DNA of 63,692 nt, filler included, from Barthelona sp. PAP020 (lineage: Eukaryota): assembly GCA_040182905.1 (NCBI GenBank). It is 30 parts of 30 records of this genome, joined end to end, with 100 filler letters (N's around TTAATTAATTAA, not from the genome) between each part and the next. Parts side by side here need not be neighbours in the genome. Positions count along the whole stretch, not along the records: positions 2,231 to 4,338 come from JARQWU010000866.1; 29 more parts are not named here. One strand, written 5' to 3'. A program made the translations under genes and the position numbers. Below are positions 1 through 63,692 of this stretch, one piece after another (the stretch's first letter is position 1; the number at the start of each line of letters is the position of its first letter). The notes under the pieces were generated by a model. It searched no databases and had not been told where the DNA came from. It was given only the letters and a program-made list of their open reading frames with translations.

Positions 1-234
1 TCAGTTGATCAAATGGAAATTGAGGATTTAGAGGAAGAAAAAGAACCAGTATTCGATCTCAATGACTTACCCTTTGTTGTTGATGATGATATGGGTGATA
101 ATGATATCGATTTTGACAGTGAGGATGATGAGGATGAATACGAAACAGAAAGAATCCATTTGGAAAAAATAGAGCCTATCATTGAAATTGAATATGAAGA
201 CGATGATGGCAAGAAACAAGTTGAAACGAATTAG
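1..234 (+). CDS. 3' end of an acidic protein, partial
   Basis: Open frame from contig start to TAG, strongly D/E-rich. Confidence 0.55.
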   Translation, partial: SVDQMEIEDLEEEKEPVFDLNDLPFVVDDDMGDNDIDFDSEDDEDEYETERIHLEKIEPIIEIEYEDDDGKKQVETN

Positions 235-385
235 TCAATATATAAATTTAGTCTTTTTTTTTCTCCTCAAATATCCATCAATGTTTGGTTTTTTCATGTA
301 TTTATTATTAATAAAAGCATATAACATTAGAATAAAGATGTTTAAAGCCATTTTTTTCATTAATTTTTTTTTTTTGTATTTTCGT

Positions 386-1288
386 ATGAGTATCAATTTT
401 GAGTTGGAGATTTTTGACGAGTTAAATGATGAATATCGAAATAATTTGGCTGAACAAGACATTTTAAAATTTACAAGTCCATTAACAAATGAAAAACGAT
501 TTATTTTATTAAAAAAGTCCACATTAGAAGGTTGTACCATCGAATATTTATCAGAAATACCCATCGGGGAAATATTGTATACAGAAAATGGAACAAAAGT
601 TGAAAGAATAACTGAAGATATAATAAAAATTGGAAAATATGAAATTTCGATAAGTGATGATCAAGAAAATGTCAAATTAAGAGAAGAAATTATCAAAAAT
701 GTGAAATACGGTTTCAAAGTGTCTAAATATCTCACTGCTGAAGCTATTATTGAAACTATCGTTGGAACTAGCATATACGAAGGGCTTCCATTGTGTTCTG
801 TTGATTCTCCAAACAGCGGATCTATTATTTTTGATCTCAACGAATTAGATTTTGATCAGGAGTATTTTTGCCCCAATTATGATCTCTCAATTGTCAAATT
901 TAACAATGGTTTTTGTAATATAAATGGGGCTTTGGTTCCTTTATTATCTTCAATACCTCCTTTTTTCAATCAAACATTGAATAATTATCAAAATTTGAAG
1001 TCTATCGTGGAAAATATGGATGTGGGTCAAATACCATCCAACGTTTCTTCGGATATTGATGAAAACAAAAATGAAGATGTAAAGGCTGATAAAACACATG
1101 TTGAGATTAATGAACCACTAAACAAGATGAAAAAAGTGCAACAATGTGTGAGCGAACAGGTTATTATGACAAAAGGATTTGTTTTAGGTATTGTTTCTCA
1201 AAAGATGGAAGATGAACAAGTGCTAAATATGGTGAACACTGCTTTTGATAAGTTGCAATCTGACCTTAACAAGTTGTTGACCTTATAA
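386..1288 (+). CDS. Hypothetical protein (~300 aa)
   Basis: Long ORF; ATG at 386 follows a T-tract (upstream ORF part is T-rich non-coding); no recognised motif. Confidence 0.65.
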   Translation: MSINFELEIFDELNDEYRNNLAEQDILKFTSPLTNEKRFILLKKSTLEGCTIEYLSEIPIGEILYTENGTKVERITEDIIKIGKYEISISDDQENVKLREEIIKNVKYGFKVSKYLTAEAIIETIVGTSIYEGLPLCSVDSPNSGSIIFDLNELDFDQEYFCPNYDLSIVKFNNGFCNINGALVPLLSSIPPFFNQTLNNYQNLKSIVENMDVGQIPSNVSSDIDENKNEDVKADKTHVEINEPLNKMKKVQQCVSEQVIMTKGFVLGIVSQKMEDEQVLNMVNTAFDKLQSDLNKLLTL

Positions 1289-1361
1289 ATCTAGAATTCG
1301 TTTTTATTTTTGAAAGAAAAAAGTAAAGATTCCAGTGCAAAATTCCTTAAAACATCAGCAA

Positions 1362-1560
1362 TTAGTTTTCATCACCTTTGACTTCACTTAAGGTGTCATC
1401 CTTGTCATCAATGTATTGATTCATATTTTCCCGAATCCTTTCATTAATATCAACTAAGTCTCATCAATCAATTCGAAATCTCTCTGATTTGTAGATTCTA
1501 ACGCTTACCAATTGCCAAATTAAATAGGTATTTACTTTCATTTAAACAAGAAAAGATAAA
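1362..1560 (-). pseudogene. Decayed copy of the shared C-terminal domain (ankyrin-type variant)
   Basis: Reads LSFLV*MKVNTYLIWQLVSVRIY/NQRDFELID/*DLVDINERIRENMNQYIDDKDD, matching the end of the 21842-23415 protein, with stops and frameshifts. Confidence 0.8.
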
Positions 1561-1828
1561 AGTGGCATGAGACTTTGATTCAGAAGTGATATTAGCTTAT
1601 TTACAGAGAAAGCAAACCCAAAGAGTCGCTTCAGTAAATTTCAGCCAAAACTCAAAGGAATCCAGATTGAAATTCTATTGTGTGTGGATCCAGTTTGTAT
1701 CTTTGGAAAAAAACTTCATCTTTTAGTTGTTTTGGATTTGGTAAAAGAAGAATATTCAAAGTCAAAGTTATACCTTAGAAAAAATGAAAATTCACCCATA
1801 CACACAACACTTCTTGGGTTGGAAATAA

Positions 1829-2130
1829 TGTGGAAGTTCATGCTCAATAAACGGAATTTATTGGAGACATAAAGAGGTCATCAAATATCATTTCCTTTAT
1901 TTGTTGTTTTTTGACCACCTTTAGGTCCAATTCTTTAAGTTACTTGGGCATCTGAATCTACGTGAGTTTTTTCCAAACCTTAAACTAATTCGTTTCGCTG
2001 TTCACTGAACAACTCATAACTCATAAATATCTAATAATGTGGAAGTTCATGCTCAATGAACGGAATTTATTGGAGATATAAAGAGGTCATCAAATATCAC
2101 TCCCTTTATTTGTTGTTTCTTGACCATCTT
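1829..2130 (+). repeat. Repeat family A (~204 bp): one full copy (1829-2032) plus a tandem copy cut by the contig end (2038-2130)
   Basis: TGTGGAAGTTCATGCTCAAT...CTCATAAATATCT; further copies at 3537-3741(-), 20113-20316, 31928-31985, 38801-38897, 51146-51343. Confidence 0.92.
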
Positions 2131-2230
2131 NNNNNNNNNNNNNNNNNNNNNNNNNNNNNNNNNNNNNNNNNNNNTTAATTAATTAANNNNNNNNNNNNNN
2201 NNNNNNNNNNNNNNNNNNNNNNNNNNNNNN
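2131..2230. other. Artificial contig spacer (first of 29 identical ones)
   Basis: 44 N + TTAATTAATTAA (stops in all six frames) + 44 N, recurring every ~2.1 kb; ORFs are truncated at each one. Confidence 0.98.
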
Positions 2231-3088
2231 ATGATCATTCGTGATTTTTGAGCAAATATTGTTTAATTGCTGTTGTTGACGAGTTTCACAAACCATCACC
2301 AATTCTTTTGTCGCCTTTTCGCTTCTTAAAGTTTCATTAAGTTGTCCAACACAGTTGACACAAATATTTTGTGCCCAAAGACGGTGTTCAAAATAGCGTT
2401 GATATAATAATGGATTATCTTCAAATTCAGAAAGCTTTGAAGGACTTCTGGTGGAAGGATAATGAATAAGCAAACCATGTCCATAGCATGAAAGGTCGAA
2501 ATGTGAAATACAACCAGTTGATGGACACAAAGGACATGTCCAAAGAGAAGAATACCCCAAGCAAGTATTAACAAACACACGTGCATCGTTAGAGGATCTA
2601 ATTAGCTCATATGTATTGGATTGATCTTGGAAGTATTTGAGAGCATCTTCATAAGATAAAACAGAACGTAAAATGGGAGCGTCTAAATCAACAATACGTT
2701 GAATTTCTTTTTTAAGAAGTTCAACATCTTCTTTTGGAATGGAATTCATTCCATGGAAATAGAATAAAAGTGAATGACCCATAGTATGAGAAACAACCAA
2801 ACGTCTTTCAGGGAAGATATTAGCGGCAGCCATACATAACAAAAATGTGGTAGTACGACGATAAACATAACTTCCATCATGACTATCACCATAAATGGGG
2901 ACGATTTTGGAATTAACATCAAGTCTATCATGTAAAGATAACATCTCATTGTTAACGTGAACAGCTAACATGGGTAATTCAGTTTCAGTGAATTCATCAA
3001 CATTCAAGACTTCAGACAAAATAACACCTGAAGGATATACTAATTGTTCACCACTTGGATAAGTAACAGTGATTAAACTAGATTGCAT
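2231..3088 (-). CDS. Bacterial-type uridine/nucleoside kinase with N-terminal TGS/ThrRS-like region, 3' partial (kinase domain beyond the contig end)
   Basis: AVHVNNEMLSL and YRRTTTFLLCMAAANIFPERRLVVSHTMG resemble the ThrRS-N-fused uridine kinases of anaerobic bacteria. Confidence 0.75.
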
Positions 3089-3536
3089 ATTAAATAAAAA
3101 AAATAAGAGGTCAAATTTGTTGATTTTGGAAAGAAAAAGAATGAATGATTTTAATTAAATTTGTGAAATTTCTGGGAATTCAGAAGTTATCTGAAGAACT
3201 CAACTCAATACAAATAATATTTATATGAATAATAAGTGATTTAATCATTTTTTAAAAAATTCAAAAAGAAAAAGAAAAATTTAAACATTTCAATTTTGAA
3301 GAAACACAAAAAACTAAATTTTATCTCTTTAGATATTAAATTTCAACATGATCAAAGAAATTATTTTAAAACCAAATTTCTCATATTTTTTTTGTTGTGT
3401 ATTAAATTCATTTAGTGAAAAACTAGTGTTCTTTTGTTGTAAAATTTTATTATCTTTTTAGTGTTCATATCATTTCAAAGAAAAAATGAAATGGGGTTGA
3501 AAATTTGTTTAAATATTCCTAATTCTATGTTTTATT

Positions 3537-3741
3537 AGATATTTATGAGGTATGAGTTGTTCAGTGAACAACGAAACTAGCTAGCTTAAGGTTTGGGAAA
3601 AACTCACGTGGATTCAGATGCCCAAGTAACTTAAAAAATTGGACCTAAAGGTGGTCAAGAAACAACAAAATAAAGGGAGTGATATTTGATGACCTCTTTA
3701 TATCTCCAATAAATTCCGTTCATTGAGCATGAACTTCCACA
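3537..3741 (-). repeat. Repeat family A, full copy
   Basis: Reverse complement of 1829-2032. Confidence 0.92.
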
Positions 3742-4085
3742 TTAATAAGATTATTCAAAAAAACAAAAATAAGGAATTTTGTTTGTTTGTTGCTTTCAGA
3801 TTCAAACCATTTTTTTCAAATAATGATGATATTAATTTTTAAGCAATTAATAACACACCTGCACTGTTTATTTTTAAATTGGATTTTGCTTAACTTTTAA
3901 TAAACCATTTGACTGATCCAAAGGGAATAAAAAACAATAAATATTGAAAAACCTAAAGATTTTTTTTGTTGTCTTTCGTTCATACAAAATTATTGTCTGT
4001 TGAACTCTTAAATAATGAAATAAAGAATTGCCTGGTCACAGAACTTCAAACTTTCATTACAATTTCTATTTTTTCCTTTTTCAGT

Positions 4086-4157
4086 TCTTTCGTAGTGTAG
4101 TGGTCATCATTCAAGCCTGTCACGCTTGGGACCGGGGTTCGATTCCCCGCGAGAGAG
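4086..4157 (+). tRNA. tRNA-Asp(GTC)
   Basis: Acceptor TCTTTCG/CGAGAGA, anticodon arm CAAGC-CTGTCAC-GCTTG, T-loop GGTTCGATTCC, T-run shortly after. Confidence 0.96.
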
Positions 4158-4184
4158 AGTTTTGCATAGTCTTCTAAAGGAAGA

Positions 4185-4194
4185 AGGATCGAGT
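4185..4194 (+). promoter_or_regulatory. B-box-like motif AGGATCGAGT downstream of tRNA
   Basis: Identical 10-mer 23-27 nt after all four tRNA genes (also 17266-17275, 42921-42930, 51672-51681 on -); function inferred. Confidence 0.7.
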
Positions 4195-4244
4195 CTTGCA
4201 AATGGACAATTTCACGTTGGACGAAAGGGCAAAATTAAAGGCTT

Positions 4245-4338
4245 TAATTTCACGTTAGGTACAAGAAAAGGTATACGAAAGCTTTTATATACGGTGTGTT
4301 ATTGAAATGAGTAGTTGGGAAAGCCTTGAATTTGAATC
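4245..4338 (+). repeat. tRNA 3'-flank repeat (H3)
   Basis: TAATTTCACGTTAGGTAC...GAATTTGAATC identical to 17317-17410 after tRNA-Ser. Confidence 0.9.
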
Positions 4339-4438
4339 NNNNNNNNNNNNNNNNNNNNNNNNNNNNNNNNNNNNNNNNNNNNTTAATTAATTAANNNNNN
4401 NNNNNNNNNNNNNNNNNNNNNNNNNNNNNNNNNNNNNN

Positions 4439-4962
4439 ATGTATTGGATCATATTTAACAATCAGAAGTGCAAGAATAGAACCTAGAACATGTTTATTTT
4501 GTCTTTTGGGTGAAATCCGTCCGCTTTGCTACGAACACTTCACTCGACTTCACACGACAATAATAATAAATGTTTATAAAGATCTTTACTGTTCTCGGTT
4601 AGAGTTTGGGGGTACTTGCAACTGAGTCGTTTTGCGTGGATGGTTCAGAACACTCTTAAAGAAAAAAAGAAATGCTTCCAGTTCAGATAGGGCGGGTATT
4701 TAAAGAAAAGTGTAACACTTTCCTTTAGCCCCTTTATTCACTTTAAATATCTCCAGTTATGTTCTCTTTGTAGGACTTTGATAGTCTTTGTTGACCTAAT
4801 TTATTTACTTGTATCCATAATCTTTGAATTCTTACGATTAAGTTTAATATTACTTGAGCTTTTCAATTTTGATACCCATTAATATCAGAAATTGCAAGAA
4901 GAAACCATAAACACATTTATATTGTGTTTTGCGTGAAATCCGTCCGCTTTGCTGCGAACACT
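4439..4962 (+). repeat. Composite dispersed repeat, modules E-F-G-E
   Basis: E (...GTGAAATCCGTCCGCTTT) at 4440-4540, 4862-4962, 26385-26480, 61779-61877; F (CACACGACAATAATAAT...GGTTCAGAACACTCTT) at 4550-4660, 43038-43145 and (3' part) 26145-26190. Confidence 0.85.
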
Positions 4963-5026
4963 TCTTCATCAAGAAACATGAGTTAAACATTTCAACTAGC
5001 AAATGATAAGCTTAATTGAATGATAT

Positions 5027-6241
5027 TCACACACTGCAATCATCATCATTGTTTTCATTCATTTGTATACCCACAAAACTGTACATATTACCCCCTTTAG
5101 CCTCATTAAAGTCAATTAAATCCCAACAAAGATCAACTATCATGTCAAACTCCTCTCTATTCATGCAAATACCTGCAGCTACCAATTGTCTAATGATCTG
5201 AGTGTCGACTTTCATCGCAATTAGATTGGACAGCACGTGACCACCATCCTTTGATAATTCAATTATTTTGGAATGATGGGAAGAGTCACATTGAGAAACT
5301 ATTGAAAACATCCTTATTGTATTATTGGGACATTTTCCACATACTAACCATCTCATGTTGGGAGATATTGCAAAGGATAAGAAATTGGATCCATCACATC
5401 CACAGCAAATCCTTTGAATCTCCTGAAAATTTTCCATACTGTATAATGTCAAATAACCATCACCAGACATAACACCCAAAACAACAGGAGATAAAAAATG
5501 AAGGTCTCCCACTTGACCTTCCATAATAAATGTGTGCAGAAGTGTCAAACTGTCAGTGTTCCACAGTCTTACTTTGTTTGACTTATCGCCAATCGCAATT
5601 ATTCCCATAGTTGGATGGCATTCAATAGCTTTAACATAATCGTCATGATTGATTGTAAAAACAGAGAAATTTTGGGAATCAATCAAACCAACAGTTTTAT
5701 CTCCATCAGCAATTAAAAAATACTTATTGTCATATGAAATATTCAATTTCCAAATCAAATAATGAATTGTTCTTTCCCAAACAATATTGCTTTTTTCAAT
5801 ATCCCACTTCTTGAGGGTTCTATTGGCATCACTAAAATATATATATTTGGAGCAATGAGAAAAACAAATCGCACAAATATAAGTGTCATTCTTTATCCGA
5901 TCCAAAACAGAGAAATTTCGAAGGCTATAAACAGATAGAGAATTATCATCAGAAGATGTTGCTAATTTTTGTCTGTCCTTGGAAAATGCTGTGCTTATAA
6001 CCCAGTCAGAACTATTCCTATTTTTCAAAGTGCGACTAAGTCTTTTAGTTTTAATGTCAAACACATAAACATTGCTTCCATCATTAACCACTACCTTTTT
6101 ACCATCCATTGAATATCCACAATCAAACATATAATCAGAACACATTCCTCCAATTTGTCTGACATTGCTTTCATCAATTTTAAAAGAAAGCATGGCAAAA
6201 ATAGTTTTCTTCATTAATTCATTATTTGACTCCACATACAT
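5027..6241 (-). CDS. WD40-repeat protein with shared CWDL..GGNM C-terminal domain
   Basis: WD40 blades (ATSSDDNSLSVY, DKSNKVRLWN); full-length paralog of 9473-10672 and 33403-34611. Confidence 0.92.
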   Translation of the reverse strand: MYVESNNELMKKTIFAMLSFKIDESNVRQIGGMCSDYMFDCGYSMDGKKVVVNDGSNVYVFDIKTKRLSRTLKNRNSSDWVISTAFSKDRQKLATSSDDNSLSVYSLRNFSVLDRIKNDTYICAICFSHCSKYIYFSDANRTLKKWDIEKSNIVWERTIHYLIWKLNISYDNKYFLIADGDKTVGLIDSQNFSVFTINHDDYVKAIECHPTMGIIAIGDKSNKVRLWNTDSLTLLHTFIMEGQVGDLHFLSPVVLGVMSGDGYLTLYSMENFQEIQRICCGCDGSNFLSFAISPNMRWLVCGKCPNNTIRMFSIVSQCDSSHHSKIIELSKDGGHVLSNLIAMKVDTQIIRQLVAAGICMNREEFDMIVDLCWDLIDFNEAKGGNMYSFVGIQMNENNDDDCSV

Positions 6242-6637
6242 ATACTCAAGAAAAAAACAATGATCATTTAATCATATGTTTGTTGCAATTTTTCAATCAT
6301 TTGTATGATTGAAAATACAAATTAATTTATTTGCATCTTTCAACACACCAAACTGATTCACTTCACTTTTGTTAACAAAATTTTTTTATTTGATTTTTCA
6401 ATTCAATGGATAACACATTGCTTTTATTGATTTAATTTGTTTCACTTAATAAGATTTTTCAAGAAAACTAATTTATCAAATTTTTCTTTTTGAAAATAAC
6501 TCCAAACAAAGCTTTGATCTTCGAAGTTAATTACTCGNNNNNNNNNNNNNNNNNNNNNNNNNNNNNNNNNNNNNNNNNNNNTTAATTAATTAANNNNNNN
6601 NNNNNNNNNNNNNNNNNNNNNNNNNNNNNNNNNNNNN

Positions 6638-6831
6638 CGTTTGTAGGAATTATCAAAGTCTTCATCTTGTCCACGAACATGACCAGCATAATGTACACTG
6701 ATTGTATCACCTATTCTTGCCTTTCTTTCACAATCTGGCACTTTTTTCAATAAACCAATTTTTAGTTTTTCATTTTCACACATACAGAATGATAAACAAA
6801 TCAAACAAAGACATATGAACTTTAAATTCAT
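6638..6831 (-). CDS. FKBP-type PPIase with signal peptide (FKBP2/FKBP13-like), 3' partial
   Basis: Signal peptide then LKIGLLKKVPDCERKARIGDTISVHYAG...FDNSY. Confidence 0.85.
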
Positions 6832-6905
6832 TGTGTTGATTATCTTGAACAGAAAAAAAAAAAATATATAAATAAAGACTTTTACAAACACTTTTTTTGA
6901 TGTTT

Positions 6906-8057
6906 TTAAATAAACAACGCAGAGGTGTCGAAAGTATAATCATCCGTATTTAATTCTGTTGCTGATTTGTCAACAACCAAATCACTTTCTGAGGCATCAA
7001 ACAAATCACCAGATCCAAATGATGAATCAGGTAACCCAAATTCTTCTTCAGCAAAGTTAAATGAAGGAGCGTTATCAGAAAAAGTAGAACTATCAAGGTC
7101 AGAATGAAACGGTAGACCTGAATTGACAGTCAAAAATTCGGTTTCAGTAGTAACATTATCCCCATTTGTGATATTTGCTTTTTGATTTTGATTTTTGTTG
7201 TTATTTTTTTTTCTTTCTTTCTTGTGAGTCTTATCTGTGTATTGAATATGCGCTAACTTTGGATTTTTAGCTTTCTTTTGAATATGCTGAACACGAATGG
7301 AATTTCCATCTAAAATAAATTCGTTCTTTTCAGCAATAGCACGTGCCAATATTTCTTCCGAATCTTCTTCATCTTTAAATGAAAACTCAACAAATCCAAA
7401 ACCTAATCCTGAATTGCTGGAGGAACTTACAACGGAAACTCTTGAAATTGTTGCGTATTCAGAAAAAATACTTTCAAGGGAACTCTCTGTTGTACTGAGA
7501 TTCATTCCACCGATAAATAATGTGTTTCTTCTTAAAATAGAAAGCCTGGATTTCCGCGACCACTGTACTTTAAATGAGCTGTTACTACTCTGTGAAAACC
7601 AAAGAAATGCCTCATTAGCATCTTCTCGATATTTAAAAGTTACAAATGCAAAACCAGAAGTCTCATTATTTTTGATTGAAACATGTTCAAGAGGACCAAA
7701 TGCCGAAAAAGCACTACTTATCTCATCAAGTGTTTTGTTTTCAATATTTCCCACAAAAAATGTTGTATTTATATTTGCAAATTCCAATCGAAGTGCACAC
7801 TCCGGATTAAATTGATGAAAATCTACAATCGAAACAACAGCTTGTGCATCTGCAGGATTTTCGAATTGAATAAAACAGTACACATTATTCTCTTTGTCCT
7901 TTTTTCGTTTAACATCTAATATTGGTCCAGCCCTTTGAAAATGTAAACGAATTTGTTCTGTTGTTGTAGCATTCGGAAATCCTATTGCAAAAATACATGC
8001 TGCTGGTAAACCTCGCTTTTCCTGAACATCTTCTAAAAAACTGGTGATCTGTGACAT
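6906..8057 (-). CDS. RNA-binding protein with three RRMs and a low-complexity tail
   Basis: RNP motifs VYCFIQF, FFVGNI/SGFAFVTF, LFIGGM/GFGFVEF. Confidence 0.9.
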   Translation of the reverse strand: MSQITSFLEDVQEKRGLPAACIFAIGFPNATTTEQIRLHFQRAGPILDVKRKKDKENNVYCFIQFENPADAQAVVSIVDFHQFNPECALRLEFANINTTFFVGNIENKTLDEISSAFSAFGPLEHVSIKNNETSGFAFVTFKYREDANEAFLWFSQSSNSSFKVQWSRKSRLSILRRNTLFIGGMNLSTTESSLESIFSEYATISRVSVVSSSSNSGLGFGFVEFSFKDEEDSEEILARAIAEKNEFILDGNSIRVQHIQKKAKNPKLAHIQYTDKTHKKERKKNNNKNQNQKANITNGDNVTTETEFLTVNSGLPFHSDLDSSTFSDNAPSFNFAEEEFGLPDSSFGSGDLFDASESDLVVDKSATELNTDDYTFDTSALFI

Positions 8058-8427
8058 CAAAAATGAAATGAGAATAATTATTTCTTTATTTTTCAATGTC
8101 ATGGTTGAATAATGATAACATTCTTCTTGAACCTACAATTTTTCAATAAAGAATGATTCATTTATGAGATTTCCGAAAAACCGTTTGTTGATGGTGATCT
8201 TGAATTGATTACAAATCATCCCCTGACATTTCAAATATTTTTATTGATTAAATGATTCGCATATCAATAATTCTTTGATAAACTGTTAGTTCTCAAAATT
8301 TATATGTCATTTTTAAGGATTTTTTGATTTGATAAATTTTCACTTTCACTTTTCAAACTGAGCACATTTTGGTGTTTTAAATTCCCTTTAAATGTAAACT
8401 TTGTTCAAATTCTTTATTTTTTTTGTT

Positions 8428-8731
8428 ATGTCAAACTTTGTTACTATTCTTTTGAGTGATAACAAAACTGTTCAAATAGACAAAGAACAAGCCTGTATAT
8501 CCCGATATATTGCAAGACAAATTGAAAAAAATGGTAGTCAAATAGAATTACCTTTTATCAATGTAAAATCTTTTGAAAAAGTCATAAAAGCACTTGAATT
8601 TGACCATTTCATTACCAAAAGAAAAAGTGATCATGATTTTATTTTTGATGCTGAATTAATTCAGTTTATGGGTGATTTCACCAATGTAACAACATCAGAA
8701 TTAATAGAATTAATAGATATTGCGAGTCAAT
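8428..8731 (+). CDS. Divergent Skp1-family (BTB/POZ) protein, 3' partial
   Basis: VTILLSDNKTVQI...ISRYI...IELPFINVKSFEKVI...LIELIDIAS. Confidence 0.75.
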
Positions 8732-8831
8732 NNNNNNNNNNNNNNNNNNNNNNNNNNNNNNNNNNNNNNNNNNNNTTAATTAATTAANNNNNNNNNNNNN
8801 NNNNNNNNNNNNNNNNNNNNNNNNNNNNNNN

Positions 8832-9065
8832 CATAGACAAAGTTTCCAATATTGGAAGTGATCAGTAACAATCGTTTTGGCGGTAAAGTGAAAAGGAGTT
8901 ACATAAGTTTTATTTTCTGCTCTATGCAGCAAGCCCCCACATTCTAAGATTACGTATTTTTTTTTTTTTTAAAAAAAGAAGACTACCCTTCGACATCAAT
9001 TACGCTCAAGACAAGTTCGATCACCCCAATAAAATCCCAAGCTCTCAGAAACAAAGTCTATAAAC
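8832..9065 (+). repeat. Repeat family C (diverged)
   Basis: AAGTTTCCAxTATTGGAAGTGA...AATCGTTTTGGCGGTAAAG...CCCTTCGACATCAATTACGCTCAAGACAA; copies at 14075-14300 and 15021-15155. Confidence 0.85.
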
Positions 9066-9472
9066 AAAAAAATTATAAATGAAAACAACCAATTCATTTA
9101 TTTTTTTTCATGTGAAAACTTTTAGGAATATCAATGCAAAGAATATAAATAAGTCGCATGCATGGACAAAATTTCTAGATTTTAAAAAGGAAAAATTAAA
9201 TTTTTTTTCTTTTTTTTTTCAACAAATTCAATTTTTGCCTGCATAACACATAAATTCATTTAAATTAAAAGAGCTTTTATTTTTTTGAAAAGACCATGTT
9301 TTTATCTCAGTTCGTTAGAAACAAAATTAGATGCATCTGAAAGATTCAAAATAACTATTTGAGTTGTTAACATTTAACAAACAATTTCAGAAAACTTCAC
9401 TCAAAATGAAAAAAAAATCGAACTTCTGGCCAACCAACAAATTAATGACAGATACAAATATTCCATCTCAAA

Positions 9473-10672
9473 TCAATCATCATCACTCTGTTCCTCTTTC
9501 AATTCAATAAAATTTGCCATATTTCCTCCATTTCTACCATTAATATCAACCAAATCCCAACAACTGCAATATATCATTTTAAATTCAGCAAAATTCATGC
9601 GAATACCTTTAGCTACAACAATTCTCAAAAAACTAGTGTTACAATGCCAGCGAATGAGATTTAATAAAACTGAATCTGTTTGTCGAGACAGATCAACAAA
9701 TTCTGATGGATTGAGCAAAGAATAATCTCCTAACAATGGATAAATCTTAATGTTATTTAGATCACATCTTCCACAAATCAAATTTGTTCGATCAGGTGAA
9801 ACATCAAATGAAAACCATCGCGGTTCACACCCACAAAAAACACTTTGAATTCTTTGTTGATTTTGAGCGTTGTAAAGAGTGATAAACCCATCTCCAGACA
9901 TAAAGAGCAATATCAATGATGTGATGAATTTTAGTGAAAAGACATTGCCTTCCACGCAAACTGTTTGAATAATTGAACCATCAAATGTCCAAATTATCAC
10001 TTTTTTTGATAAACTTGCAAGAGCAATAACATCTTCAAAGGGATGAAAGCAACCAAAAATAAATTGTTCAGACATGCGTTCAAACGTTTGAACAATTGAC
10101 ATATCTTTTAACAAAATAAGTTTGGCATCACTTTGATTGGTACAACTCAAAAGATATTTACCATTTGATGATATTGATAAATGATATACAGACGAGGAAT
10201 GAAGTTTAGAAGAATAAGTACAGATGTTCTGATCAACATCCATTTTGTGAACATATCCATTAATGTCCCCACAGTATAAAAACTTCGAACATTCAGAAAA
10301 AACAAAGTAGTAAGAGATAATTGATTTAATTTCCTTATAAATTGAAAAACTAGGGATGCTATATATGATAATTGAAGAGTCTAATGAACAAGTAGCCATA
10401 AATTGTCCATTTGGGGAGAAACCTACACAATAAACTTCATATCTATGATCTTGTAAAGAACGAATAACTTCCCCTGTTTTTCCATTAAATACAAATACAG
10501 TTTTATTGTAATCTACAACAGCAACATATTTACCATTGAATGAATATTTACAATCCTTCATATGATGAGAAATTAAACCTTCAATAGTTTTGACATTTTC
10601 TTCATCAATTCTCAATTGAAATTTTGAATCTAACGTCTTTTCGACTACATTTAACTCTGAATCATTTGACAT
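9473..10672 (-). CDS. WD40-repeat protein with shared CWDL..GGNM C-terminal domain
   Basis: DHRYEVYCVGFSPNGQFMATCSLDSSIIIY; C-terminus CWDLVDINGRNGGNM. Confidence 0.92.
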   Translation of the reverse strand: MSNDSELNVVEKTLDSKFQLRIDEENVKTIEGLISHHMKDCKYSFNGKYVAVVDYNKTVFVFNGKTGEVIRSLQDHRYEVYCVGFSPNGQFMATCSLDSSIIIYSIPSFSIYKEIKSIISYYFVFSECSKFLYCGDINGYVHKMDVDQNICTYSSKLHSSSVYHLSISSNGKYLLSCTNQSDAKLILLKDMSIVQTFERMSEQFIFGCFHPFEDVIALASLSKKVIIWTFDGSIIQTVCVEGNVFSLKFITSLILLFMSGDGFITLYNAQNQQRIQSVFCGCEPRWFSFDVSPDRTNLICGRCDLNNIKIYPLLGDYSLLNPSEFVDLSRQTDSVLLNLIRWHCNTSFLRIVVAKGIRMNFAEFKMIYCSCWDLVDINGRNGGNMANFIELKEEQSDDD

Positions 10673-10823
10673 GCTTGATTATCTTTTAAAGAGAAAAATC
10701 AATCAAAACAAAGCATTTTGGAAAGTTGTTCTTCAATTTATTACAAAAGAAAAATGAAAGTAGTTTATTAGATCAATCGAAAATATATGAAAAAAGAAAG
10801 ACAAAAGCAAAAAACTCAAACTC

Positions 10824-10921
10824 AAAAAAAAAATATGAAATAAGACTTTATTGAACTTTTCCGTAAAGAGACTCCATAAAACATCCCAATTGAGTGACGA
10901 CAGCAAACACTCAAAACTGAT
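10824..10921 (-). repeat. Repeat family I (end of a repeat, at contig end)
   Basis: Identical to 63592-63690; on the - strand it ends AATAAAGTCTTATTTCATA(T)n. Confidence 0.9.
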
Positions 10922-11021
10922 NNNNNNNNNNNNNNNNNNNNNNNNNNNNNNNNNNNNNNNNNNNNTTAATTAATTAANNNNNNNNNNNNNNNNNNNNNNN
11001 NNNNNNNNNNNNNNNNNNNNN

Positions 11022-13095
11022 TACATGATTGTTGGTGCATCCACTAAGGAAAATACTCCTGGTTTTGTTATGGCCAAGCGTTTTACTGGATTTTTTGAAG
11101 GTGAAACTTATTTGGTCAACCCTAAAGGTGGTGAATTATTTGGTCATGAACTTTATGTTAATCCCACAGCTTGTCCTCCCAATGTTGATGTTGCTGTTAT
11201 TGTTGTTCCTGCAAAGTTTGCAACAAAGGCCGTTCAAGATTGTTTAGATAATGGTTGTGTTAATTTTATCTTAATCTCTGGTGGTTTTGCCGAAATTGAT
11301 GAAGAAGGTGCCAGAATTCAAAACGATATTGTTCGTCGTGTCAAAGAAAGAGATGGTGTCATTATTGGACCCAATACCGTTGGTGTTTTTGACCCAGGTC
11401 ATGGTTTAGATACTGTTTTCTTACCTGAAGACAAGTTGGAACGTCCAAAAGCTGGTCCTATTTCAGTTATTTCCCAATCTGGTGCTCTTGTTGCAGCCAT
11501 TATGAACGAATTGGTTAATGCTAACATGCAAAATTCTGTTGCTAAAGTTCTTTCTCTTGGTAATGCCTGTGATATGAATGAACTTGACGCCATTCGTTTC
11601 TTAGCTGATGATGAATTCACTGAAATTATCTGGCAATATATGGAAGGACTTAAGAACGGTTCTGATTTCATTAGAACCCTTCGTACTGTCACTCCAAAGA
11701 AGCCTGTTGTTTCTATCAAGTCTAACAGAACTGCTGCTGGTGCTCATGCATCTGCTTCTCATTCTGCTTCCCTCGCTGCCAACGATACTGTTATGGATTA
11801 TTTATTGAATCAATCTGGTATTGTTCGTGTTGACAAATGGACTGATCTTTTTGAAGTTGGTCGTGGTTTACTTCACCAAGCTCTTCCTAAGGGATCTCGT
11901 GTCTGTATTGTCACTGATGGTGGTGGTATGGGTGTCATGTGTTGTGATGCTATTGATGATCATGGATTAGAATTAGCAACTCTTTCTGAATCAACTGTAA
12001 CTAAATTCCGTGAAATTTTCCCTCCTTTCTATCCCTGTGGAAATCCTCTTGATCTCACTGGTTCAGCCTCTGCTGATGATTTCGTCAAGGCTGTAAATTT
12101 GGCTATGGATGATGAAAACGTTGATGCTGTTATTTTAATTTGCCTCACTTGTGTTCCTAATGTTGATCCTACCACTTTTGTTGAAAAGGTCTCAAAGAAT
12201 TTTGGTAAGACTGAAGAATTTGGTGACAACCGTTCAAAGAAAACTCTTCTTGGTTGTTGTATGGGAGGAACTGTAGATCACATTATTTTTGACGGATTAA
12301 ATGCCGCTGGTATTCCTATATTTGAAACTGAAGTCAAAGCTGTTAACGTTCTTGCTAAAATGCGCAAGTATCAAATGTATCTTGATCAAGAATCCAAGGT
12401 TGTTGAAGAATTACCTATGATGAATAAATCTGATGAAATTCAAGCTATATTGGATGGTGCAAAGGCTGATAACCGTACTGTTTTATTGGAAAGTGAAGCT
12501 GCTCAAATTTTCCGTTACTCTGGACTTTCTTTGGCTCAAACCGCTGTTGTTCAAACTGCTGATGAGGCTGTTGAAGCTTGGAAGAGCTTTGGTTCAACTA
12601 AGGTTGTCATTAAACTTATTTCTCCTCAAGTTATTCATAAAACTGATGAAGGTGCTGTTTTCGTTGGCATCAATACTGAAGAAGAAATTAGACAAATCAC
12701 AAATCATCTTCTTGAAAAATTCGCCAATCGTGACATTCGTGGTATCTATGTTTGTGATATGGTTCCCAAGGGTACTGAAATGGTTGTTGGTATGAATCAA
12801 GATGATACTTTTGGAAAGGTTGTTGTTGCTGGTATTGGTGGTACTATGGTTGAAATCTTAAAAGATGCTACTTTCTCTCTTTGCCCTTGTACAAAGAAGG
12901 ATGCTCTTAAGATGATTGATGATCTTAAGTATCAACCCATTGTCAATGGTTATCGTGGTTCCCCTGCCGTTGATCGTGAAGGTTTGGCTGATAATATTGT
13001 TAAAATTAGTCAATTAGCCTCTCTTTATCCTGAAATTAAGGAAATTGATGCCAACCCCATCATTTTCTATGAAAACGGTTTTGCTGCTGTCGACG
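11022..13095 (+). CDS. ADP-forming acetyl-CoA synthetase (fused alpha/beta), partial at both ends
   Basis: IVGAS, VNPK, SGGFAE, IIGPN, ISQSG, SHSASLA (phospho-His motif), TDGGG, NPLDLTG, HKTDEG, EIDANP; strong codon bias. Confidence 0.93.
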
Positions 13096-13195
13096 NNNNN
13101 NNNNNNNNNNNNNNNNNNNNNNNNNNNNNNNNNNNNNNNTTAATTAATTAANNNNNNNNNNNNNNNNNNNNNNNNNNNNNNNNNNNNNNNNNNNN

Positions 13196-13967
13196 ATGGA
13201 ATGCTGATTTTCCCAGAATTCGGTGTGCCATTAAAAGAATAAAAGTAAATTTAGGTGATTTGGTTGAAATTGTTAACTATCCGGGGAATTTGGGTGTTTC
13301 TGGGGCTTGGAATGAGATTGCTATGGCAAACACAACTGCAGAATACTTTTTAATTTGTAATGATGATATTAAGTTTATGCCTGGCACACTAGAATCAATT
13401 ATTTATGAATTAGATCTTATTCGGGATAATTCCGGAAAATTACCTTCCAGAATATTTGGATCTGTTGCTCAAAATGAAAATCATCCAATGTGGGAGGCTT
13501 TTTTGGTTACCAAATCAGCGTTTCAAATATTGGGCTCATTTGATGAAAATTATTTTCCAATGTATTATGAAGATACTGATTATCAGTTAAGAAGTGCAAA
13601 AAGAAATGTTTCTTGTGAGCAATTGTTAGGTTTTAAGATACACCATGGATGGGAGTCTTCTAGATCTTATAAATCGGGTACAAGATTTAATTCCAAAGGG
13701 TATTTAACAAATGACTTGTCCAAAATAATTGAACGAAGTCTTCCAATGCAAAATTACTTTAAAATCAAATGGGGAAGACTTGAAAATGAAGAAGATAATC
13801 CCAGCCCTTTCGAATATGAAACACCTTATAATCGTACAAATGGGCATCTGAATGATTGGATTTGGCGATACAATTATCAATACTATGTTAGAACTGGATT
13901 GCAAAGGCCATCTACCGTTGATTTCAATGATCACTTGTTGATAACTGTTGATAAAGATAAATTATAG
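13196..13967 (+). CDS. Glycosyltransferase family 2-like protein, 5' partial
   Basis: NLGVSGAWN, FLICNDD, GSFDENYFPMYYEDTDY. Confidence 0.85.
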
Positions 13968-14388
13968 GTTATTTTCTTTTTGGGATAAAAAAAAGTGACA
14001 AAAAAAAAAAATAATAATAATTTGATTTCTTTTTTCCTTTACAATTATAGACTATAATGGGTGAAGATTTCAAACATACAAACAAGGTTTCCATTATTGG
14101 AAGCAGTTGATAAAAATCGTTTCGGTGGAAAGATAAAGAAGAAACTCCACAAGTCTAATTTTCTGCTTTATACAGCAAGCTTACATTTTAAGAATGCGTT
14201 TTTTTTTTTTAAGAAGGCTCCCCTTCGACATCAATTACGCTCAAGACAAAATCGACCACCCCATTAAACCCCCTAAACTCATCGAAACAAAGTCTATAAA
14301 TGAAAAAATATAAATGAAAAAAAAACGATAAAAAGCTGAAAATGAATAAATAAACACAATCAAAGTTCTTTGTAACGAAAAAAAACAC

Positions 14389-14634
14389 TCAAGACTGTTT
14401 TTGGTTGATATCAAGAGAAGATACATAAGATAATCCTTTCGATTCTCTTTTTAAGTTATTAATCTTACTAACAGTAATAAAAATGACTAATAAACTGATA
14501 AATAAAAACAACATGAACTTAACAAAGGAAAATCCAACACAAGGAGAGTAACCATCTCCATCTTGAATAATATAACCAGTAAATGAACAAGATTGCATGA
14601 ACAATTGATCTTTTCGACATTTAAGACATTTCAT
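14389..14634 (-). CDS. Possible small membrane protein
   Basis: 81-aa ORF with CxxC start and one hydrophobic segment; flanked by repeats, so uncertain. Confidence 0.35.
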   Translation of the reverse strand: MKCLKCRKDQLFMQSCSFTGYIIQDGDGYSPCVGFSFVKFMLFLFISLLVIFITVSKINNLKRESKGLSYVSSLDINQKQS

Positions 14635-14718
14635 TTTTAGAAAAAATATTTGGTCTCATCATCAAATAAGTTTTCATTTACGGTTGTATATGCCCTGATT
14701 TTCGCAACAGAGAAAGAT

Positions 14719-15014
14719 AATTGGTCCAGTTGTGAAACAGCTATATTTATTTACAAAGAAAGTAAACTCAGAAAACTCATTCTGGCAAATTTCAGTCAAA
14801 ATCCCAGGAGGGGAATTGAGGGATTGAAATGTAATTGAAATTCTTCAATACTATTCTTTTGAATTTTTGCAAAAGCAAAATTTTAAAGTTTAAACTTTCC
14901 CCAGAAAATCGAAAGTTTCTCAACAGATCAATCGGGCCTCGAAAGCCTTTGACCAAATAAACACTGTTCTTTTTTATTCACTCATACGCACAGTGCTTCT
15001 TGGCTTGGAAATAA
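14719..15014 (+). mobile_element. MITE family B, partial copy with right TIR
   Basis: Colinear with 20432-20753; ends CAGTGCTTCTTGGCTTGGAAATAA. Confidence 0.85.
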
Positions 15015-15151
15015 TCACATACATACACAAAGTTTCCAGTATTGGAAGTGACCGATAATAATCGTTTTGGCGGTAAAGTAAAAAGGATTTACCTAAGATC
15101 TATTTTTTGCTCTGCATAGCAAGCCCACATTTTATGATTACGTATTTTTTA

Positions 15152-15244
15152 TTTTTCCGAGGGAACTTTTCCCCTTTTGTTATTCCTTAAATTCCGAGAT
15201 GCTGGTACTCAGGATTATTTGATTCGTTAGTTAATAAAATAAAC
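15152..15244 (+). repeat. Repeat family D
   Basis: Reverse complement present at 55645-55740; both copies at contig ends. Confidence 0.9.
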
Positions 15245-15802
15245 CAGATTCCTTTACATNNNNNNNNNNNNNNNNNNNNNNNNNNNNNNNNNNNNNNNNN
15301 NNNTTAATTAATTAANNNNNNNNNNNNNNNNNNNNNNNNNNNNNNNNNNNNNNNNNNNNTTTTTGAGTTTTATTTAAAGTTGTACTTAAAACTCTTGCAC
15401 ATAATGGTTGGATCGAACCTACCCTAAATATCTCTTCTTCAGTAAAATCAAATTCCATCTTTTAAGTCTATAAAAATATAAATGAATTTCAATTAAATAA
15501 CGCAGATATTGGGATAACAAAATAAAATAAAATAATGAATCTGGAAACTAATATTCTTCAATTTATCCAATGAACACATGATAAAATATTTCAAAATTTT
15601 ACAAAAACATCAAAAAAAATCAGATTATTCAATTGGAAAATGCACAAAACATTTTTTTGAAGTCAAATAAGAACAATATTCAAAAAAATACCTTTAAACA
15701 AGAAAAAAATTTTTCATCACATTGTAGGTCAATTTCTTTTTAAAAACAAAAAAGTCTTTCATGTTTACAATTTTGATTTAAGGTTAATTATCAAATTCTC
15801 AT

Positions 15803-16609
15803 TTATTCTATCAGTTGAAATTTTCCACTTTTGGAAAATATTTCATTATTTTCAAATCTATTACTGCTTACAATTAATGAAGGAATCAAATCGAATTTTC
15901 TGCCATTTGAAGGATTTCCAAAGAGATCTGAATTATCTTCTTGAAATTTCAAAAACAGATTTGTGTAATAGTTTTTCAATCCATCTAACAAAGGATTATC
16001 TAAAACAAAACTGATATCTTTGATTAAATTAGAACATTGACATGTTTCAGAAACTAAAATGGCAGAGGCACAACTCATCAATCCAACATTAGAACAGAAG
16101 AAAGGAAATGTTGACAAAACGTACTCCAAAACAGGGTCCAGAGCGCTATGACAAATAGAATAATATTCTTCATTTTTAAGAAAAGTCTGCAAGTATGAAC
16201 AAACCCCTTCATAATAAGAAGGTACTTCTATTCCTTCCAATAAAGTTGAAACTTGATCACAACAATTTTCAATAATTTGTAAAGGATAAAGATGATTCAT
16301 GTATTGATGCAATTCAACAACATCTAAGGGAATAAATTCACGCTCACAAACTTCTGAAAAACAAGCTGCTAATATTAATTGATAGTGTATTAAAGGAGTA
16401 TCTACAGAAATAACATAATCAAAATAACTTAAAGCATTATATGCATATTTGGAAGGTAAATTTAGCCAAGAAACAACATCCGTTATCCAATCAATCAAGC
16501 ATTTTCTTATTTTTGAACCTTCTTTAGTGTTAAACAATTTTTTTAACTTGATACTGTTGTCGCCATTGAGATATATGTATCTATAAAATTGATTTAAAGG
16601 AAGAGTCAT
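15803..16609 (-). CDS. Divergent cyclin
   Basis: Cyclin box IRKCLIDWITDV...NALSYFD...YQLILAACF. Confidence 0.8.
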   Translation of the reverse strand: MTLPLNQFYRYIYLNGDNSIKLKKLFNTKEGSKIRKCLIDWITDVVSWLNLPSKYAYNALSYFDYVISVDTPLIHYQLILAACFSEVCEREFIPLDVVELHQYMNHLYPLQIIENCCDQVSTLLEGIEVPSYYEGVCSYLQTFLKNEEYYSICHSALDPVLEYVLSTFPFFCSNVGLMSCASAILVSETCQCSNLIKDISFVLDNPLLDGLKNYYTNLFLKFQEDNSDLFGNPSNGRKFDLIPSLIVSSNRFENNEIFSKSGKFQLIE

Positions 16610-17161
16610 TTTTTTTTTAATTCTTTCCTGTAAAAAATATGGTAAAAAATGTTTCTTTGATGCCAAACAAAAGATATCGATTTCTGATTTGTTGTTAGTT
16701 TTTTCGCTGTCTATTTAAAACATTATTTATTTGTATTTGTACAAATTCACATGTTCAAAGAATCAATATACAGATAAATGGTTATAAATGAAAAACAAAC
16801 AATAATCTTTTCAAAATTTATTCCCTTTTTTTGTCTTTGTTTTGTTTAAATGTTCCTCAGTGATGAATTCTAAAAGTACAAAATGTTACAAAATTAAAGT
16901 TGTAAACTATTTTTGTTTTAGTTTTTACAATTTCAAACAATCTCCAATAGACATATTTACTATTGATGAAGAAAACCTTTTTTTTTTTAATGAAAATAAC
17001 AGTAGTTATCCTAAAAGACTTAAACCTTTTGAAAAAGACAATTATCTTTCAAAATTTTGTTTTTATGAAAGGATTCTTTTGGTTTCAGGGAGTTGTGCAA
17101 ATTCCTCTTTGAACTTTCAAAATTAAATATGATATCCATTTTAGTTCAAAGGTCACTGTTA

Positions 17162-17242
17162 GCTAAGGTGGTCGAGTGGTTAAGACGGTAGTTTGCTAAG
17201 CTGCTGCCGAAAGGCTCATGGGTTCGAATCCCATCCTTAGCG
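17162..17242 (+). tRNA. tRNA-Ser(GCT)
   Basis: Acceptor GCTAAGG/CCTTAGC, anticodon loop TTGCTAA, long variable arm GCCGAAAGGC, GGTTCGAATCC, TTTT after. Confidence 0.96.
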
Positions 17243-17546
17243 TTTTATCCATCTATTTAGGGAACAGGATCGAGTCTTTGAAATGTTGATTCATGATGCA
17301 AAACAGAAAATGATTATAATTTCACGTTAGGTACAAGAAAAGGTATACGAAAGCTTTTATATACGGTGTGTTATTGAAATGAGTAGTTGGGAAAGCCTTG
17401 AATTTGAATCCTGGCTGTTTNNNNNNNNNNNNNNNNNNNNNNNNNNNNNNNNNNNNNNNNNNNNTTAATTAATTAANNNNNNNNNNNNNNNNNNNNNNNN
17501 NNNNNNNNNNNNNNNNNNNNATCATTATTTATTGTTATACTGGCAA

Positions 17547-18224
17547 CTACATACCAAAAGGTAAATAACCACCAGTTTCTGGTTCTACAAGTTCCAAACT
17601 GTTAACCATACTGTCTATGGCTTCACTAACCAAATTCAAATCCAATTGTAAAGCTTGAGCTATATATTGTTTGGGTACACCTGATTCAGAAAATTGGGAT
17701 GGTATATCAGTTAAGTAATCACGAATGGCATTCTTTACATCATCTTCAGTTGCTTGAGATGACACTTTTATTTGAGAGCTTTTTCCAACGGAAGAATCAA
17801 GAGAACCACCTATTTTTGGTGGTTTATTTTCTAAATGAAATAGTTTTGCGACAGTTAAAAGATGAAACATAACTTGATTAAGATCCGGTAATTGAATGAT
17901 ATGTACACAATGAATTTTCTTTGAATTATATGTTCCAATAACTTTTATAAATGTAGAAAGATGAATTTCATCGGAAGAAACTTCATGAGGCAAATAACAT
18001 TGTATCACACCACTTCCATCTTGAATTTGTATTGATGGAACACTTTCATTTGGATTTGAATAAACAACCATACCAACTAAAGAAACAAATACAAAAGATC
18101 TACCAAATATTCTTCGGTCAACTTCATGATCTTTTAACAATCTAATTGTCACAGGAACAATTGATTGATCTTCTTGCTGTCCTCGAGATGGACTTGTTGG
18201 TGCTTCAGAACCAAAATAAGACAT
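17547..18224 (-). CDS. RPA2: Replication protein A 32-kDa subunit-like (OB fold + winged helix)
   Basis: IVPVTIRLL, VSLVGMV, IQDGSG, FIKVIG, DLNQVMFHLL; C-terminal wHTH-like region. Confidence 0.75.
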   Translation of the reverse strand: MSYFGSEAPTSPSRGQQEDQSIVPVTIRLLKDHEVDRRIFGRSFVFVSLVGMVVYSNPNESVPSIQIQDGSGVIQCYLPHEVSSDEIHLSTFIKVIGTYNSKKIHCVHIIQLPDLNQVMFHLLTVAKLFHLENKPPKIGGSLDSSVGKSSQIKVSSQATEDDVKNAIRDYLTDIPSQFSESGVPKQYIAQALQLDLNLVSEAIDSMVNSLELVEPETGGYLPFGM

Positions 18225-18385
18225 AAAAATAATAATGAAAAATTGGGAATGCAATTCAACCAACACAAGCAAACAACAACAAACATTCAAAACAAAATTT
18301 ATAACAAAATATATACTATATCATCAATACAAATCATAAATTGCATCAATGAAACACACAAAAGAAAAAAAAAATTTCAAAACAA

Positions 18386-19581
18386 TTATTGAGAGAGCAA
18401 TTTTCCATGAACGACTTCAAACATGGAATCAACAACAGTATCCAATGATTTCATTTGATCTGCAACTCTTGAAGGAATAGTTTTACTATCTTTTTGTACA
18501 GTAGTTGATCTAATGAAAAGTGAATCTCTACCAATTTCCTCTTCTTCTTTTTTATCACCCTCCAACAATTCTACAGAACGATCTCTTGAATTGATGAACA
18601 GGATTCCATCAGCTTGGTCCAACAAACAATCCAATTTATCACTTATAACTAACTTTTCCATGATTTTAACGATACGATTCTCATCAATACCTACTCTTTT
18701 AGCAAGGAAATCTAGTTCTACTTTGCTATAAGGACGAATAACCTTTAAAACATTTTCTTCAATCATTGTTTGCTTCAAATTCTGCAAAAATTTAACAAAA
18801 TAGGGATGAGAGAATTGACCCTCATGATTATCCAAAAATAGTTGAAATTTACGAAGATTTTTGGTTCCAACAATCTTATTCAAATCAGTCAACAATTGAA
18901 ACTCATCCAAAATTTCAGAAAACTCTTGAAACTTTAATAACAAACTTTTAGAAATAATTCGCTCAAAATTAAATGCTTTGCGACTCAAAAATTTCGATAA
19001 AACCATAAACATGCTGCAATAAGCCATCAAATAGTAATCACTTTTTGTTTTCGCCAAACTTGCAAATGCCTCAAATCCTTCCAAAAAATATGAGTATGCT
19101 GTTGTGTACTCAGAAGTTTCAAGGTTGATCAACCCGTTTTGAAGATTTAAACGCCCTGATAAATGAGCGGTTAAATCAACTTTATTTGAATTGGCCTTTG
19201 CAGCAACTAAAGATGACTTTGCTTTTAAAGCATCTCCAATTGACAAATAAATCTCCGACTGAAGCAAATACGTCTGAACTAGACTCAAAAAATCTTCAGA
19301 CTTACGGAATGCTCTTAATATCTCTTCAGTAAGTTCAATTGCTTTGGGATATTGTTTTGCTTCATGATAAGTTTCAGCTAAAAAAGTTTTTAATTTCAAA
19401 GTAGAATACTTTCTTTTTTGTTCAATACTAAAATCAACACACTTTAATAAAAAGTCAATTCTTTCCACAGCATTATTAATCTTCATCGATGATTGTGCCA
19501 TTTTTTTCACAATTCTTGAACTTTTAGGCTTCGGAATTTCAAACAAATATTCGTTTATCGCAATAAATAGTGCAGTTAATT
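18386..19581 (-). CDS. RPN6: 26S proteasome lid subunit Rpn6, 5' partial
   Basis: IPKPKSSRIVK, TAYSYFLEGFE, PCI domain IEENVLKVIRPYSKVEL...LDQADG. Confidence 0.88.
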
Positions 19582-19681
19582 NNNNNNNNNNNNNNNNNNN
19601 NNNNNNNNNNNNNNNNNNNNNNNNNTTAATTAATTAANNNNNNNNNNNNNNNNNNNNNNNNNNNNNNNNNNNNNNNNNNNN

Positions 19682-19927
19682 GAAGTCAATACAAATAGTT
19701 ACAAAGATGCTTTTACACAGGACTTGAATTTGATGCAAAATCAATTTCAGTTGCAAATCAAAAATTTACAAGATAAATTAGTTAATGAAACTCACAAGTA
19801 TTTGGCCACAATAAATGAAGTGAGGAATACTATGAAATTAGAAAAGAGAATGGTTCAAAGTAAGTTGAATATTGTCACGGCTGAAAGAGATATGTTAAAA
19901 GCTAAATTGGATGGAAGAATTTTTTAA
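19682..19927 (+). CDS. 3' end of a coiled-coil protein, partial
   Basis: Open frame from contig start with heptad character. Confidence 0.5.
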   Translation, partial: EVNTNSYKDAFTQDLNLMQNQFQLQIKNLQDKLVNETHKYLATINEVRNTMKLEKRMVQSKLNIVTAERDMLKAKLDGRIF

Positions 19928-20112
19928 TTGTTGATAAATTATGTTCTTTATTTTATTTTTCCCATATCTTTGAAATCTTCCATTTTCATTTGTTCGCTTT
20001 ACTCAAAATAAAAAAAAAAAATAAAAAAATAAAATAATGCGACTTTTGTGTTTAATTGTAAGAAACATTTCTTGGCCAAAAAGTACTGTGTTCATGAGTG
20101 AAAAAGAAATAA

Positions 20113-20316
20113 TGTGGAAGTTCATGCTGAATGAACGGAATTTATTGGAGATATAAAGAGGTCATCAAATATCACTTCCTCTATTTGTTGTTTCTTGACC
20201 ACCTTTAGGTCTAATTTTGTAAGTTACTTGGGCATCTGAATCCACGTGAGTTTTTCCCAAACCTTAAGCTAACTCGTTTCGTTGTTCAATGAACAACTCA
20301 TACCTCATAAATATCT
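20113..20316 (+). repeat. Repeat family A, apparently inserted into a decayed family B terminus
   Basis: B-like sequence at 20068-20110 resumes as TAGTGTTTATTTGG after the A copy; AATAA on both sides. Confidence 0.8.
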
Positions 20317-20385
20317 AATAATAGTGTTTATTTGGTCAATAGTCAATTTGTTGAAACAGTTAATTTTTCAAAAGTAAATAGTAAA

Positions 20386-20753
20386 TTATTTCCAAGCCAA
20401 GAAGCACTGTGCGAATGAGTGAATAAAAAAGATTGGTCCAGCTGTGAAACAACATTATTTATTAACAAAGAAAGTAAACTCAGAAAACTCATTCCAGCAA
20501 ATTTCAGTCAAAATCCCAGGAGGGGAATTGAGGGACTGAAATGTAATTTGAACGATCAAGTAGGAGAATTTTGGAGAAATTCTTCATTCCTATTTTTTGT
20601 ATTTTTGCAAAAGCAAAATTTTAAAGTTTGAACTTTACCTTAGAAAATCTGAAGTCTTTCAACAAATCAATCGGGCCTCGAAAGCCATTAAAGAAATGAG
20701 CACTATTCTTTTTTGTTTACTCATACGCACAGTGCTTCTTGGCTTGGAAATAA
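20386..20753. mobile_element. MITE family B, complete non-autonomous TIR element (~368 bp)
   Basis: TTATTTCCAAGCCAAGAAGCACTGTGCGAATGAGTGAATAAAAAAGA ... TCTTTTTTGTTTACTCATACGCACAGTGCTTCTTGGCTTGGAAATAA; other pieces at 1590-1828, 20757-21023, 21085-21215, 23615-23893, 42300-42600, 51344-51438, 55832-55903. Confidence 0.88.
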
Positions 20754-32059: not shown

Positions 32060-32490
32060 ACATTGTTACTTTGTTGCCTGTAGCAGGGCCCAGAACTCTG
32101 CGAGAAGTCCAGTTAGCCTGTACCTGATGCGAGGCCAGAGCGTGTGCTTGACGTATGGAGAGACTCTTTGCAGACACTTGTTGAAGAAAGTAGAGACTGT
32201 GCTTGAGAAAAGACCAGTCTCTGAAAACACCAGAGGAATAACAGTATCACCGAACTTGCACTTTTTGCGTCTTTCAGCATACTCGATTGAGTTGGCAATA
32301 CTGATGTCATAGAGCTTCACAACTTTGGTTGAACTATCTGTCAATTGCATGTCTGCTCTACCTTGCTGAGTGACTGGTTCAATGTTTGGGACAATGAATT
32401 TAGCAAGGCGACCCAAGTTTCTCAATTCCTTTAGGACTGCATCGTGTCTTCTTCTACGTAGACTCTTCTGATTAAATGACTGATTAAATG
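32060..32490 (-). mobile_element. 3' fragment of a non-LTR retrotransposon with restriction-like endonuclease (RLE)
   Basis: Extending the ORF upstream gives RRRRHDAVLKEL...IEP...RADM...YDISI...RKKCKF...PLVFSETG, i.e. the RHD/EP/RxD/D/KxxK/P..G RLE motif order. Confidence 0.8.
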
Positions 32491-32601
32491 AGGTTTATAC
32501 CNNNNNNNNNNNNNNNNNNNNNNNNNNNNNNNNNNNNNNNNNNNNTTAATTAATTAANNNNNNNNNNNNNNNNNNNNNNNNNNNNNNNNNNNNNNNNNNN
32601 N

Positions 32602-33240
32602 GTAGAGTTCATCAGTTTTATCACCTGCATTTTCGAAGTAGTTTTGTATGGTGATAACGCTTTCTTCCAAAAGAGTTGGATAAAACATACGAATCAGTAA
32701 CTTGCCTAAAGCATAAATATCCATCGAAAAGTCAACATTTCTTCTTACTAATGAGATTGGATCCATGTAAAGAGCCGTACCCTGGATCATGGTACCACTG
32801 GACATCGTACCCTCGGTTTGATATGCTGTTGCAAAATCACAGAGAGCCACTCGTGACACCTTGTCCTCATCATCAACCCACACCAAAACGTTCTGTGGCT
32901 TTGCATCTCTCCAAACAATATCACGATCGTGCAGTTGTTGAAGACCAGTACACACTTGTTCAAATATCCAAAGTAGTGTGGCTCTATCAGGATTGTATTC
33001 GTTAAGATACTGCTCAAGATCCATGGGAGCCTTCTCAAGCTCAAGAGCGAGTGCCACGATATCTGAATCTTCATCAACAACAAAGACAATACGGTTCAGA
33101 GTGACGATATTGGGAGACCTATTCTTTGTCAAAACCCTCAGTTCTCGACGAATGGCCTCGTTGAATTCATTTTCTTCAAAGAAATCCAAAAATCTGTTTC
33201 TCATGTCCCAATCATCAATCAAAATTAGACAGACCTTGTG
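32602..33240 (-). CDS. Protein kinase-like sequence, 3' partial, N-lobe incomplete (possible pseudokinase or pseudogene)
   Basis: RRELRVL, WRDAKPQNVL, LCDFA, GTALYMDP, DIYALG; no Gly-loop before the upstream in-frame stop. Confidence 0.75.
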
Positions 33241-33402
33241 ATGGAAACGAAAATTGTTGGATTTGAACTCGAATTAAAGAACAATAAAAGAAAACCAAGG
33301 AACATCTGCCAAATGAAAATGAAAATGAAAGAAATAATTGCTCAGAACAGAAAATTCTCAGTGCATCCCCAAAATGATGTTTTGGATCATTTTTCCAACT
33401 AA

Positions 33403-34611
33403 TCAATCAACAACTTCATCACTTTCATAATCACTTTGTTCATTGAAAAATGAGTGCATATTTCCACCCTTCATTTCATTGGTGTCAATCAAGTCCCAAC
33501 ATGTGTCAACAATCATGTTATACTCCACTTCATTCATGTATATCCCTGCAGCTACCAATTGTCTTATGACTTGAGTATCAATATTCAAAGCCATAAGATT
33601 CGACAATACATAGCCACCATCCCTTGACAATCGAATGAGTTCCGCCTCATGTGAGGGGTTATAGTCAATGACAATTGAATAGATTTTGATGACATTCCCT
33701 GCACATCTTCCACACGCTATTTGTCTCTTATCAGGGGATATAGCAAAGGAAAACTGGGCAAAGTCACAACCACAATGTACCTTTTGAATTTGCTGATAGG
33801 TTTCAACATTGAATGAAATAATATAGCCATCACCAGACATCATAAGCAAGATATAGGGTGATAAGAAATGAAGACACCATACTTGACCACCCATATCAAA
33901 TGTATGAATGAGTGATCCGTCGTCCATGTTCCAGAGTTTGACTTTTTTTGAAATATCACCAACAGCAATCATTCTTTCAGTTGGGTGAAAATCAATAGCT
34001 CTAATATCCCCATCATGACTGAATGTACGAACAACAGACAAATCATCTGGGTCAACCAACTTGGCAATATTACCACATCCAGTCAAAAGATATTTACCAT
34101 CTGTTGATAGTTTCACTCTCCAACAAGGGCCATTCGAAATTCTCTTTTCCAAGACAATACTCTCATTATTTGTGTCAATTTTCGTAAGAGTTCCATTGTA
34201 ATCAAAATAATATACATAATTTGAACAAGAAGAAAAACAAATTCTAAGAATAGCAATTTCACCATTCAATCTACATAAGATGGAGAAATCTGGAAGGCTG
34301 TATACAATGATAGACTTATCTTGGGAACATGTTGCCAGCTTCTGCCCATTTGGTGAAATTGCAATACCATAAACCTGGTGTGCATGCTCTTTCAATGTAC
34401 GATTCAACATTCCAGTTGCTACATCAATGATATGAACAGCTTTACGATCACAAACAACCAATTGTTTACCATTTGGCAAGTATTTACTGTCACACACATA
34501 AGCAGAATCAGAAATCACATTTGCAATTTCAACTTCACTATTTTCATCAATATTTAGAGGAAATAAACCACATATAAACTCTCCTATTTCACCACTTAAT
34601 TCAACAGACAT
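33403..34611 (-). CDS. WD40-repeat protein with shared CWDL..GGNM C-terminal domain
   Basis: EHAHQVYGIAISPNGQKLATCSQDKSIIVY; CWDLIDTNEMKGGNM. Confidence 0.92.
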   Translation of the reverse strand: MSVELSGEIGEFICGLFPLNIDENSEVEIANVISDSAYVCDSKYLPNGKQLVVCDRKAVHIIDVATGMLNRTLKEHAHQVYGIAISPNGQKLATCSQDKSIIVYSLPDFSILCRLNGEIAILRICFSSCSNYVYYFDYNGTLTKIDTNNESIVLEKRISNGPCWRVKLSTDGKYLLTGCGNIAKLVDPDDLSVVRTFSHDGDIRAIDFHPTERMIAVGDISKKVKLWNMDDGSLIHTFDMGGQVWCLHFLSPYILLMMSGDGYIISFNVETYQQIQKVHCGCDFAQFSFAISPDKRQIACGRCAGNVIKIYSIVIDYNPSHEAELIRLSRDGGYVLSNLMALNIDTQVIRQLVAAGIYMNEVEYNMIVDTCWDLIDTNEMKGGNMHSFFNEQSDYESDEVVD

Positions 34612-34735
34612 AATAAACAAACAAAAAAAAAAAAANNNNNNNNNNNNNNNNNNNNNNNNNNNNNNNNNNNNNNNNNNNNTTAATTAATTAANNNNNNNNN
34701 NNNNNNNNNNNNNNNNNNNNNNNNNNNNNNNNNNN

Positions 34736-35331
34736 GAAAGAATTTATTCAGACATAAACATTCTTCTACTCCTCGAAGAACACGTAGTTATGTTATTCGT
34801 CGTCCTATTTATGGAAGATCTTCATTTTTTTCAGACCCTTTTGGTTTTTCATTATCCCCAGCCTATGATCCATTTTCTTTGATGAGCTATTCAAATATGT
34901 TTGAACCAATTCAATCCACTTTTGGATTTCCTTTTGGTAATCCATATTCTTTTTTCAATTACAGACAACCAGTTTATCAAGAACCAGTTGTAACATATCG
35001 ATATGAATTTGATGTTAAACCAAAAAGGAATAGTCGTCAAGAAATTGATTCTGAACAAAAAGATGAGGTTAAGGTGAACAAACAGGAGACATCTGGATCT
35101 GAGTCTGAGCATCAAACATCAAATAGTGAGTCAAAAGTCACTTTCATGACAATTGGTCAATTGTTTGATGAAATGATGAACATTATGTTAGGTGAAAGCG
35201 TAATGAATGTTAAAAAACAGGAACAAAATGATGACAAAAAAGAGGAACCCAAGGCAAATGTACCTGAACAATCTCAAACTGAACAAAATTCAAAGGTTGA
35301 AAATGAAATGAAAGAACAATCTGAAGCTTGA
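34736..35331 (+). CDS. Hypothetical low-complexity protein, 5' partial
   Basis: Frame open from contig start; F/P/Y-rich then E/Q/K-rich. Confidence 0.6.
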
Positions 35332-35864
35332 ATTTTACCATCTATTTTTTTGTAAAAATTGTCGGTTTTTTTTATTTATGTTCTTTTTTCTTTGAACTTT
35401 TGAAATCAAATCGAATTTTGACAGAAAAAATTAATTTTGAGGGTTGTTCACAAGCCTAAAATTTGTCCAATTGAATTTCTGATTCTTTCTTTTTTCTTCA
35501 AGGTACGGAAATTTTTCTTAATTTACCCAAATTTTTATCCTGCCCCAGTTAATACAAGAAAACTTGCACAATTGAGATAAATGTAATTATATCGGTGCTT
35601 AAAGCTCTTTTGAGCAACTACTAAGGCAGCATTTCACATCCTACATAGGCCATAGCTCTCCTATGACAGCTTTTGAAAGAGTGGGTCTCAAAAGAGAGAG
35701 GTTCCTTTCACGAACCCTATCATTTTATCTCATCTATGTGATCAACTCAACACAATTTCAATTGAAACCACAAAATAAAAAAATTTTCCTTCTACAACCT
35801 ATTTACATAACCATGAATATACAAAAAAAAAAAAAAAGAAAAAACAAATAAAAGCACAGAATTT

Positions 35865-36500
35865 TCAACTGAAGTCTTTTTCTTCAACATGAATTTCAAC
35901 AATTTCAATTGCACTGTTGCTCTTTGTTGAAAGAGCAACATATATTGTTAAGACACCATTTAAATAACTGCAATGGACATCTTCAGGAGATAAAATTTCA
36001 AAATTAGCCAGAGGCAACAATTCAGTATGAATCTTCAACCATAAGAAGTTATTTTCTATGATTAACGAAAAATCAGTTATTTCTAATCCTGGTAATGGTA
36101 AGGTGAATGTGATTTCTTCTTCTTCTTTTACAACTGAAGGAATACAAAACCTTTGAACAAAAGATAAATCTCCTAAAGAAATTAAAGGTCCACTAATATG
36201 GTCAACAAACAAAGGTTTAGTAGATAAGGGGGTGAATACTTCATCAAAAGTCGAATTCTGTAAAGGAATGCTTTGAAGAAGTGGTGTTCCATGAGAAGTC
36301 CGAGAAGATGTAATCGGCTTATTTGTTTTGCTTTTCGAATTAGAATCATTTTTATGAAAAGAATTCATAGAAGAGGACAAATCATTTGAAGTCATGTCGG
36401 TCTTTTGAACAGGTGGATATGTATTCAATTCGGTTTCCAACTGAAAAGATTCAACTTCTATTAAATCTGAAAAAGTTGGAGTAAACTCGTCAGTATTCAT
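35865..36500 (-). CDS. Protein with divergent HSP20/alpha-crystallin domain
   Basis: TLPLPGLEITDFSLII...EDVHCSYLNGVLTI. Confidence 0.7.
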   Translation of the reverse strand: MNTDEFTPTFSDLIEVESFQLETELNTYPPVQKTDMTSNDLSSSMNSFHKNDSNSKSKTNKPITSSRTSHGTPLLQSIPLQNSTFDEVFTPLSTKPLFVDHISGPLISLGDLSFVQRFCIPSVVKEEEEITFTLPLPGLEITDFSLIIENNFLWLKIHTELLPLANFEILSPEDVHCSYLNGVLTIYVALSTKSNSAIEIVEIHVEEKDFS

Positions 36501-37116
36501 TGTGTAAGTCGAACCAAAAAAATAAAAAGAAAATTCATTTTCACCTTTTGTTTCTTTTTTATAAAATCATAACTCACGTATAAAATGAAATGAAACACCC
36601 AAAGATAAAAAATAAAGCAAGACAATTAAACTAATTGATTTTTATCTTTCATTTCCCCCCAGTTGGTCTTCAATTTCTGCATCAGTCATTGTTAAAGATT
36701 TTTCTAACAATCTTTTTAACAGAATGGTGTTGTCTAAAACATCACTTTTAAGCCAAAAGAAACCATNNNNNNNNNNNNNNNNNNNNNNNNNNNNNNNNNN
36801 NNNNNNNNNNTTAATTAATTAANNNNNNNNNNNNNNNNNNNNNNNNNNNNNNNNNNNNNNNNNNNNTTTTTTTTTTTTTTTTTTTTTCATCAGTTTAAAT
36901 TTTTATTGAAGGCAAAAATTGCAATGGAAATGATGGAAAAAAGGGAAAATGGTAATTCATATTTTTTTCACAATGTTTGTAATCGTAAAATTTTCAACTT
37001 TAATTCAACAACATAAATGAATAAACTGATTATTTTTTTCAAAGATTATCTTTTTCAAGTAAAAATTTGGGGTAAAAGGCTCAACATTCTATTGTTACCG
37101 AAAAGAAAAAACCCAA

Positions 37117-37788
37117 CTATTTACAACTAACGAGTTTTGAATTTACTCCCAATACATTATCAAACCAATTTTGAGAAGGGCACGTCCATCCATAGTTTTG
37201 ATGTAAAACAATTGCTCCATCATCAAGAGCAATTCTGGAATTTTCAATTATTCCAACCAAAATACGTTTCAACTCAATCAATGGAACAGCGGTTCCATCG
37301 AATTCAAAGCCTCTCACATTTGGAAGTGTTAAGGGTGTGTAACCAAAATGAGTATTATACATGCCATTTTGTCCTAGTTTTACATATTTCAAAAATTCCA
37401 AATTTCTTAATCCAATAATATTCATCAATGAATTTTGATCTACTTCCAGTGTTTGTAGATTTTTCATTTCTTCCAAGCGATAAGTTAAACTCATCAAATA
37501 ATTGCCACCCAATTTGAGGTTTTTTAAATGTGGAAACTTTGTTATACGTTCAGGAATTCCCCTTGTGTACCCATACCCAGATACTCCGACATTAGTCAAA
37601 TCTATTGTGACAACTTCTCCATTTTCACAAACAATACGGGATCCATAATAAGTGCAAGCATTTGGTGTGCTTGAAGGAATGTTGGGATAACCAATTTCTT
37701 TCAAAAATTTCTTGACTTCGTAGTCTCTGTTAGCAAATGAAGGTATTAAAGTTGAAATTAGCACAACAAATCCGATCAACAATTTCAT
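37117..37788 (-). CDS. Secreted leucine-rich-repeat protein
   Basis: Signal peptide, Cys cap (NAC...IVCENGEVVTIDL), LKNLKLGGN, LQTLEVDQN, LKYVKLGQN. Confidence 0.85.
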   Translation of the reverse strand: MKLLIGFVVLISTLIPSFANRDYEVKKFLKEIGYPNIPSSTPNACTYYGSRIVCENGEVVTIDLTNVGVSGYGYTRGIPERITKFPHLKNLKLGGNYLMSLTYRLEEMKNLQTLEVDQNSLMNIIGLRNLEFLKYVKLGQNGMYNTHFGYTPLTLPNVRGFEFDGTAVPLIELKRILVGIIENSRIALDDGAIVLHQNYGWTCPSQNWFDNVLGVNSKLVSCK

Positions 37789-38050
37789 CAAAATAATTTT
37801 ACAGATGCGAAAATGTAACGCAAATTATTTTTTGATTGATGATGTATACAGGACATTTTTTTGTAAACACAAATGAATCTGTTCCCTTTTCAAAAAAACT
37901 GGACATTAAATCTTTAAATAAGGAACTTTTGAAGAAAAAACAACAATTCTTACAACAAGAGATTGCATGTTACACTATTTTTACAGTTTTTTTCACAAAG
38001 ATACGAAGGTAATAAAATGTTTTAAGCTTATTTATATATGATTATCAGAA

Positions 38051-38674
38051 ATGAACACTTTTAATCACTTTTTTTGTTCGTTGTGTTGTTTAATATTGTT
38101 GTCATTCAAATTTTTTAAATATAGACAAATTAAAATATCATCTCTATGTGCTTGCGCATTATTATTTGGAACTTTTCAAGATTTAGATATGATATTTAGC
38201 AAACTATTTTTGAATAAACCAAGTTATCATTTGAGAACTTGGATACAGGAGCCTTTTGGTTTTCTTATAATAGGATCAGTTTTATCATTTGCTTTTTCAA
38301 CCCGTTTTAAAAAGAAAAGACTTGCATTTTATATTCTTATTCCATATTTCATACACGTTTTTCTTGATTATTTAGTAGTTCATGAAGTTTCACCCTTTGC
38401 ACCTTTTTCAAATTTTTCCATCAGCACTTCAAAATTATTTGCAAAATTTCGATCTTTTGATCAACCTCCAATTCTATCTTTGTTTGAGGGAGAATATTTG
38501 TCTGAATTGTGGGTTAATATATTTTCTATTGGTTGCTTTTTGTTTTTACTCAATAGAGTAAAAATTCACAACAAAAACAACAGGATAGAGGTCACAATTC
38601 TCGATTTAAAACAAATTATCACTTCTCCGCCTGAATTTACAATTGTGGCAAAAAGGATTGCTGATCGAGTGTGA
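38051..38674 (+). CDS. Membrane metal-dependent hydrolase, YdjM/YbcI-like
   Basis: N-terminal H, QDLD, HLRTW, HVFLD, PFAPFS with TM segments. Confidence 0.7.
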   Translation: MNTFNHFFCSLCCLILLSFKFFKYRQIKISSLCACALLFGTFQDLDMIFSKLFLNKPSYHLRTWIQEPFGFLIIGSVLSFAFSTRFKKKRLAFYILIPYFIHVFLDYLVVHEVSPFAPFSNFSISTSKLFAKFRSFDQPPILSLFEGEYLSELWVNIFSIGCFLFLLNRVKIHNKNNRIEVTILDLKQIITSPPEFTIVAKRIADRV

Positions 38675-38997
38675 GAGTTTCAATGTTATAACAATTAAAA
38701 AAAAATTCCAAAATTTCTTTTTATTCCATGCACATAAATTTTGTAGTTAAAAATTTTTCTTAATATTCTTGATATTTGAAAAGAAGAAATCCATTAATAA
38801 TGTGGAAGTTCATGCTCAATGAACGGAATTTATTGGAGATATAAAGAGGTCATCAAATATCACTCCCTTTATTTGTTGTTTCTTGACCATCTTTAGGNNN
38901 NNNNNNNNNNNNNNNNNNNNNNNNNNNNNNNNNNNNNNNNNTTAATTAATTAANNNNNNNNNNNNNNNNNNNNNNNNNNNNNNNNNNNNNNNNNNNN

Positions 38998-39282
38998 GCA
39001 TAATGTTTCTAAAGAACAAACAAAATATCCATCACATATTAAAGCAAGTCCTACAAAACAATAAATGATACCAACTATTTGCAAAACGACTGCAAAATAA
39101 TTCACATCGCTTTTTCCTGCAATCGAAAGAAGAACATCTGAATTTTGAACAATTTCGTTATGTGATAATAAAGGTAAATTTGTGTCGATCACACCCGAAC
39201 GACATAAGTAAATCAAAGTGAATAAACAAGCAACCCAAATTGGAGCTCCAATTCGATAGACAGTTCCTGATTTAAACTTCAT
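38998..39282 (-). CDS. K+-dependent Na+/Ca2+ exchanger (NCKX/SLC24-like), 3' partial
   Basis: GIIYCFVGLALICDGYFVCSL. Confidence 0.8.
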
Positions 39283-39567
39283 ATTACAAAAACTGCAAAA
39301 ATTATAGCTTGAATATAAATTGAAATGAAGAAATTGTTTGAAGAAAAAAGAATTTTTTTTCACCATTCATTTTTCTTTTCAAATTATTTCAATTTGAAAT
39401 AAATTGTTTCAAGTTTTATATCTCTCAAAGTTCTAAACTTACATTAACCACCAAATATGGCTTTCTTTTTGGAAGGGACTCTTCTGAATGACAATACCAT
39501 CAAAAAAGATGTTAAATTAAGGAATATTTTAATAAAAACAAATAAGAATATCTTTTATGTACACATA

Positions 39568-40728
39568 TTAAAACAAACTTGCAGAAGCAGCTGATTGAGG
39601 CTGTCTCATGGGATTTGTAAAAACATTATTCATGTTGCTTGCAAGATAGCTTTCATCACTTGTAATAACTGTGGCTTTATTTTTATCTTTTCTGAAAGCG
39701 GCCATAGCAGCAGGAGACACACCACCAGCAGCAACAGCAGTCATACCTGCTTTCGAAGTACCAGTTCTGTTTTCATATTTCTGTTCCAAAATTTCTTTAT
39801 TGTGCCAAACTAACAAACCAATGGCTGCAACACAAATAACACCTGCCAAAACAGCTTGTAACGCACACAACAAATCAACAGTTGTAAAAGCTGCAATAAT
39901 CAAAAGAACAAACAACGCAATACCAACAATACAGATTCCTATTTGTGCTAAAGCCAACTTGTTATTGGCTCTTGGAGGATCCCACAAAAATTTCAAAACA
40001 ACAAATCCCATCAACAAACATGCCAAGGGAGTCAACCAACCCGTTGATGGACAAGATCCACTAGAACTAAATCCTGACTCTAAACCTAAAGCCACACAAG
40101 TCTTTAACGCAATTTGAGGAACAAAGGAATTCAAATCAGAGAAATTTCCCATAAATGTGTTTCTATTAGATGCCTTGAGACCAGTAGCACAAAGGTTCAA
40201 CTGTTCTTCTTGTGTATCATTACCAACACCGACCATTATTATGCTAATTCCAGCATCTAATGTGGTTTTACATTCTTCTGGCCATAGCGGCAAAGTAGCA
40301 GCAGTTTCACCAGTTTGATCAAGGTCACCATCAGTAAGTACAATTATATATTTCTTTGAGTTAAGACGACCATTTTGTGCAAATTCTTGACGTGCCAAAT
40401 TCAATCCTTTATCGACTCTAGTTAAACCATTTATCCAGGTAAGTTGTTCAACAGTATCTTCTAAAACAGGAATTGTACCAGTTAAACAAACTTCACTTCT
40501 TGCACTGGTACCGAATTGATAAATAGACAAGTGCGTAGAAGTATCACCAACTTCAAAAGTATTCAACAATTCTTTGGTAAAATTTAAAACGTTGTTCCAA
40601 GATGGATATATGGAATCAGAACCATCCAACAATAATACAATATCAACTCGTCCATCACACGCAGCGTTACTTAAACCAATCAATATTGTTCCAAATAAAA
40701 AAAATATTGAAAAGTAATGAGCAATCAT
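39568..40728 (-). CDS. Signal peptide + von Willebrand A domain + three TM helices
   Basis: DIVLLLDGSDSI (MIDAS DxSxS), GLTRVDKGL, IIVLTDG; three hydrophobic segments. Confidence 0.9.
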   Translation of the reverse strand: MIAHYFSIFFLFGTILIGLSNAACDGRVDIVLLLDGSDSIYPSWNNVLNFTKELLNTFEVGDTSTHLSIYQFGTSARSEVCLTGTIPVLEDTVEQLTWINGLTRVDKGLNLARQEFAQNGRLNSKKYIIVLTDGDLDQTGETAATLPLWPEECKTTLDAGISIIMVGVGNDTQEEQLNLCATGLKASNRNTFMGNFSDLNSFVPQIALKTCVALGLESGFSSSGSCPSTGWLTPLACLLMGFVVLKFLWDPPRANNKLALAQIGICIVGIALFVLLIIAAFTTVDLLCALQAVLAGVICVAAIGLLVWHNKEILEQKYENRTGTSKAGMTAVAAGGVSPAAMAAFRKDKNKATVITSDESYLASNMNNVFTNPMRQPQSAASASLF

Positions 40729-40784
40729 TGAAAATAAAAAACAATGGAAAAATGAAACAAGATAATTTTTATTTTTTCTCAAAC

Positions 40785-41027
40785 ATGGCGGAATATATTA
40801 ATGAAAAGAAAAAACCATTGAAAATTATATTAGTTGGTGATTCAGCTGTTGGAAAAACAAGAATGTTGGAAAGATATTTGATGGACAAATTTAAAGCTGA
40901 ACATGATTCCACATATGCTTTGGATTTATATCCATTCAATTATGAAATTGATGAATTTGAAAGTATACCTGTTACATTTTGGGATGCCGCCGGACAAACT
41001 CAATTTAATAATTTTCATTCTTCATAT
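40785..41027 (+). CDS. RABL2: Rab-like 2 ciliary GTPase, 3' partial
   Basis: GDSAVGKT...ERYLMD...STYAL...FWDAAGQ...HSSY. Confidence 0.85.
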
Positions 41028-41127
41028 NNNNNNNNNNNNNNNNNNNNNNNNNNNNNNNNNNNNNNNNNNNNTTAATTAATTAANNNNNNNNNNNNNNNNN
41101 NNNNNNNNNNNNNNNNNNNNNNNNNNN

Positions 41128-41245
41128 CATCTTTCACATAATCTATCTGAATTCGAAGATATTTCAATTGTTCTTCTAACGCTTTCATGCGTAAATACGA
41201 GTCTTCAACCTCATTTGAAACAATTTTATCATGAAAATTTTCCAT
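41128..41245 (-). CDS. RPT3: 26S proteasome ATPase Rpt3 N-terminus, 3' partial
   Basis: EDSYLRMKALEEQLKYLRIQIDYVKD resembles EDLY...K.L...LEFL..QE.YIKD; not in ORF track. Confidence 0.7.
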
Positions 41246-41397
41246 CTAGGCTTGTTAGTGAATAAAGTAAAATAAAATAATAAATAACTTTTCCATTATT
41301 AACAGGTTCAAATTTAATCCCTAATTCTTCCATAAGACATAAAATGATTGAAAAAAAAAGTTGTACACTCCTTTAACATTTTTCCCTTTTATCTAAA

Positions 41398-41853
41398 ATG
41401 GATGTATTTTCAGGTGATGTATCAGATTCAAAACAAATAGAGGGATTAAGACAATTATTTAATAATTTTGACAGAGATGGAAGTGGTCATATAGATTTAC
41501 AGGAGATGGAATACCTATTGAATTCCATTTCTGCTGCTTTAACAAAAAATCAAATACAAGAAATTATGGCCATTGCAGATGCAGATGGCAATGGAACTAT
41601 CGAATTTGAAGAATTCGTTGAACTGATTCAAACTGTACAACCAACAACTGAAGATGAGATTCGCAAAGCTTTTAAAATCTTAGATCAAGATCAAGATGGT
41701 TATATTGATTTAAATGAACTGAAAGACGTTTTGATGAAACTTTGTGTTGAGGAAGACATTCAATTAATTGAAGAAATGATTCGATCAATTGATGTTGATG
41801 GTGATGGTAGAATTAGTCTTGAAGAATTTTTCACCTTAAATACAAAGAGATAA
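41398..41853 (+). CDS. Calmodulin-like four-EF-hand protein
   Basis: DRDGSGHIDLQE, DADGNGTIEFEE, DQDQDGYIDLNE, DVDGDGRISLEE. Confidence 0.93.
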   Translation: MDVFSGDVSDSKQIEGLRQLFNNFDRDGSGHIDLQEMEYLLNSISAALTKNQIQEIMAIADADGNGTIEFEEFVELIQTVQPTTEDEIRKAFKILDQDQDGYIDLNELKDVLMKLCVEEDIQLIEEMIRSIDVDGDGRISLEEFFTLNTKR

Positions 41854-42823
41854 AGTTTATTTTTGTAAATGTAATATCAAATGTTTTTTATGCCAATGAT
41901 AATCACACTTGCAAATTCTATTGAAGAAGTAACATTTCAGAAAGGAAAGAAGCAAATGAAAAAAGTATATACAATGACTTGACTGATCATAAATTGATTT
42001 TTGCCTGCTCAAGATTTTAAAGGGAAGAAACAATGCCATTGTGAATAAAAAACAATATTCATGGAAATGTTTTAATTGTTCCTTAGAAAGGCGCCAATGC
42101 TTTGTGTAATAAATCGAATTTATATGTCTTTGTTTTACACTTCCCAATCAAACAATAGAAACATCACTAACATAACTTTTATTTTTCATAAAATGGTATG
42201 ACAATATTTTAACCAGTTTCTTTAAGAAAAGAAAAATTGTGGTTAAATTGAGAAGAAATTTTTCAAAAGAAATTTCCAACAATTTAAAAAAATTTTCTTT
42301 TAGGGGAAAATTGAGGAACTGAAATGTAATTTTGGGCAAGTTTGAAAATTTTGGAGAAATCCTTCAATCCTACTTTTTTTATAAACTTTAAAATTTGGTT
42401 TTTGCAAAACTACAAAAAAATAGGAATGGAAAAATTTTTCCCAAATTTTCATACAAGACCAAGATTCCATTACAACCACTCATTTTCTGTGGTTGAGATT
42501 TAATGAAATGAGTTTTCTCTGATTTCTTTTTCTTTGCAAATAAATATTGTTGTTTCACAACTTGATTAAATATACTTAGGCTTTCCTGGCTTGGAAATAA
42601 TTTAAAATTACAAATTAACAATTGAATGTGAAAATAATTGTTCAACTTGAATTTATTCCTGTTTCCCATTTAATAACATTTATAGTTTTTAAATTGGAAG
42701 GGATAAAAGAAACCTTAAATATTCATGTTGTACATTTGGAAAGTCCTTTTCTTTGGGAAAAAAAAATCTATTGATTCTATTTCCTAAACATTAATGTACA
42801 AACACTTTGATTTTGCCCTAGAT

Positions 42824-42895
42824 GGGCTAATGGCTCAGTGGTAGAGTTCCTGGTTCGCATTCAGGGGGCCCCGGGTTCGATTCCCGGTTAGTCCA
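42824..42895 (+). tRNA. tRNA-Ala(CGC)
   Basis: Acceptor GGGCTAA/TTAGTCC with G3:U70, anticodon arm CCTGG-TTCGCAT-TCAGG, GGTTCGATTCC. Confidence 0.96.
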
Positions 42896-43245
42896 GTTTT
42901 TTCAATTTTTGTCGAGAAAAAGGATCGAGTTTCTCGAGTTTCAACAATTCACTTTGGACGAAAGGGTAAAATTAAAGGCTTTAATTTATATTTACTAACT
43001 GGGGTTGGGGAAATTACTCCATGGTATCTTTGCTGTTTCACACGACAATAATAATAAATGTTTATAAAGATCTTTATTGTTCTCGGTTAGAGTTTGGGGG
43101 TACTTGCAACTGAGTCGTTTTGCGTGGATGGTTCAGAACACTCTTNNNNNNNNNNNNNNNNNNNNNNNNNNNNNNNNNNNNNNNNNNNNTTAATTAATTA
43201 ANNNNNNNNNNNNNNNNNNNNNNNNNNNNNNNNNNNNNNNNNNNN

Positions 43246-43424
43246 CCATTTTCTGTTCTCAATTCTTTGATTTTTTTACTATTGACTATATCATACTTTG
43301 TTATTGACCCATTTTTTGAACAAGAATATGCAAACTCATCATTTTCATCAATGCACACATCAGTACTTGATAACCCTCGGCTTCGAATAGTTATTGCATT
43401 CAATTTCTTTGCAATTGTTTGCAT
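43246..43424 (-). CDS. WD40 protein N-terminus, possibly RRP9/U3-55K, 3' partial
   Basis: LSSTDVCIDENDEFAYSCSKNGSITKYD. Confidence 0.55.
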
Positions 43425-43497
43425 ATCGTTGAAAAAATATTCTTGTGTATTTGTTTTTCAACATTTTTTTATCCATCAATTTTTCAAGAAATATGTC

Positions 43498-45003
43498 ATG
43501 ATGAATGATAAGAATGAAAATGACCTAAAAAAACAACCAATATTTGAAGAAGAGAAGGAAGAAGAAATCCCACCTTTTCCTCTTGAACCTGGAAAATATA
43601 CAATTGAATGGGAAGAAACATATCCTATCAATGATACGATTACTTTGCTTGAAAATCCATTTTCCTGTGATTCAACAAGTACAAATTTTTCTAGTACCTA
43701 TGAAAAACATATGAAGGTGATAAAAATATTTTTAAAAGGAAAATATTTACAATCTGAAGAAAATGAACCAATCTCTATTGAAGATATTTTGGAAAATTCT
43801 TCCAATGTGTGTGACATTATAAAATCTAATTGTTTTTGTGACTATGAACAACATATTCGTTTGAATGAGATTAAAAAGTGGTTTGATGAGATGAAAGTAT
43901 TCGAATATTATGAGAACGAATATAAACACGCCCGAAATTCGACTGATCCTTTTAATTTGGTAAAAAGTCCAGCTTTTATGAATAGAAATGCTTTAATATT
44001 AGCTTCTATCGATAAAATGACAGGATTAGTTTCTAGATATGTTCATGAACCTACTTTATATTTTCTTGATCTTTGTGGAGCGCCTGGTGGGTGGACTGAA
44101 TATATATCTTGGAAAAGATACATCCAAACTTTACAAAGACCCCCTAATTCTCCAATTCCTTTGTATGGCGTAGGGATTACTTTGCGAACTGGTTCACAAT
44201 TATGGGAAAAACGGTTCTTTAATTTGAACGTACAGACTGAAATCATTAATAAAGGGCTGGTTGAATTAACTTTTGGAAAAAATGACGAAACTGGATTGGG
44301 TGATGGAGATATCAGAAAAATTGCTAATATCAACTATTTAGGTGAAAGAGTACAGCTTCATTCTGAAGATGTGCATTTAATTGTGGCAGATGGTGGATCT
44401 GAGACATCGGAAGACTATCATATGCTGGAAATAGTAAATTTTGATGTAATCGTCTATGAAATCATTACTGGATTGATGTATTTGAAAGAAGAGGGTTGTT
44501 TATTGGTTAGAATGTTTGATATTCATTTGCCATTGACACAAACACTTATTTTTTTATTATCATTGGTTTTTCGTAGGACCGGTATAACTAAGCCCTATGC
44601 TTCCAGGAAAATATCTTCTGACATTTATATTTTATTTGATTCTTTTATGTTGAACAGAAACGATTCAAAGGAGAATGATCTCATCGAGAAACTTATTGTT
44701 CATTTAAGAAAATGTGTGATATTACACAATAAATATAGAGAAGAAAAGAAAATTTTAAGAAGCGTCACAAATTTTGAAAATATTGCAAAAGTTTGGCCTT
44801 CCTTTCAAGCAACTATGACAGAAACAATAGATAAAATTAGTGAAGAGCAATTAAAATCACTGGAAAATCTAAAGAAAAGCATGTTAGATCCTTCACTTTC
44901 CTGTCCAGTCAATATTATTCATAAAACTTCAAATGATTATCTTCAAAATTTAAATATCCCATTGACTAAACCAATTAATGTTAGAAGAAAAAAAAGAAGA
45001 TAA
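43498..45003 (+). CDS. Cap 2'-O-methyltransferase CMTR1-like (FtsJ/RrmJ fold) with degenerate catalytic tetrad
   Basis: FMNR, YFLDLCGAPGGWTEY, GDGDI, LIVADGG, KPYASR. Confidence 0.85.
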   Translation: MMNDKNENDLKKQPIFEEEKEEEIPPFPLEPGKYTIEWEETYPINDTITLLENPFSCDSTSTNFSSTYEKHMKVIKIFLKGKYLQSEENEPISIEDILENSSNVCDIIKSNCFCDYEQHIRLNEIKKWFDEMKVFEYYENEYKHARNSTDPFNLVKSPAFMNRNALILASIDKMTGLVSRYVHEPTLYFLDLCGAPGGWTEYISWKRYIQTLQRPPNSPIPLYGVGITLRTGSQLWEKRFFNLNVQTEIINKGLVELTFGKNDETGLGDGDIRKIANINYLGERVQLHSEDVHLIVADGGSETSEDYHMLEIVNFDVIVYEIITGLMYLKEEGCLLVRMFDIHLPLTQTLIFLLSLVFRRTGITKPYASRKISSDIYILFDSFMLNRNDSKENDLIEKLIVHLRKCVILHNKYREEKKILRSVTNFENIAKVWPSFQATMTETIDKISEEQLKSLENLKKSMLDPSLSCPVNIIHKTSNDYLQNLNIPLTKPINVRRKKRR

Positions 45004-45678
45004 CTATCTTTTGTTCCACACTTTTTTGTTGTCATATGGTTTTAATTCTTTCAACTTTTTGTTTTTATTCATCCAAAATGTTGCTTTAATTATTAATTAT
45101 TGTTTCTGAATAAAAAATCACAAGTTGTCACTTCTTTTTTTTTTTTTTTTTTTTTTTGATTTTTTTTTTTTTTTTTATCTGATTTATATTGTTGAAAAAG
45201 AAATTAGATGTCAAATGGGAAGGTAATTTTNNNNNNNNNNNNNNNNNNNNNNNNNNNNNNNNNNNNNNNNNNNNTTAATTAATTAANNNNNNNNNNNNNN
45301 NNNNNNNNNNNNNNNNNNNNNNNNNNNNNNATGAAGGAGAATTTAGAGATCAAATTGAGGACGCTTTGGATGTTAAAAGTCTTTTGAATGAGATTTTTGA
45401 TTAGTTTCAATCAGGAAAAAACAACAATTATCTGGCAATAAATTTTATGCTTTTTTATTTATCAAAATATTTAAATAAAGATCCCTTGTCCTCAATCCTG
45501 GTTTGAGTTTTTAAGAGTTAATGTCACTTTTGTTGTATCATTTCACTTTCACTATTGAGTGTAATACTTCTTTCTCAGTTTCAAAAATAGAAATTGAAGG
45601 TGCAAATAATTATTGGAATGGCGAAAAAAAAAAAAAAAAAAAGGAAAAGGAAAAGAATAGACATACAGACTAACTTTA

Positions 45679-46665
45679 TTAAACAAAATTATAGTGTTCA
45701 TATAAAGGAAGAACAAACGCTTTGAAAAACACTTCAACAATAGGAATCATAACTAAAACACAATCTAACCTATCAGTAAATCCACCATGTCCAGGGATTG
45801 AATGACCAAAATCATCAAAATCAAAAGCTCTTTTAAATAATGAACCAAAAAGTCCACCAAAAACAGTTAAAGTGGAAGCAAACAATCCTATCACAATGGA
45901 AAACACGTCAATATGAGTCAATTTCAAACCAAAACTCAAAGGACTAATCTCATCCAAAAATGGAACAGAACAATGAGTATAATCCTTAGAAAATGGATTT
46001 ACACGGCATGTCAAAACATTTAGTGTCATTAAATATCTTCCCAAAAAGATAGCAATCAAAGTCGTACAAATAAATGCACCAATAAAACCTTCCCAAGTTT
46101 TATTTGGGGAAACAACGATTAAGCTATGTTTTCCAAAGATCTTTCCACAAAAGTAAGCCATAATATCATTGGTAAAAACCAAAATCATGGGCAGTATAAT
46201 CCAAATCAATCCATATTGGAACATGTACATTGAACGTAAATAGAGTTCAATAATAATACCACTAGAAAAAATACCTAATATATAACAAGCATTATTTTTG
46301 AAAAATTTCTGGTCATCACATTGTAAAACAAAATAACTAATGATAATGAAGGAACCAACAACAATTAAAATTCTTAAACAATTAAAATACAAATCAGGTT
46401 GTTTGTAAACTTCACCAATAGTCTTTAAAACATGAAAAACTAATAAACCAATCAACAAACCATATCCTACAATTCTCAACTTCAAATTCTTCCCAATTTT
46501 TGTATTTTTAAATGAAATTTGAAATGATAAACGTTCTAATTCAATTCCAATAAATGTAATTACCAAATGAGTCAAGATAAAGAGCCCTAATGGACCAAAG
46601 GCAGCTCCAATACCAACACCACCTAGTAAAACAACAGCTCCAAATACTCGTTCCCCCAAAGTCAT
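45679..46665 (-). CDS. CDS: Phosphatidate cytidylyltransferase (CDP-DAG synthase)
   Basis: NDIMAYFCGKIFG, SPNKTWEGF, SLFKRAF...DFGHSIPGHGGFTDRLD. Confidence 0.95.
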   Translation of the reverse strand: MTLGERVFGAVVLLGGVGIGAAFGPLGLFILTHLVITFIGIELERLSFQISFKNTKIGKNLKLRIVGYGLLIGLLVFHVLKTIGEVYKQPDLYFNCLRILIVVGSFIIISYFVLQCDDQKFFKNNACYILGIFSSGIIIELYLRSMYMFQYGLIWIILPMILVFTNDIMAYFCGKIFGKHSLIVVSPNKTWEGFIGAFICTTLIAIFLGRYLMTLNVLTCRVNPFSKDYTHCSVPFLDEISPLSFGLKLTHIDVFSIVIGLFASTLTVFGGLFGSLFKRAFDFDDFGHSIPGHGGFTDRLDCVLVMIPIVEVFFKAFVLPLYEHYNFV

Positions 46666-46744
46666 TATTGTTCGACAATCAAAAAAACAATATAAATACT
46701 TTTTTCATTCTGTTTTTTTTCGACATTCTCCTTTGAGTTATATT

Positions 46745-47308
46745 ATGTCTTTATTTCATACTGGGGATATATGGAGTTGCGATGCCTTAATGAATGAAGA
46801 ATTTGGAGTTGATTCTTTTCAAATTTATGAACAACCTGACCAAGAATGTATTTGGATTTTTTTGTATGTTTAATTACTAATTTTCATAGCCAAAATAGTA
46901 GTTGGTTCTTTTCAAGGTATAGTTAAAGTTTATGAACCAAGTCGATCCAATTATAAAGCTGATCATTTAATTTTAGAGCAAAATTTGGAATTACCTGTTT
47001 ATCAAATATTAGTTGGTAAATTCTTACCACATTCTGATCAAAATGCAATTGCTTTTTTACATCCACGCAGTCTAAGTGTATTTTCGTTGGAAATTAATGC
47101 TTCTAAACTCGCATCTGGACAATATGCTTCATTAAATCTTCAATATCAACACGAATTACCAAGAAATTCTCATTCTATGATTTGTGGTCCTTTTGGAAAC
47201 AATGTAACCCATGATTTCATATGTGTACAATCAATGGATGGTGTGTGGTTTTTTTTTGACAGAGATAAACAGAGTTTTAATGTTTCTATGGGTTCTTATA
47301 TGGTTCCA
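46745..47308 (+). CDS. BBS9: BBSome subunit BBS9/PTHB1, one intron (46848-46889), 3' partial
   Basis: MSLF...W...EEF / KIVVGSFQG...LPVYQILVGKF...LHPR...GPFG...DFICVQSMDG; GT-AG intron removes an in-frame TAA. Confidence 0.9.
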
Positions 47309-47408
47309 NNNNNNNNNNNNNNNNNNNNNNNNNNNNNNNNNNNNNNNNNNNNTTAATTAATTAANNNNNNNNNNNNNNNNNNNNNNNNNNNNNNNNNNNN
47401 NNNNNNNN

Positions 47409-47536
47409 TTTCTCAATATTTGGGCAACATCTTCCAATAGAAACTTATTATACGACTCTATTTGTTGTTGAACCAATCCTTTCTCTGCAAAAAAAGCAGA
47501 AATGACTTTCCAAATATCTTCTTCAGGCAGATCCAT
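47409..47536 (-). CDS. RPB2: RNA polymerase II second-largest subunit N-terminus, 3' partial
   Basis: WKVISAFFAEKGLVQQQIESYNKF. Confidence 0.88.
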
Positions 47537-48260
47537 GAAAAAAAAAGGAGTTAACATTTTGTTGTCTTTATTTTTTTATTTTATTTGCAATTATTTTCAA
47601 AATTCAGTAAAGAAACAATATTCATTAATATCAATAGTTGCAAAAAAATGAAAAATTTATACCTAGAAAATTATCTCACACAAAATACATTACTTTTCTT
47701 TTAAATATTACTCAATAAATGTGTGTTGCAATTTTTTAATGAAATGCGTTGGTTTGTTGAAATATGAAAATCAAAAACACAGTAAATTAAATTAAATTAA
47801 ATTAAAGTAAATTAAATTAAATTAAATTAAAAAATCTGAATTCAATAATCGAAGCACAAAATGTAGATGTGATATAAAAAACAAAAGAAAACTTTATAGA
47901 AGGATAAAGTTCAGAATTACGGAAATTTAATTGTTTCTAAGAAAGATTTCCTTTTCATAATTAATTTCAATAAGACTTCAGAATTGAAAATCAAAATAAT
48001 TTATGGGAACACTTTGAATATTGAAAATCCCAAACATTCTATTTTTTTTTAAAAAAATTTCAAATAAATTGTTAAAAATTGAAATTGCCACGGGAAAACT
48101 TTTACACAGACTATAATTTACATAGAAAGTTTTGTAAAAAACAAACTCTTCAAATTGAAAAATAGAAAAAAGCACAAATTGAAAAAAAAAGGAAATTACA
48201 TTTTACAAATCTTTTTAATGATATGCCTATGGTTTAAAAGGTCTTATAATGCATAAAATT

Positions 48261-48647
48261 TTATTGAGGTGTAATCAATCGATCGAAAGTAGCTTGTTGT
48301 TGTTCTATGCAAGCCAACAAACTTTCCTTTTCAACCAATAATCTCTCTAACTCATGTTTTTTCAAAGTAATTTGTTTTTTTAATTGTAATTTTTGTTGTT
48401 CTAAATCTTCTTTTGCATATTGAATTCTAGTTCTGTAACCTATTGCTCTCGATTGTTCCTTTTCAACAAAATGACTAAAATCTTGAGTAACTTCAATTAA
48501 TTTGGCAATATCTTCATTGAAATTGGATGATTTTTTGACAAAATCAATACTTTGATCTTTAACATCCACAGTTTTGTCAAATAATTGTGGAGCAAGAACT
48601 CTTAATCGATGTTCATTATCAAATTGAATTTTTTCTTCGTTTGACAT
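48261..48647 (-). CDS. IFT20: Intraflagellar transport protein 20
   Basis: FDNEHRLRVL...F...VEKEQSRAIGYR...ELERL...ESL...EQQQ. Confidence 0.9.
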   Translation of the reverse strand: MSNEEKIQFDNEHRLRVLAPQLFDKTVDVKDQSIDFVKKSSNFNEDIAKLIEVTQDFSHFVEKEQSRAIGYRTRIQYAKEDLEQQKLQLKKQITLKKHELERLLVEKESLLACIEQQQATFDRLITPQ

Positions 48648-49482
48648 GTTTAAAATTAGGTTTTTTGAAAAAAAGAATTTTGACTTTTCCAAGTTTTGTT
48701 GTCCATTTTATGGGTTTTTTAAATCAAGATTTTTGAAAGAAACTCCTTTTTTCTCACAATATTTAAATTGCTTTAATTACTTAAAGAAAATATTTTTTCT
48801 ACTGATTGCAATTGATACTCAATTTATAAAATTAAATCTCTTCTTTGATTGTTTCTTTATTTTCAGAAAGTTTGGTTGCGAGAAAGTTTCTATTTTCTTT
48901 TCTTTCTTTTAACGGTTCAATTTCTATTTTAATTTAATAGTAAATACATGGACACCATTTTTTTCCCTTTTTAATAAAAAAATTCACAAATGAAAATGTT
49001 GAAAGTTTATCCCATTAGCATATTTGATTTTTTTTAAACAAGCTGTGATTCTTTTTTTGGTTCTGAATAATCAAACAAAAGTTCCAAAGATTATAAAAAT
49101 CTCTTTTGATTTGAATACCAAATCATCGTTTGGTTTTCTTCTTCTGAAAATAAAGAATCTCAAAAAAATTTTATTAAAGTTGAATTCATAAAAAACAAAA
49201 GTGTGAGTAAATCAAACTCTAAAATATGACAAAAGTAAAAAATAGCCTCTTTAGACAATAAACCAATATTGCTATTTATTTTACAAGTGTTGTAAAAGAA
49301 AAATATGTAATTTGATGAATGCATTAAAAAAAAAAAAAAAAAAGGGTTAAAATCCCTTTGAAAAAATTTTTTTTCAAAAAAANNNNNNNNNNNNNNNNNN
49401 NNNNNNNNNNNNNNNNNNNNNNNNNNTTAATTAATTAANNNNNNNNNNNNNNNNNNNNNNNNNNNNNNNNNNNNNNNNNNNN

Positions 49483-50484
49483 GTCAATAGAATTTTCTTC
49501 ATCACCATTTATATCATTAGCAGTATAACCAATCAATCTTGACTTAATACCAGATCTCAAATAATTGATAAAACCAATCATGAAAACAATAAGCAGGAAA
49601 AAAGTGAACACAGTGAAAAACCAGCTTGAGTTAAGGCTACCTAAAGAAAAATCTGTTGCTTTATCATATATATCAAACCCATTTTTGGCACAAGTGAGAA
49701 CCAAAAAGAAAAATGCAGTGAATAATAAATATTTAAATATTTTGACATATAAAATCAGGTCGTAGTACGACTTTAATATGTGACAATCAGGAGGTGATAA
49801 AACAGAATTGGTTTGAAACTTATTCCTCAAACATTGCCTGTAATGAGGTCTTCTGTTGGCAGCAGGTACAGGATTTAAATTATCGGTACTTGTTTCCTCC
49901 TCGCTTTGAGATATATTACTATCGTTATTACCTTGATCTTGTTTAAAATAATCAGTATCTTTTCCTTGAGCAACATCATCATATTCTACTGGTAAAATAT
50001 CCATCGATTCAGATGGTAAAATACCAAAGAGTGAAATAGCCATTCCTAAAGATAAACAGAATAAATATCCCAAAAAAAATATATGAGAATAACCTAAATC
50101 AGAAAAATTGACAAGATATTGTTCTATTTGTGTCATAAATACAAATAAGCTTAAGACAAAAATAATTAACATTAGAAGGGGAGATTTAGTCAATCTTTTA
50201 CGTTTATCACTCATATTAAAAGCATCACTTTCATCATCTCCACATATGTATCCAAAATTTAAATCTTTTCTCAACTTAAACGAATATTTCAATTTAAATC
50301 CATCAGAAATAGCCGCTTTGGTCATTTCAGATTCCTCAAATTTCTTTCTCTTTTTTAAATATGAGCTTACATACTCATCAAAATCCACTCCTCGACGCAC
50401 TTGTTGAATATTACTTTGACTTTTTTCTTTTGGAGAAAAAACAATACTTCTTTGCCGATTTAAATCTGATTGCTGATATGACAT
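49483..50484 (-). CDS. Multi-pass membrane protein of unknown function, 3' partial
   Basis: Four hydrophobic segments in a long ORF. Confidence 0.7.
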
Positions 50485-51145
50485 GAAAAATCGACAAAAA
50501 AAACTTTGTTATTTCTTTTTTTTTAATTTTATTATTGATCTCATTTATACATTTTACTTTAATAAAAAAACTAAACATGTACTTGTTGTTTGAAATAATT
50601 ATGAAATTATATTGAAATAGAGTCTTTTAAGATGGGTTATTTTCATTATTTTTGCTCTTTGGAAGAAATTTTTTTCAAGATCAAAAACATGATTAGTCTA
50701 ATTGAAAAAGATTTCTTTTCAAAATCTTTAAAACCTGGATTACAGTTTTCCATTTGGTAATCTGTTTGCATGAATAAATTTATTTATTTATTTCTGATTT
50801 TTAACAACAAATTTCTTGTTTCAAGAAAAAAGAATTCTTTTTTTGATAATTCCTGAACCTTTCATTTGTACTAGTTTAATAAGTGAAACAGGATGAGAAG
50901 TTCATTAAAACAACTTCACTTTATTGCTACAAAAGTTGAGTTCAAGAAAACATTTGGATCTGTTTTTTTTTTGAATTCAAAGTATCTATGTACAAAATAA
51001 CACTGTGGGTTTGAAAAAATATGTTAAGGTGGATTAAAAGATATGAATATTTTGGGTGTTTAAAATTGTAAGTTTGTTTATTAGTCATTAAATGTTTTAT
51101 ATATAAATAAATAAAGAAAAAAAATATTTATTTATTATAAATTAA

Positions 51146-51438
51146 TGTGGAAGTTCATGCTCAATGAACGGAATTTATTGGAGATATAAAGAGGTCATCA
51201 AATATCACTTCCTTTATTTATTGTTTCTTGACCACCTTTAGATCCAATTTTTTAAGTTACTTGGGCATCTGAATCCACGTGAGTTTTTCCCAAACCTTAA
51301 GCTAACTCGTTTCGTTGGTCATTGAACAACTCACACCTCATAATTATTTCCAAGCCAAGAAGCACTGTGCGTATGAGTGAATAAAAAAGAATAGTGTTTA
51401 TTTGGTTAAAGGCTTTCGAGGCCCGATTGATCTGTTGA
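51146..51438 (+). repeat. Family A copy directly abutting a family B terminus
   Basis: ...CACACCTCATAA/TTATTTCCAAGCCAAG... Confidence 0.9.
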
Positions 51439-51707
51439 NNNNNNNNNNNNNNNNNNNNNNNNNNNNNNNNNNNNNNNNNNNNTTAATTAATTAANNNNNN
51501 NNNNNNNNNNNNNNNNNNNNNNNNNNNNNNNNNNNNNNTTATAAAGGGCATTCAGTTCACGAACTAAACTCAGATCAGGAATTGACAAACACCAACTAGC
51601 CAACCTTCTCATCCTATAATCCTTGTAAAAGCTTTTATAATCATTTTCTGTTTTGCATCTTGAATTGCGAAACTCGATCCTGTTTCCTTCAGAAGAAATT
51701 TAAAAAA

Positions 51708-51781
51708 CACCGGTACTGGGACTCGAACCCAGAATCCTCAGATTAGAAGTCTAATACCCTATCCAATTAGGCTATACCGGC
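51708..51781 (-). tRNA. tRNA-Arg(TCT)
   Basis: Reverse complement GCCGGTA...TTAGA-CTTCTAA-TCTGA...GGTTCGAGTCC...TACCGGTG, followed by T6. Confidence 0.96.
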
Positions 51782-51952
51782 ATATTGAACATCTAATTTT
51801 AAATTTTAAAGTTATATTTGGTAAGAATTCCCTCTAAAGAGTTATTGTGCTCAAAAAATAGAGAGCAAAACGTTTATTCATTAATTTGAAAAAGAAAAAA
51901 AAAAGACAATCAAAACTTTAAAATACATTTATTTTACAAAAATAATGACATT

Positions 51953-53493
51953 TTACACACGACTAAGGTCCACCATTTGTTGATTGAGTTTTCTCAATTG
52001 ACTCTTTGCCTTCTGAACTTGAGGATAAGTAGAAGGAAGATTTGAAACTTCTTGTAAGGTTCTTCTGTATTGTTCAACCAACTGTCTGTGTCTTTTACGA
52101 AGACTGAACAAATCTGTGGTTAGTTTCAAATTCTCTTGGTTATCTTGTGGGTTTTCTGATTGAATTTTTTCCATTTCTTTTTTTTGAACTGATATAATAA
52201 CTTGTAATTTGTTTATTTCATTCAATTGTTCACTTAATTCAAACTTTAATTTATTAATAGTTTCTATCTTTGTTTCTATTGTATCATGAGCTTTATTCAA
52301 TTGATTTAAAACATTCAAAAATTTTCCTTCATTTTGCTTTGAAGAATCTGTTGATTTTAATTTCAAATTTTCTTTATCTTTTTCCAATCTTTCCAAATAT
52401 TGCATTTTTCTCAAAATATCATCACCAACTTTGGTTTCAGCGTCTTCTCTTAAATCATTAATATCTCTTTGCAATTCTTCAATCAAAATTTTGCTTTCAT
52501 ACAATTGTTTATCCCTGATTTCAATTGATTTTCTTAAATTTTCATTTTGATTTTCCAATTCAACCAATTCTTTCTTTGTTTTGTTTAAATTGGTCAATAA
52601 TAGTTTATTTTCATCATTTATGAATTGAACATTTTTGATTGTTTGTTGATCTTGTTTTAATTTTGCAATTTCAGTTTGATTTTGAATGTTTAGTGTTTGG
52701 TATTCCTTTATTTGGTCTTGTAAATCTTCTGTCAATTGAATTCTCAATTTTAAAGATTCTTCAACCTCTTTTTTTTCTTCACTTAGGATATCAAGTTTAC
52801 GCAATGCAACATTTAATGCTTTACGTTTTGATTCAATATTTTCAGTCAATTTGCTAATACGATTGGTATTTTCAGCAATTTGTTCCGTATAATTTTCAAT
52901 TTGAATGGAATATTCACGGAGTTTTTGCTCATTTTTTTTCTTCAACAAAATTATCTCATCATTCAATGTTTGAATTAAATCTCCATGGTTCTTTTCAATA
53001 ATTGGAGACTCTTTTCTTAAGGGTGACTGAATAAAAGTTGCTTCAATCACTTCAGAAGAATCTTCATGAATTTCCCCATTCAAACTTGAATCGATCTCTG
53101 GTTTATCTTTAACGTTGGGTTCTGCCACTTTTAAACTGTCATTCTTGTCAAAAGAAACAGCTTCTTGAACTTTTTCAACATCATTTCTTTCTTTTTTCAA
53201 CTGATTTTTCAATTCATGATTTATTCTAACCAATTTTAAACGTTCTTTTCTTTCTTCTTCTAATTCTCCATAAATTCGATTCATATTTTGAACATCAATT
53301 GTCATGTCTTTCAATTTTTTATCTTTCTTTTTGTTATCATTTTCTAAATCAACGCAATGTAAAGTTAATTTCTTGAATTCTTTTTCATTACGTTCATTTG
53401 AACTCTCCAAATCAATAATCTGATCTCTCAAAATTAATAACTCAGCTTCCATATCATGCATCTTTTCTTTCATATTGTTGTTGTCATTTTTTA
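51953..53493 (-). CDS. Long coiled-coil protein, 5' partial
   Basis: >500-aa heptad-rich ORF open to contig end. Confidence 0.85.
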
Positions 53494-53593
53494 NNNNNNN
53501 NNNNNNNNNNNNNNNNNNNNNNNNNNNNNNNNNNNNNTTAATTAATTAANNNNNNNNNNNNNNNNNNNNNNNNNNNNNNNNNNNNNNNNNNNN

Positions 53594-53775
53594 TCAAATA
53601 TATGTTCTATAGATATATTTGATGTGGTTAATGGGACTATGGTTAAATGTTTGGAGGCTTGATTCGATTTTCTCATCTTATCTAAACGTTTTTTACGTTC
53701 CTCTTTAATACGCATCTTTGTTTGATTTTTTCGAACTTCTTTGAAATTTTTCGCTTGTTTCTTAAAGGTTACCAT
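53594..53775 (-). CDS. Basic N-terminus, possibly pre-rRNA processing factor TSR1, 3' partial
   Basis: RKNQTKMRIKEERK...KHLTIVPL resembles the TSR1 N-terminus. Confidence 0.45.
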
Positions 53776-53910
53776 GATAAAGAAATTTTATCTTTTCCTT
53801 ATTTTTTTTCTTTTCCTTAATTTTTTATCATAATTCTTTATTCTATTGAAAAATCATTTAAAATAAAAACAAAGAGGGAAAAATTTGATGTTAATTGTTT
53901 TTTTTTTTAG

Positions 53911-54273
53911 ATGTCTGAAAATCCAAAAGAAAAACCTTTAAACACAGTATTTTTATGCTCAAAATGTAGAGCTCCATTATTTTCAGATCAACATCTTTAT
54001 GAACATGAAAAAGGAGAGGGTTTAAAAACTAAAAATCAAAAAAAGAACTACGAAACTGATAATGAGATTGTTTGTAATTCATATTTTATAACGGAAGAAT
54101 TGTATTGGATAGATTACACGGAACAATTTGGTAATCTTCATTGTCCTAAATGCAATGTACGTGTTGGTGATTTTGCTTGGGGTGGAATGCATTGTTCATG
54201 TGGAACATGGGTCATGCCTGCATTTAAAGTGAAAAAAAAATCAGTTTTACCCATGAGTTATGAAAAAAATTAA
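53911..54273 (+). CDS. Stand-alone DUSP12/Yvh1-type zinc-binding domain protein
   Basis: CSKCR.PL...H...CNSYF...W...G.LHCPKC..RVG.FAWGG.HCSCG.WV.PAF. Confidence 0.9.
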   Translation: MSENPKEKPLNTVFLCSKCRAPLFSDQHLYEHEKGEGLKTKNQKKNYETDNEIVCNSYFITEELYWIDYTEQFGNLHCPKCNVRVGDFAWGGMHCSCGTWVMPAFKVKKKSVLPMSYEKN

Positions 54274-54506
54274 CAAAAAATTGGAGCAAAATGGCAAATT
54301 TGTTGTCAACAAAAAGCGCATCACATATAAAATTTCCAAAAAATAAGTATTTTTAGTTGAAAAATCTTTGGATATTCATAAAACACAAATTTTCAAATTT
54401 TTTTTTTTTTTACCTGCATTTTTCCTCTTACACTTTTTTTTTTTCACTTTCACCCACAAAAATAAAAATCCATAATTTACATGTAATTTAACAATGATAT
54501 ATATGA

Positions 54507-55237
54507 TTACCTATTGTTGATGGTAATAACATAACCACCAGGAGGTGCAGGGGGAGTAATGATCTCAGACGAGGGATGTGTGATCTTAAACACAACCAAA
54601 CCAATAATAGCTACTAACAAAATAAAAAGCAAAACAACAGTGAACTTATCCGAGACAATGGTTTGGAAAAAATTTCGGATTTGAGTTCTAGCAATAGATG
54701 TCTCATCCTCAACTTCATCCATTCGATCCATGGCATTCTCCAATCTAGCTGTATTTGCTTTCAACTTGTCTAAATTGGTAATTGACTCATCAATCACATC
54801 ATTAGCCAATCGAGCAATTCTATGTGCTGCATCTGTGTCCTTTTTGGCAATTTCATGAGTCAAAGAAGTAACTTGACCTGCTGTTAGATCACCAATATTT
54901 ATTGCTGTACTTTTAGTTGGACCAGATAAATTATTATATTCAGTTTCAATCTGTTGATAAAATTCTTGAATTTCATGAAATTCTTTGATGATTTTAACGT
55001 TGGAACTATGATCATCAACAAAAACTTGAAGAGTAGAAAAAGTAACACCAACATCTTCCCATCTATTCTTAATATCCTTATATAACTATAATATTAGTAT
55101 AAAAATAAACGTAATTTCATCAATACCATTTTTGCTCCACCAGAAGATAAATCCAATGACCTGTATTGTTTCATTAATCGAGTCATATCATTTAAACCCT
55201 CATTGAGTTGATCGAACCAAAAATCTGCGTCAGCCAT
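54507..55237 (-). CDS. Qb-SNARE, NPSN-like; one intron (55086-55126)
   Basis: Splicing joins a 37-codon exon to a 193-codon exon in frame; SNARE heptads then VSDKF + TM + KITHP. Confidence 0.8.
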
Positions 55238-55894
55238 GGGAAAAAAAATTACAAATGGATATTTTTATCTTAACTTCAATTCACGTTCTCACATTCAAAT
55301 TTTTAAATTTTGACTGTATTAAAACAAGACAATCTTTATTTGATTTTTATCAACAAAAAAATTAAAACAGAATTGGATTTTGCAGTTTCAACCAATTAAA
55401 AAAAAAGAATCAATGAAATATTTATCCAAACATCAATAAACCAAATTATTGATCTGGATTTGTGTATGCAACTGCTGTTCTAACTTTGTGAATTTTTGTG
55501 TCAATGGTTCTAAGGGAAACTAATTGAGCATTTTTAATCTCTTTNNNNNNNNNNNNNNNNNNNNNNNNNNNNNNNNNNNNNNNNNNNNTTAATTAATTAA
55601 NNNNNNNNNNNNNNNNNNNNNNNNNNNNNNNNNNNNNNNNNNNNGTTTATTTTATTAACTAACGAATCAAATAATCCTGAGTACCAGCATCTCGGAATTT
55701 AAGGAATAACAAAAGGGGAAAAGTTCCCTCGGAAAAATAAAAGAATTATTTCAATAATGTAATTAGATCAAGTTATAAAAAGAATTATATTATTCACAAA
55801 GAAAGCAAACCAAAAGATACATGTCAGGAGATTATTTCCAAGTCAAGAAGCACTGTGCACTGTACACATAAGTGAATAAAAATTAATGGTGTTC

Positions 55895-56075
55895 ATTTGG
55901 TCAACAAAAATTTGACCATGCCAAAAAGACCTTTTTGACAACAATAATGTGTTGGAAAAGCACCATCATTCCCATAAATTAACATCAATATCATGATATA
56001 TTAGCATTTTAGCAACATTTGAATGACTATTTCAAAAAATGATATGCGAAGGAGAACAACCATCACTCTTGCACA
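55895..56075 (-). pseudogene. Decayed ankyrin repeats of the same family
   Basis: CKSDGCSPSHIIF*NSHSNVAKMLIYHDIDVNL/NDGAFPTHYCCQKGLFGMVKFLL. Confidence 0.75.
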
Positions 56076-57069
56076 TCCGCAAAATCTGACAAAAACTCAT
56101 GCTCATTAAAAGCAACACCACAAAACGATGTCATTTCTTTGTTTTCCTTTTAACAGATTGTTGATATAGCAATCGTATTGAATCATGTGTGCTCAAGAGA
56201 TTAATGAATTGAACTCAAATATATCTCCATAAACTCTTCATTTTTTCTTTTTTGAAGACTTTTTCTTTTTTCACATTGTAACATTGGCTGATTAGAAACA
56301 CAACTGTAAACAAGGTTGTTATTTTGGAGAATTACATTTTCAATTTCCTTCAAAATGTTTCTTTCCAAAGTTGGTAATTTGTAACAAGCTTCAATTGAAA
56401 TTGATGAAAACATGATTGTTTTGCAATTATTCTTTTTTGTTCATATTGATTTAAGATCCAGCAACACAACAGCAATGGACAAAAGTCGCTTGAAAAAGAA
56501 AAGTTCTCAGCAACCCAATTATTTTGTCATCTCAATTCTTCTTATTTTTTCCCTCTTTCCCTCAACCCAAGATTTCATCATTACGAATTCCAATTTCTTT
56601 GGTCTTTTGCAAGTGAACTGCAAGAAATGTTGTGCAATTAAGACTTTTAAAGGATACCAAATCTGGGAGCTTTCTGAGTCCATTGTTCAATAAGTCTTCA
56701 ATAATTTCACAACCGCATAAAATAGTTATCGCGGCTGAATGTCATGTGAAATAATGGCTTCCAGTCCGAGATATTTCAAGAGGAACGCTGACCTCTCCAT
56801 GGGAAATTTGAAAAAATGCAAAGATTTGTTTTTACTACTCAATTGAGATGCAATGTTTAAGAAGGGAAAATTTTGGAAAAAGTTTTGGTATAAAGGAAAA
56901 ATGAACAAAAAAACTTTCTTGCAATCAAGCACATAATTTACTGAAATACTTGAAATTCTTCTTGTAGTGCAGGACTTTGGTAAAAATAGACTCATTGATG
57001 AGTTTTGAGGGGTAATTTAACTTTCTAATGCAAAACACTCCATGTAACAGTGCTTTTATGATGTTTGAA

Positions 57070-57356
57070 AGTTGCAGATAGTTCAACCAAAGTTGTGAAG
57101 CTCTATGATATCAGTATCGCCAACTCAATCGAGTATGCTGAAAGACGCAAAAAGTGCAAGTTCGGTGATGCCTGTTGTTCCTCTGGTGTTTTCAGAGACT
57201 GGTCTTTTCTCAAGTACAGTCTCTACTTTCTTCAACAAGTGTCTGCAAAGGGTCTCTCCCTACGTCAAGCACACACTCTGGCCTCGCATCAGGTACAGGC
57301 TCGCTGGACTTCTCGCAGAGTTCTGGGCCCTGCTACAGGCAACAAAGTAACAATGT
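57070..57356 (+). mobile_element. Second 3' fragment of the RLE retrotransposon, frameshifted
   Basis: Near-identical reverse complement of 32060-32345; +1 frameshift at GATGCCTGTT. Confidence 0.85.
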
Positions 57357-57394
57357 CAAGTATCTTTTCAAATAAACAGGGAAAATAGGTATCA

Positions 57395-57591
57395 CTACGA
57401 TAAATTGTAATATGGCTCCAAAAGTTCAACGATTGCAGAATGACCTTCAAATTTAGCAACATATTTGGCTGAATAATTTCGGCATTTTTTAAACACATCA
57501 GCTCCACGATCCAAAAGCATTTTAACAACATCATAATGACCTTTTTGACAGCTAGCAAACAATGGAGAAACACCATTATTCTTGCACAAAT
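57395..57591 (-). CDS. Ankyrin-repeat protein 3' end, 5' partial; no shared C-terminal domain
   Basis: CKNNGVSPLFASCQKGHYDVVKMLLDRGADV. Confidence 0.85.
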
Positions 57592-57691
57592 NNNNNNNNN
57601 NNNNNNNNNNNNNNNNNNNNNNNNNNNNNNNNNNNTTAATTAATTAANNNNNNNNNNNNNNNNNNNNNNNNNNNNNNNNNNNNNNNNNNNN

Positions 57692-59632
57692 ATCATCAAC
57701 ATCTTCAATAACAGGTTCAGAAGAAGCTGAAGGACCAGTAGCACCAGCTCCAGGGAATCCAGCACCACCGGGGAATCCACCAGGGAATCCAGCTTGACCT
57801 TGAGCACCAGGTTGTCCACCCATGGCAGCATAAGCAGCTTGAAGAATAGGCATAAATTGACCTTCTAATTCTTTTTGCTTTTCTTCATAGACTTCCTTGG
57901 TTTCATTGGGATGACCAGCAATCCATTGAGCAGTTTCTTCAACAAGTTCATTGATCTTTTTGACAGAGTCTTCAGGAATCTTGTCCTTTAATTCACCGGT
58001 AAGAGAGTTACGAACACCAAAGATATATGTTTCAAGTTTGTTCTTTGCTTCAATTTGATCAGCAACCTTTCTGTCAGCTTCTGCATTGGCTTCAGCTTCA
58101 GCAACCATGTTGTCGATTTGTTCCTTGGAAAGACGACCAGTATCATTTGTGATAGTGATTTGGTTAGTCTTACCAGTTCCCTTTTCTTCAGCAACAACGG
58201 ACATAATACCGTTGGCATCAACTTTGTATGTAATTTCAATTTTGGGAGTTCCACGAGGAGCTGGGGGAATATCATTGAGGAAGAAAGAACCAATCAAGTT
58301 GTTGTGTTTGGTTAATGGTCTTTCACCTTCAAAGACACGGATTTCAACTGAAGTTTGGTTATCAGCAGCAGTGGTGAAAATATCCTTCTTCTCACAAGGA
58401 GTCATAGTTCCTCTAGGAATAAGAGTAGCCATACGTTGACCTTGAGTTTCAATTCCCAAAGACAAAGGAGTGACATCAACAAGAATAATGTCTTGGGTTT
58501 CTTCAGTGGCTTCACCGGCAAGGATGGAAGCTTGAATGGCAGCACCCCAAGCAACAGCTTCATCAGGGTTGATGTTTCTGGCAGGTTCCTTTCCATTGAA
58601 GAATTCCTTGATTAATTCTTGAATCTTGGGAATACGAGTTGAACCACCAACTAAAACAACTTCATGAATTTCATTCTTATCCAAATCAGCATCACGAAGA
58701 ACGTTTTCAACGGGTTTCATGCAAGAACGGAAAAGATCCATGTTTAATTGTTCAAAACGAGCACGAGTTAATTGACATTCAAAATCTTCACCTTCAAAGA
58801 GAGCTTCAATTTCAATAGTGGTTTGGGCAGAAGAGGAAAGAACAATCTTAGCTCTTTCAGCTTCATTTCTCAAACGACGAAGGGCACGATCAGAAGATTC
58901 AATGTTGAGTCCAGGATGTTGTTTCTTAAATTCTTCAACCAAATATTTAACGATACGAGAATCAAAGTCTTCACCACCCAAGTGAGTATCACCGTTAGTG
59001 GCAATAACATTGAAGAAATCTCCTTCAATGGCAAGAAGAGATACATCGAAAGTACCACCACCAAGATCGAAAATCAAAACGTTACGTTCAACTTCTGTGT
59101 TATTGTTCAAACCATATGCAATAGCGGCAGCAGTGGGTTCATTAAGAACACGTAAAACATTAAGACCAGCAATACGACCAGCATCCTTTGTAGAATTTCT
59201 TTGAGAATCATTGAAATAAGCAGGAACAGTAACAACAGCATCCTTAACTTCAGTACCAAGATAAGCTTCAGCAATGCTAACCATCTTTTCTAAGACCATG
59301 GCAGAAATTTGTTCAGCATAATAACGCTTCTTTTCACCTTGGAAGTTAACTTCAATCATGGGACGATCATTGTCTCCTTGAATAACGTCAAAATGCCAAT
59401 GCTTCATATCTTCTTGAACGGTTCTGTCAGAAAAACGACGTCCGATAAGACGCTTTGCATCAAAGACAGTGTTCTTAGGATTACGAGCAGCCTGACGTTT
59501 GGCGGCTTCACCAATAAGACGTTCACGCTTTGTAAAAGCAACATAAGAAGGAGTAGTTCTGCGACCTTGATCGTTTGTAAGAATTTCAACACGACCATTG
59601 TTCATAACACCAACACATGAGTAGGTGGTACC
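57692..59632 (-). CDS. HSP70: Cytosolic-type HSP70, nearly complete (start and stop beyond contig ends)
   Basis: [43 protein letters not shown] repeats, terminal IEDVDD. Confidence 0.97.
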
Positions 59633-59732
59633 NNNNNNNNNNNNNNNNNNNNNNNNNNNNNNNNNNNNNNNNNNNNTTAATTAATTAANNNNNNNNNNNN
59701 NNNNNNNNNNNNNNNNNNNNNNNNNNNNNNNN

Positions 59733-61670
59733 AGAATTAGTATATTGACATATCTTGATGATCCAAACATCTCATTCAATCCTGAAATTGTGCTTAATCA
59801 AGTCCAGTATCGTAATGAAGATGTTAAAGAAGTTCATGCATTCAATCTTAGTTTGCAACATGGGGAAGGGATCGAGTTTGGCCAATTCTTTAATCTTGAA
59901 AAATTAAACCTTTCAGGCAATCAAATAAGAGATCCTTTCTTATTAAAATTGAATGAATGTAAGAAATTGAAAGAATTAGATTTAACAGGCAATTTGATCA
60001 GTATTCAAGCGGAAGAAATTGTGAATTTTATCATGAGTATTCCCTCGTTATGGGTTTTAGATATGAGACCATTAAATGCTGGACAAAATCCTTCTTTTGG
60101 TAATCCACAGATGTTAAATTATGTGTTGAATAGTCTAGCACAACAACAACATCTTTCTAAAACAGGTATTCCATTACAATATTTGAATAAACCAATTAGT
60201 TTGAGTGAACGAGTTGAATTATGCCGTAATGTAATTAAACGAGACCAGTTGGATCGTTTTAGAGCCAATTTAGCCTTTCATTGGGCTAGCAAGGGTTTAA
60301 ATGAACCAAAAACACTGAATCTATCAGGATATGGATTGGGTGACCATCAGTTAGATTTTGAACCATTTTCTAAATCTTTAGAGGAGGTTTATCTTGCTGG
60401 AAACAATTTCACAACACTTGCTGGAATGAATTTGGAACTATGTCAGAAATTACGTGTCATTGATATTCGTAGCAACAAGATTAAACAAATGTCAAACATT
60501 TATCAAGTGACTAATCAGTTACCTATGTTGGAAGCAATGGGTATCGGTCACAATCCGTTTATGAAAAAAAATCCAGATCTTGCTAGAATGAGGTTTATTG
60601 AAGAAATTCCACATTTAAGACAGTTAGGTTGTCCTTTGAAGGAAATTGATGCTAAACTAATCAGTATTGATGAAATTTTAGAAGCTTGGCGTAATTCTGG
60701 CGCTGATGTTGCTGAGACTGAGCGTTTTAGATTCTTGATCATGTTGAATCAATCGATGCCACCAGGTAAAAAGTTGGACGAATTAACTGGTTTGAATCTT
60801 TCGAATAGAGGCATTAAGGATATTGCAGTTGATAGATTGACAAGTTTAGAGATATTAAAACTTGGTAACAATCATATCACATCACAATCACTCGTTGGAG
60901 CTGGAATTCAAGCTTGTAAGAAGCTAAAAATGATAGATATTTCGAATAATTCTATTCATAATTTGAAAGAGATCGCTACACTGGTTGATCAACTGCCTGA
61001 TTTAGAAGAACTGAGTATGTTTGATAATCCATGTACAGATAGCAAAAAGAAAGACGAGTACATTCGTCGATTCATTGGTTTATGTGAAAGTGCCCAAATT
61101 GGTGATTGGAAATTGAAAAAAATTGATAATGTGACCATTGATATAGATATTAAGTTAGAGGCGTTAAAGGAGCATTCTGATTGTTCTAAGGTTGTTATTG
61201 ACCGTTTGAGATTCCAGTTGATATGTAGAGAGAGTCATTATGATGAAAATTCAGAGGTTTTGGATCTAGTAGATAATGATTTAACTACTATAGAGGGTAT
61301 TCATGCATTCAAGAACTGTCGTACGTTGTTATTGAGTCAAAATAAGTTGACAAACCTCCCACGCAAGGAGATTGAGCAATTGACCAAGTTAGAGTTTGTG
61401 GATCTTAGTTACAACGTGTTAACGAGTATTCATGAGACATCTAAGTGTTTCCAGCGATGTAATAATTTGAAATCCATTAATTTCAACCTTAGTAGTGAAG
61501 ATCCTTCTGATTCAGACACGATTCAGAAGTATCTTAACGATGTTATTGACATTTTACCAGGTGTTAGTGTGATTGATGGAAAAGAAAACCCCAAACCATT
61601 GAGGGAACATGAATACGTTGCTTGTAGATTCTTGAATGAACTGTGTCCCGATGGTGCTGGGTTTAATTCA
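59733..61670 (+). CDS. Large LRR protein built of tandem LRR+cap modules, partial at both ends
   Basis: LxxLxLxxN repeats interrupted by NP...LK.ID...I cap motifs. Confidence 0.9.
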
Positions 61671-62218
61671 NNNNNNNNNNNNNNNNNNNNNNNNNNNNNN
61701 NNNNNNNNNNNNNNTTAATTAATTAANNNNNNNNNNNNNNNNNNNNNNNNNNNNNNNNNNNNNNNNNNNNTCGAGTTTTTCAATTTTGATACCCATCAAT
61801 ATCAGAAATTGCAACAAGAAACCTTAAAAATTTTTATACGGCTCTTTGCATGAAATCCGTCCGCTTTCCTACGAACATAAAGAAATTATTCCAGTTTGGG
61901 TGGGGCAGGTGTTTGAAGAAAAGATTCACACTTTTTTATACCTTCAACCTCCAACCCTGATCTGATTCACTTTAAATGTTTGATATCAATTAAGTGTTTG
62001 ATTGACATTATGTGTAAGATACACATTATTTCCTTCTTTTCCAGCCCTTTTGTCTTTATTATTTATTTGTATAACATTTCTATTTTGAAAAGAAAAAAAG
62101 AAACCATAACAAATATTTTATAAAGTTAATTGAATGGATGTGAAAAATGGAAAACAATAATAAATGTGACACATAAGAAAAAGAAGAAAAGAAAAAGACT
62201 TTTGAACGAAATTCAGTA

Positions 62219-63586
62219 TCATGAAAATCCTTCAGGAAAGTGCAACGAACCAAATAAGTCCAGATCAGCATTTTTAAACGAAATCATCATAATTGAGTCA
62301 TTGAAACCTTCGCAATTGATGTCTGGCATTATCTTGAAACCATGTTGATCACCAAATCCACTTTCCATCATAATGCAAGCGTCTGCGTCAATCTCTTTCA
62401 AAGCAATCAGAATAGCTTCAATCACTTTACTTTCTAAGTCTTGATCAAGATGTTCATCCGCAGTCATCAATGGATGAATTGCAAATATGTTGAGTTCATC
62501 AAAATTATCGAGATAAACTTTGGACACACAGCTGTAACAAACAACAGTATCATCAATTGATGCAAAACACTCAAAAGTTATTGCATCTTCCTTTCTTAAA
62601 GCTGATGCACTAAAGCCCTCTATTGTGTTTGCCATTTGGCTCAAAAAAAAATCAATCTTCGCATGATCTTCAGTATTTGCCATGCAAATTATGGCAGAAG
62701 CAACATCATTATCAAGTTTTTCTCCCTCATTTTTCTCATCAATTAGATCGGGTGAATCAACAGACGTAAAATCCGATGGTTCAATGACTTTCTTCTTATT
62801 CGATTTTTTTTTCACTCTAATGTCTGTCAATTTCTTTTTTTTACGTTTGCTTTTTGTTTTCTTTTGAATTTTTTGGTCATCAACGGTGTCTAATGTGAAA
62901 GGATCTGTTTTCAAATTATCAACAATTTCTAAAGGCGAAAATGACAAATTAGCTAGAGAAGAATTATCATTAACAACTAAATCTATTTTATCTATTGGTT
63001 TGATGTCAATATCCTTAGGTTCTGTATTAAAAGATTTTTCGATGATTTGATTTTGAGTGTCTTTTGATGATTTTGGTTCAACTTCTTGTAAAACTTGAAC
63101 TTGAGTCGGTTTCGAGCTGAAATCAACACTGTTTTCAATTTCAATTCCCAAACCTAAATTAACAGTATAAACATCAGCTTCATCTTGCCTTTTTTGTTCT
63201 TTTGCTAACAAAATATCATTCCCTGTAAAGATAGATTTCTTTAAAATGTTCTTTAGATATGAAAAAGTTTTTACATCTTCAAAAGCTTCCATTGCTAATT
63301 TAATATCAATATTGGAATCATTAATCTTCTTCTTTGAATCTCGTAATTCTTTGTCTACTTTAATAAAAGGTGATGTTGTTCTTTGAACATGTTCACTAAC
63401 TCTAAAATATCCCATACTTGGTTGATTGACCGAATATACTAAAAATTGGGACAGCTCTTCATTAATACCATTTAAACTTTGAGCAATCTTTGATAATGAA
63501 GGTTTTGCTTCAACAAATGTCGGAGATATCCCTTTCTTTGCATTTGAAAATTGCTTTTGTGTGTCTAAAAACAAGGTATCTCTCAT
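62219..63586 (-). CDS. BORCS8/MEF2BNB-like domain fused to a degenerate GNAT (YhbS-like) domain
   Basis: VNQPSMGYFRVSEHVQRT matches BORCS8 ANEPSV..YR.QEHVRR; C-terminal 150 aa follows the YhbS pattern ending GSLHFPEGF. Confidence 0.7.
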   Translation of the reverse strand: MRDTLFLDTQKQFSNAKKGISPTFVEAKPSLSKIAQSLNGINEELSQFLVYSVNQPSMGYFRVSEHVQRTTSPFIKVDKELRDSKKKINDSNIDIKLAMEAFEDVKTFSYLKNILKKSIFTGNDILLAKEQKRQDEADVYTVNLGLGIEIENSVDFSSKPTQVQVLQEVEPKSSKDTQNQIIEKSFNTEPKDIDIKPIDKIDLVVNDNSSLANLSFSPLEIVDNLKTDPFTLDTVDDQKIQKKTKSKRKKKKLTDIRVKKKSNKKKVIEPSDFTSVDSPDLIDEKNEGEKLDNDVASAIICMANTEDHAKIDFFLSQMANTIEGFSASALRKEDAITFECFASIDDTVVCYSCVSKVYLDNFDELNIFAIHPLMTADEHLDQDLESKVIEAILIALKEIDADACIMMESGFGDQHGFKIMPDINCEGFNDSIMMISFKNADLDLFGSLHFPEGFS

Positions 63587-63692
63587 AAAGTAAAAAAAAA
63601 ATATGAAATAAGACTTTATTGAACTTTTCCGTAAAGAGACTCCATAAAACATCCCAATTGAGTGACGACAGCAAACACTCAAAACTGATATC

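Follow-up and report, generated by a model that had tools for sequence, protein, structure and literature searches.

The same B-box-like 10-mer follows four tRNA genes and is succeeded by stacked repeat modules

All four tRNA genes in the DNA analyzed here (the window: 30 separate contigs of 1.9–2.1 kb each, joined with an N-linker to 63,692 nt, ~30% G + C) carry the 10-mer AGGATCGAGT on their 3′ side, one copy per gene and always on the strand of the gene. This 10-mer is the constrained, invariant core of a looser shared trailer of ~35 nt, which is described here for the first time. Co-oriented repeat modules, each starting with TTCA, begin 7–17 nt past the 10-mer at all four loci, a feature that is likewise new. 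Our analysis leads us to favor, tentatively, a reading in which the 10-mer might act as a gene-external second B box for TFIIIC or one of its variants, next to which mobile repeats would land.

The tRNA genes found in the 63,692 nt by ARAGORN and by Rfam are the same four, tRNA-Asp(GTC), tRNA-Ser(GCT), tRNA-Ala(CGC) and tRNA-Arg(TCT), and because the window consists of 30 separate contigs the four loci are unlinked. The sample (n = 4) comes from short contigs broken at repeats and is therefore biased towards repeat-flanked loci. The coordinates of the genes, of the 10-mers and of the repeats are collected in Table 1.

Table 1. Positions in the window of the tRNA genes, the downstream 10-mers and the repeat modules.
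Feature	Position	Strand	Identified by
tRNA-Asp(GTC), internal A and B boxes intact, then T4 run	4085..4158	+	ARAGORN, Rfam
10-mer (Asp), core of shared trailer, 50 bp from internal B box	4185..4194	+	
Module B (38 nt), common to Asp and Ala loci; 9-bp inverted repeat at its end	4210..4247	+	
Module C (40 nt) and body, 94 nt identical to Ser locus, up to contig end	4248..4338	+	
G-family stack on another contig: G2 end, G1 (from 4548), full G2; no tRNA gene visible, contig begins inside stack	4439..4965	+	
tRNA-Ser(GCT), then T4 run	17162..17242	+	ARAGORN, Rfam
10-mer (Ser), 46 bp from internal B box	17266..17275	+	
Module A cut to 30 nt, common to Ser and Arg loci	17290..17319	+	
Module C and body, up to contig end (Ser)	17320..17420	+	
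G1 end (41 nt identical to Ala contig end) and G2 copy, at contig start	26145..26479	+	
tRNA-Ala(CGC), then T6 run	42823..42896	+	ARAGORN, Rfam
10-mer (Ala), 48 bp from internal B box; 9-nt tandem duplication overlapping its 3′ end	42921..42930	+	
Module B (37 nt), Ala locus	42948..42984	+	
Repeat G1, 99% identical over 109 nt to 4549–4657, up to contig end (Ala)	43036..43145	+	
tRNA-Arg(TCT), then T6 run	51707..51782	-	ARAGORN, Rfam
10-mer (Arg), 49 bp from internal B box	51672..51681	-	
Module A (39 nt), then 87 nt to contig end at 51539 (Arg)	51626..51664	-	
G2 end directly joined to G2 start, at contig start	61773..61934	+	

The first-pass annotation had claimed the same 10-mer downstream of all four genes, and exact counts in the window bear this out. 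Measured from the Rfam gene ends, the gaps to the 10-mer are 27 nt (Asp), 23 nt (Ser), 25 nt (Ala) and 26 nt (Arg), just as it had given them, and each copy is indeed preceded by a T4–T6 run and a purine-rich run. It had also raised the question of how frequent the motif is away from tRNA genes. On both strands, the 63,692 nt of the window contain four exact copies, one per tRNA gene, and elsewhere in the 63.7 kb there are none. The sole match with one mismatch, at 59868, falls within a leucine-rich-repeat reading frame (1.41 matches with at most one mismatch are expected by chance). Random sampling does not yield a shared word of this length. When four 60-nt windows were drawn at random, each from a different contig, no word common to all four was longer than 8 nt (20,000 draws), and the same limit held in 16,045 valid draws of 60-nt windows starting at a T4 run. 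Among 1,713 T4-anchored windows, five contain the exact 10-mer, all necessarily from the four tRNA loci, and none (0/1,713) contains it with one mismatch. The upstream flanks of the four genes, taken over 60–100 nt, have only a 5-nt word in common. It is true that the assembly is fragmented in the manner of short-read assemblies and that the 94-nt identity between the Asp and Ser loci reaches a contig end and could represent collapsed sequence. However, the 10-mers lie 130–215 nt inside their contigs, in four different sequence contexts, and with the chance tests this makes coincidence or an assembly artefact a barely credible explanation.

The order of elements is the same at each locus: tRNA, T4–T6 run, a pyrimidine-rich and then a purine-rich stretch, the 10-mer, YT, 5–15 nt and TTCA. 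While the core columns are invariant (10/10), the 22 anchored flanking columns are 52% identical in pairwise comparison (68/132), which indicates a selected core within a shared trailer. The same 22-column comparison at random window positions gives 28.6 ± 4.4%, and 0 of 20,000 draws reach 52%, under a null that is unmatched for T-richness. The Asp and Arg trailers, for example, are identical at 27 of 32 positions. Twelve sequences were folded, comprising the short trailer on both strands and longer flanks in the sense direction, and none beats its shuffles (z from −1.14 to +1.48). The 10-mer is thus a linear DNA motif, and a hairpin with the 10-mer as its loop, which inspection by eye suggests, was rejected on this result (0/12 better than shuffles). 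A T-arm mimic or the remnant of a duplicated tRNA was also considered and rejected, as at three of the four loci the flanks form no T-stem.

The general B-box consensus is GWTCRAnnC, and A at position 2 is tolerated in functional Alu B boxes (PMC4333407). The Asp and Ser copies of the 10-mer fit this consensus at 9/9 positions and the Ala and Arg copies at 8/9, the last C being replaced by T; all four share the strand of the internal B box. The NN positions, normally free to vary, are fixed in 4/4 copies, as is the A that precedes the core. In the four internal B boxes, by contrast, the final C is kept and the first N varies. This combination of a fixed NN and a loose final C is the chief argument against a plain TFIIIC site. 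Compared with the Dictyostelium consensus GTTCRAnYC (PMC3159450), position 2 is A and not T in all four copies and the final C is absent in two; this consensus is the one given in the text, and the logo of Fig. 8C might show A at that position.

Dictyostelium TFIIIC binds the external (ex-B) box in vitro. The external B boxes of this organism are located ~41 bp downstream of 66% of its tRNA genes (PMC3159450). As described there for D. discoideum, a B-box-like motif stands here just 3′ of different tRNA genes, outside the mature tRNA, and repeats lie beside tRNA genes. The metamonad motif differs in its sequence (a fixed 10-mer whose position 2 is A, the final C being often absent), in its distance of 23–27 nt rather than ~41 bp, and in its place inside a longer trailer. 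Of the likeness to ex-B boxes that had been noted at first pass, the position and the type of sequence hold (a full GWTCRAnnC match in 2/4 copies), while the Dictyostelium consensus is matched by 0/4 copies and the host is most likely no amoebozoan. In the literature searched, outside which most subscription papers fall, external B boxes of tRNA genes are described only for Dictyostelium.

The departures from the B box, with A-GG and GT fixed and the last C variable, could also mean that the 10-mer is bound not by TFIIIC but by a protein specific to the lineage, acting in termination, 3′ processing or as an insulator, and that the resemblance to a B box is partly chance. The constant distance from the terminator fits such a factor as well. 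Against it are the 7–9 of 9 B-box positions that match, depending on the consensus used, the location on the strand of the gene and the correspondence to a known ex-B position. We know of no such factor, and we regard this explanation as improbable.

The first repeat module lies 43–52 nt and the second 78–140 nt from the gene. The modules are arranged as B–C at the Asp locus, cut A–C at Ser, B followed by 51 unique nt and G1 at Ala, and A followed by 87 nt at Arg. Unrelated tRNA genes thereby share modules in a mosaic manner (B is found at Asp and Ala, A at Ser and Arg, C at Asp and Ser). The trailer subtypes assort independently of the module types. Modules A, B and C are each ~40 nt and end in a short AAAG-CTTT palindrome. 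Their mutual likeness was reached by 0/500 shuffles for B–C, 0/500 for C–A and 4/500 for B–A. When 119,184 40-mers were searched with C, the top match other than C itself was A, the scores among A, B and C being near the top of the background and not far above it. With A as query, G ranks 11–12, and with G as query no A, B or C appears in the top 14; by these rank tests among 40-mers homology of G to A, B and C is weak, and G stands as a weaker member. That the 10-mer block is a further copy of the 40-nt modules is unsupported by sequence comparison.

On other contigs G1 recurs ahead of an older repeat of ~300 nt, G2, which is also found in tandem. At the three other G places the contigs start inside the stack, and an upstream tRNA gene may or may not exist; the stack at the start of one of these contigs, which shares the G1 end with the Ala contig, may be where the Ala stack continues. 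Past the tRNA gene, the four tRNA contigs extend for another 180 (Asp), 178 (Ser), 249 (Ala) and 168 nt (Arg) before they end, an arrangement with a chance of ~2.6e-4 for a 250-nt cut that was chosen post hoc. Repeats behind each gene would break an assembly in just this way. Since the stacks run off the contig ends, longer parts of the elements could be missing.

These repeats bear on another explanation of the trailer, namely that it derives in full, together with its 10-mer, from the end of an old mobile element which targeted tRNA genes and inserted into many of them at the T-run of the terminator. The 10-mer would then be kept because the transposase or integrase of the element requires it, and younger relatives would be nested behind. 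Such an origin would account for the common sequence that reaches outside the core, as in the Asp and Arg trailers, and the independent assortment of trailer and module types is what recombination or repeated insertion would be expected to produce. Modules A, B and C are also alike, and the genome has many mosaic repeats and a non-LTR retroelement. However, the 10-mer never occurs with repeats away from a tRNA gene, and the G1 copy at 4548 is without it. The trailer is unlike the modules, with one of the four trailers reaching p = 0.006 against C among many comparisons, and neither a target-site duplication nor poly(A) was seen. For the core to stay perfect in copies that are otherwise ~50% identical, selection must act at each locus, and the inert ends of an element are not under such selection. 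On balance, we consider the element-terminus origin, the main alternative to an external B box, somewhat unlikely.

The modules themselves were compared with known mobile elements. The longest stop-free stretches in the modules and flanks are 32–63 codons, no poly(A) is present in the assembled flanks, and no target-site duplication was seen at the modules. The bases before TTCA at the junctions are AA, GA, TG and AC. Terminal hairpins folded as single-stranded DNA have z values of −1.1 to +1.3 for nine of 10 ends, module B alone reaching −2.2, and the inverted repeat between the G start and its far end has p values of 0.018–0.029 in one copy and of 0.049, 0.054 and 0.169 in three others. Like TRE3 and Skipper-2 of Dictyostelium, the repeats in the window lie 3′ of tRNA genes (TRE3-A at 14–228 bp, Skipper-2 at 7–136 bp; PMC5006619) and form tandems (PMC5391098). 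They differ from both in that the modules span tens to a few hundred nt and their assembled part lacks LTR ends, poly(A) and any frame >63 codons; a non-LTR retrotransposon of the TRE3 type is not supported, as the assembled flanks show neither an APE-RT ORF2 nor a poly(A) tail. Non-autonomous Helitron2 elements, as defined in PMC3627910, offer some parallels: the first base of G is T, a weak inverted copy of the G start lies ~25 nt from the far end, and G occurs in tandem. The weak asymmetric inverted repeat in G thus partly suggests a Helitron2, but the end hairpins are no better than shuffles and the junctions are not at TTTT.

The window also encodes a non-LTR retroelement. Its C-terminal fragment at 32069–32494 (−), which matches one relative of 1,405 aa with an RVT_1 domain, belongs to what we take to be the restriction-like endonuclease (RLE) type. 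A second, 5′-truncated copy at 57075–57388 (+) is 93% identical, and a short degenerate tail is also found near 30850–30900. A SINE partnered with this retroelement is not supported, as its tail does not recur in the module flanks: the 16 comparisons, in which two tails were set against the four flanks in either orientation, gave no p below 0.077. Two further repeat families were observed in the window. One is a dispersed repeat of ~215 bp, 91–97% identical and once in tandem (1822–2130, 3532–3747, 20106–20322, 31918–31984, 38795–38897 and 51139–51347), a copy of which is 340 nt upstream of tRNA-Asp. The other is a mosaic family with modules in both orientations (14713–15015, 20384–21029, 23619–23893, 42302–42578, 51342–51438 and 55828–55904) and a large inverted arrangement at 20569–20891.

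Transcription past the terminator would give the 10-mer a different role. If Pol III read through the short T-run, the product would be a dicistronic tRNA and small RNA, and the 10-mer would be an RNA motif. The Asp and Ser genes have only T4, with the next T4 113–125 nt further on, at the end of module C, and dicistronic tRNA-ncRNA genes do exist, for example Yarrowia RUF70 (PMC2566860). However, a T-run of T4–T6 precedes the 10-mer at all four loci, and it is T6 in Ala and Arg. Moreover, no fold exceeds shuffles, there is no Rfam match above the gathering score, and the downstream modules vary among loci. These data render read-through decidedly improbable. The absence of a fold and of an Rfam match equally weakens the earlier proposal of an independent downstream Pol III element, for which there is also no room for an A box between the terminator and the 10-mer.

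The host is most likely, judging from its encoded proteins, a metamonad of the Barthelona/Skoliomonas type, far from Dictyostelium, and is likely a free-living anaerobic flagellate. The eukaryotic proteins encoded in the window include IFT20 and BBS9/PTHB1 (flagellum) and an ADP-forming acetate-CoA ligase, whose best named relatives are from 'Eukaryota sp.' TZLM1-RC, GEM-RC1 and TZLM3-RCL (51–56%) and Barthelona sp. PCE (51%), with Blastocystis at 41%. In an Hsp70 tree, which is unrooted, uses 37 of 120 matches and is a weak hint, the window protein forms a long branch beside three Skoliomonas-type proteins. GEMRC has been named a Skoliomonas, in a group placed sister to Fornicata (10.1101/2023.05.03.539051). 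In the main text of that metamonad genome preprint the word 'tRNA' has 0 occurrences. Other protein-coding features observed in the window are expanded families of ankyrin-like proteins with a 33-residue repeat (99-nt period; 21844–23412, 31015–31695 and 55900–57591) and of WD40 proteins (5030–6271, 9476–10678 and 33406–34635), and two opposite-strand frames with overlapping 5′ ends, a VWA-domain protein at 39571–40797 (−) and a frame with a small-GTPase-like motif at 40581–41027 (+).

A search of viral and metagenome collections for a tRNA T-arm plus the motif returned four viral and 27 metagenome loci, none of which matches the window outside tRNA bodies. As candidate relatives these loci were set aside; they are mostly GC-rich and prokaryote-like and we read them as chance. 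Two of the metagenome loci (L024 and L028; 40–42% G + C) have a eukaryote-like tRNA-Ala(CGC), a T-run and a 9/10 motif match ~30 nt on, each in a single gene, which could be chance. Three others (L005, L007 and L022) form a dense cluster in which 6.5 kb contain as many as 46 tRNA genes, nearly the whole tRNA set in one array, with the eukaryote-type anticodons AAG, AGG, AGC, AGT, AAC and AAT and an intron-bearing tRNA-Tyr. Module C has 0 matches in prokaryote genome contigs, as does the G2 end in viral contigs. Across the viral, metagenome and prokaryote collections scanned, no locus from the host of the window came to light.

The external B-box reading is supported by the presence of the motif at 4/4 genes, beyond chance and at a fixed 46–50 bp from the internal B box. 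Against it, the conservation pattern is unlike that of an ordinary TFIIIC site, the motif is closer to the gene than in Dictyostelium, and the likeness beyond the core is explained just as well by common descent from one element. A second site is also not needed, given that the internal A and B boxes are intact, and this counts against the reading too. A precedent for a B box past the terminator is Saccharomyces SNR6 (U6), whose B box is used by TFIIIC (PMC9136082). That B box is the only one of its gene and lies 202 bp from the A box, whereas the 10-mer is additional to an intact internal B box.

Were the 10-mer an external B box, TFIIIC or a variant would bind it as a second site outside the gene. 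Because this site is beyond the T-run terminator, the bound factor presumably need not be displaced by transcribing Pol III. A factor that stays bound could keep the gene primed or organize its chromatin, as at yeast SNR6. The bound complex, or open DNA beside it, would then steer repeated insertions to the 3′ flank, as for TRE3 and Skipper-2, and later insertions would cut earlier ones and so build up the stacks.

The first-pass annotation had alternatively suggested a landing signal for a tRNA-targeted element. This idea gains from the repeat modules just past the 10-mer at 4/4 loci, which it had not seen. In its full form, the trailer would be universal among the tRNA genes of this metamonad and the 10-mer a dedicated DNA landing signal for undescribed short mobile elements that stack head to tail, an independent invention of targeting downstream of tRNA genes, with a sequence-defined address in place of a protein-defined window. 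We rate this full form as unlikely.

The purpose of the Dictyostelium external B box is unexplained in the literature searched, and the external B-box reading would provide a second case, in a distant supergroup, where repeats again crowd the 3′ flank. If true, it would point to a layout of Pol III genes that is either old or was invented repeatedly, and would link external B boxes with the downstream targeting of mobile DNA. The claim is based on four genes. The 10-mer offers a concrete sequence with which Pol III genes could be located and the specificity of TFIIIC examined in metamonads, a group in which this machinery has been poorly described.

Follow-up and report, generated by a model that had tools for sequence, protein, structure and literature searches.

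The analysed DNA (63 692 nt; hereafter the window, to which all counts given below refer) consists of 30 contigs of Barthelona sp. PAP020, a free-living, anaerobic metamonad protist; each is 1.9–2.1 kb in length, and they are joined by spacers of N's and have a GC content of approximately 30%. Long unbroken eukaryotic ORFs extend across the contigs, and the HSP70 gene at 57692–59632 (minus strand) encodes a product with 100% identity to a Barthelona sp. PAP020 protein, all the remaining matches being at most 63% identical. According to the consulted part of its description, the published PAP020 draft is an Illumina-only SPAdes assembly of 1035 contigs with a GC content of 30.5%, presented there without a repeat figure (PMC11316075). 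The words “tRNA”, “Helitron” and “retrotransposon” are absent from the main text of that publication (as distinct from its supplements).

Four tRNA genes are located in the window, all of them on short (~2-kb) contigs assembled from short reads only: tRNA-Asp(GTC) (4086–4157, plus strand; internal B box at 4136 and a T4 run at 4160–4163), tRNA-Ser(GCT) (17162–17242, plus strand), tRNA-Ala(CGC) (42824–42895, plus strand) and tRNA-Arg(TCT) (51708–51781, minus strand). The DNA upstream of each gene is unique and contains single-copy genes. The firmest feature of these loci, overlooked in the initial annotation, lies on the other side: an invariant 10-mer, AGGATCGAGT, is present 24–28 nt 3′ of all four genes and 46–50 nt past their internal B boxes. 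Its copies occupy positions 4185–4194 behind tRNA-Asp (plus strand; +28, 50 nt from the internal B box), 17266–17275 behind tRNA-Ser (plus strand; +24, 46 nt), 42921–42930 behind tRNA-Ala (plus strand; +26, 48 nt) and 51672–51681 behind tRNA-Arg (minus strand; +27, 49 nt).

These are the only exact matches to AGGATCGAGT in the window, the single one-mismatch match being placed in a coding region. The linked pattern of a tRNA and the motif gave four matches compared to none in 100 shuffles, and the longest word common to four random 60-mers did not exceed 8 nt in 20,000 draws. The four 5′ flanks have no common motif longer than 5 nt. Since the bases beside AGGATCGAGT are mostly unrelated (only 7–13 of the 20 bases preceding it are identical between pairs of loci), its conservation stands far above that of its surroundings and it behaves as a selected motif.

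In its sequence AGGATCGAGT resembles a B box, from whose core it differs in that an A replaces the first T; an A at this position occurs in the B boxes of eukaryotic initiator tRNAs. When the window was scored with a matrix trained on eight tRNAs, the external sites ranked 7, 8, 60 and 62 of ~127,000. The motif is probably a binding site of the host TFIIIC. The Dictyostelium B-box consensus GTTCRANNC, as given in the consulted part of PMC5391098, is matched with one mismatch (Asp, Ser) or two mismatches (Ala, Arg). The motif resembles the external B box of that organism.

The possibility that AGGATCGAGT is an att-like copy of the 3′ end of each tRNA was dismissed, since an identical 10-mer is found behind genes whose internal B boxes are of three different sequences. 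The tRNA-plus-motif pattern had no match in viral contigs; in the JGI metagenome collection it was found in only 13 stretches, which were read as chance matches; all of them are GC-rich (55–70%) and none carries the modules described below. A search of sequencing runs yielded one run, X1, with a share of 0.05, and listed no RNA run. A 151-nt contig of a sediment metagenome (run X1) contains the same unusual tRNA-Asp, with one difference in 78 nt (4081–4158), and possibly derives from a related protist; the first 30 nt of its flank differ, and the motif is absent within those 30 nt. The only other matches of this run to the window were seven chance pieces of 34–39 nt.

Behind the external motif, each tRNA gene is followed by short repeat units, the first of which begins with TTCA 16–26 nt past the motif. 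The tRNA-Asp flank carries a truncated unit of 38 nt (Asp1; 4208–4248, plus strand) with what is termed a D-type head, followed by unit E (4249–4338, plus strand), which is cut by the contig end and is identical to the copy located 3′ of tRNA-Ser. Behind tRNA-Ser, a truncated unit of 31 nt with an S-type head (Ser1; 17290–17320, plus strand) is likewise followed by E (17321–17420, plus strand), reaching the contig end. The tRNA-Ala flank contains a unit of 89 nt with a D-type head (Ala1; 42948–43036, plus strand), which is not interrupted by E, and then unit F1 (43037–43145, plus strand), which extends to the contig end and is 99% identical to 4549–4657. The unit behind tRNA-Arg (Arg1; 51539–51664, minus strand) has an S-type head, is also free of an E interruption and is cut by the contig end at a length of at least 126 nt. 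A further copy of F1 lies within an array at 4549–4655 (plus strand); 10 bp from its start are imperfectly duplicated in front of it. Unit lengths are thus 31, 38, 89, ~100 (E), 107 (F1) and at least 126 nt.

In all eight heads the TTCA side faces the tRNA (equivalent to a TGAA end on the minus strand), and it is the opposite side that varies. A profile built from all the heads detected eight sites in the window at E < 0.05: seven are behind tRNAs, at +44, +48, +53, +54, +79, +92 and +142, and the eighth is inside an array. The family is therefore confined, within the window, to tRNA 3′ flanks and the array, which supports the tRNA linkage proposed in the initial annotation.

The combinatorial sharing of modules between flanks, also described there, was borne out, every sequence string quoted being present. 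The Asp and Ala heads differ at 2 of 38 positions and the Ser and Arg heads at 1 of 30, while 4245–4338 and 17317–17410 (Asp and Ser) are 100% identical over 94 bp. The presence of two stacked modules after tRNA-Asp was confirmed as well: AATTTCACGTT occurs at 4208 and 4246, and again at 17318. The points at which Asp1 and Ser1 give way to E do not correspond to each other, and Ala1 and Arg1 continue without E. Because the interrupted units have these uninterrupted relatives, the stacking is real, and E is a recent addition at both loci. The 7-mer GCTGTTT, correctly reported as common to the Ser and Ala flanks, is found at 17414 and 43032 (10 matches in the window), and the Ser and Ala units can be aligned up to it (p = 0.002). 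A search for target site duplications identified, in Asp1, an 11-bp direct repeat of AATTTCACGTT (4208 and 4246) flanking 27 bp, which may be regarded as TSD-like; such a repeat was present in one of the four units tested.

Sequence similarity suggests kinship among the unit types, three of the six pairs being significant (E–Ala1, p = 0.002; E–Arg1, p = 0.006; Arg1–F1, p = 0.024) and the other three not. With leave-one-out profiles, the S type alone was ranked top among the hits outside the training set (E = 0.65), E was weak (E = 36) and the D and F types were missed. The reading frames of the units are full of stops and have no match to the reverse transcriptase protein P0123 (see below), no ORF of the flanks has a Pfam match, and no unit belongs to an Rfam family. 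Poly(A) is absent both at the TTCA ends and at the far ends of unit G, and an A-rich run follows F1 on the plus strand. No tandem repeat was detected in the four tRNA flanks.

A longer unit, G, into which F1 leads, was found at the starts of three contigs other than those with the tRNA genes. At the start of one contig, the far end of a G copy (4439–4541, minus strand) contains a perfect A box (4531–4521) and a B-like box (4483–4473); it is followed by F1 and by a whole G unit of ~305 bp (4656–4961, minus strand), whose A box (4954–4944) has one mismatch and in which no T4 occurs for 253 nt before a T7 run near the end. The second whole copy, preceded by part of F1, is located at another contig start (26145–26484, minus strand), with a perfect A box at 26477–26467 and a T10 run near the end. 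The region 61771–62140 (minus strand) comprises a G far end, with a one-mismatch A box at 61871–61861, joined directly to a second, decayed G. The head-to-tail joins G-F1-G (4439–4961), F1-G (26145–26484) and G-G (61771–62140) are all situated at contig starts. Every array flanking a tRNA is cut by a contig end and none is visible from end to end, so that G is linked to tRNAs solely through the F1 copy 3′ of tRNA-Ala; the four ends on the tRNA side and the three far ends may represent arrays that were cut mid-way. Wherever a far end of G is present (three contigs), the array adjoins the 3′ end of a minus-strand gene at a distance of ~70–140 nt (gaps 4961–5027, 26484–26620 and 62140–62219).

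The far end of G carries a 17-mer that is invariant in all four copies, and an A box on the minus strand that is perfect in two copies and has one mismatch in the other two, in the same register as the A box of a tRNA (tRNA-Asp). Perfect A boxes number five in the window, three in tRNAs and two at G far ends (the average in shuffles being 2.9). The copy at 4439–4541 is the best non-tRNA combination of A and B boxes among 127,244 positions, the four copies ranking 9, 133, 134 and 451; a good B-like box, 48 nt past the A box, is present in one of the four. In both whole copies, a tract of 253 nt without T4 precedes the T7 or T10 run. T4 is absent from only 43 of 4336 overlapping non-coding segments, but under the dinucleotide make-up of G itself its absence is expected with P = 0.19 per copy. 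The first 100 nt of the two copies are 91% identical, compared to 54–70% further on. From these sequence features, G is probably best described as SINE-like. It had no match to the tRNA covariance model at E ≤ 10, none in a tRNA sequence profile and none in Rfam, and no conserved structure was predicted (folding z = −2.3 for one copy and −1.0 for the second; three-copy consensus −2.9 kcal/mol). The G-end motif was found neither in viral contigs nor in prokaryote genomes. A subdivision of G into a set of ~100-bp units was tried and rejected (one of 24 tests with p < 0.03).

As originally noted, the tRNA genes point toward nearby contig ends: the distances from their 3′ ends (Rfam boundaries) are 181, 178, 250 and 169 nt, within the stated range of 169–250 nt, and closeness of this degree has p = 2.6e-4 under uniform placement. 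The initial annotation had further proposed that a cassette behind every tRNA gene breaks the assembly. It is present at all four genes; since the window contains ~2-kb contigs only, it is enriched for genes with contig-breaking flanks, which qualifies the term “every”. The breaking itself is not special to tRNA flanks, because identical terminal blocks of 94–99 nt are found at 8 of the 60 contig ends, forming four pairs, of which only one is tRNA-linked and the other three belong to different repeat families. The identity of the ~94-bp Asp/Ser block is thus complete, as stated, and its length is a generic assembler effect rather than an element boundary.

Several other repeats are present in the window. 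A family of ~207 bp (1824–2130, 3532–3746, 20106–20322, 38794–38897, 51140–51347 and 31918–31984) has sharp ends with TAA on both sides and, close to either end, a hairpin of −4 to −5 kcal/mol; two of its copies stand in tandem, and the family is not tRNA-linked. Another family (20384–21030, 14713–15016, 23619–23893, 42302–42578 and 51343–51438) is MITE-like, carries terminal inverted repeats of ~45 bp and is nested and stacked with other repeats. Two short families end contigs, one located at 8832–9088, 14071–14323, 15022–15244 and 55645–55742, and the other at 10824–10921 and 63592–63689. Among the protein-coding genes, five WD40 and ankyrin-repeat genes (5027–6271, 9473–10678 and 33403–34635, minus strand; 21842–23415 and 24405–25880, plus strand) have a common, unnamed C-terminal domain (CWDLID..E..GGNM-like) and constitute an expanded family in which the N-terminal repeats have been swapped. 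The ORF at 38042–38674 (plus strand) encodes a YdjM inner-membrane-protein domain (Pfam E = 1.3e-8); this family is mainly bacterial, and a possible origin of the ORF is gene transfer.

The search for reverse transcriptase ORFs revealed one complete protein and three fragments related to it, none of the latter (0/3 in the window) at a tRNA gene. The protein, P0123, is a complete ORF of 1405 aa with an RVT_1 domain, derived from the transcriptome of this species (EP00792 P009751/P009750). The first fragment (32069–32494, minus strand; not tRNA-linked) matches its C-terminal domain, the second (30434–30724, minus strand; not tRNA-linked) shows 43% identity to its residues 1054–1158, and the third (57098–57347, plus strand) is of a non-LTR retrotransposon related to P0123. 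One of these fragments leads, at its 3′ end, into a member of the 207-bp family. Among 1.84 billion representative proteins, the ORF at 32069–32494 had a single relative, which was P0123 (E = 5.6e-7); the 142-aa fragment found no match among longer proteins, and its matches in the Atlas were unnamed eukaryote clusters. The protein collection contains just two proteins related to P0123, both of them distantly; viral contigs contain none, and the PDB gave only weak reverse transcriptase matches. It contains no detectable APE domain, and its C-terminal domain, for which there was no Pfam match, is presumably a restriction-like endonuclease (RLE), judging by its motifs. A comparison of the 3′ tails of two fragments with the unit ends gave p < 0.05 in none of 14 tests in the expected orientation and in 3 of 14 in the other. 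An element of the P0123 type is a candidate helper only. According to the part of PMC4640811 consulted, most elements of this group are target-specific, their 3′ ends being precise and their 5′ ends variable, and a Trichomonas element of this broad type is specific to tRNA-Pro genes.

The arrangement was compared with known systems, above all with the Dictyostelium element TRE3, to which it had been likened in the initial annotation. In Dictyostelium, 66% of tRNA genes have an external B box ~41 bp downstream according to the portion of PMC3159450 consulted, the share being ~80% according to that of the review PMC5911963, in which it is also stated that TRE3 targets regions downstream of external B boxes and that insertion downstream of tRNA genes is found in dictyostelids only. 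The external B box/TRE3 and Skipper-2 system and Barthelona both have a second B-box-like motif tens of bases behind the tRNA, repeats at ~+40 to +150 and a compact genome (consulted parts of PMC3159450, PMC5911963 and PMC5006619), and the observed head positions (+44 to +142) fall in the 40–150 bp downstream range of TRE3 insertions. In contrast to Dictyostelium, Barthelona is a metamonad, its motif is an invariant 10-mer with an A instead of the first T of the B-box core, and the repeats are short, non-coding, without poly(A) or LTRs, and apparently pointing towards the tRNA. The analogy with Dictyostelium is strengthened by the B-box-like motif in a comparable position; membership of TRE3 is not supported: the units contain no ORF, let alone the two ORFs (APE, RT, zinc finger) of that element, and no poly(A) 3′ end; with the A box on the strand facing the tRNA, their inferred orientation is opposite rather than parallel to it; and the RT element of Barthelona lacks a detectable APE domain.

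tRNA-type SINEs are mobilised by a partner LINE. Unit G has in common with them its ~300 nt non-coding body, an A box at the tRNA position, a B-like box in one copy, a conserved head with a variable body and an A-rich strand; it differs in having neither a tRNA fold nor a tRNA-derived head, in a B box that has decayed in three of four copies, in lacking a 3′ tail common with the two RT-fragment tails, and in being found only in tRNA-associated arrays. The RLE-encoding non-LTR elements (CRE, R2, R4, NeSL, including NeSL-1_TV at Trichomonas tRNA-Pro) resemble the Barthelona repeats in that their boundaries are precise on the 3′ side and variable on the 5′ side, in that they insert in tandem and in that they target small RNA genes (consulted part of PMC4640811), and they resemble P0123 in the C-terminal domain; in Barthelona, however, the target is a non-coding flank common to four different tRNA genes rather than the sequence of one gene, and the units encode nothing. 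Taken together, the Barthelona layout works like the external B box/TRE3 system without belonging to TRE3, and it is SINE-like without showing all the features of a SINE. In the literature searched (most subscription journals being outside reach), the motif and repeats are undescribed in barthelonids, and no external B box is reported outside Dictyostelium.

The explanation that we favour, at somewhat below an even chance, is that SINE-like non-autonomous repeats have been retro-inserted behind an extra box, the external B box of the host. The fixed TGAA ends, the variable far ends, the A-box head pointing towards the tRNA and the presence of an RT element in the genome fit such targeted retroposition. 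Host TFIIIC would bind AGGATCGAGT, and G, or G together with F1, would be transcribed by Pol III, although a transcript of both units together would terminate at the T7–T10 run that separates them. The TTCA side would correspond to the 3′ end of the RNA and the short units to 5′-truncated copies, inserted near the motif in reverse orientation to the tRNA by an RT element acting in trans, the helper possibly being an element of the P0123 type. New copies would land at +44 to +54 nt or inside earlier copies (+79 to +142), generating the mosaics, and the head-to-tail joins could result from repeated insertion or from template jumping. Template jumping is a property of R2. Several observations count against this explanation: the sample of only four genes, all on short contigs; the mismatches and ranks of the external motif; the presence of a B-like box in one of four G copies and the lack of a tRNA covariance match; the number of perfect A boxes in shuffles and the P = 0.19 for T4-free tracts; the weak similarity among unit types; the TSD-like repeat in one of four units; and the RT-element fragments, whose tails do not resemble the unit ends in the expected orientation and which all lie away from tRNA genes. 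A more specific version, in which an external B box independent of that of dictyostelids is combined with a Pol III-headed SINE homing by means of an RLE retrotransposon that recognises the motif or the TFIIIC bound to it, is conceivable, and we hold it to be less probable than not by a clear distance.

A rather unlikely alternative, though not a negligible one, dispenses with transposition: a host flank consisting of the external B box and a ~100-bp spacer would have been duplicated and patchily homogenised among dispersed tRNA genes by ectopic recombination or template switching, with short common motifs as the points of exchange. The patchwork of sharing (a core between Asp and Arg, heads between Asp and Ala and between Ser and Arg, unit E between Asp and Ser) agrees with this, as do the coincidence of the junctions into E with short shared TAA or TAATTT, the common end (GCTGT) of E and Ala1, and the fact that the rest of an interrupted unit is never found behind E. 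However, the points at which E sets in do not correspond between the two heads, the G-G and G-F1-G joins and the A box at the end of G would need an extra explanation, and the genome harbours several other mobile-looking short repeat families. That the shared blocks are chimeras of short-read graph assembly is barely credible, despite the four pairs of identical 94–99-nt contig-end blocks and the Illumina-only SPAdes draft (consulted part of PMC11316075). An assembler may append a shared repeat edge but should not create unique head-to-E junction words; the junctions are unlikely to be artefacts because each is spanned by locus-specific sequence, and the loci differ by substitutions in the heads and around the 10-mer.

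Non-autonomous Helitron2-like elements, or degenerate DNA elements with terminal inverted repeats (TIRs), that prefer a site 3′ of tRNAs are unlikely candidates. The stacked TTCA heads would then be left ends present several times over, and the tip of the element may be formed by the 10-mer. Helitron2 is characterised by asymmetric TIRs of 8–15 bp, the 3′ one located 20–30 bp from the end (PMC3627910; see also PMC5148889), and repeated Helitron left ends have been described (PMC11417382; each source as far as consulted). Tandem, stacked ends and a short inverted motif close to one end recall Helitron2/HINE elements: CGTGAAAT lies ~22 nt before the end of G, and its reverse complement is found in the E/Asp1 head. 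E and the G copy agree at 26455 in 9/9 nt, inverted matches overall extend over 6–9 nt, and 9 of 28 comparisons of heads with far ends gave a marginal p ≤ 0.05 in inverted orientation. The predicted hairpins, however, are weak or absent (11 of the 12 ends fall between 0 and −2.6 kcal/mol, and one reaches −4.4), the left-end and far-end profiles fail to find each other, the invariant motifs differ between the two ends, and no RepHel or transposase domain was detected in the 123 + 10 ORFs scanned, ~17 longer ORFs falling outside that scan. The literature search yielded no tRNA-linked Helitron. Very unlikely, finally, is that G represents a structured RNA gene of the host (7SL- or RNase P-like) that is present in several copies and clustered with tRNA genes, or that the flanks represent Entamoeba-type tRNA arrays, in which tandem tRNA genes are separated by short tandem repeats. 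The length of G (~300 nt), its A box and T-run and the folding of one copy (z = −2.3) would suit an RNA gene, but not the lack of an Rfam match, the z = −1.0 of the second copy, the consensus of −2.9 kcal/mol and middle parts only 54–70% alike. In contrast to Entamoeba-type arrays, the Barthelona tRNA genes are single, lie next to unique upstream DNA with single-copy genes, and have no tandem repeats in their four flanks.

The repeat-bearing flanks explain why tRNA genes end short-read contigs in Barthelona sp. PAP020. The motif alone constitutes a testable prediction for other barthelonid and Skoliomonas genomes. Should the favoured retroposition reading be true, a second case in a distant eukaryote with a compact genome would mean that the combination of an external B box and downstream targeting has arisen by convergence, and would provide an independent system for studying the role of the extra box and whether elements use it. 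If, in addition, a SINE moved by an RLE retrotransposon is involved, the family would reach every tRNA gene and would build head-to-tail chains of different small RNAs.

Follow-up and report, generated by a model that had tools for sequence, protein, structure and literature searches.

Barthelona sp. PAP020 encodes a large family of repeat proteins that end in the same mobile C-terminal domain of about 70 aa, followed by an acidic tail. The domain is a real, uncatalogued, shuffled, docking-type module; its sequence family is a new one, and our searches returned no clear fold relative. The kind of system that it most likely serves is already known. On our analysis, it may act as a constant plug by which all these repeat proteins dock on one and the same partner, for which a cullin/Skp1-type ubiquitin ligase is the best candidate, a proposal that we advance tentatively.

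Members and anatomy of the domain family

The window, that is, the whole stretch of 63,692 nucleotides analyzed here, comprises 30 contigs of about 2 kb with N spacers between them and has 31% G+C. An earlier note on this DNA had described five intact ORFs and a pseudogene as sharing the domain. A detection profile from alignment A3, restricted to its 36 rows from outside the window and searched against the window's six frames recovered all six (E values below), and the same profile gave no match below E 0.3 in the reversed frames. Each of the five carrier ORFs lies on its own contig with the motif at its 3′ end, and Pfam typed their bodies as WD40 (four) and ankyrin (one). The ankyrin ORF proved incomplete, being open from 21844, and the pseudogene, said to end like the carriers, is a broken domain with no repeat remnant detected upstream. 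Both ankyrin genes described as lacking the domain do end without it, but the one at 57395 is represented by its last ~65 codons only.

5027–6241 (−): WD40 gene, 404 aa; N-terminal helix, seven-blade propeller (aa 18–318), domain, acidic tail; E 9.5e-33
5075–5284 (−): domain of the 5027 gene, aa 320–389, with the invariant R, G, D-L, N, and G-N
5030–5074 (−): acidic tail of the 5027 gene, 15 aa
9473–10672 (−): WD40 gene, 399 aa; domain at 9509–9718; E 9.6e-26
33403–34611 (−): WD40 gene, 402 aa counted from ATG; domain at 33448–33657; E 5.1e-31
24462–25880 (+): divergent WD40 gene, 472 aa; domain at 25530–25751, tail of 42 aa; E 1.2e-15
21844–23415 (+): ankyrin gene, 12 Pfam Ank stretches, 5′-cut by the contig edge; domain at 23149–23358; E 1.1e-28
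1362–1601 (−): broken copy, domain alone, with in-frame stops; nearest to ankyrin-type copies; E 3.4e-4
31012–31692 (−): ankyrin paralogue without the domain
57395–57591 (−): domain-less ankyrin gene, 3′ end only, its 5′ part past the contig edge

Domain identity to the copy at 5075–5284 was 48% for the ankyrin carrier and 38% for the WD40 carrier at 9473. The ankyrin paralogue at 31012–31692 matches the start of the ankyrin carrier with 44% identity across 193 aa, yet the domain is missing.

A five-sequence profile searched against 1.84 billion representative proteins matched 43 proteins at E ≤ 0.001, and two word-seeded searches supplied further carriers (4 of 17 and 17 of 7,991 candidates). 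The full motif was present in 55 of the 58 proteins collected; of the remaining three, P0047 matched in part and two, cluster members of 51 aa, lack the motif. At <90% identity over the domain core, these represent at least 51 distinct carriers, a lower bound that bears out the large family suggested earlier and corresponds to ~0.8% of the 6,305 predicted proteins of this organism (PMC11316075, Table 1). All 30 carriers traced by name belong to EukProt EP00792, Barthelona sp. PAP020 (metamonad), and since the database relatives are transcript-derived, they are expressed.

WD40 is the commonest body among carriers. Ankyrin bodies were found in P0010, P0011, and P0040, an importin-alpha-like armadillo body in P0030 (E 5.5e-8), and a non-repeat body without any known domain in P0052 (253 aa), which extends the original claim that the module is shuffled between unrelated folds. 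Three carriers of 877 to 961 aa appear by eye to have double propellers, with little or no Pfam support, and kinase-like words seen by eye ahead of the P0040 ankyrins were confirmed by neither Pfam nor PDB. A helical-looking stretch of 60 to 130 aa precedes the propeller in P0037, P0042, P0043, and P0048–P0053, where a common module was not supported (1 of 9, leave-one-out). Two 59-aa matches and one 145-aa match have the appearance of transcript fragments, and no stand-alone adaptor gene bearing the domain was established among the matches. Because at least three unrelated folds bear the domain, there have been at least two transfers, a minimum that the tree does not refine: constraining the five non-WD40 copies together gave a p-AU of 0.28 (24 of 52 rows). 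The family likely grew by gene duplication, with the segment that encodes the domain also being copied to other repeat genes at their 3′ ends.

Seven residues (R36, G42, D59, L60, N64, G69, and N70) are invariant in all 53 aligned domain sequences, among which pairwise identity drops to 23%; the consensus core reads iR.Lv..Gi.mn..ef..i.d.cWDLvdiNe.nGGNm..F. In 55 of 55 carriers the domain is present once, and the stop codon follows 7 to 30 aa after the motif. The terminal residue is Asp in 41 of the 55, versus none of the 22 other complete window ORFs, and 35 of the 55 end in Asp-Asp. Given that 14 carriers lack the terminal Asp and that P0038 has the domain with the acidic tail wholly missing, the tail is auxiliary. 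AlphaFold2 modeled the domain with a pLDDT of 91 and a pTM of 0.79, placing helices at residues 5–15, 21–27, 32–40, 47–66, and 71–74, and a compact helical fold is thus predicted. A single Cys is present in 42 of 53 sequences, and there is no invariant catalytic-type Cys or His in the alignment.

The domain had been called unassigned, and with a profile built and searched it stays so: no significant Pfam match was found for 41 members (families up to E about 0.1), nor did PDB-sequence and fold searches give a significant match, the fold search returning two pandoraviral F-box proteins at E 6.5 to 7.8 with a TM of only 0.2. We found no description of the domain in literature on Barthelona and barthelonids, on ankyrin and WD40 C-terminal domains, or on the SOCS box and PRANC. 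The terms WD40, ankyrin, and ubiquitin are absent from the main text of the genome paper, the supplements of which could list such genes.

Genomic setting of the window copies

The contigs contain tRNA genes and dispersed repeats, and ~100-bp stretches at contig ends are identical, so that the window looks like short genomic pieces of a eukaryote. A dispersed, non-coding repeat of ~215 bp (91 to 100% identical) often lies at contig ends, with one copy ~220 bp from the broken domain copy at 1362–1601. A palindromic family with 144-nt inverted arms, 81% complementary, is MITE-like by appearance and has a copy ~200 bp downstream of the ankyrin carrier; a second dispersed non-coding family lies directly downstream of the WD40 gene at 5027–6241. 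Two stretches at 32029–32340 and 57075–57388 are 93% identical, each sharing a contig with one of the domain-less ankyrin genes; by eye, their translation resembles what is left of a non-LTR retroelement's restriction-like endonuclease, and they had no Pfam match. Three of the four window tRNA genes lie near shared repeats at contig ends.

1822–2130, 3532–3747, 20106–20322, 38795–38897, 51140–51347: ~215-bp repeat
20423–21030, 14713–15015, 23619–23893, 42302–42578, 51343–51438: palindromic repeat
4461–4964, 26145–26479, 43037–43145, 61773–61877: second dispersed repeat
4085–4158, 17162–17242, 42823–42896, 51707–51782: tRNA genes Asp, Ser, Ala, and Arg
11025–13095 (+): ADP-forming acetyl-CoA-synthetase-like gene
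48261–48692 (−): IFT20
46985–47308 (+): BBS9-like fragment, by eye

The gene at 11025–13095, which we take from its Pfam domains to be ADP-forming acetyl-CoA-synthetase-like, together with IFT20 and the BBS9-like fragment, gives signs of an anaerobic flagellate. A YdjM-like membrane hydrolase gene at 38051–38674 (+) (Pfam E 1e-8) belongs to a mainly bacterial family and is a possible lateral transfer. The frame of an Hsp70-like gene at 57692–59605 (−) reads ...IEDVDD to the contig edge, and would have the same Asp-Asp end as carriers if a stop comes next.

A constant domain on variable bodies

Among 27 WD40 paralogues, mean pairwise identity was 48% in the domain (55% in its second half), compared with 37% in the propeller and 24% in the N-terminus. 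For the window copies at 5027 and 33403, dN was estimated at 0.22 (domain) and 0.41 (propeller); dS exceeded 1 and came to about 1.9 for the domain, rough values near saturation. Variation within the propeller was resolved by position in 34 WD40 paralogues, using the columns R1, R1-2, and D-1 that are predicted hot spots of the top face, hand-assigned from the definitions of PMC3419727 (19 columns, 2 of 21 having been dropped as misaligned). These columns had 3.17 bits versus 2.11 bits for the 257 other propeller columns (p 8e-8) and were richer in aromatic residues (30% versus 11%). The most variable propeller positions are those of the predicted ligand face. A variable top face is expected in any set of WD40 paralogues and thus indicates diverse ligands, saying nothing on ubiquitin. 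The alignments show diverse ligands at the head and, at the tail, one function that is conserved, as would be seen in receptors that share a constant partner and serve many clients.

The full-length WD40 model (pLDDT 90, pTM 0.85) shows a helix at 6–17 and a seven-blade propeller closed by the strand at 18–30, with the domain directly after the strand at 308–318. In standard WD40 topology, both chain ends exit on the bottom face, leaving the top face free as in known ligase receptors; we infer that the domain lies on the face opposite the ligand face.

Candidate partners and alternative roles

SOCS-box proteins of the WSB (WD40-SOCS) and ASB (ankyrin-SOCS) types, which work with Elongin B/C and Cul2/5, resemble the carriers in layout: a single short helical module closes repeat bodies of unrelated kinds, WD40 and ankyrin included, at their very C-terminus. 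In contrast to the ~40-aa SOCS box, the domain spans ~70 aa, is followed by an acidic tail, and lacks a BC box or LPxP by the consensus patterns; none of 41 domain members had a SOCS match in Pfam. LPxP-like, BC-box-like, and WDxR-like patterns each occur in 1 of 55 domains, at non-equivalent places, the lone BC-box-like pattern sitting upstream of helix 1. F-box proteins and poxviral ANK-PRANC proteins (Skp1-Cul1) likewise join a repeat body to a small helical adaptor, which is C-terminal in ANK-PRANC proteins. The domain differs from both in that LPxE is missing in 55 of 55 and Pfam F-box or PRANC matches are absent, and from ANK-PRANC in occurring also on WD40 and armadillo bodies. The reported lack of F-box and SOCS-box motifs therefore extends to the family at large. 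With respect to DCAFs, a WDxR-like (DWD) word occurs anywhere in only 3 of 56 proteins, and the helix at aa 6–17 before the propeller, compared with the DCAF H-box, lies in a region that is only 24% conserved and was not detected in non-WD40 carriers.

Protist systems offer further parallels. According to PMC12816148, the cullin clade using SOCS and VHL adaptors is restricted to Amorphea, and trypanosome cullins work with novel Skp1 paralogues and with client adaptors that show no F-box, DCAF, or BTB signature. The trypanosome kelch/LRR adaptors described there are, like the carriers, a protist-specific expansion of repeat proteins without a canonical box; they were found by immunoisolation, whereas the carriers were identified from sequence, and here a single conserved domain is common to several folds. 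Giardia, a metamonad relative, also combines an expanded ankyrin family with one C-terminal module, PMC7029713 describing 30 ankyrin proteins with an XB3-like, C-terminal ubiquitin-ligase RING. The domain is not a RING, because it has one non-invariant Cys and is predicted to be all-helical, and a search for Cys/His zinc ligands or a U-box found no conserved His pattern in 53 domains and no Pfam match.

We tentatively read the domain, by analogy, as a ligase-receptor plug because of the receptor layout, the constant-plus-variable pattern, and the trypanosome and Giardia precedents, together with the window's own weak Skp1/Elongin-C-like fragment. Each repeat body would choose a different client for ubiquitination, and the domain would bind one partner common to all carriers, which would be a ubiquitin-ligase scaffold. 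The pairing of a conserved domain with a variable propeller face lends indirect support to a receptor-like layout, but variable heads on a constant domain would be compatible with a shared scaffold of any sort. A candidate partner is the divergent Skp1/Elongin-C-like ORF at 8428–8731 (+), which is clipped by the contig end and unlinked; it matched Pfam Skp1_POZ at E 0.005, below the cut-off, and PDB Skp1a at E 0.016, and a database search for relatives, including a full-length one, found none. Counting against the ligase reading are the absence of any known box motif and a report that Giardia, in the sister lineage, has neither Skp1 nor Cullin1 (PMC7029713). Conceivably, and with slightly less assurance than the plug itself, the domain may be a ligase box of a new kind, a C-terminal adaptor of barthelonid metamonad origin, distinct in fold, that would have taken over the recruitment of substrate receptors for about 1% of the proteome. 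WD40, ankyrin, and armadillo receptors would then dock on a divergent Skp1-like adaptor, on a cullin itself, or on a cullin-free ligase core.

Several other roles must be weighed against a ligase plug. The domain and its acidic end might dock repeat proteins on a shared machine other than a cullin ligase, such as the proteasome, chromatin, a scaffold of the cytoskeleton, or a chaperone or TPR clamp that recognizes the terminal Asp. The modularity and conservation data are equally compatible with this, cullin-box motifs are absent, and the terminal Asp, retained in 41 of 55, is not known to be required by cullin boxes; but 14 carriers do without that residue and there is no positive lead to any such machine, which leaves the idea possible yet somewhat unlikely. 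A self-association domain in the manner of SAM, LisH, or death-fold modules, assembling WD40, ankyrin, and armadillo homo- or hetero-oligomers, would account for a small helical domain shuffled over many bodies, with a conserved surface allowing paralogues to mix. We consider it unlikely, since a strongly acidic tail in the last position would probably repel a tail-to-tail oligomer and no stand-alone adaptor gene was established, the short matches resembling transcript fragments. It is similarly improbable that the domain is a heavily changed UBA-like domain binding ubiquitin or a ubiquitin-like protein. Only one Pfam family, UBA_BIRC2-3 (PF21290), matched as many as two of the 41 members (best E 0.046), the likeness falls over helices 2–4, which are spaced as in UBA, and the P0015 match spans model positions 9–49 of 53 (E 0.056). 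However, the 13.9 bits of that match are half of the 27.2-bit cut-off, 39 of 41 members have no match, the would-be MGF loop varies (M in 13 and G in 9 of 53), and the invariant residues fall outside it, in a conserved core that extends partly past the UBA span.

The suggestion that the domain is the signaling or enzymatic effector end of immune-like sensors, whose repeats sense prey, viruses, or symbionts, fared poorly. The large, recent, lineage-restricted expansion, the variable and aromatic-rich ligand faces, and the one broken copy would all suit such sensors. Nevertheless, no NLR-like NACHT or NB-ARC NTPase was found in the five window carriers or the database carriers scanned, the single Cys is not invariant, and the invariant R, G, D, L, N, G, and N of a 70-aa helical domain look non-catalytic, so that we hold this role to be quite improbable. 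Least probable by far is a functionless passenger segment spread by mobile repeats. The proximity of the domain-only broken copy to a dispersed repeat is in its favor, but the conservation data contradict it: seven residues stay invariant at such low identities, dN is far under dS, and the predicted fold is confident.

The known plugs that connect receptors to ligases amount to a handful of boxes, namely F-box, SOCS/VHL, BTB, and DWD. If the ligase-plug reading is true, upwards of 50 proteins in a small proteome would use one new box of distinct fold. The SOCS-box design would then have been reinvented independently next to a lineage that is reported to have lost SCF, and the receptor-plug layer would be rebuildable from scratch in a lineage beside Giardia. 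Whatever the partner, the domain profile annotates about 50 otherwise anonymous genes, and the invariant 70-aa domain is a bait that provides a direct experimental handle on a major regulatory hub of a deep-branching anaerobic eukaryote.
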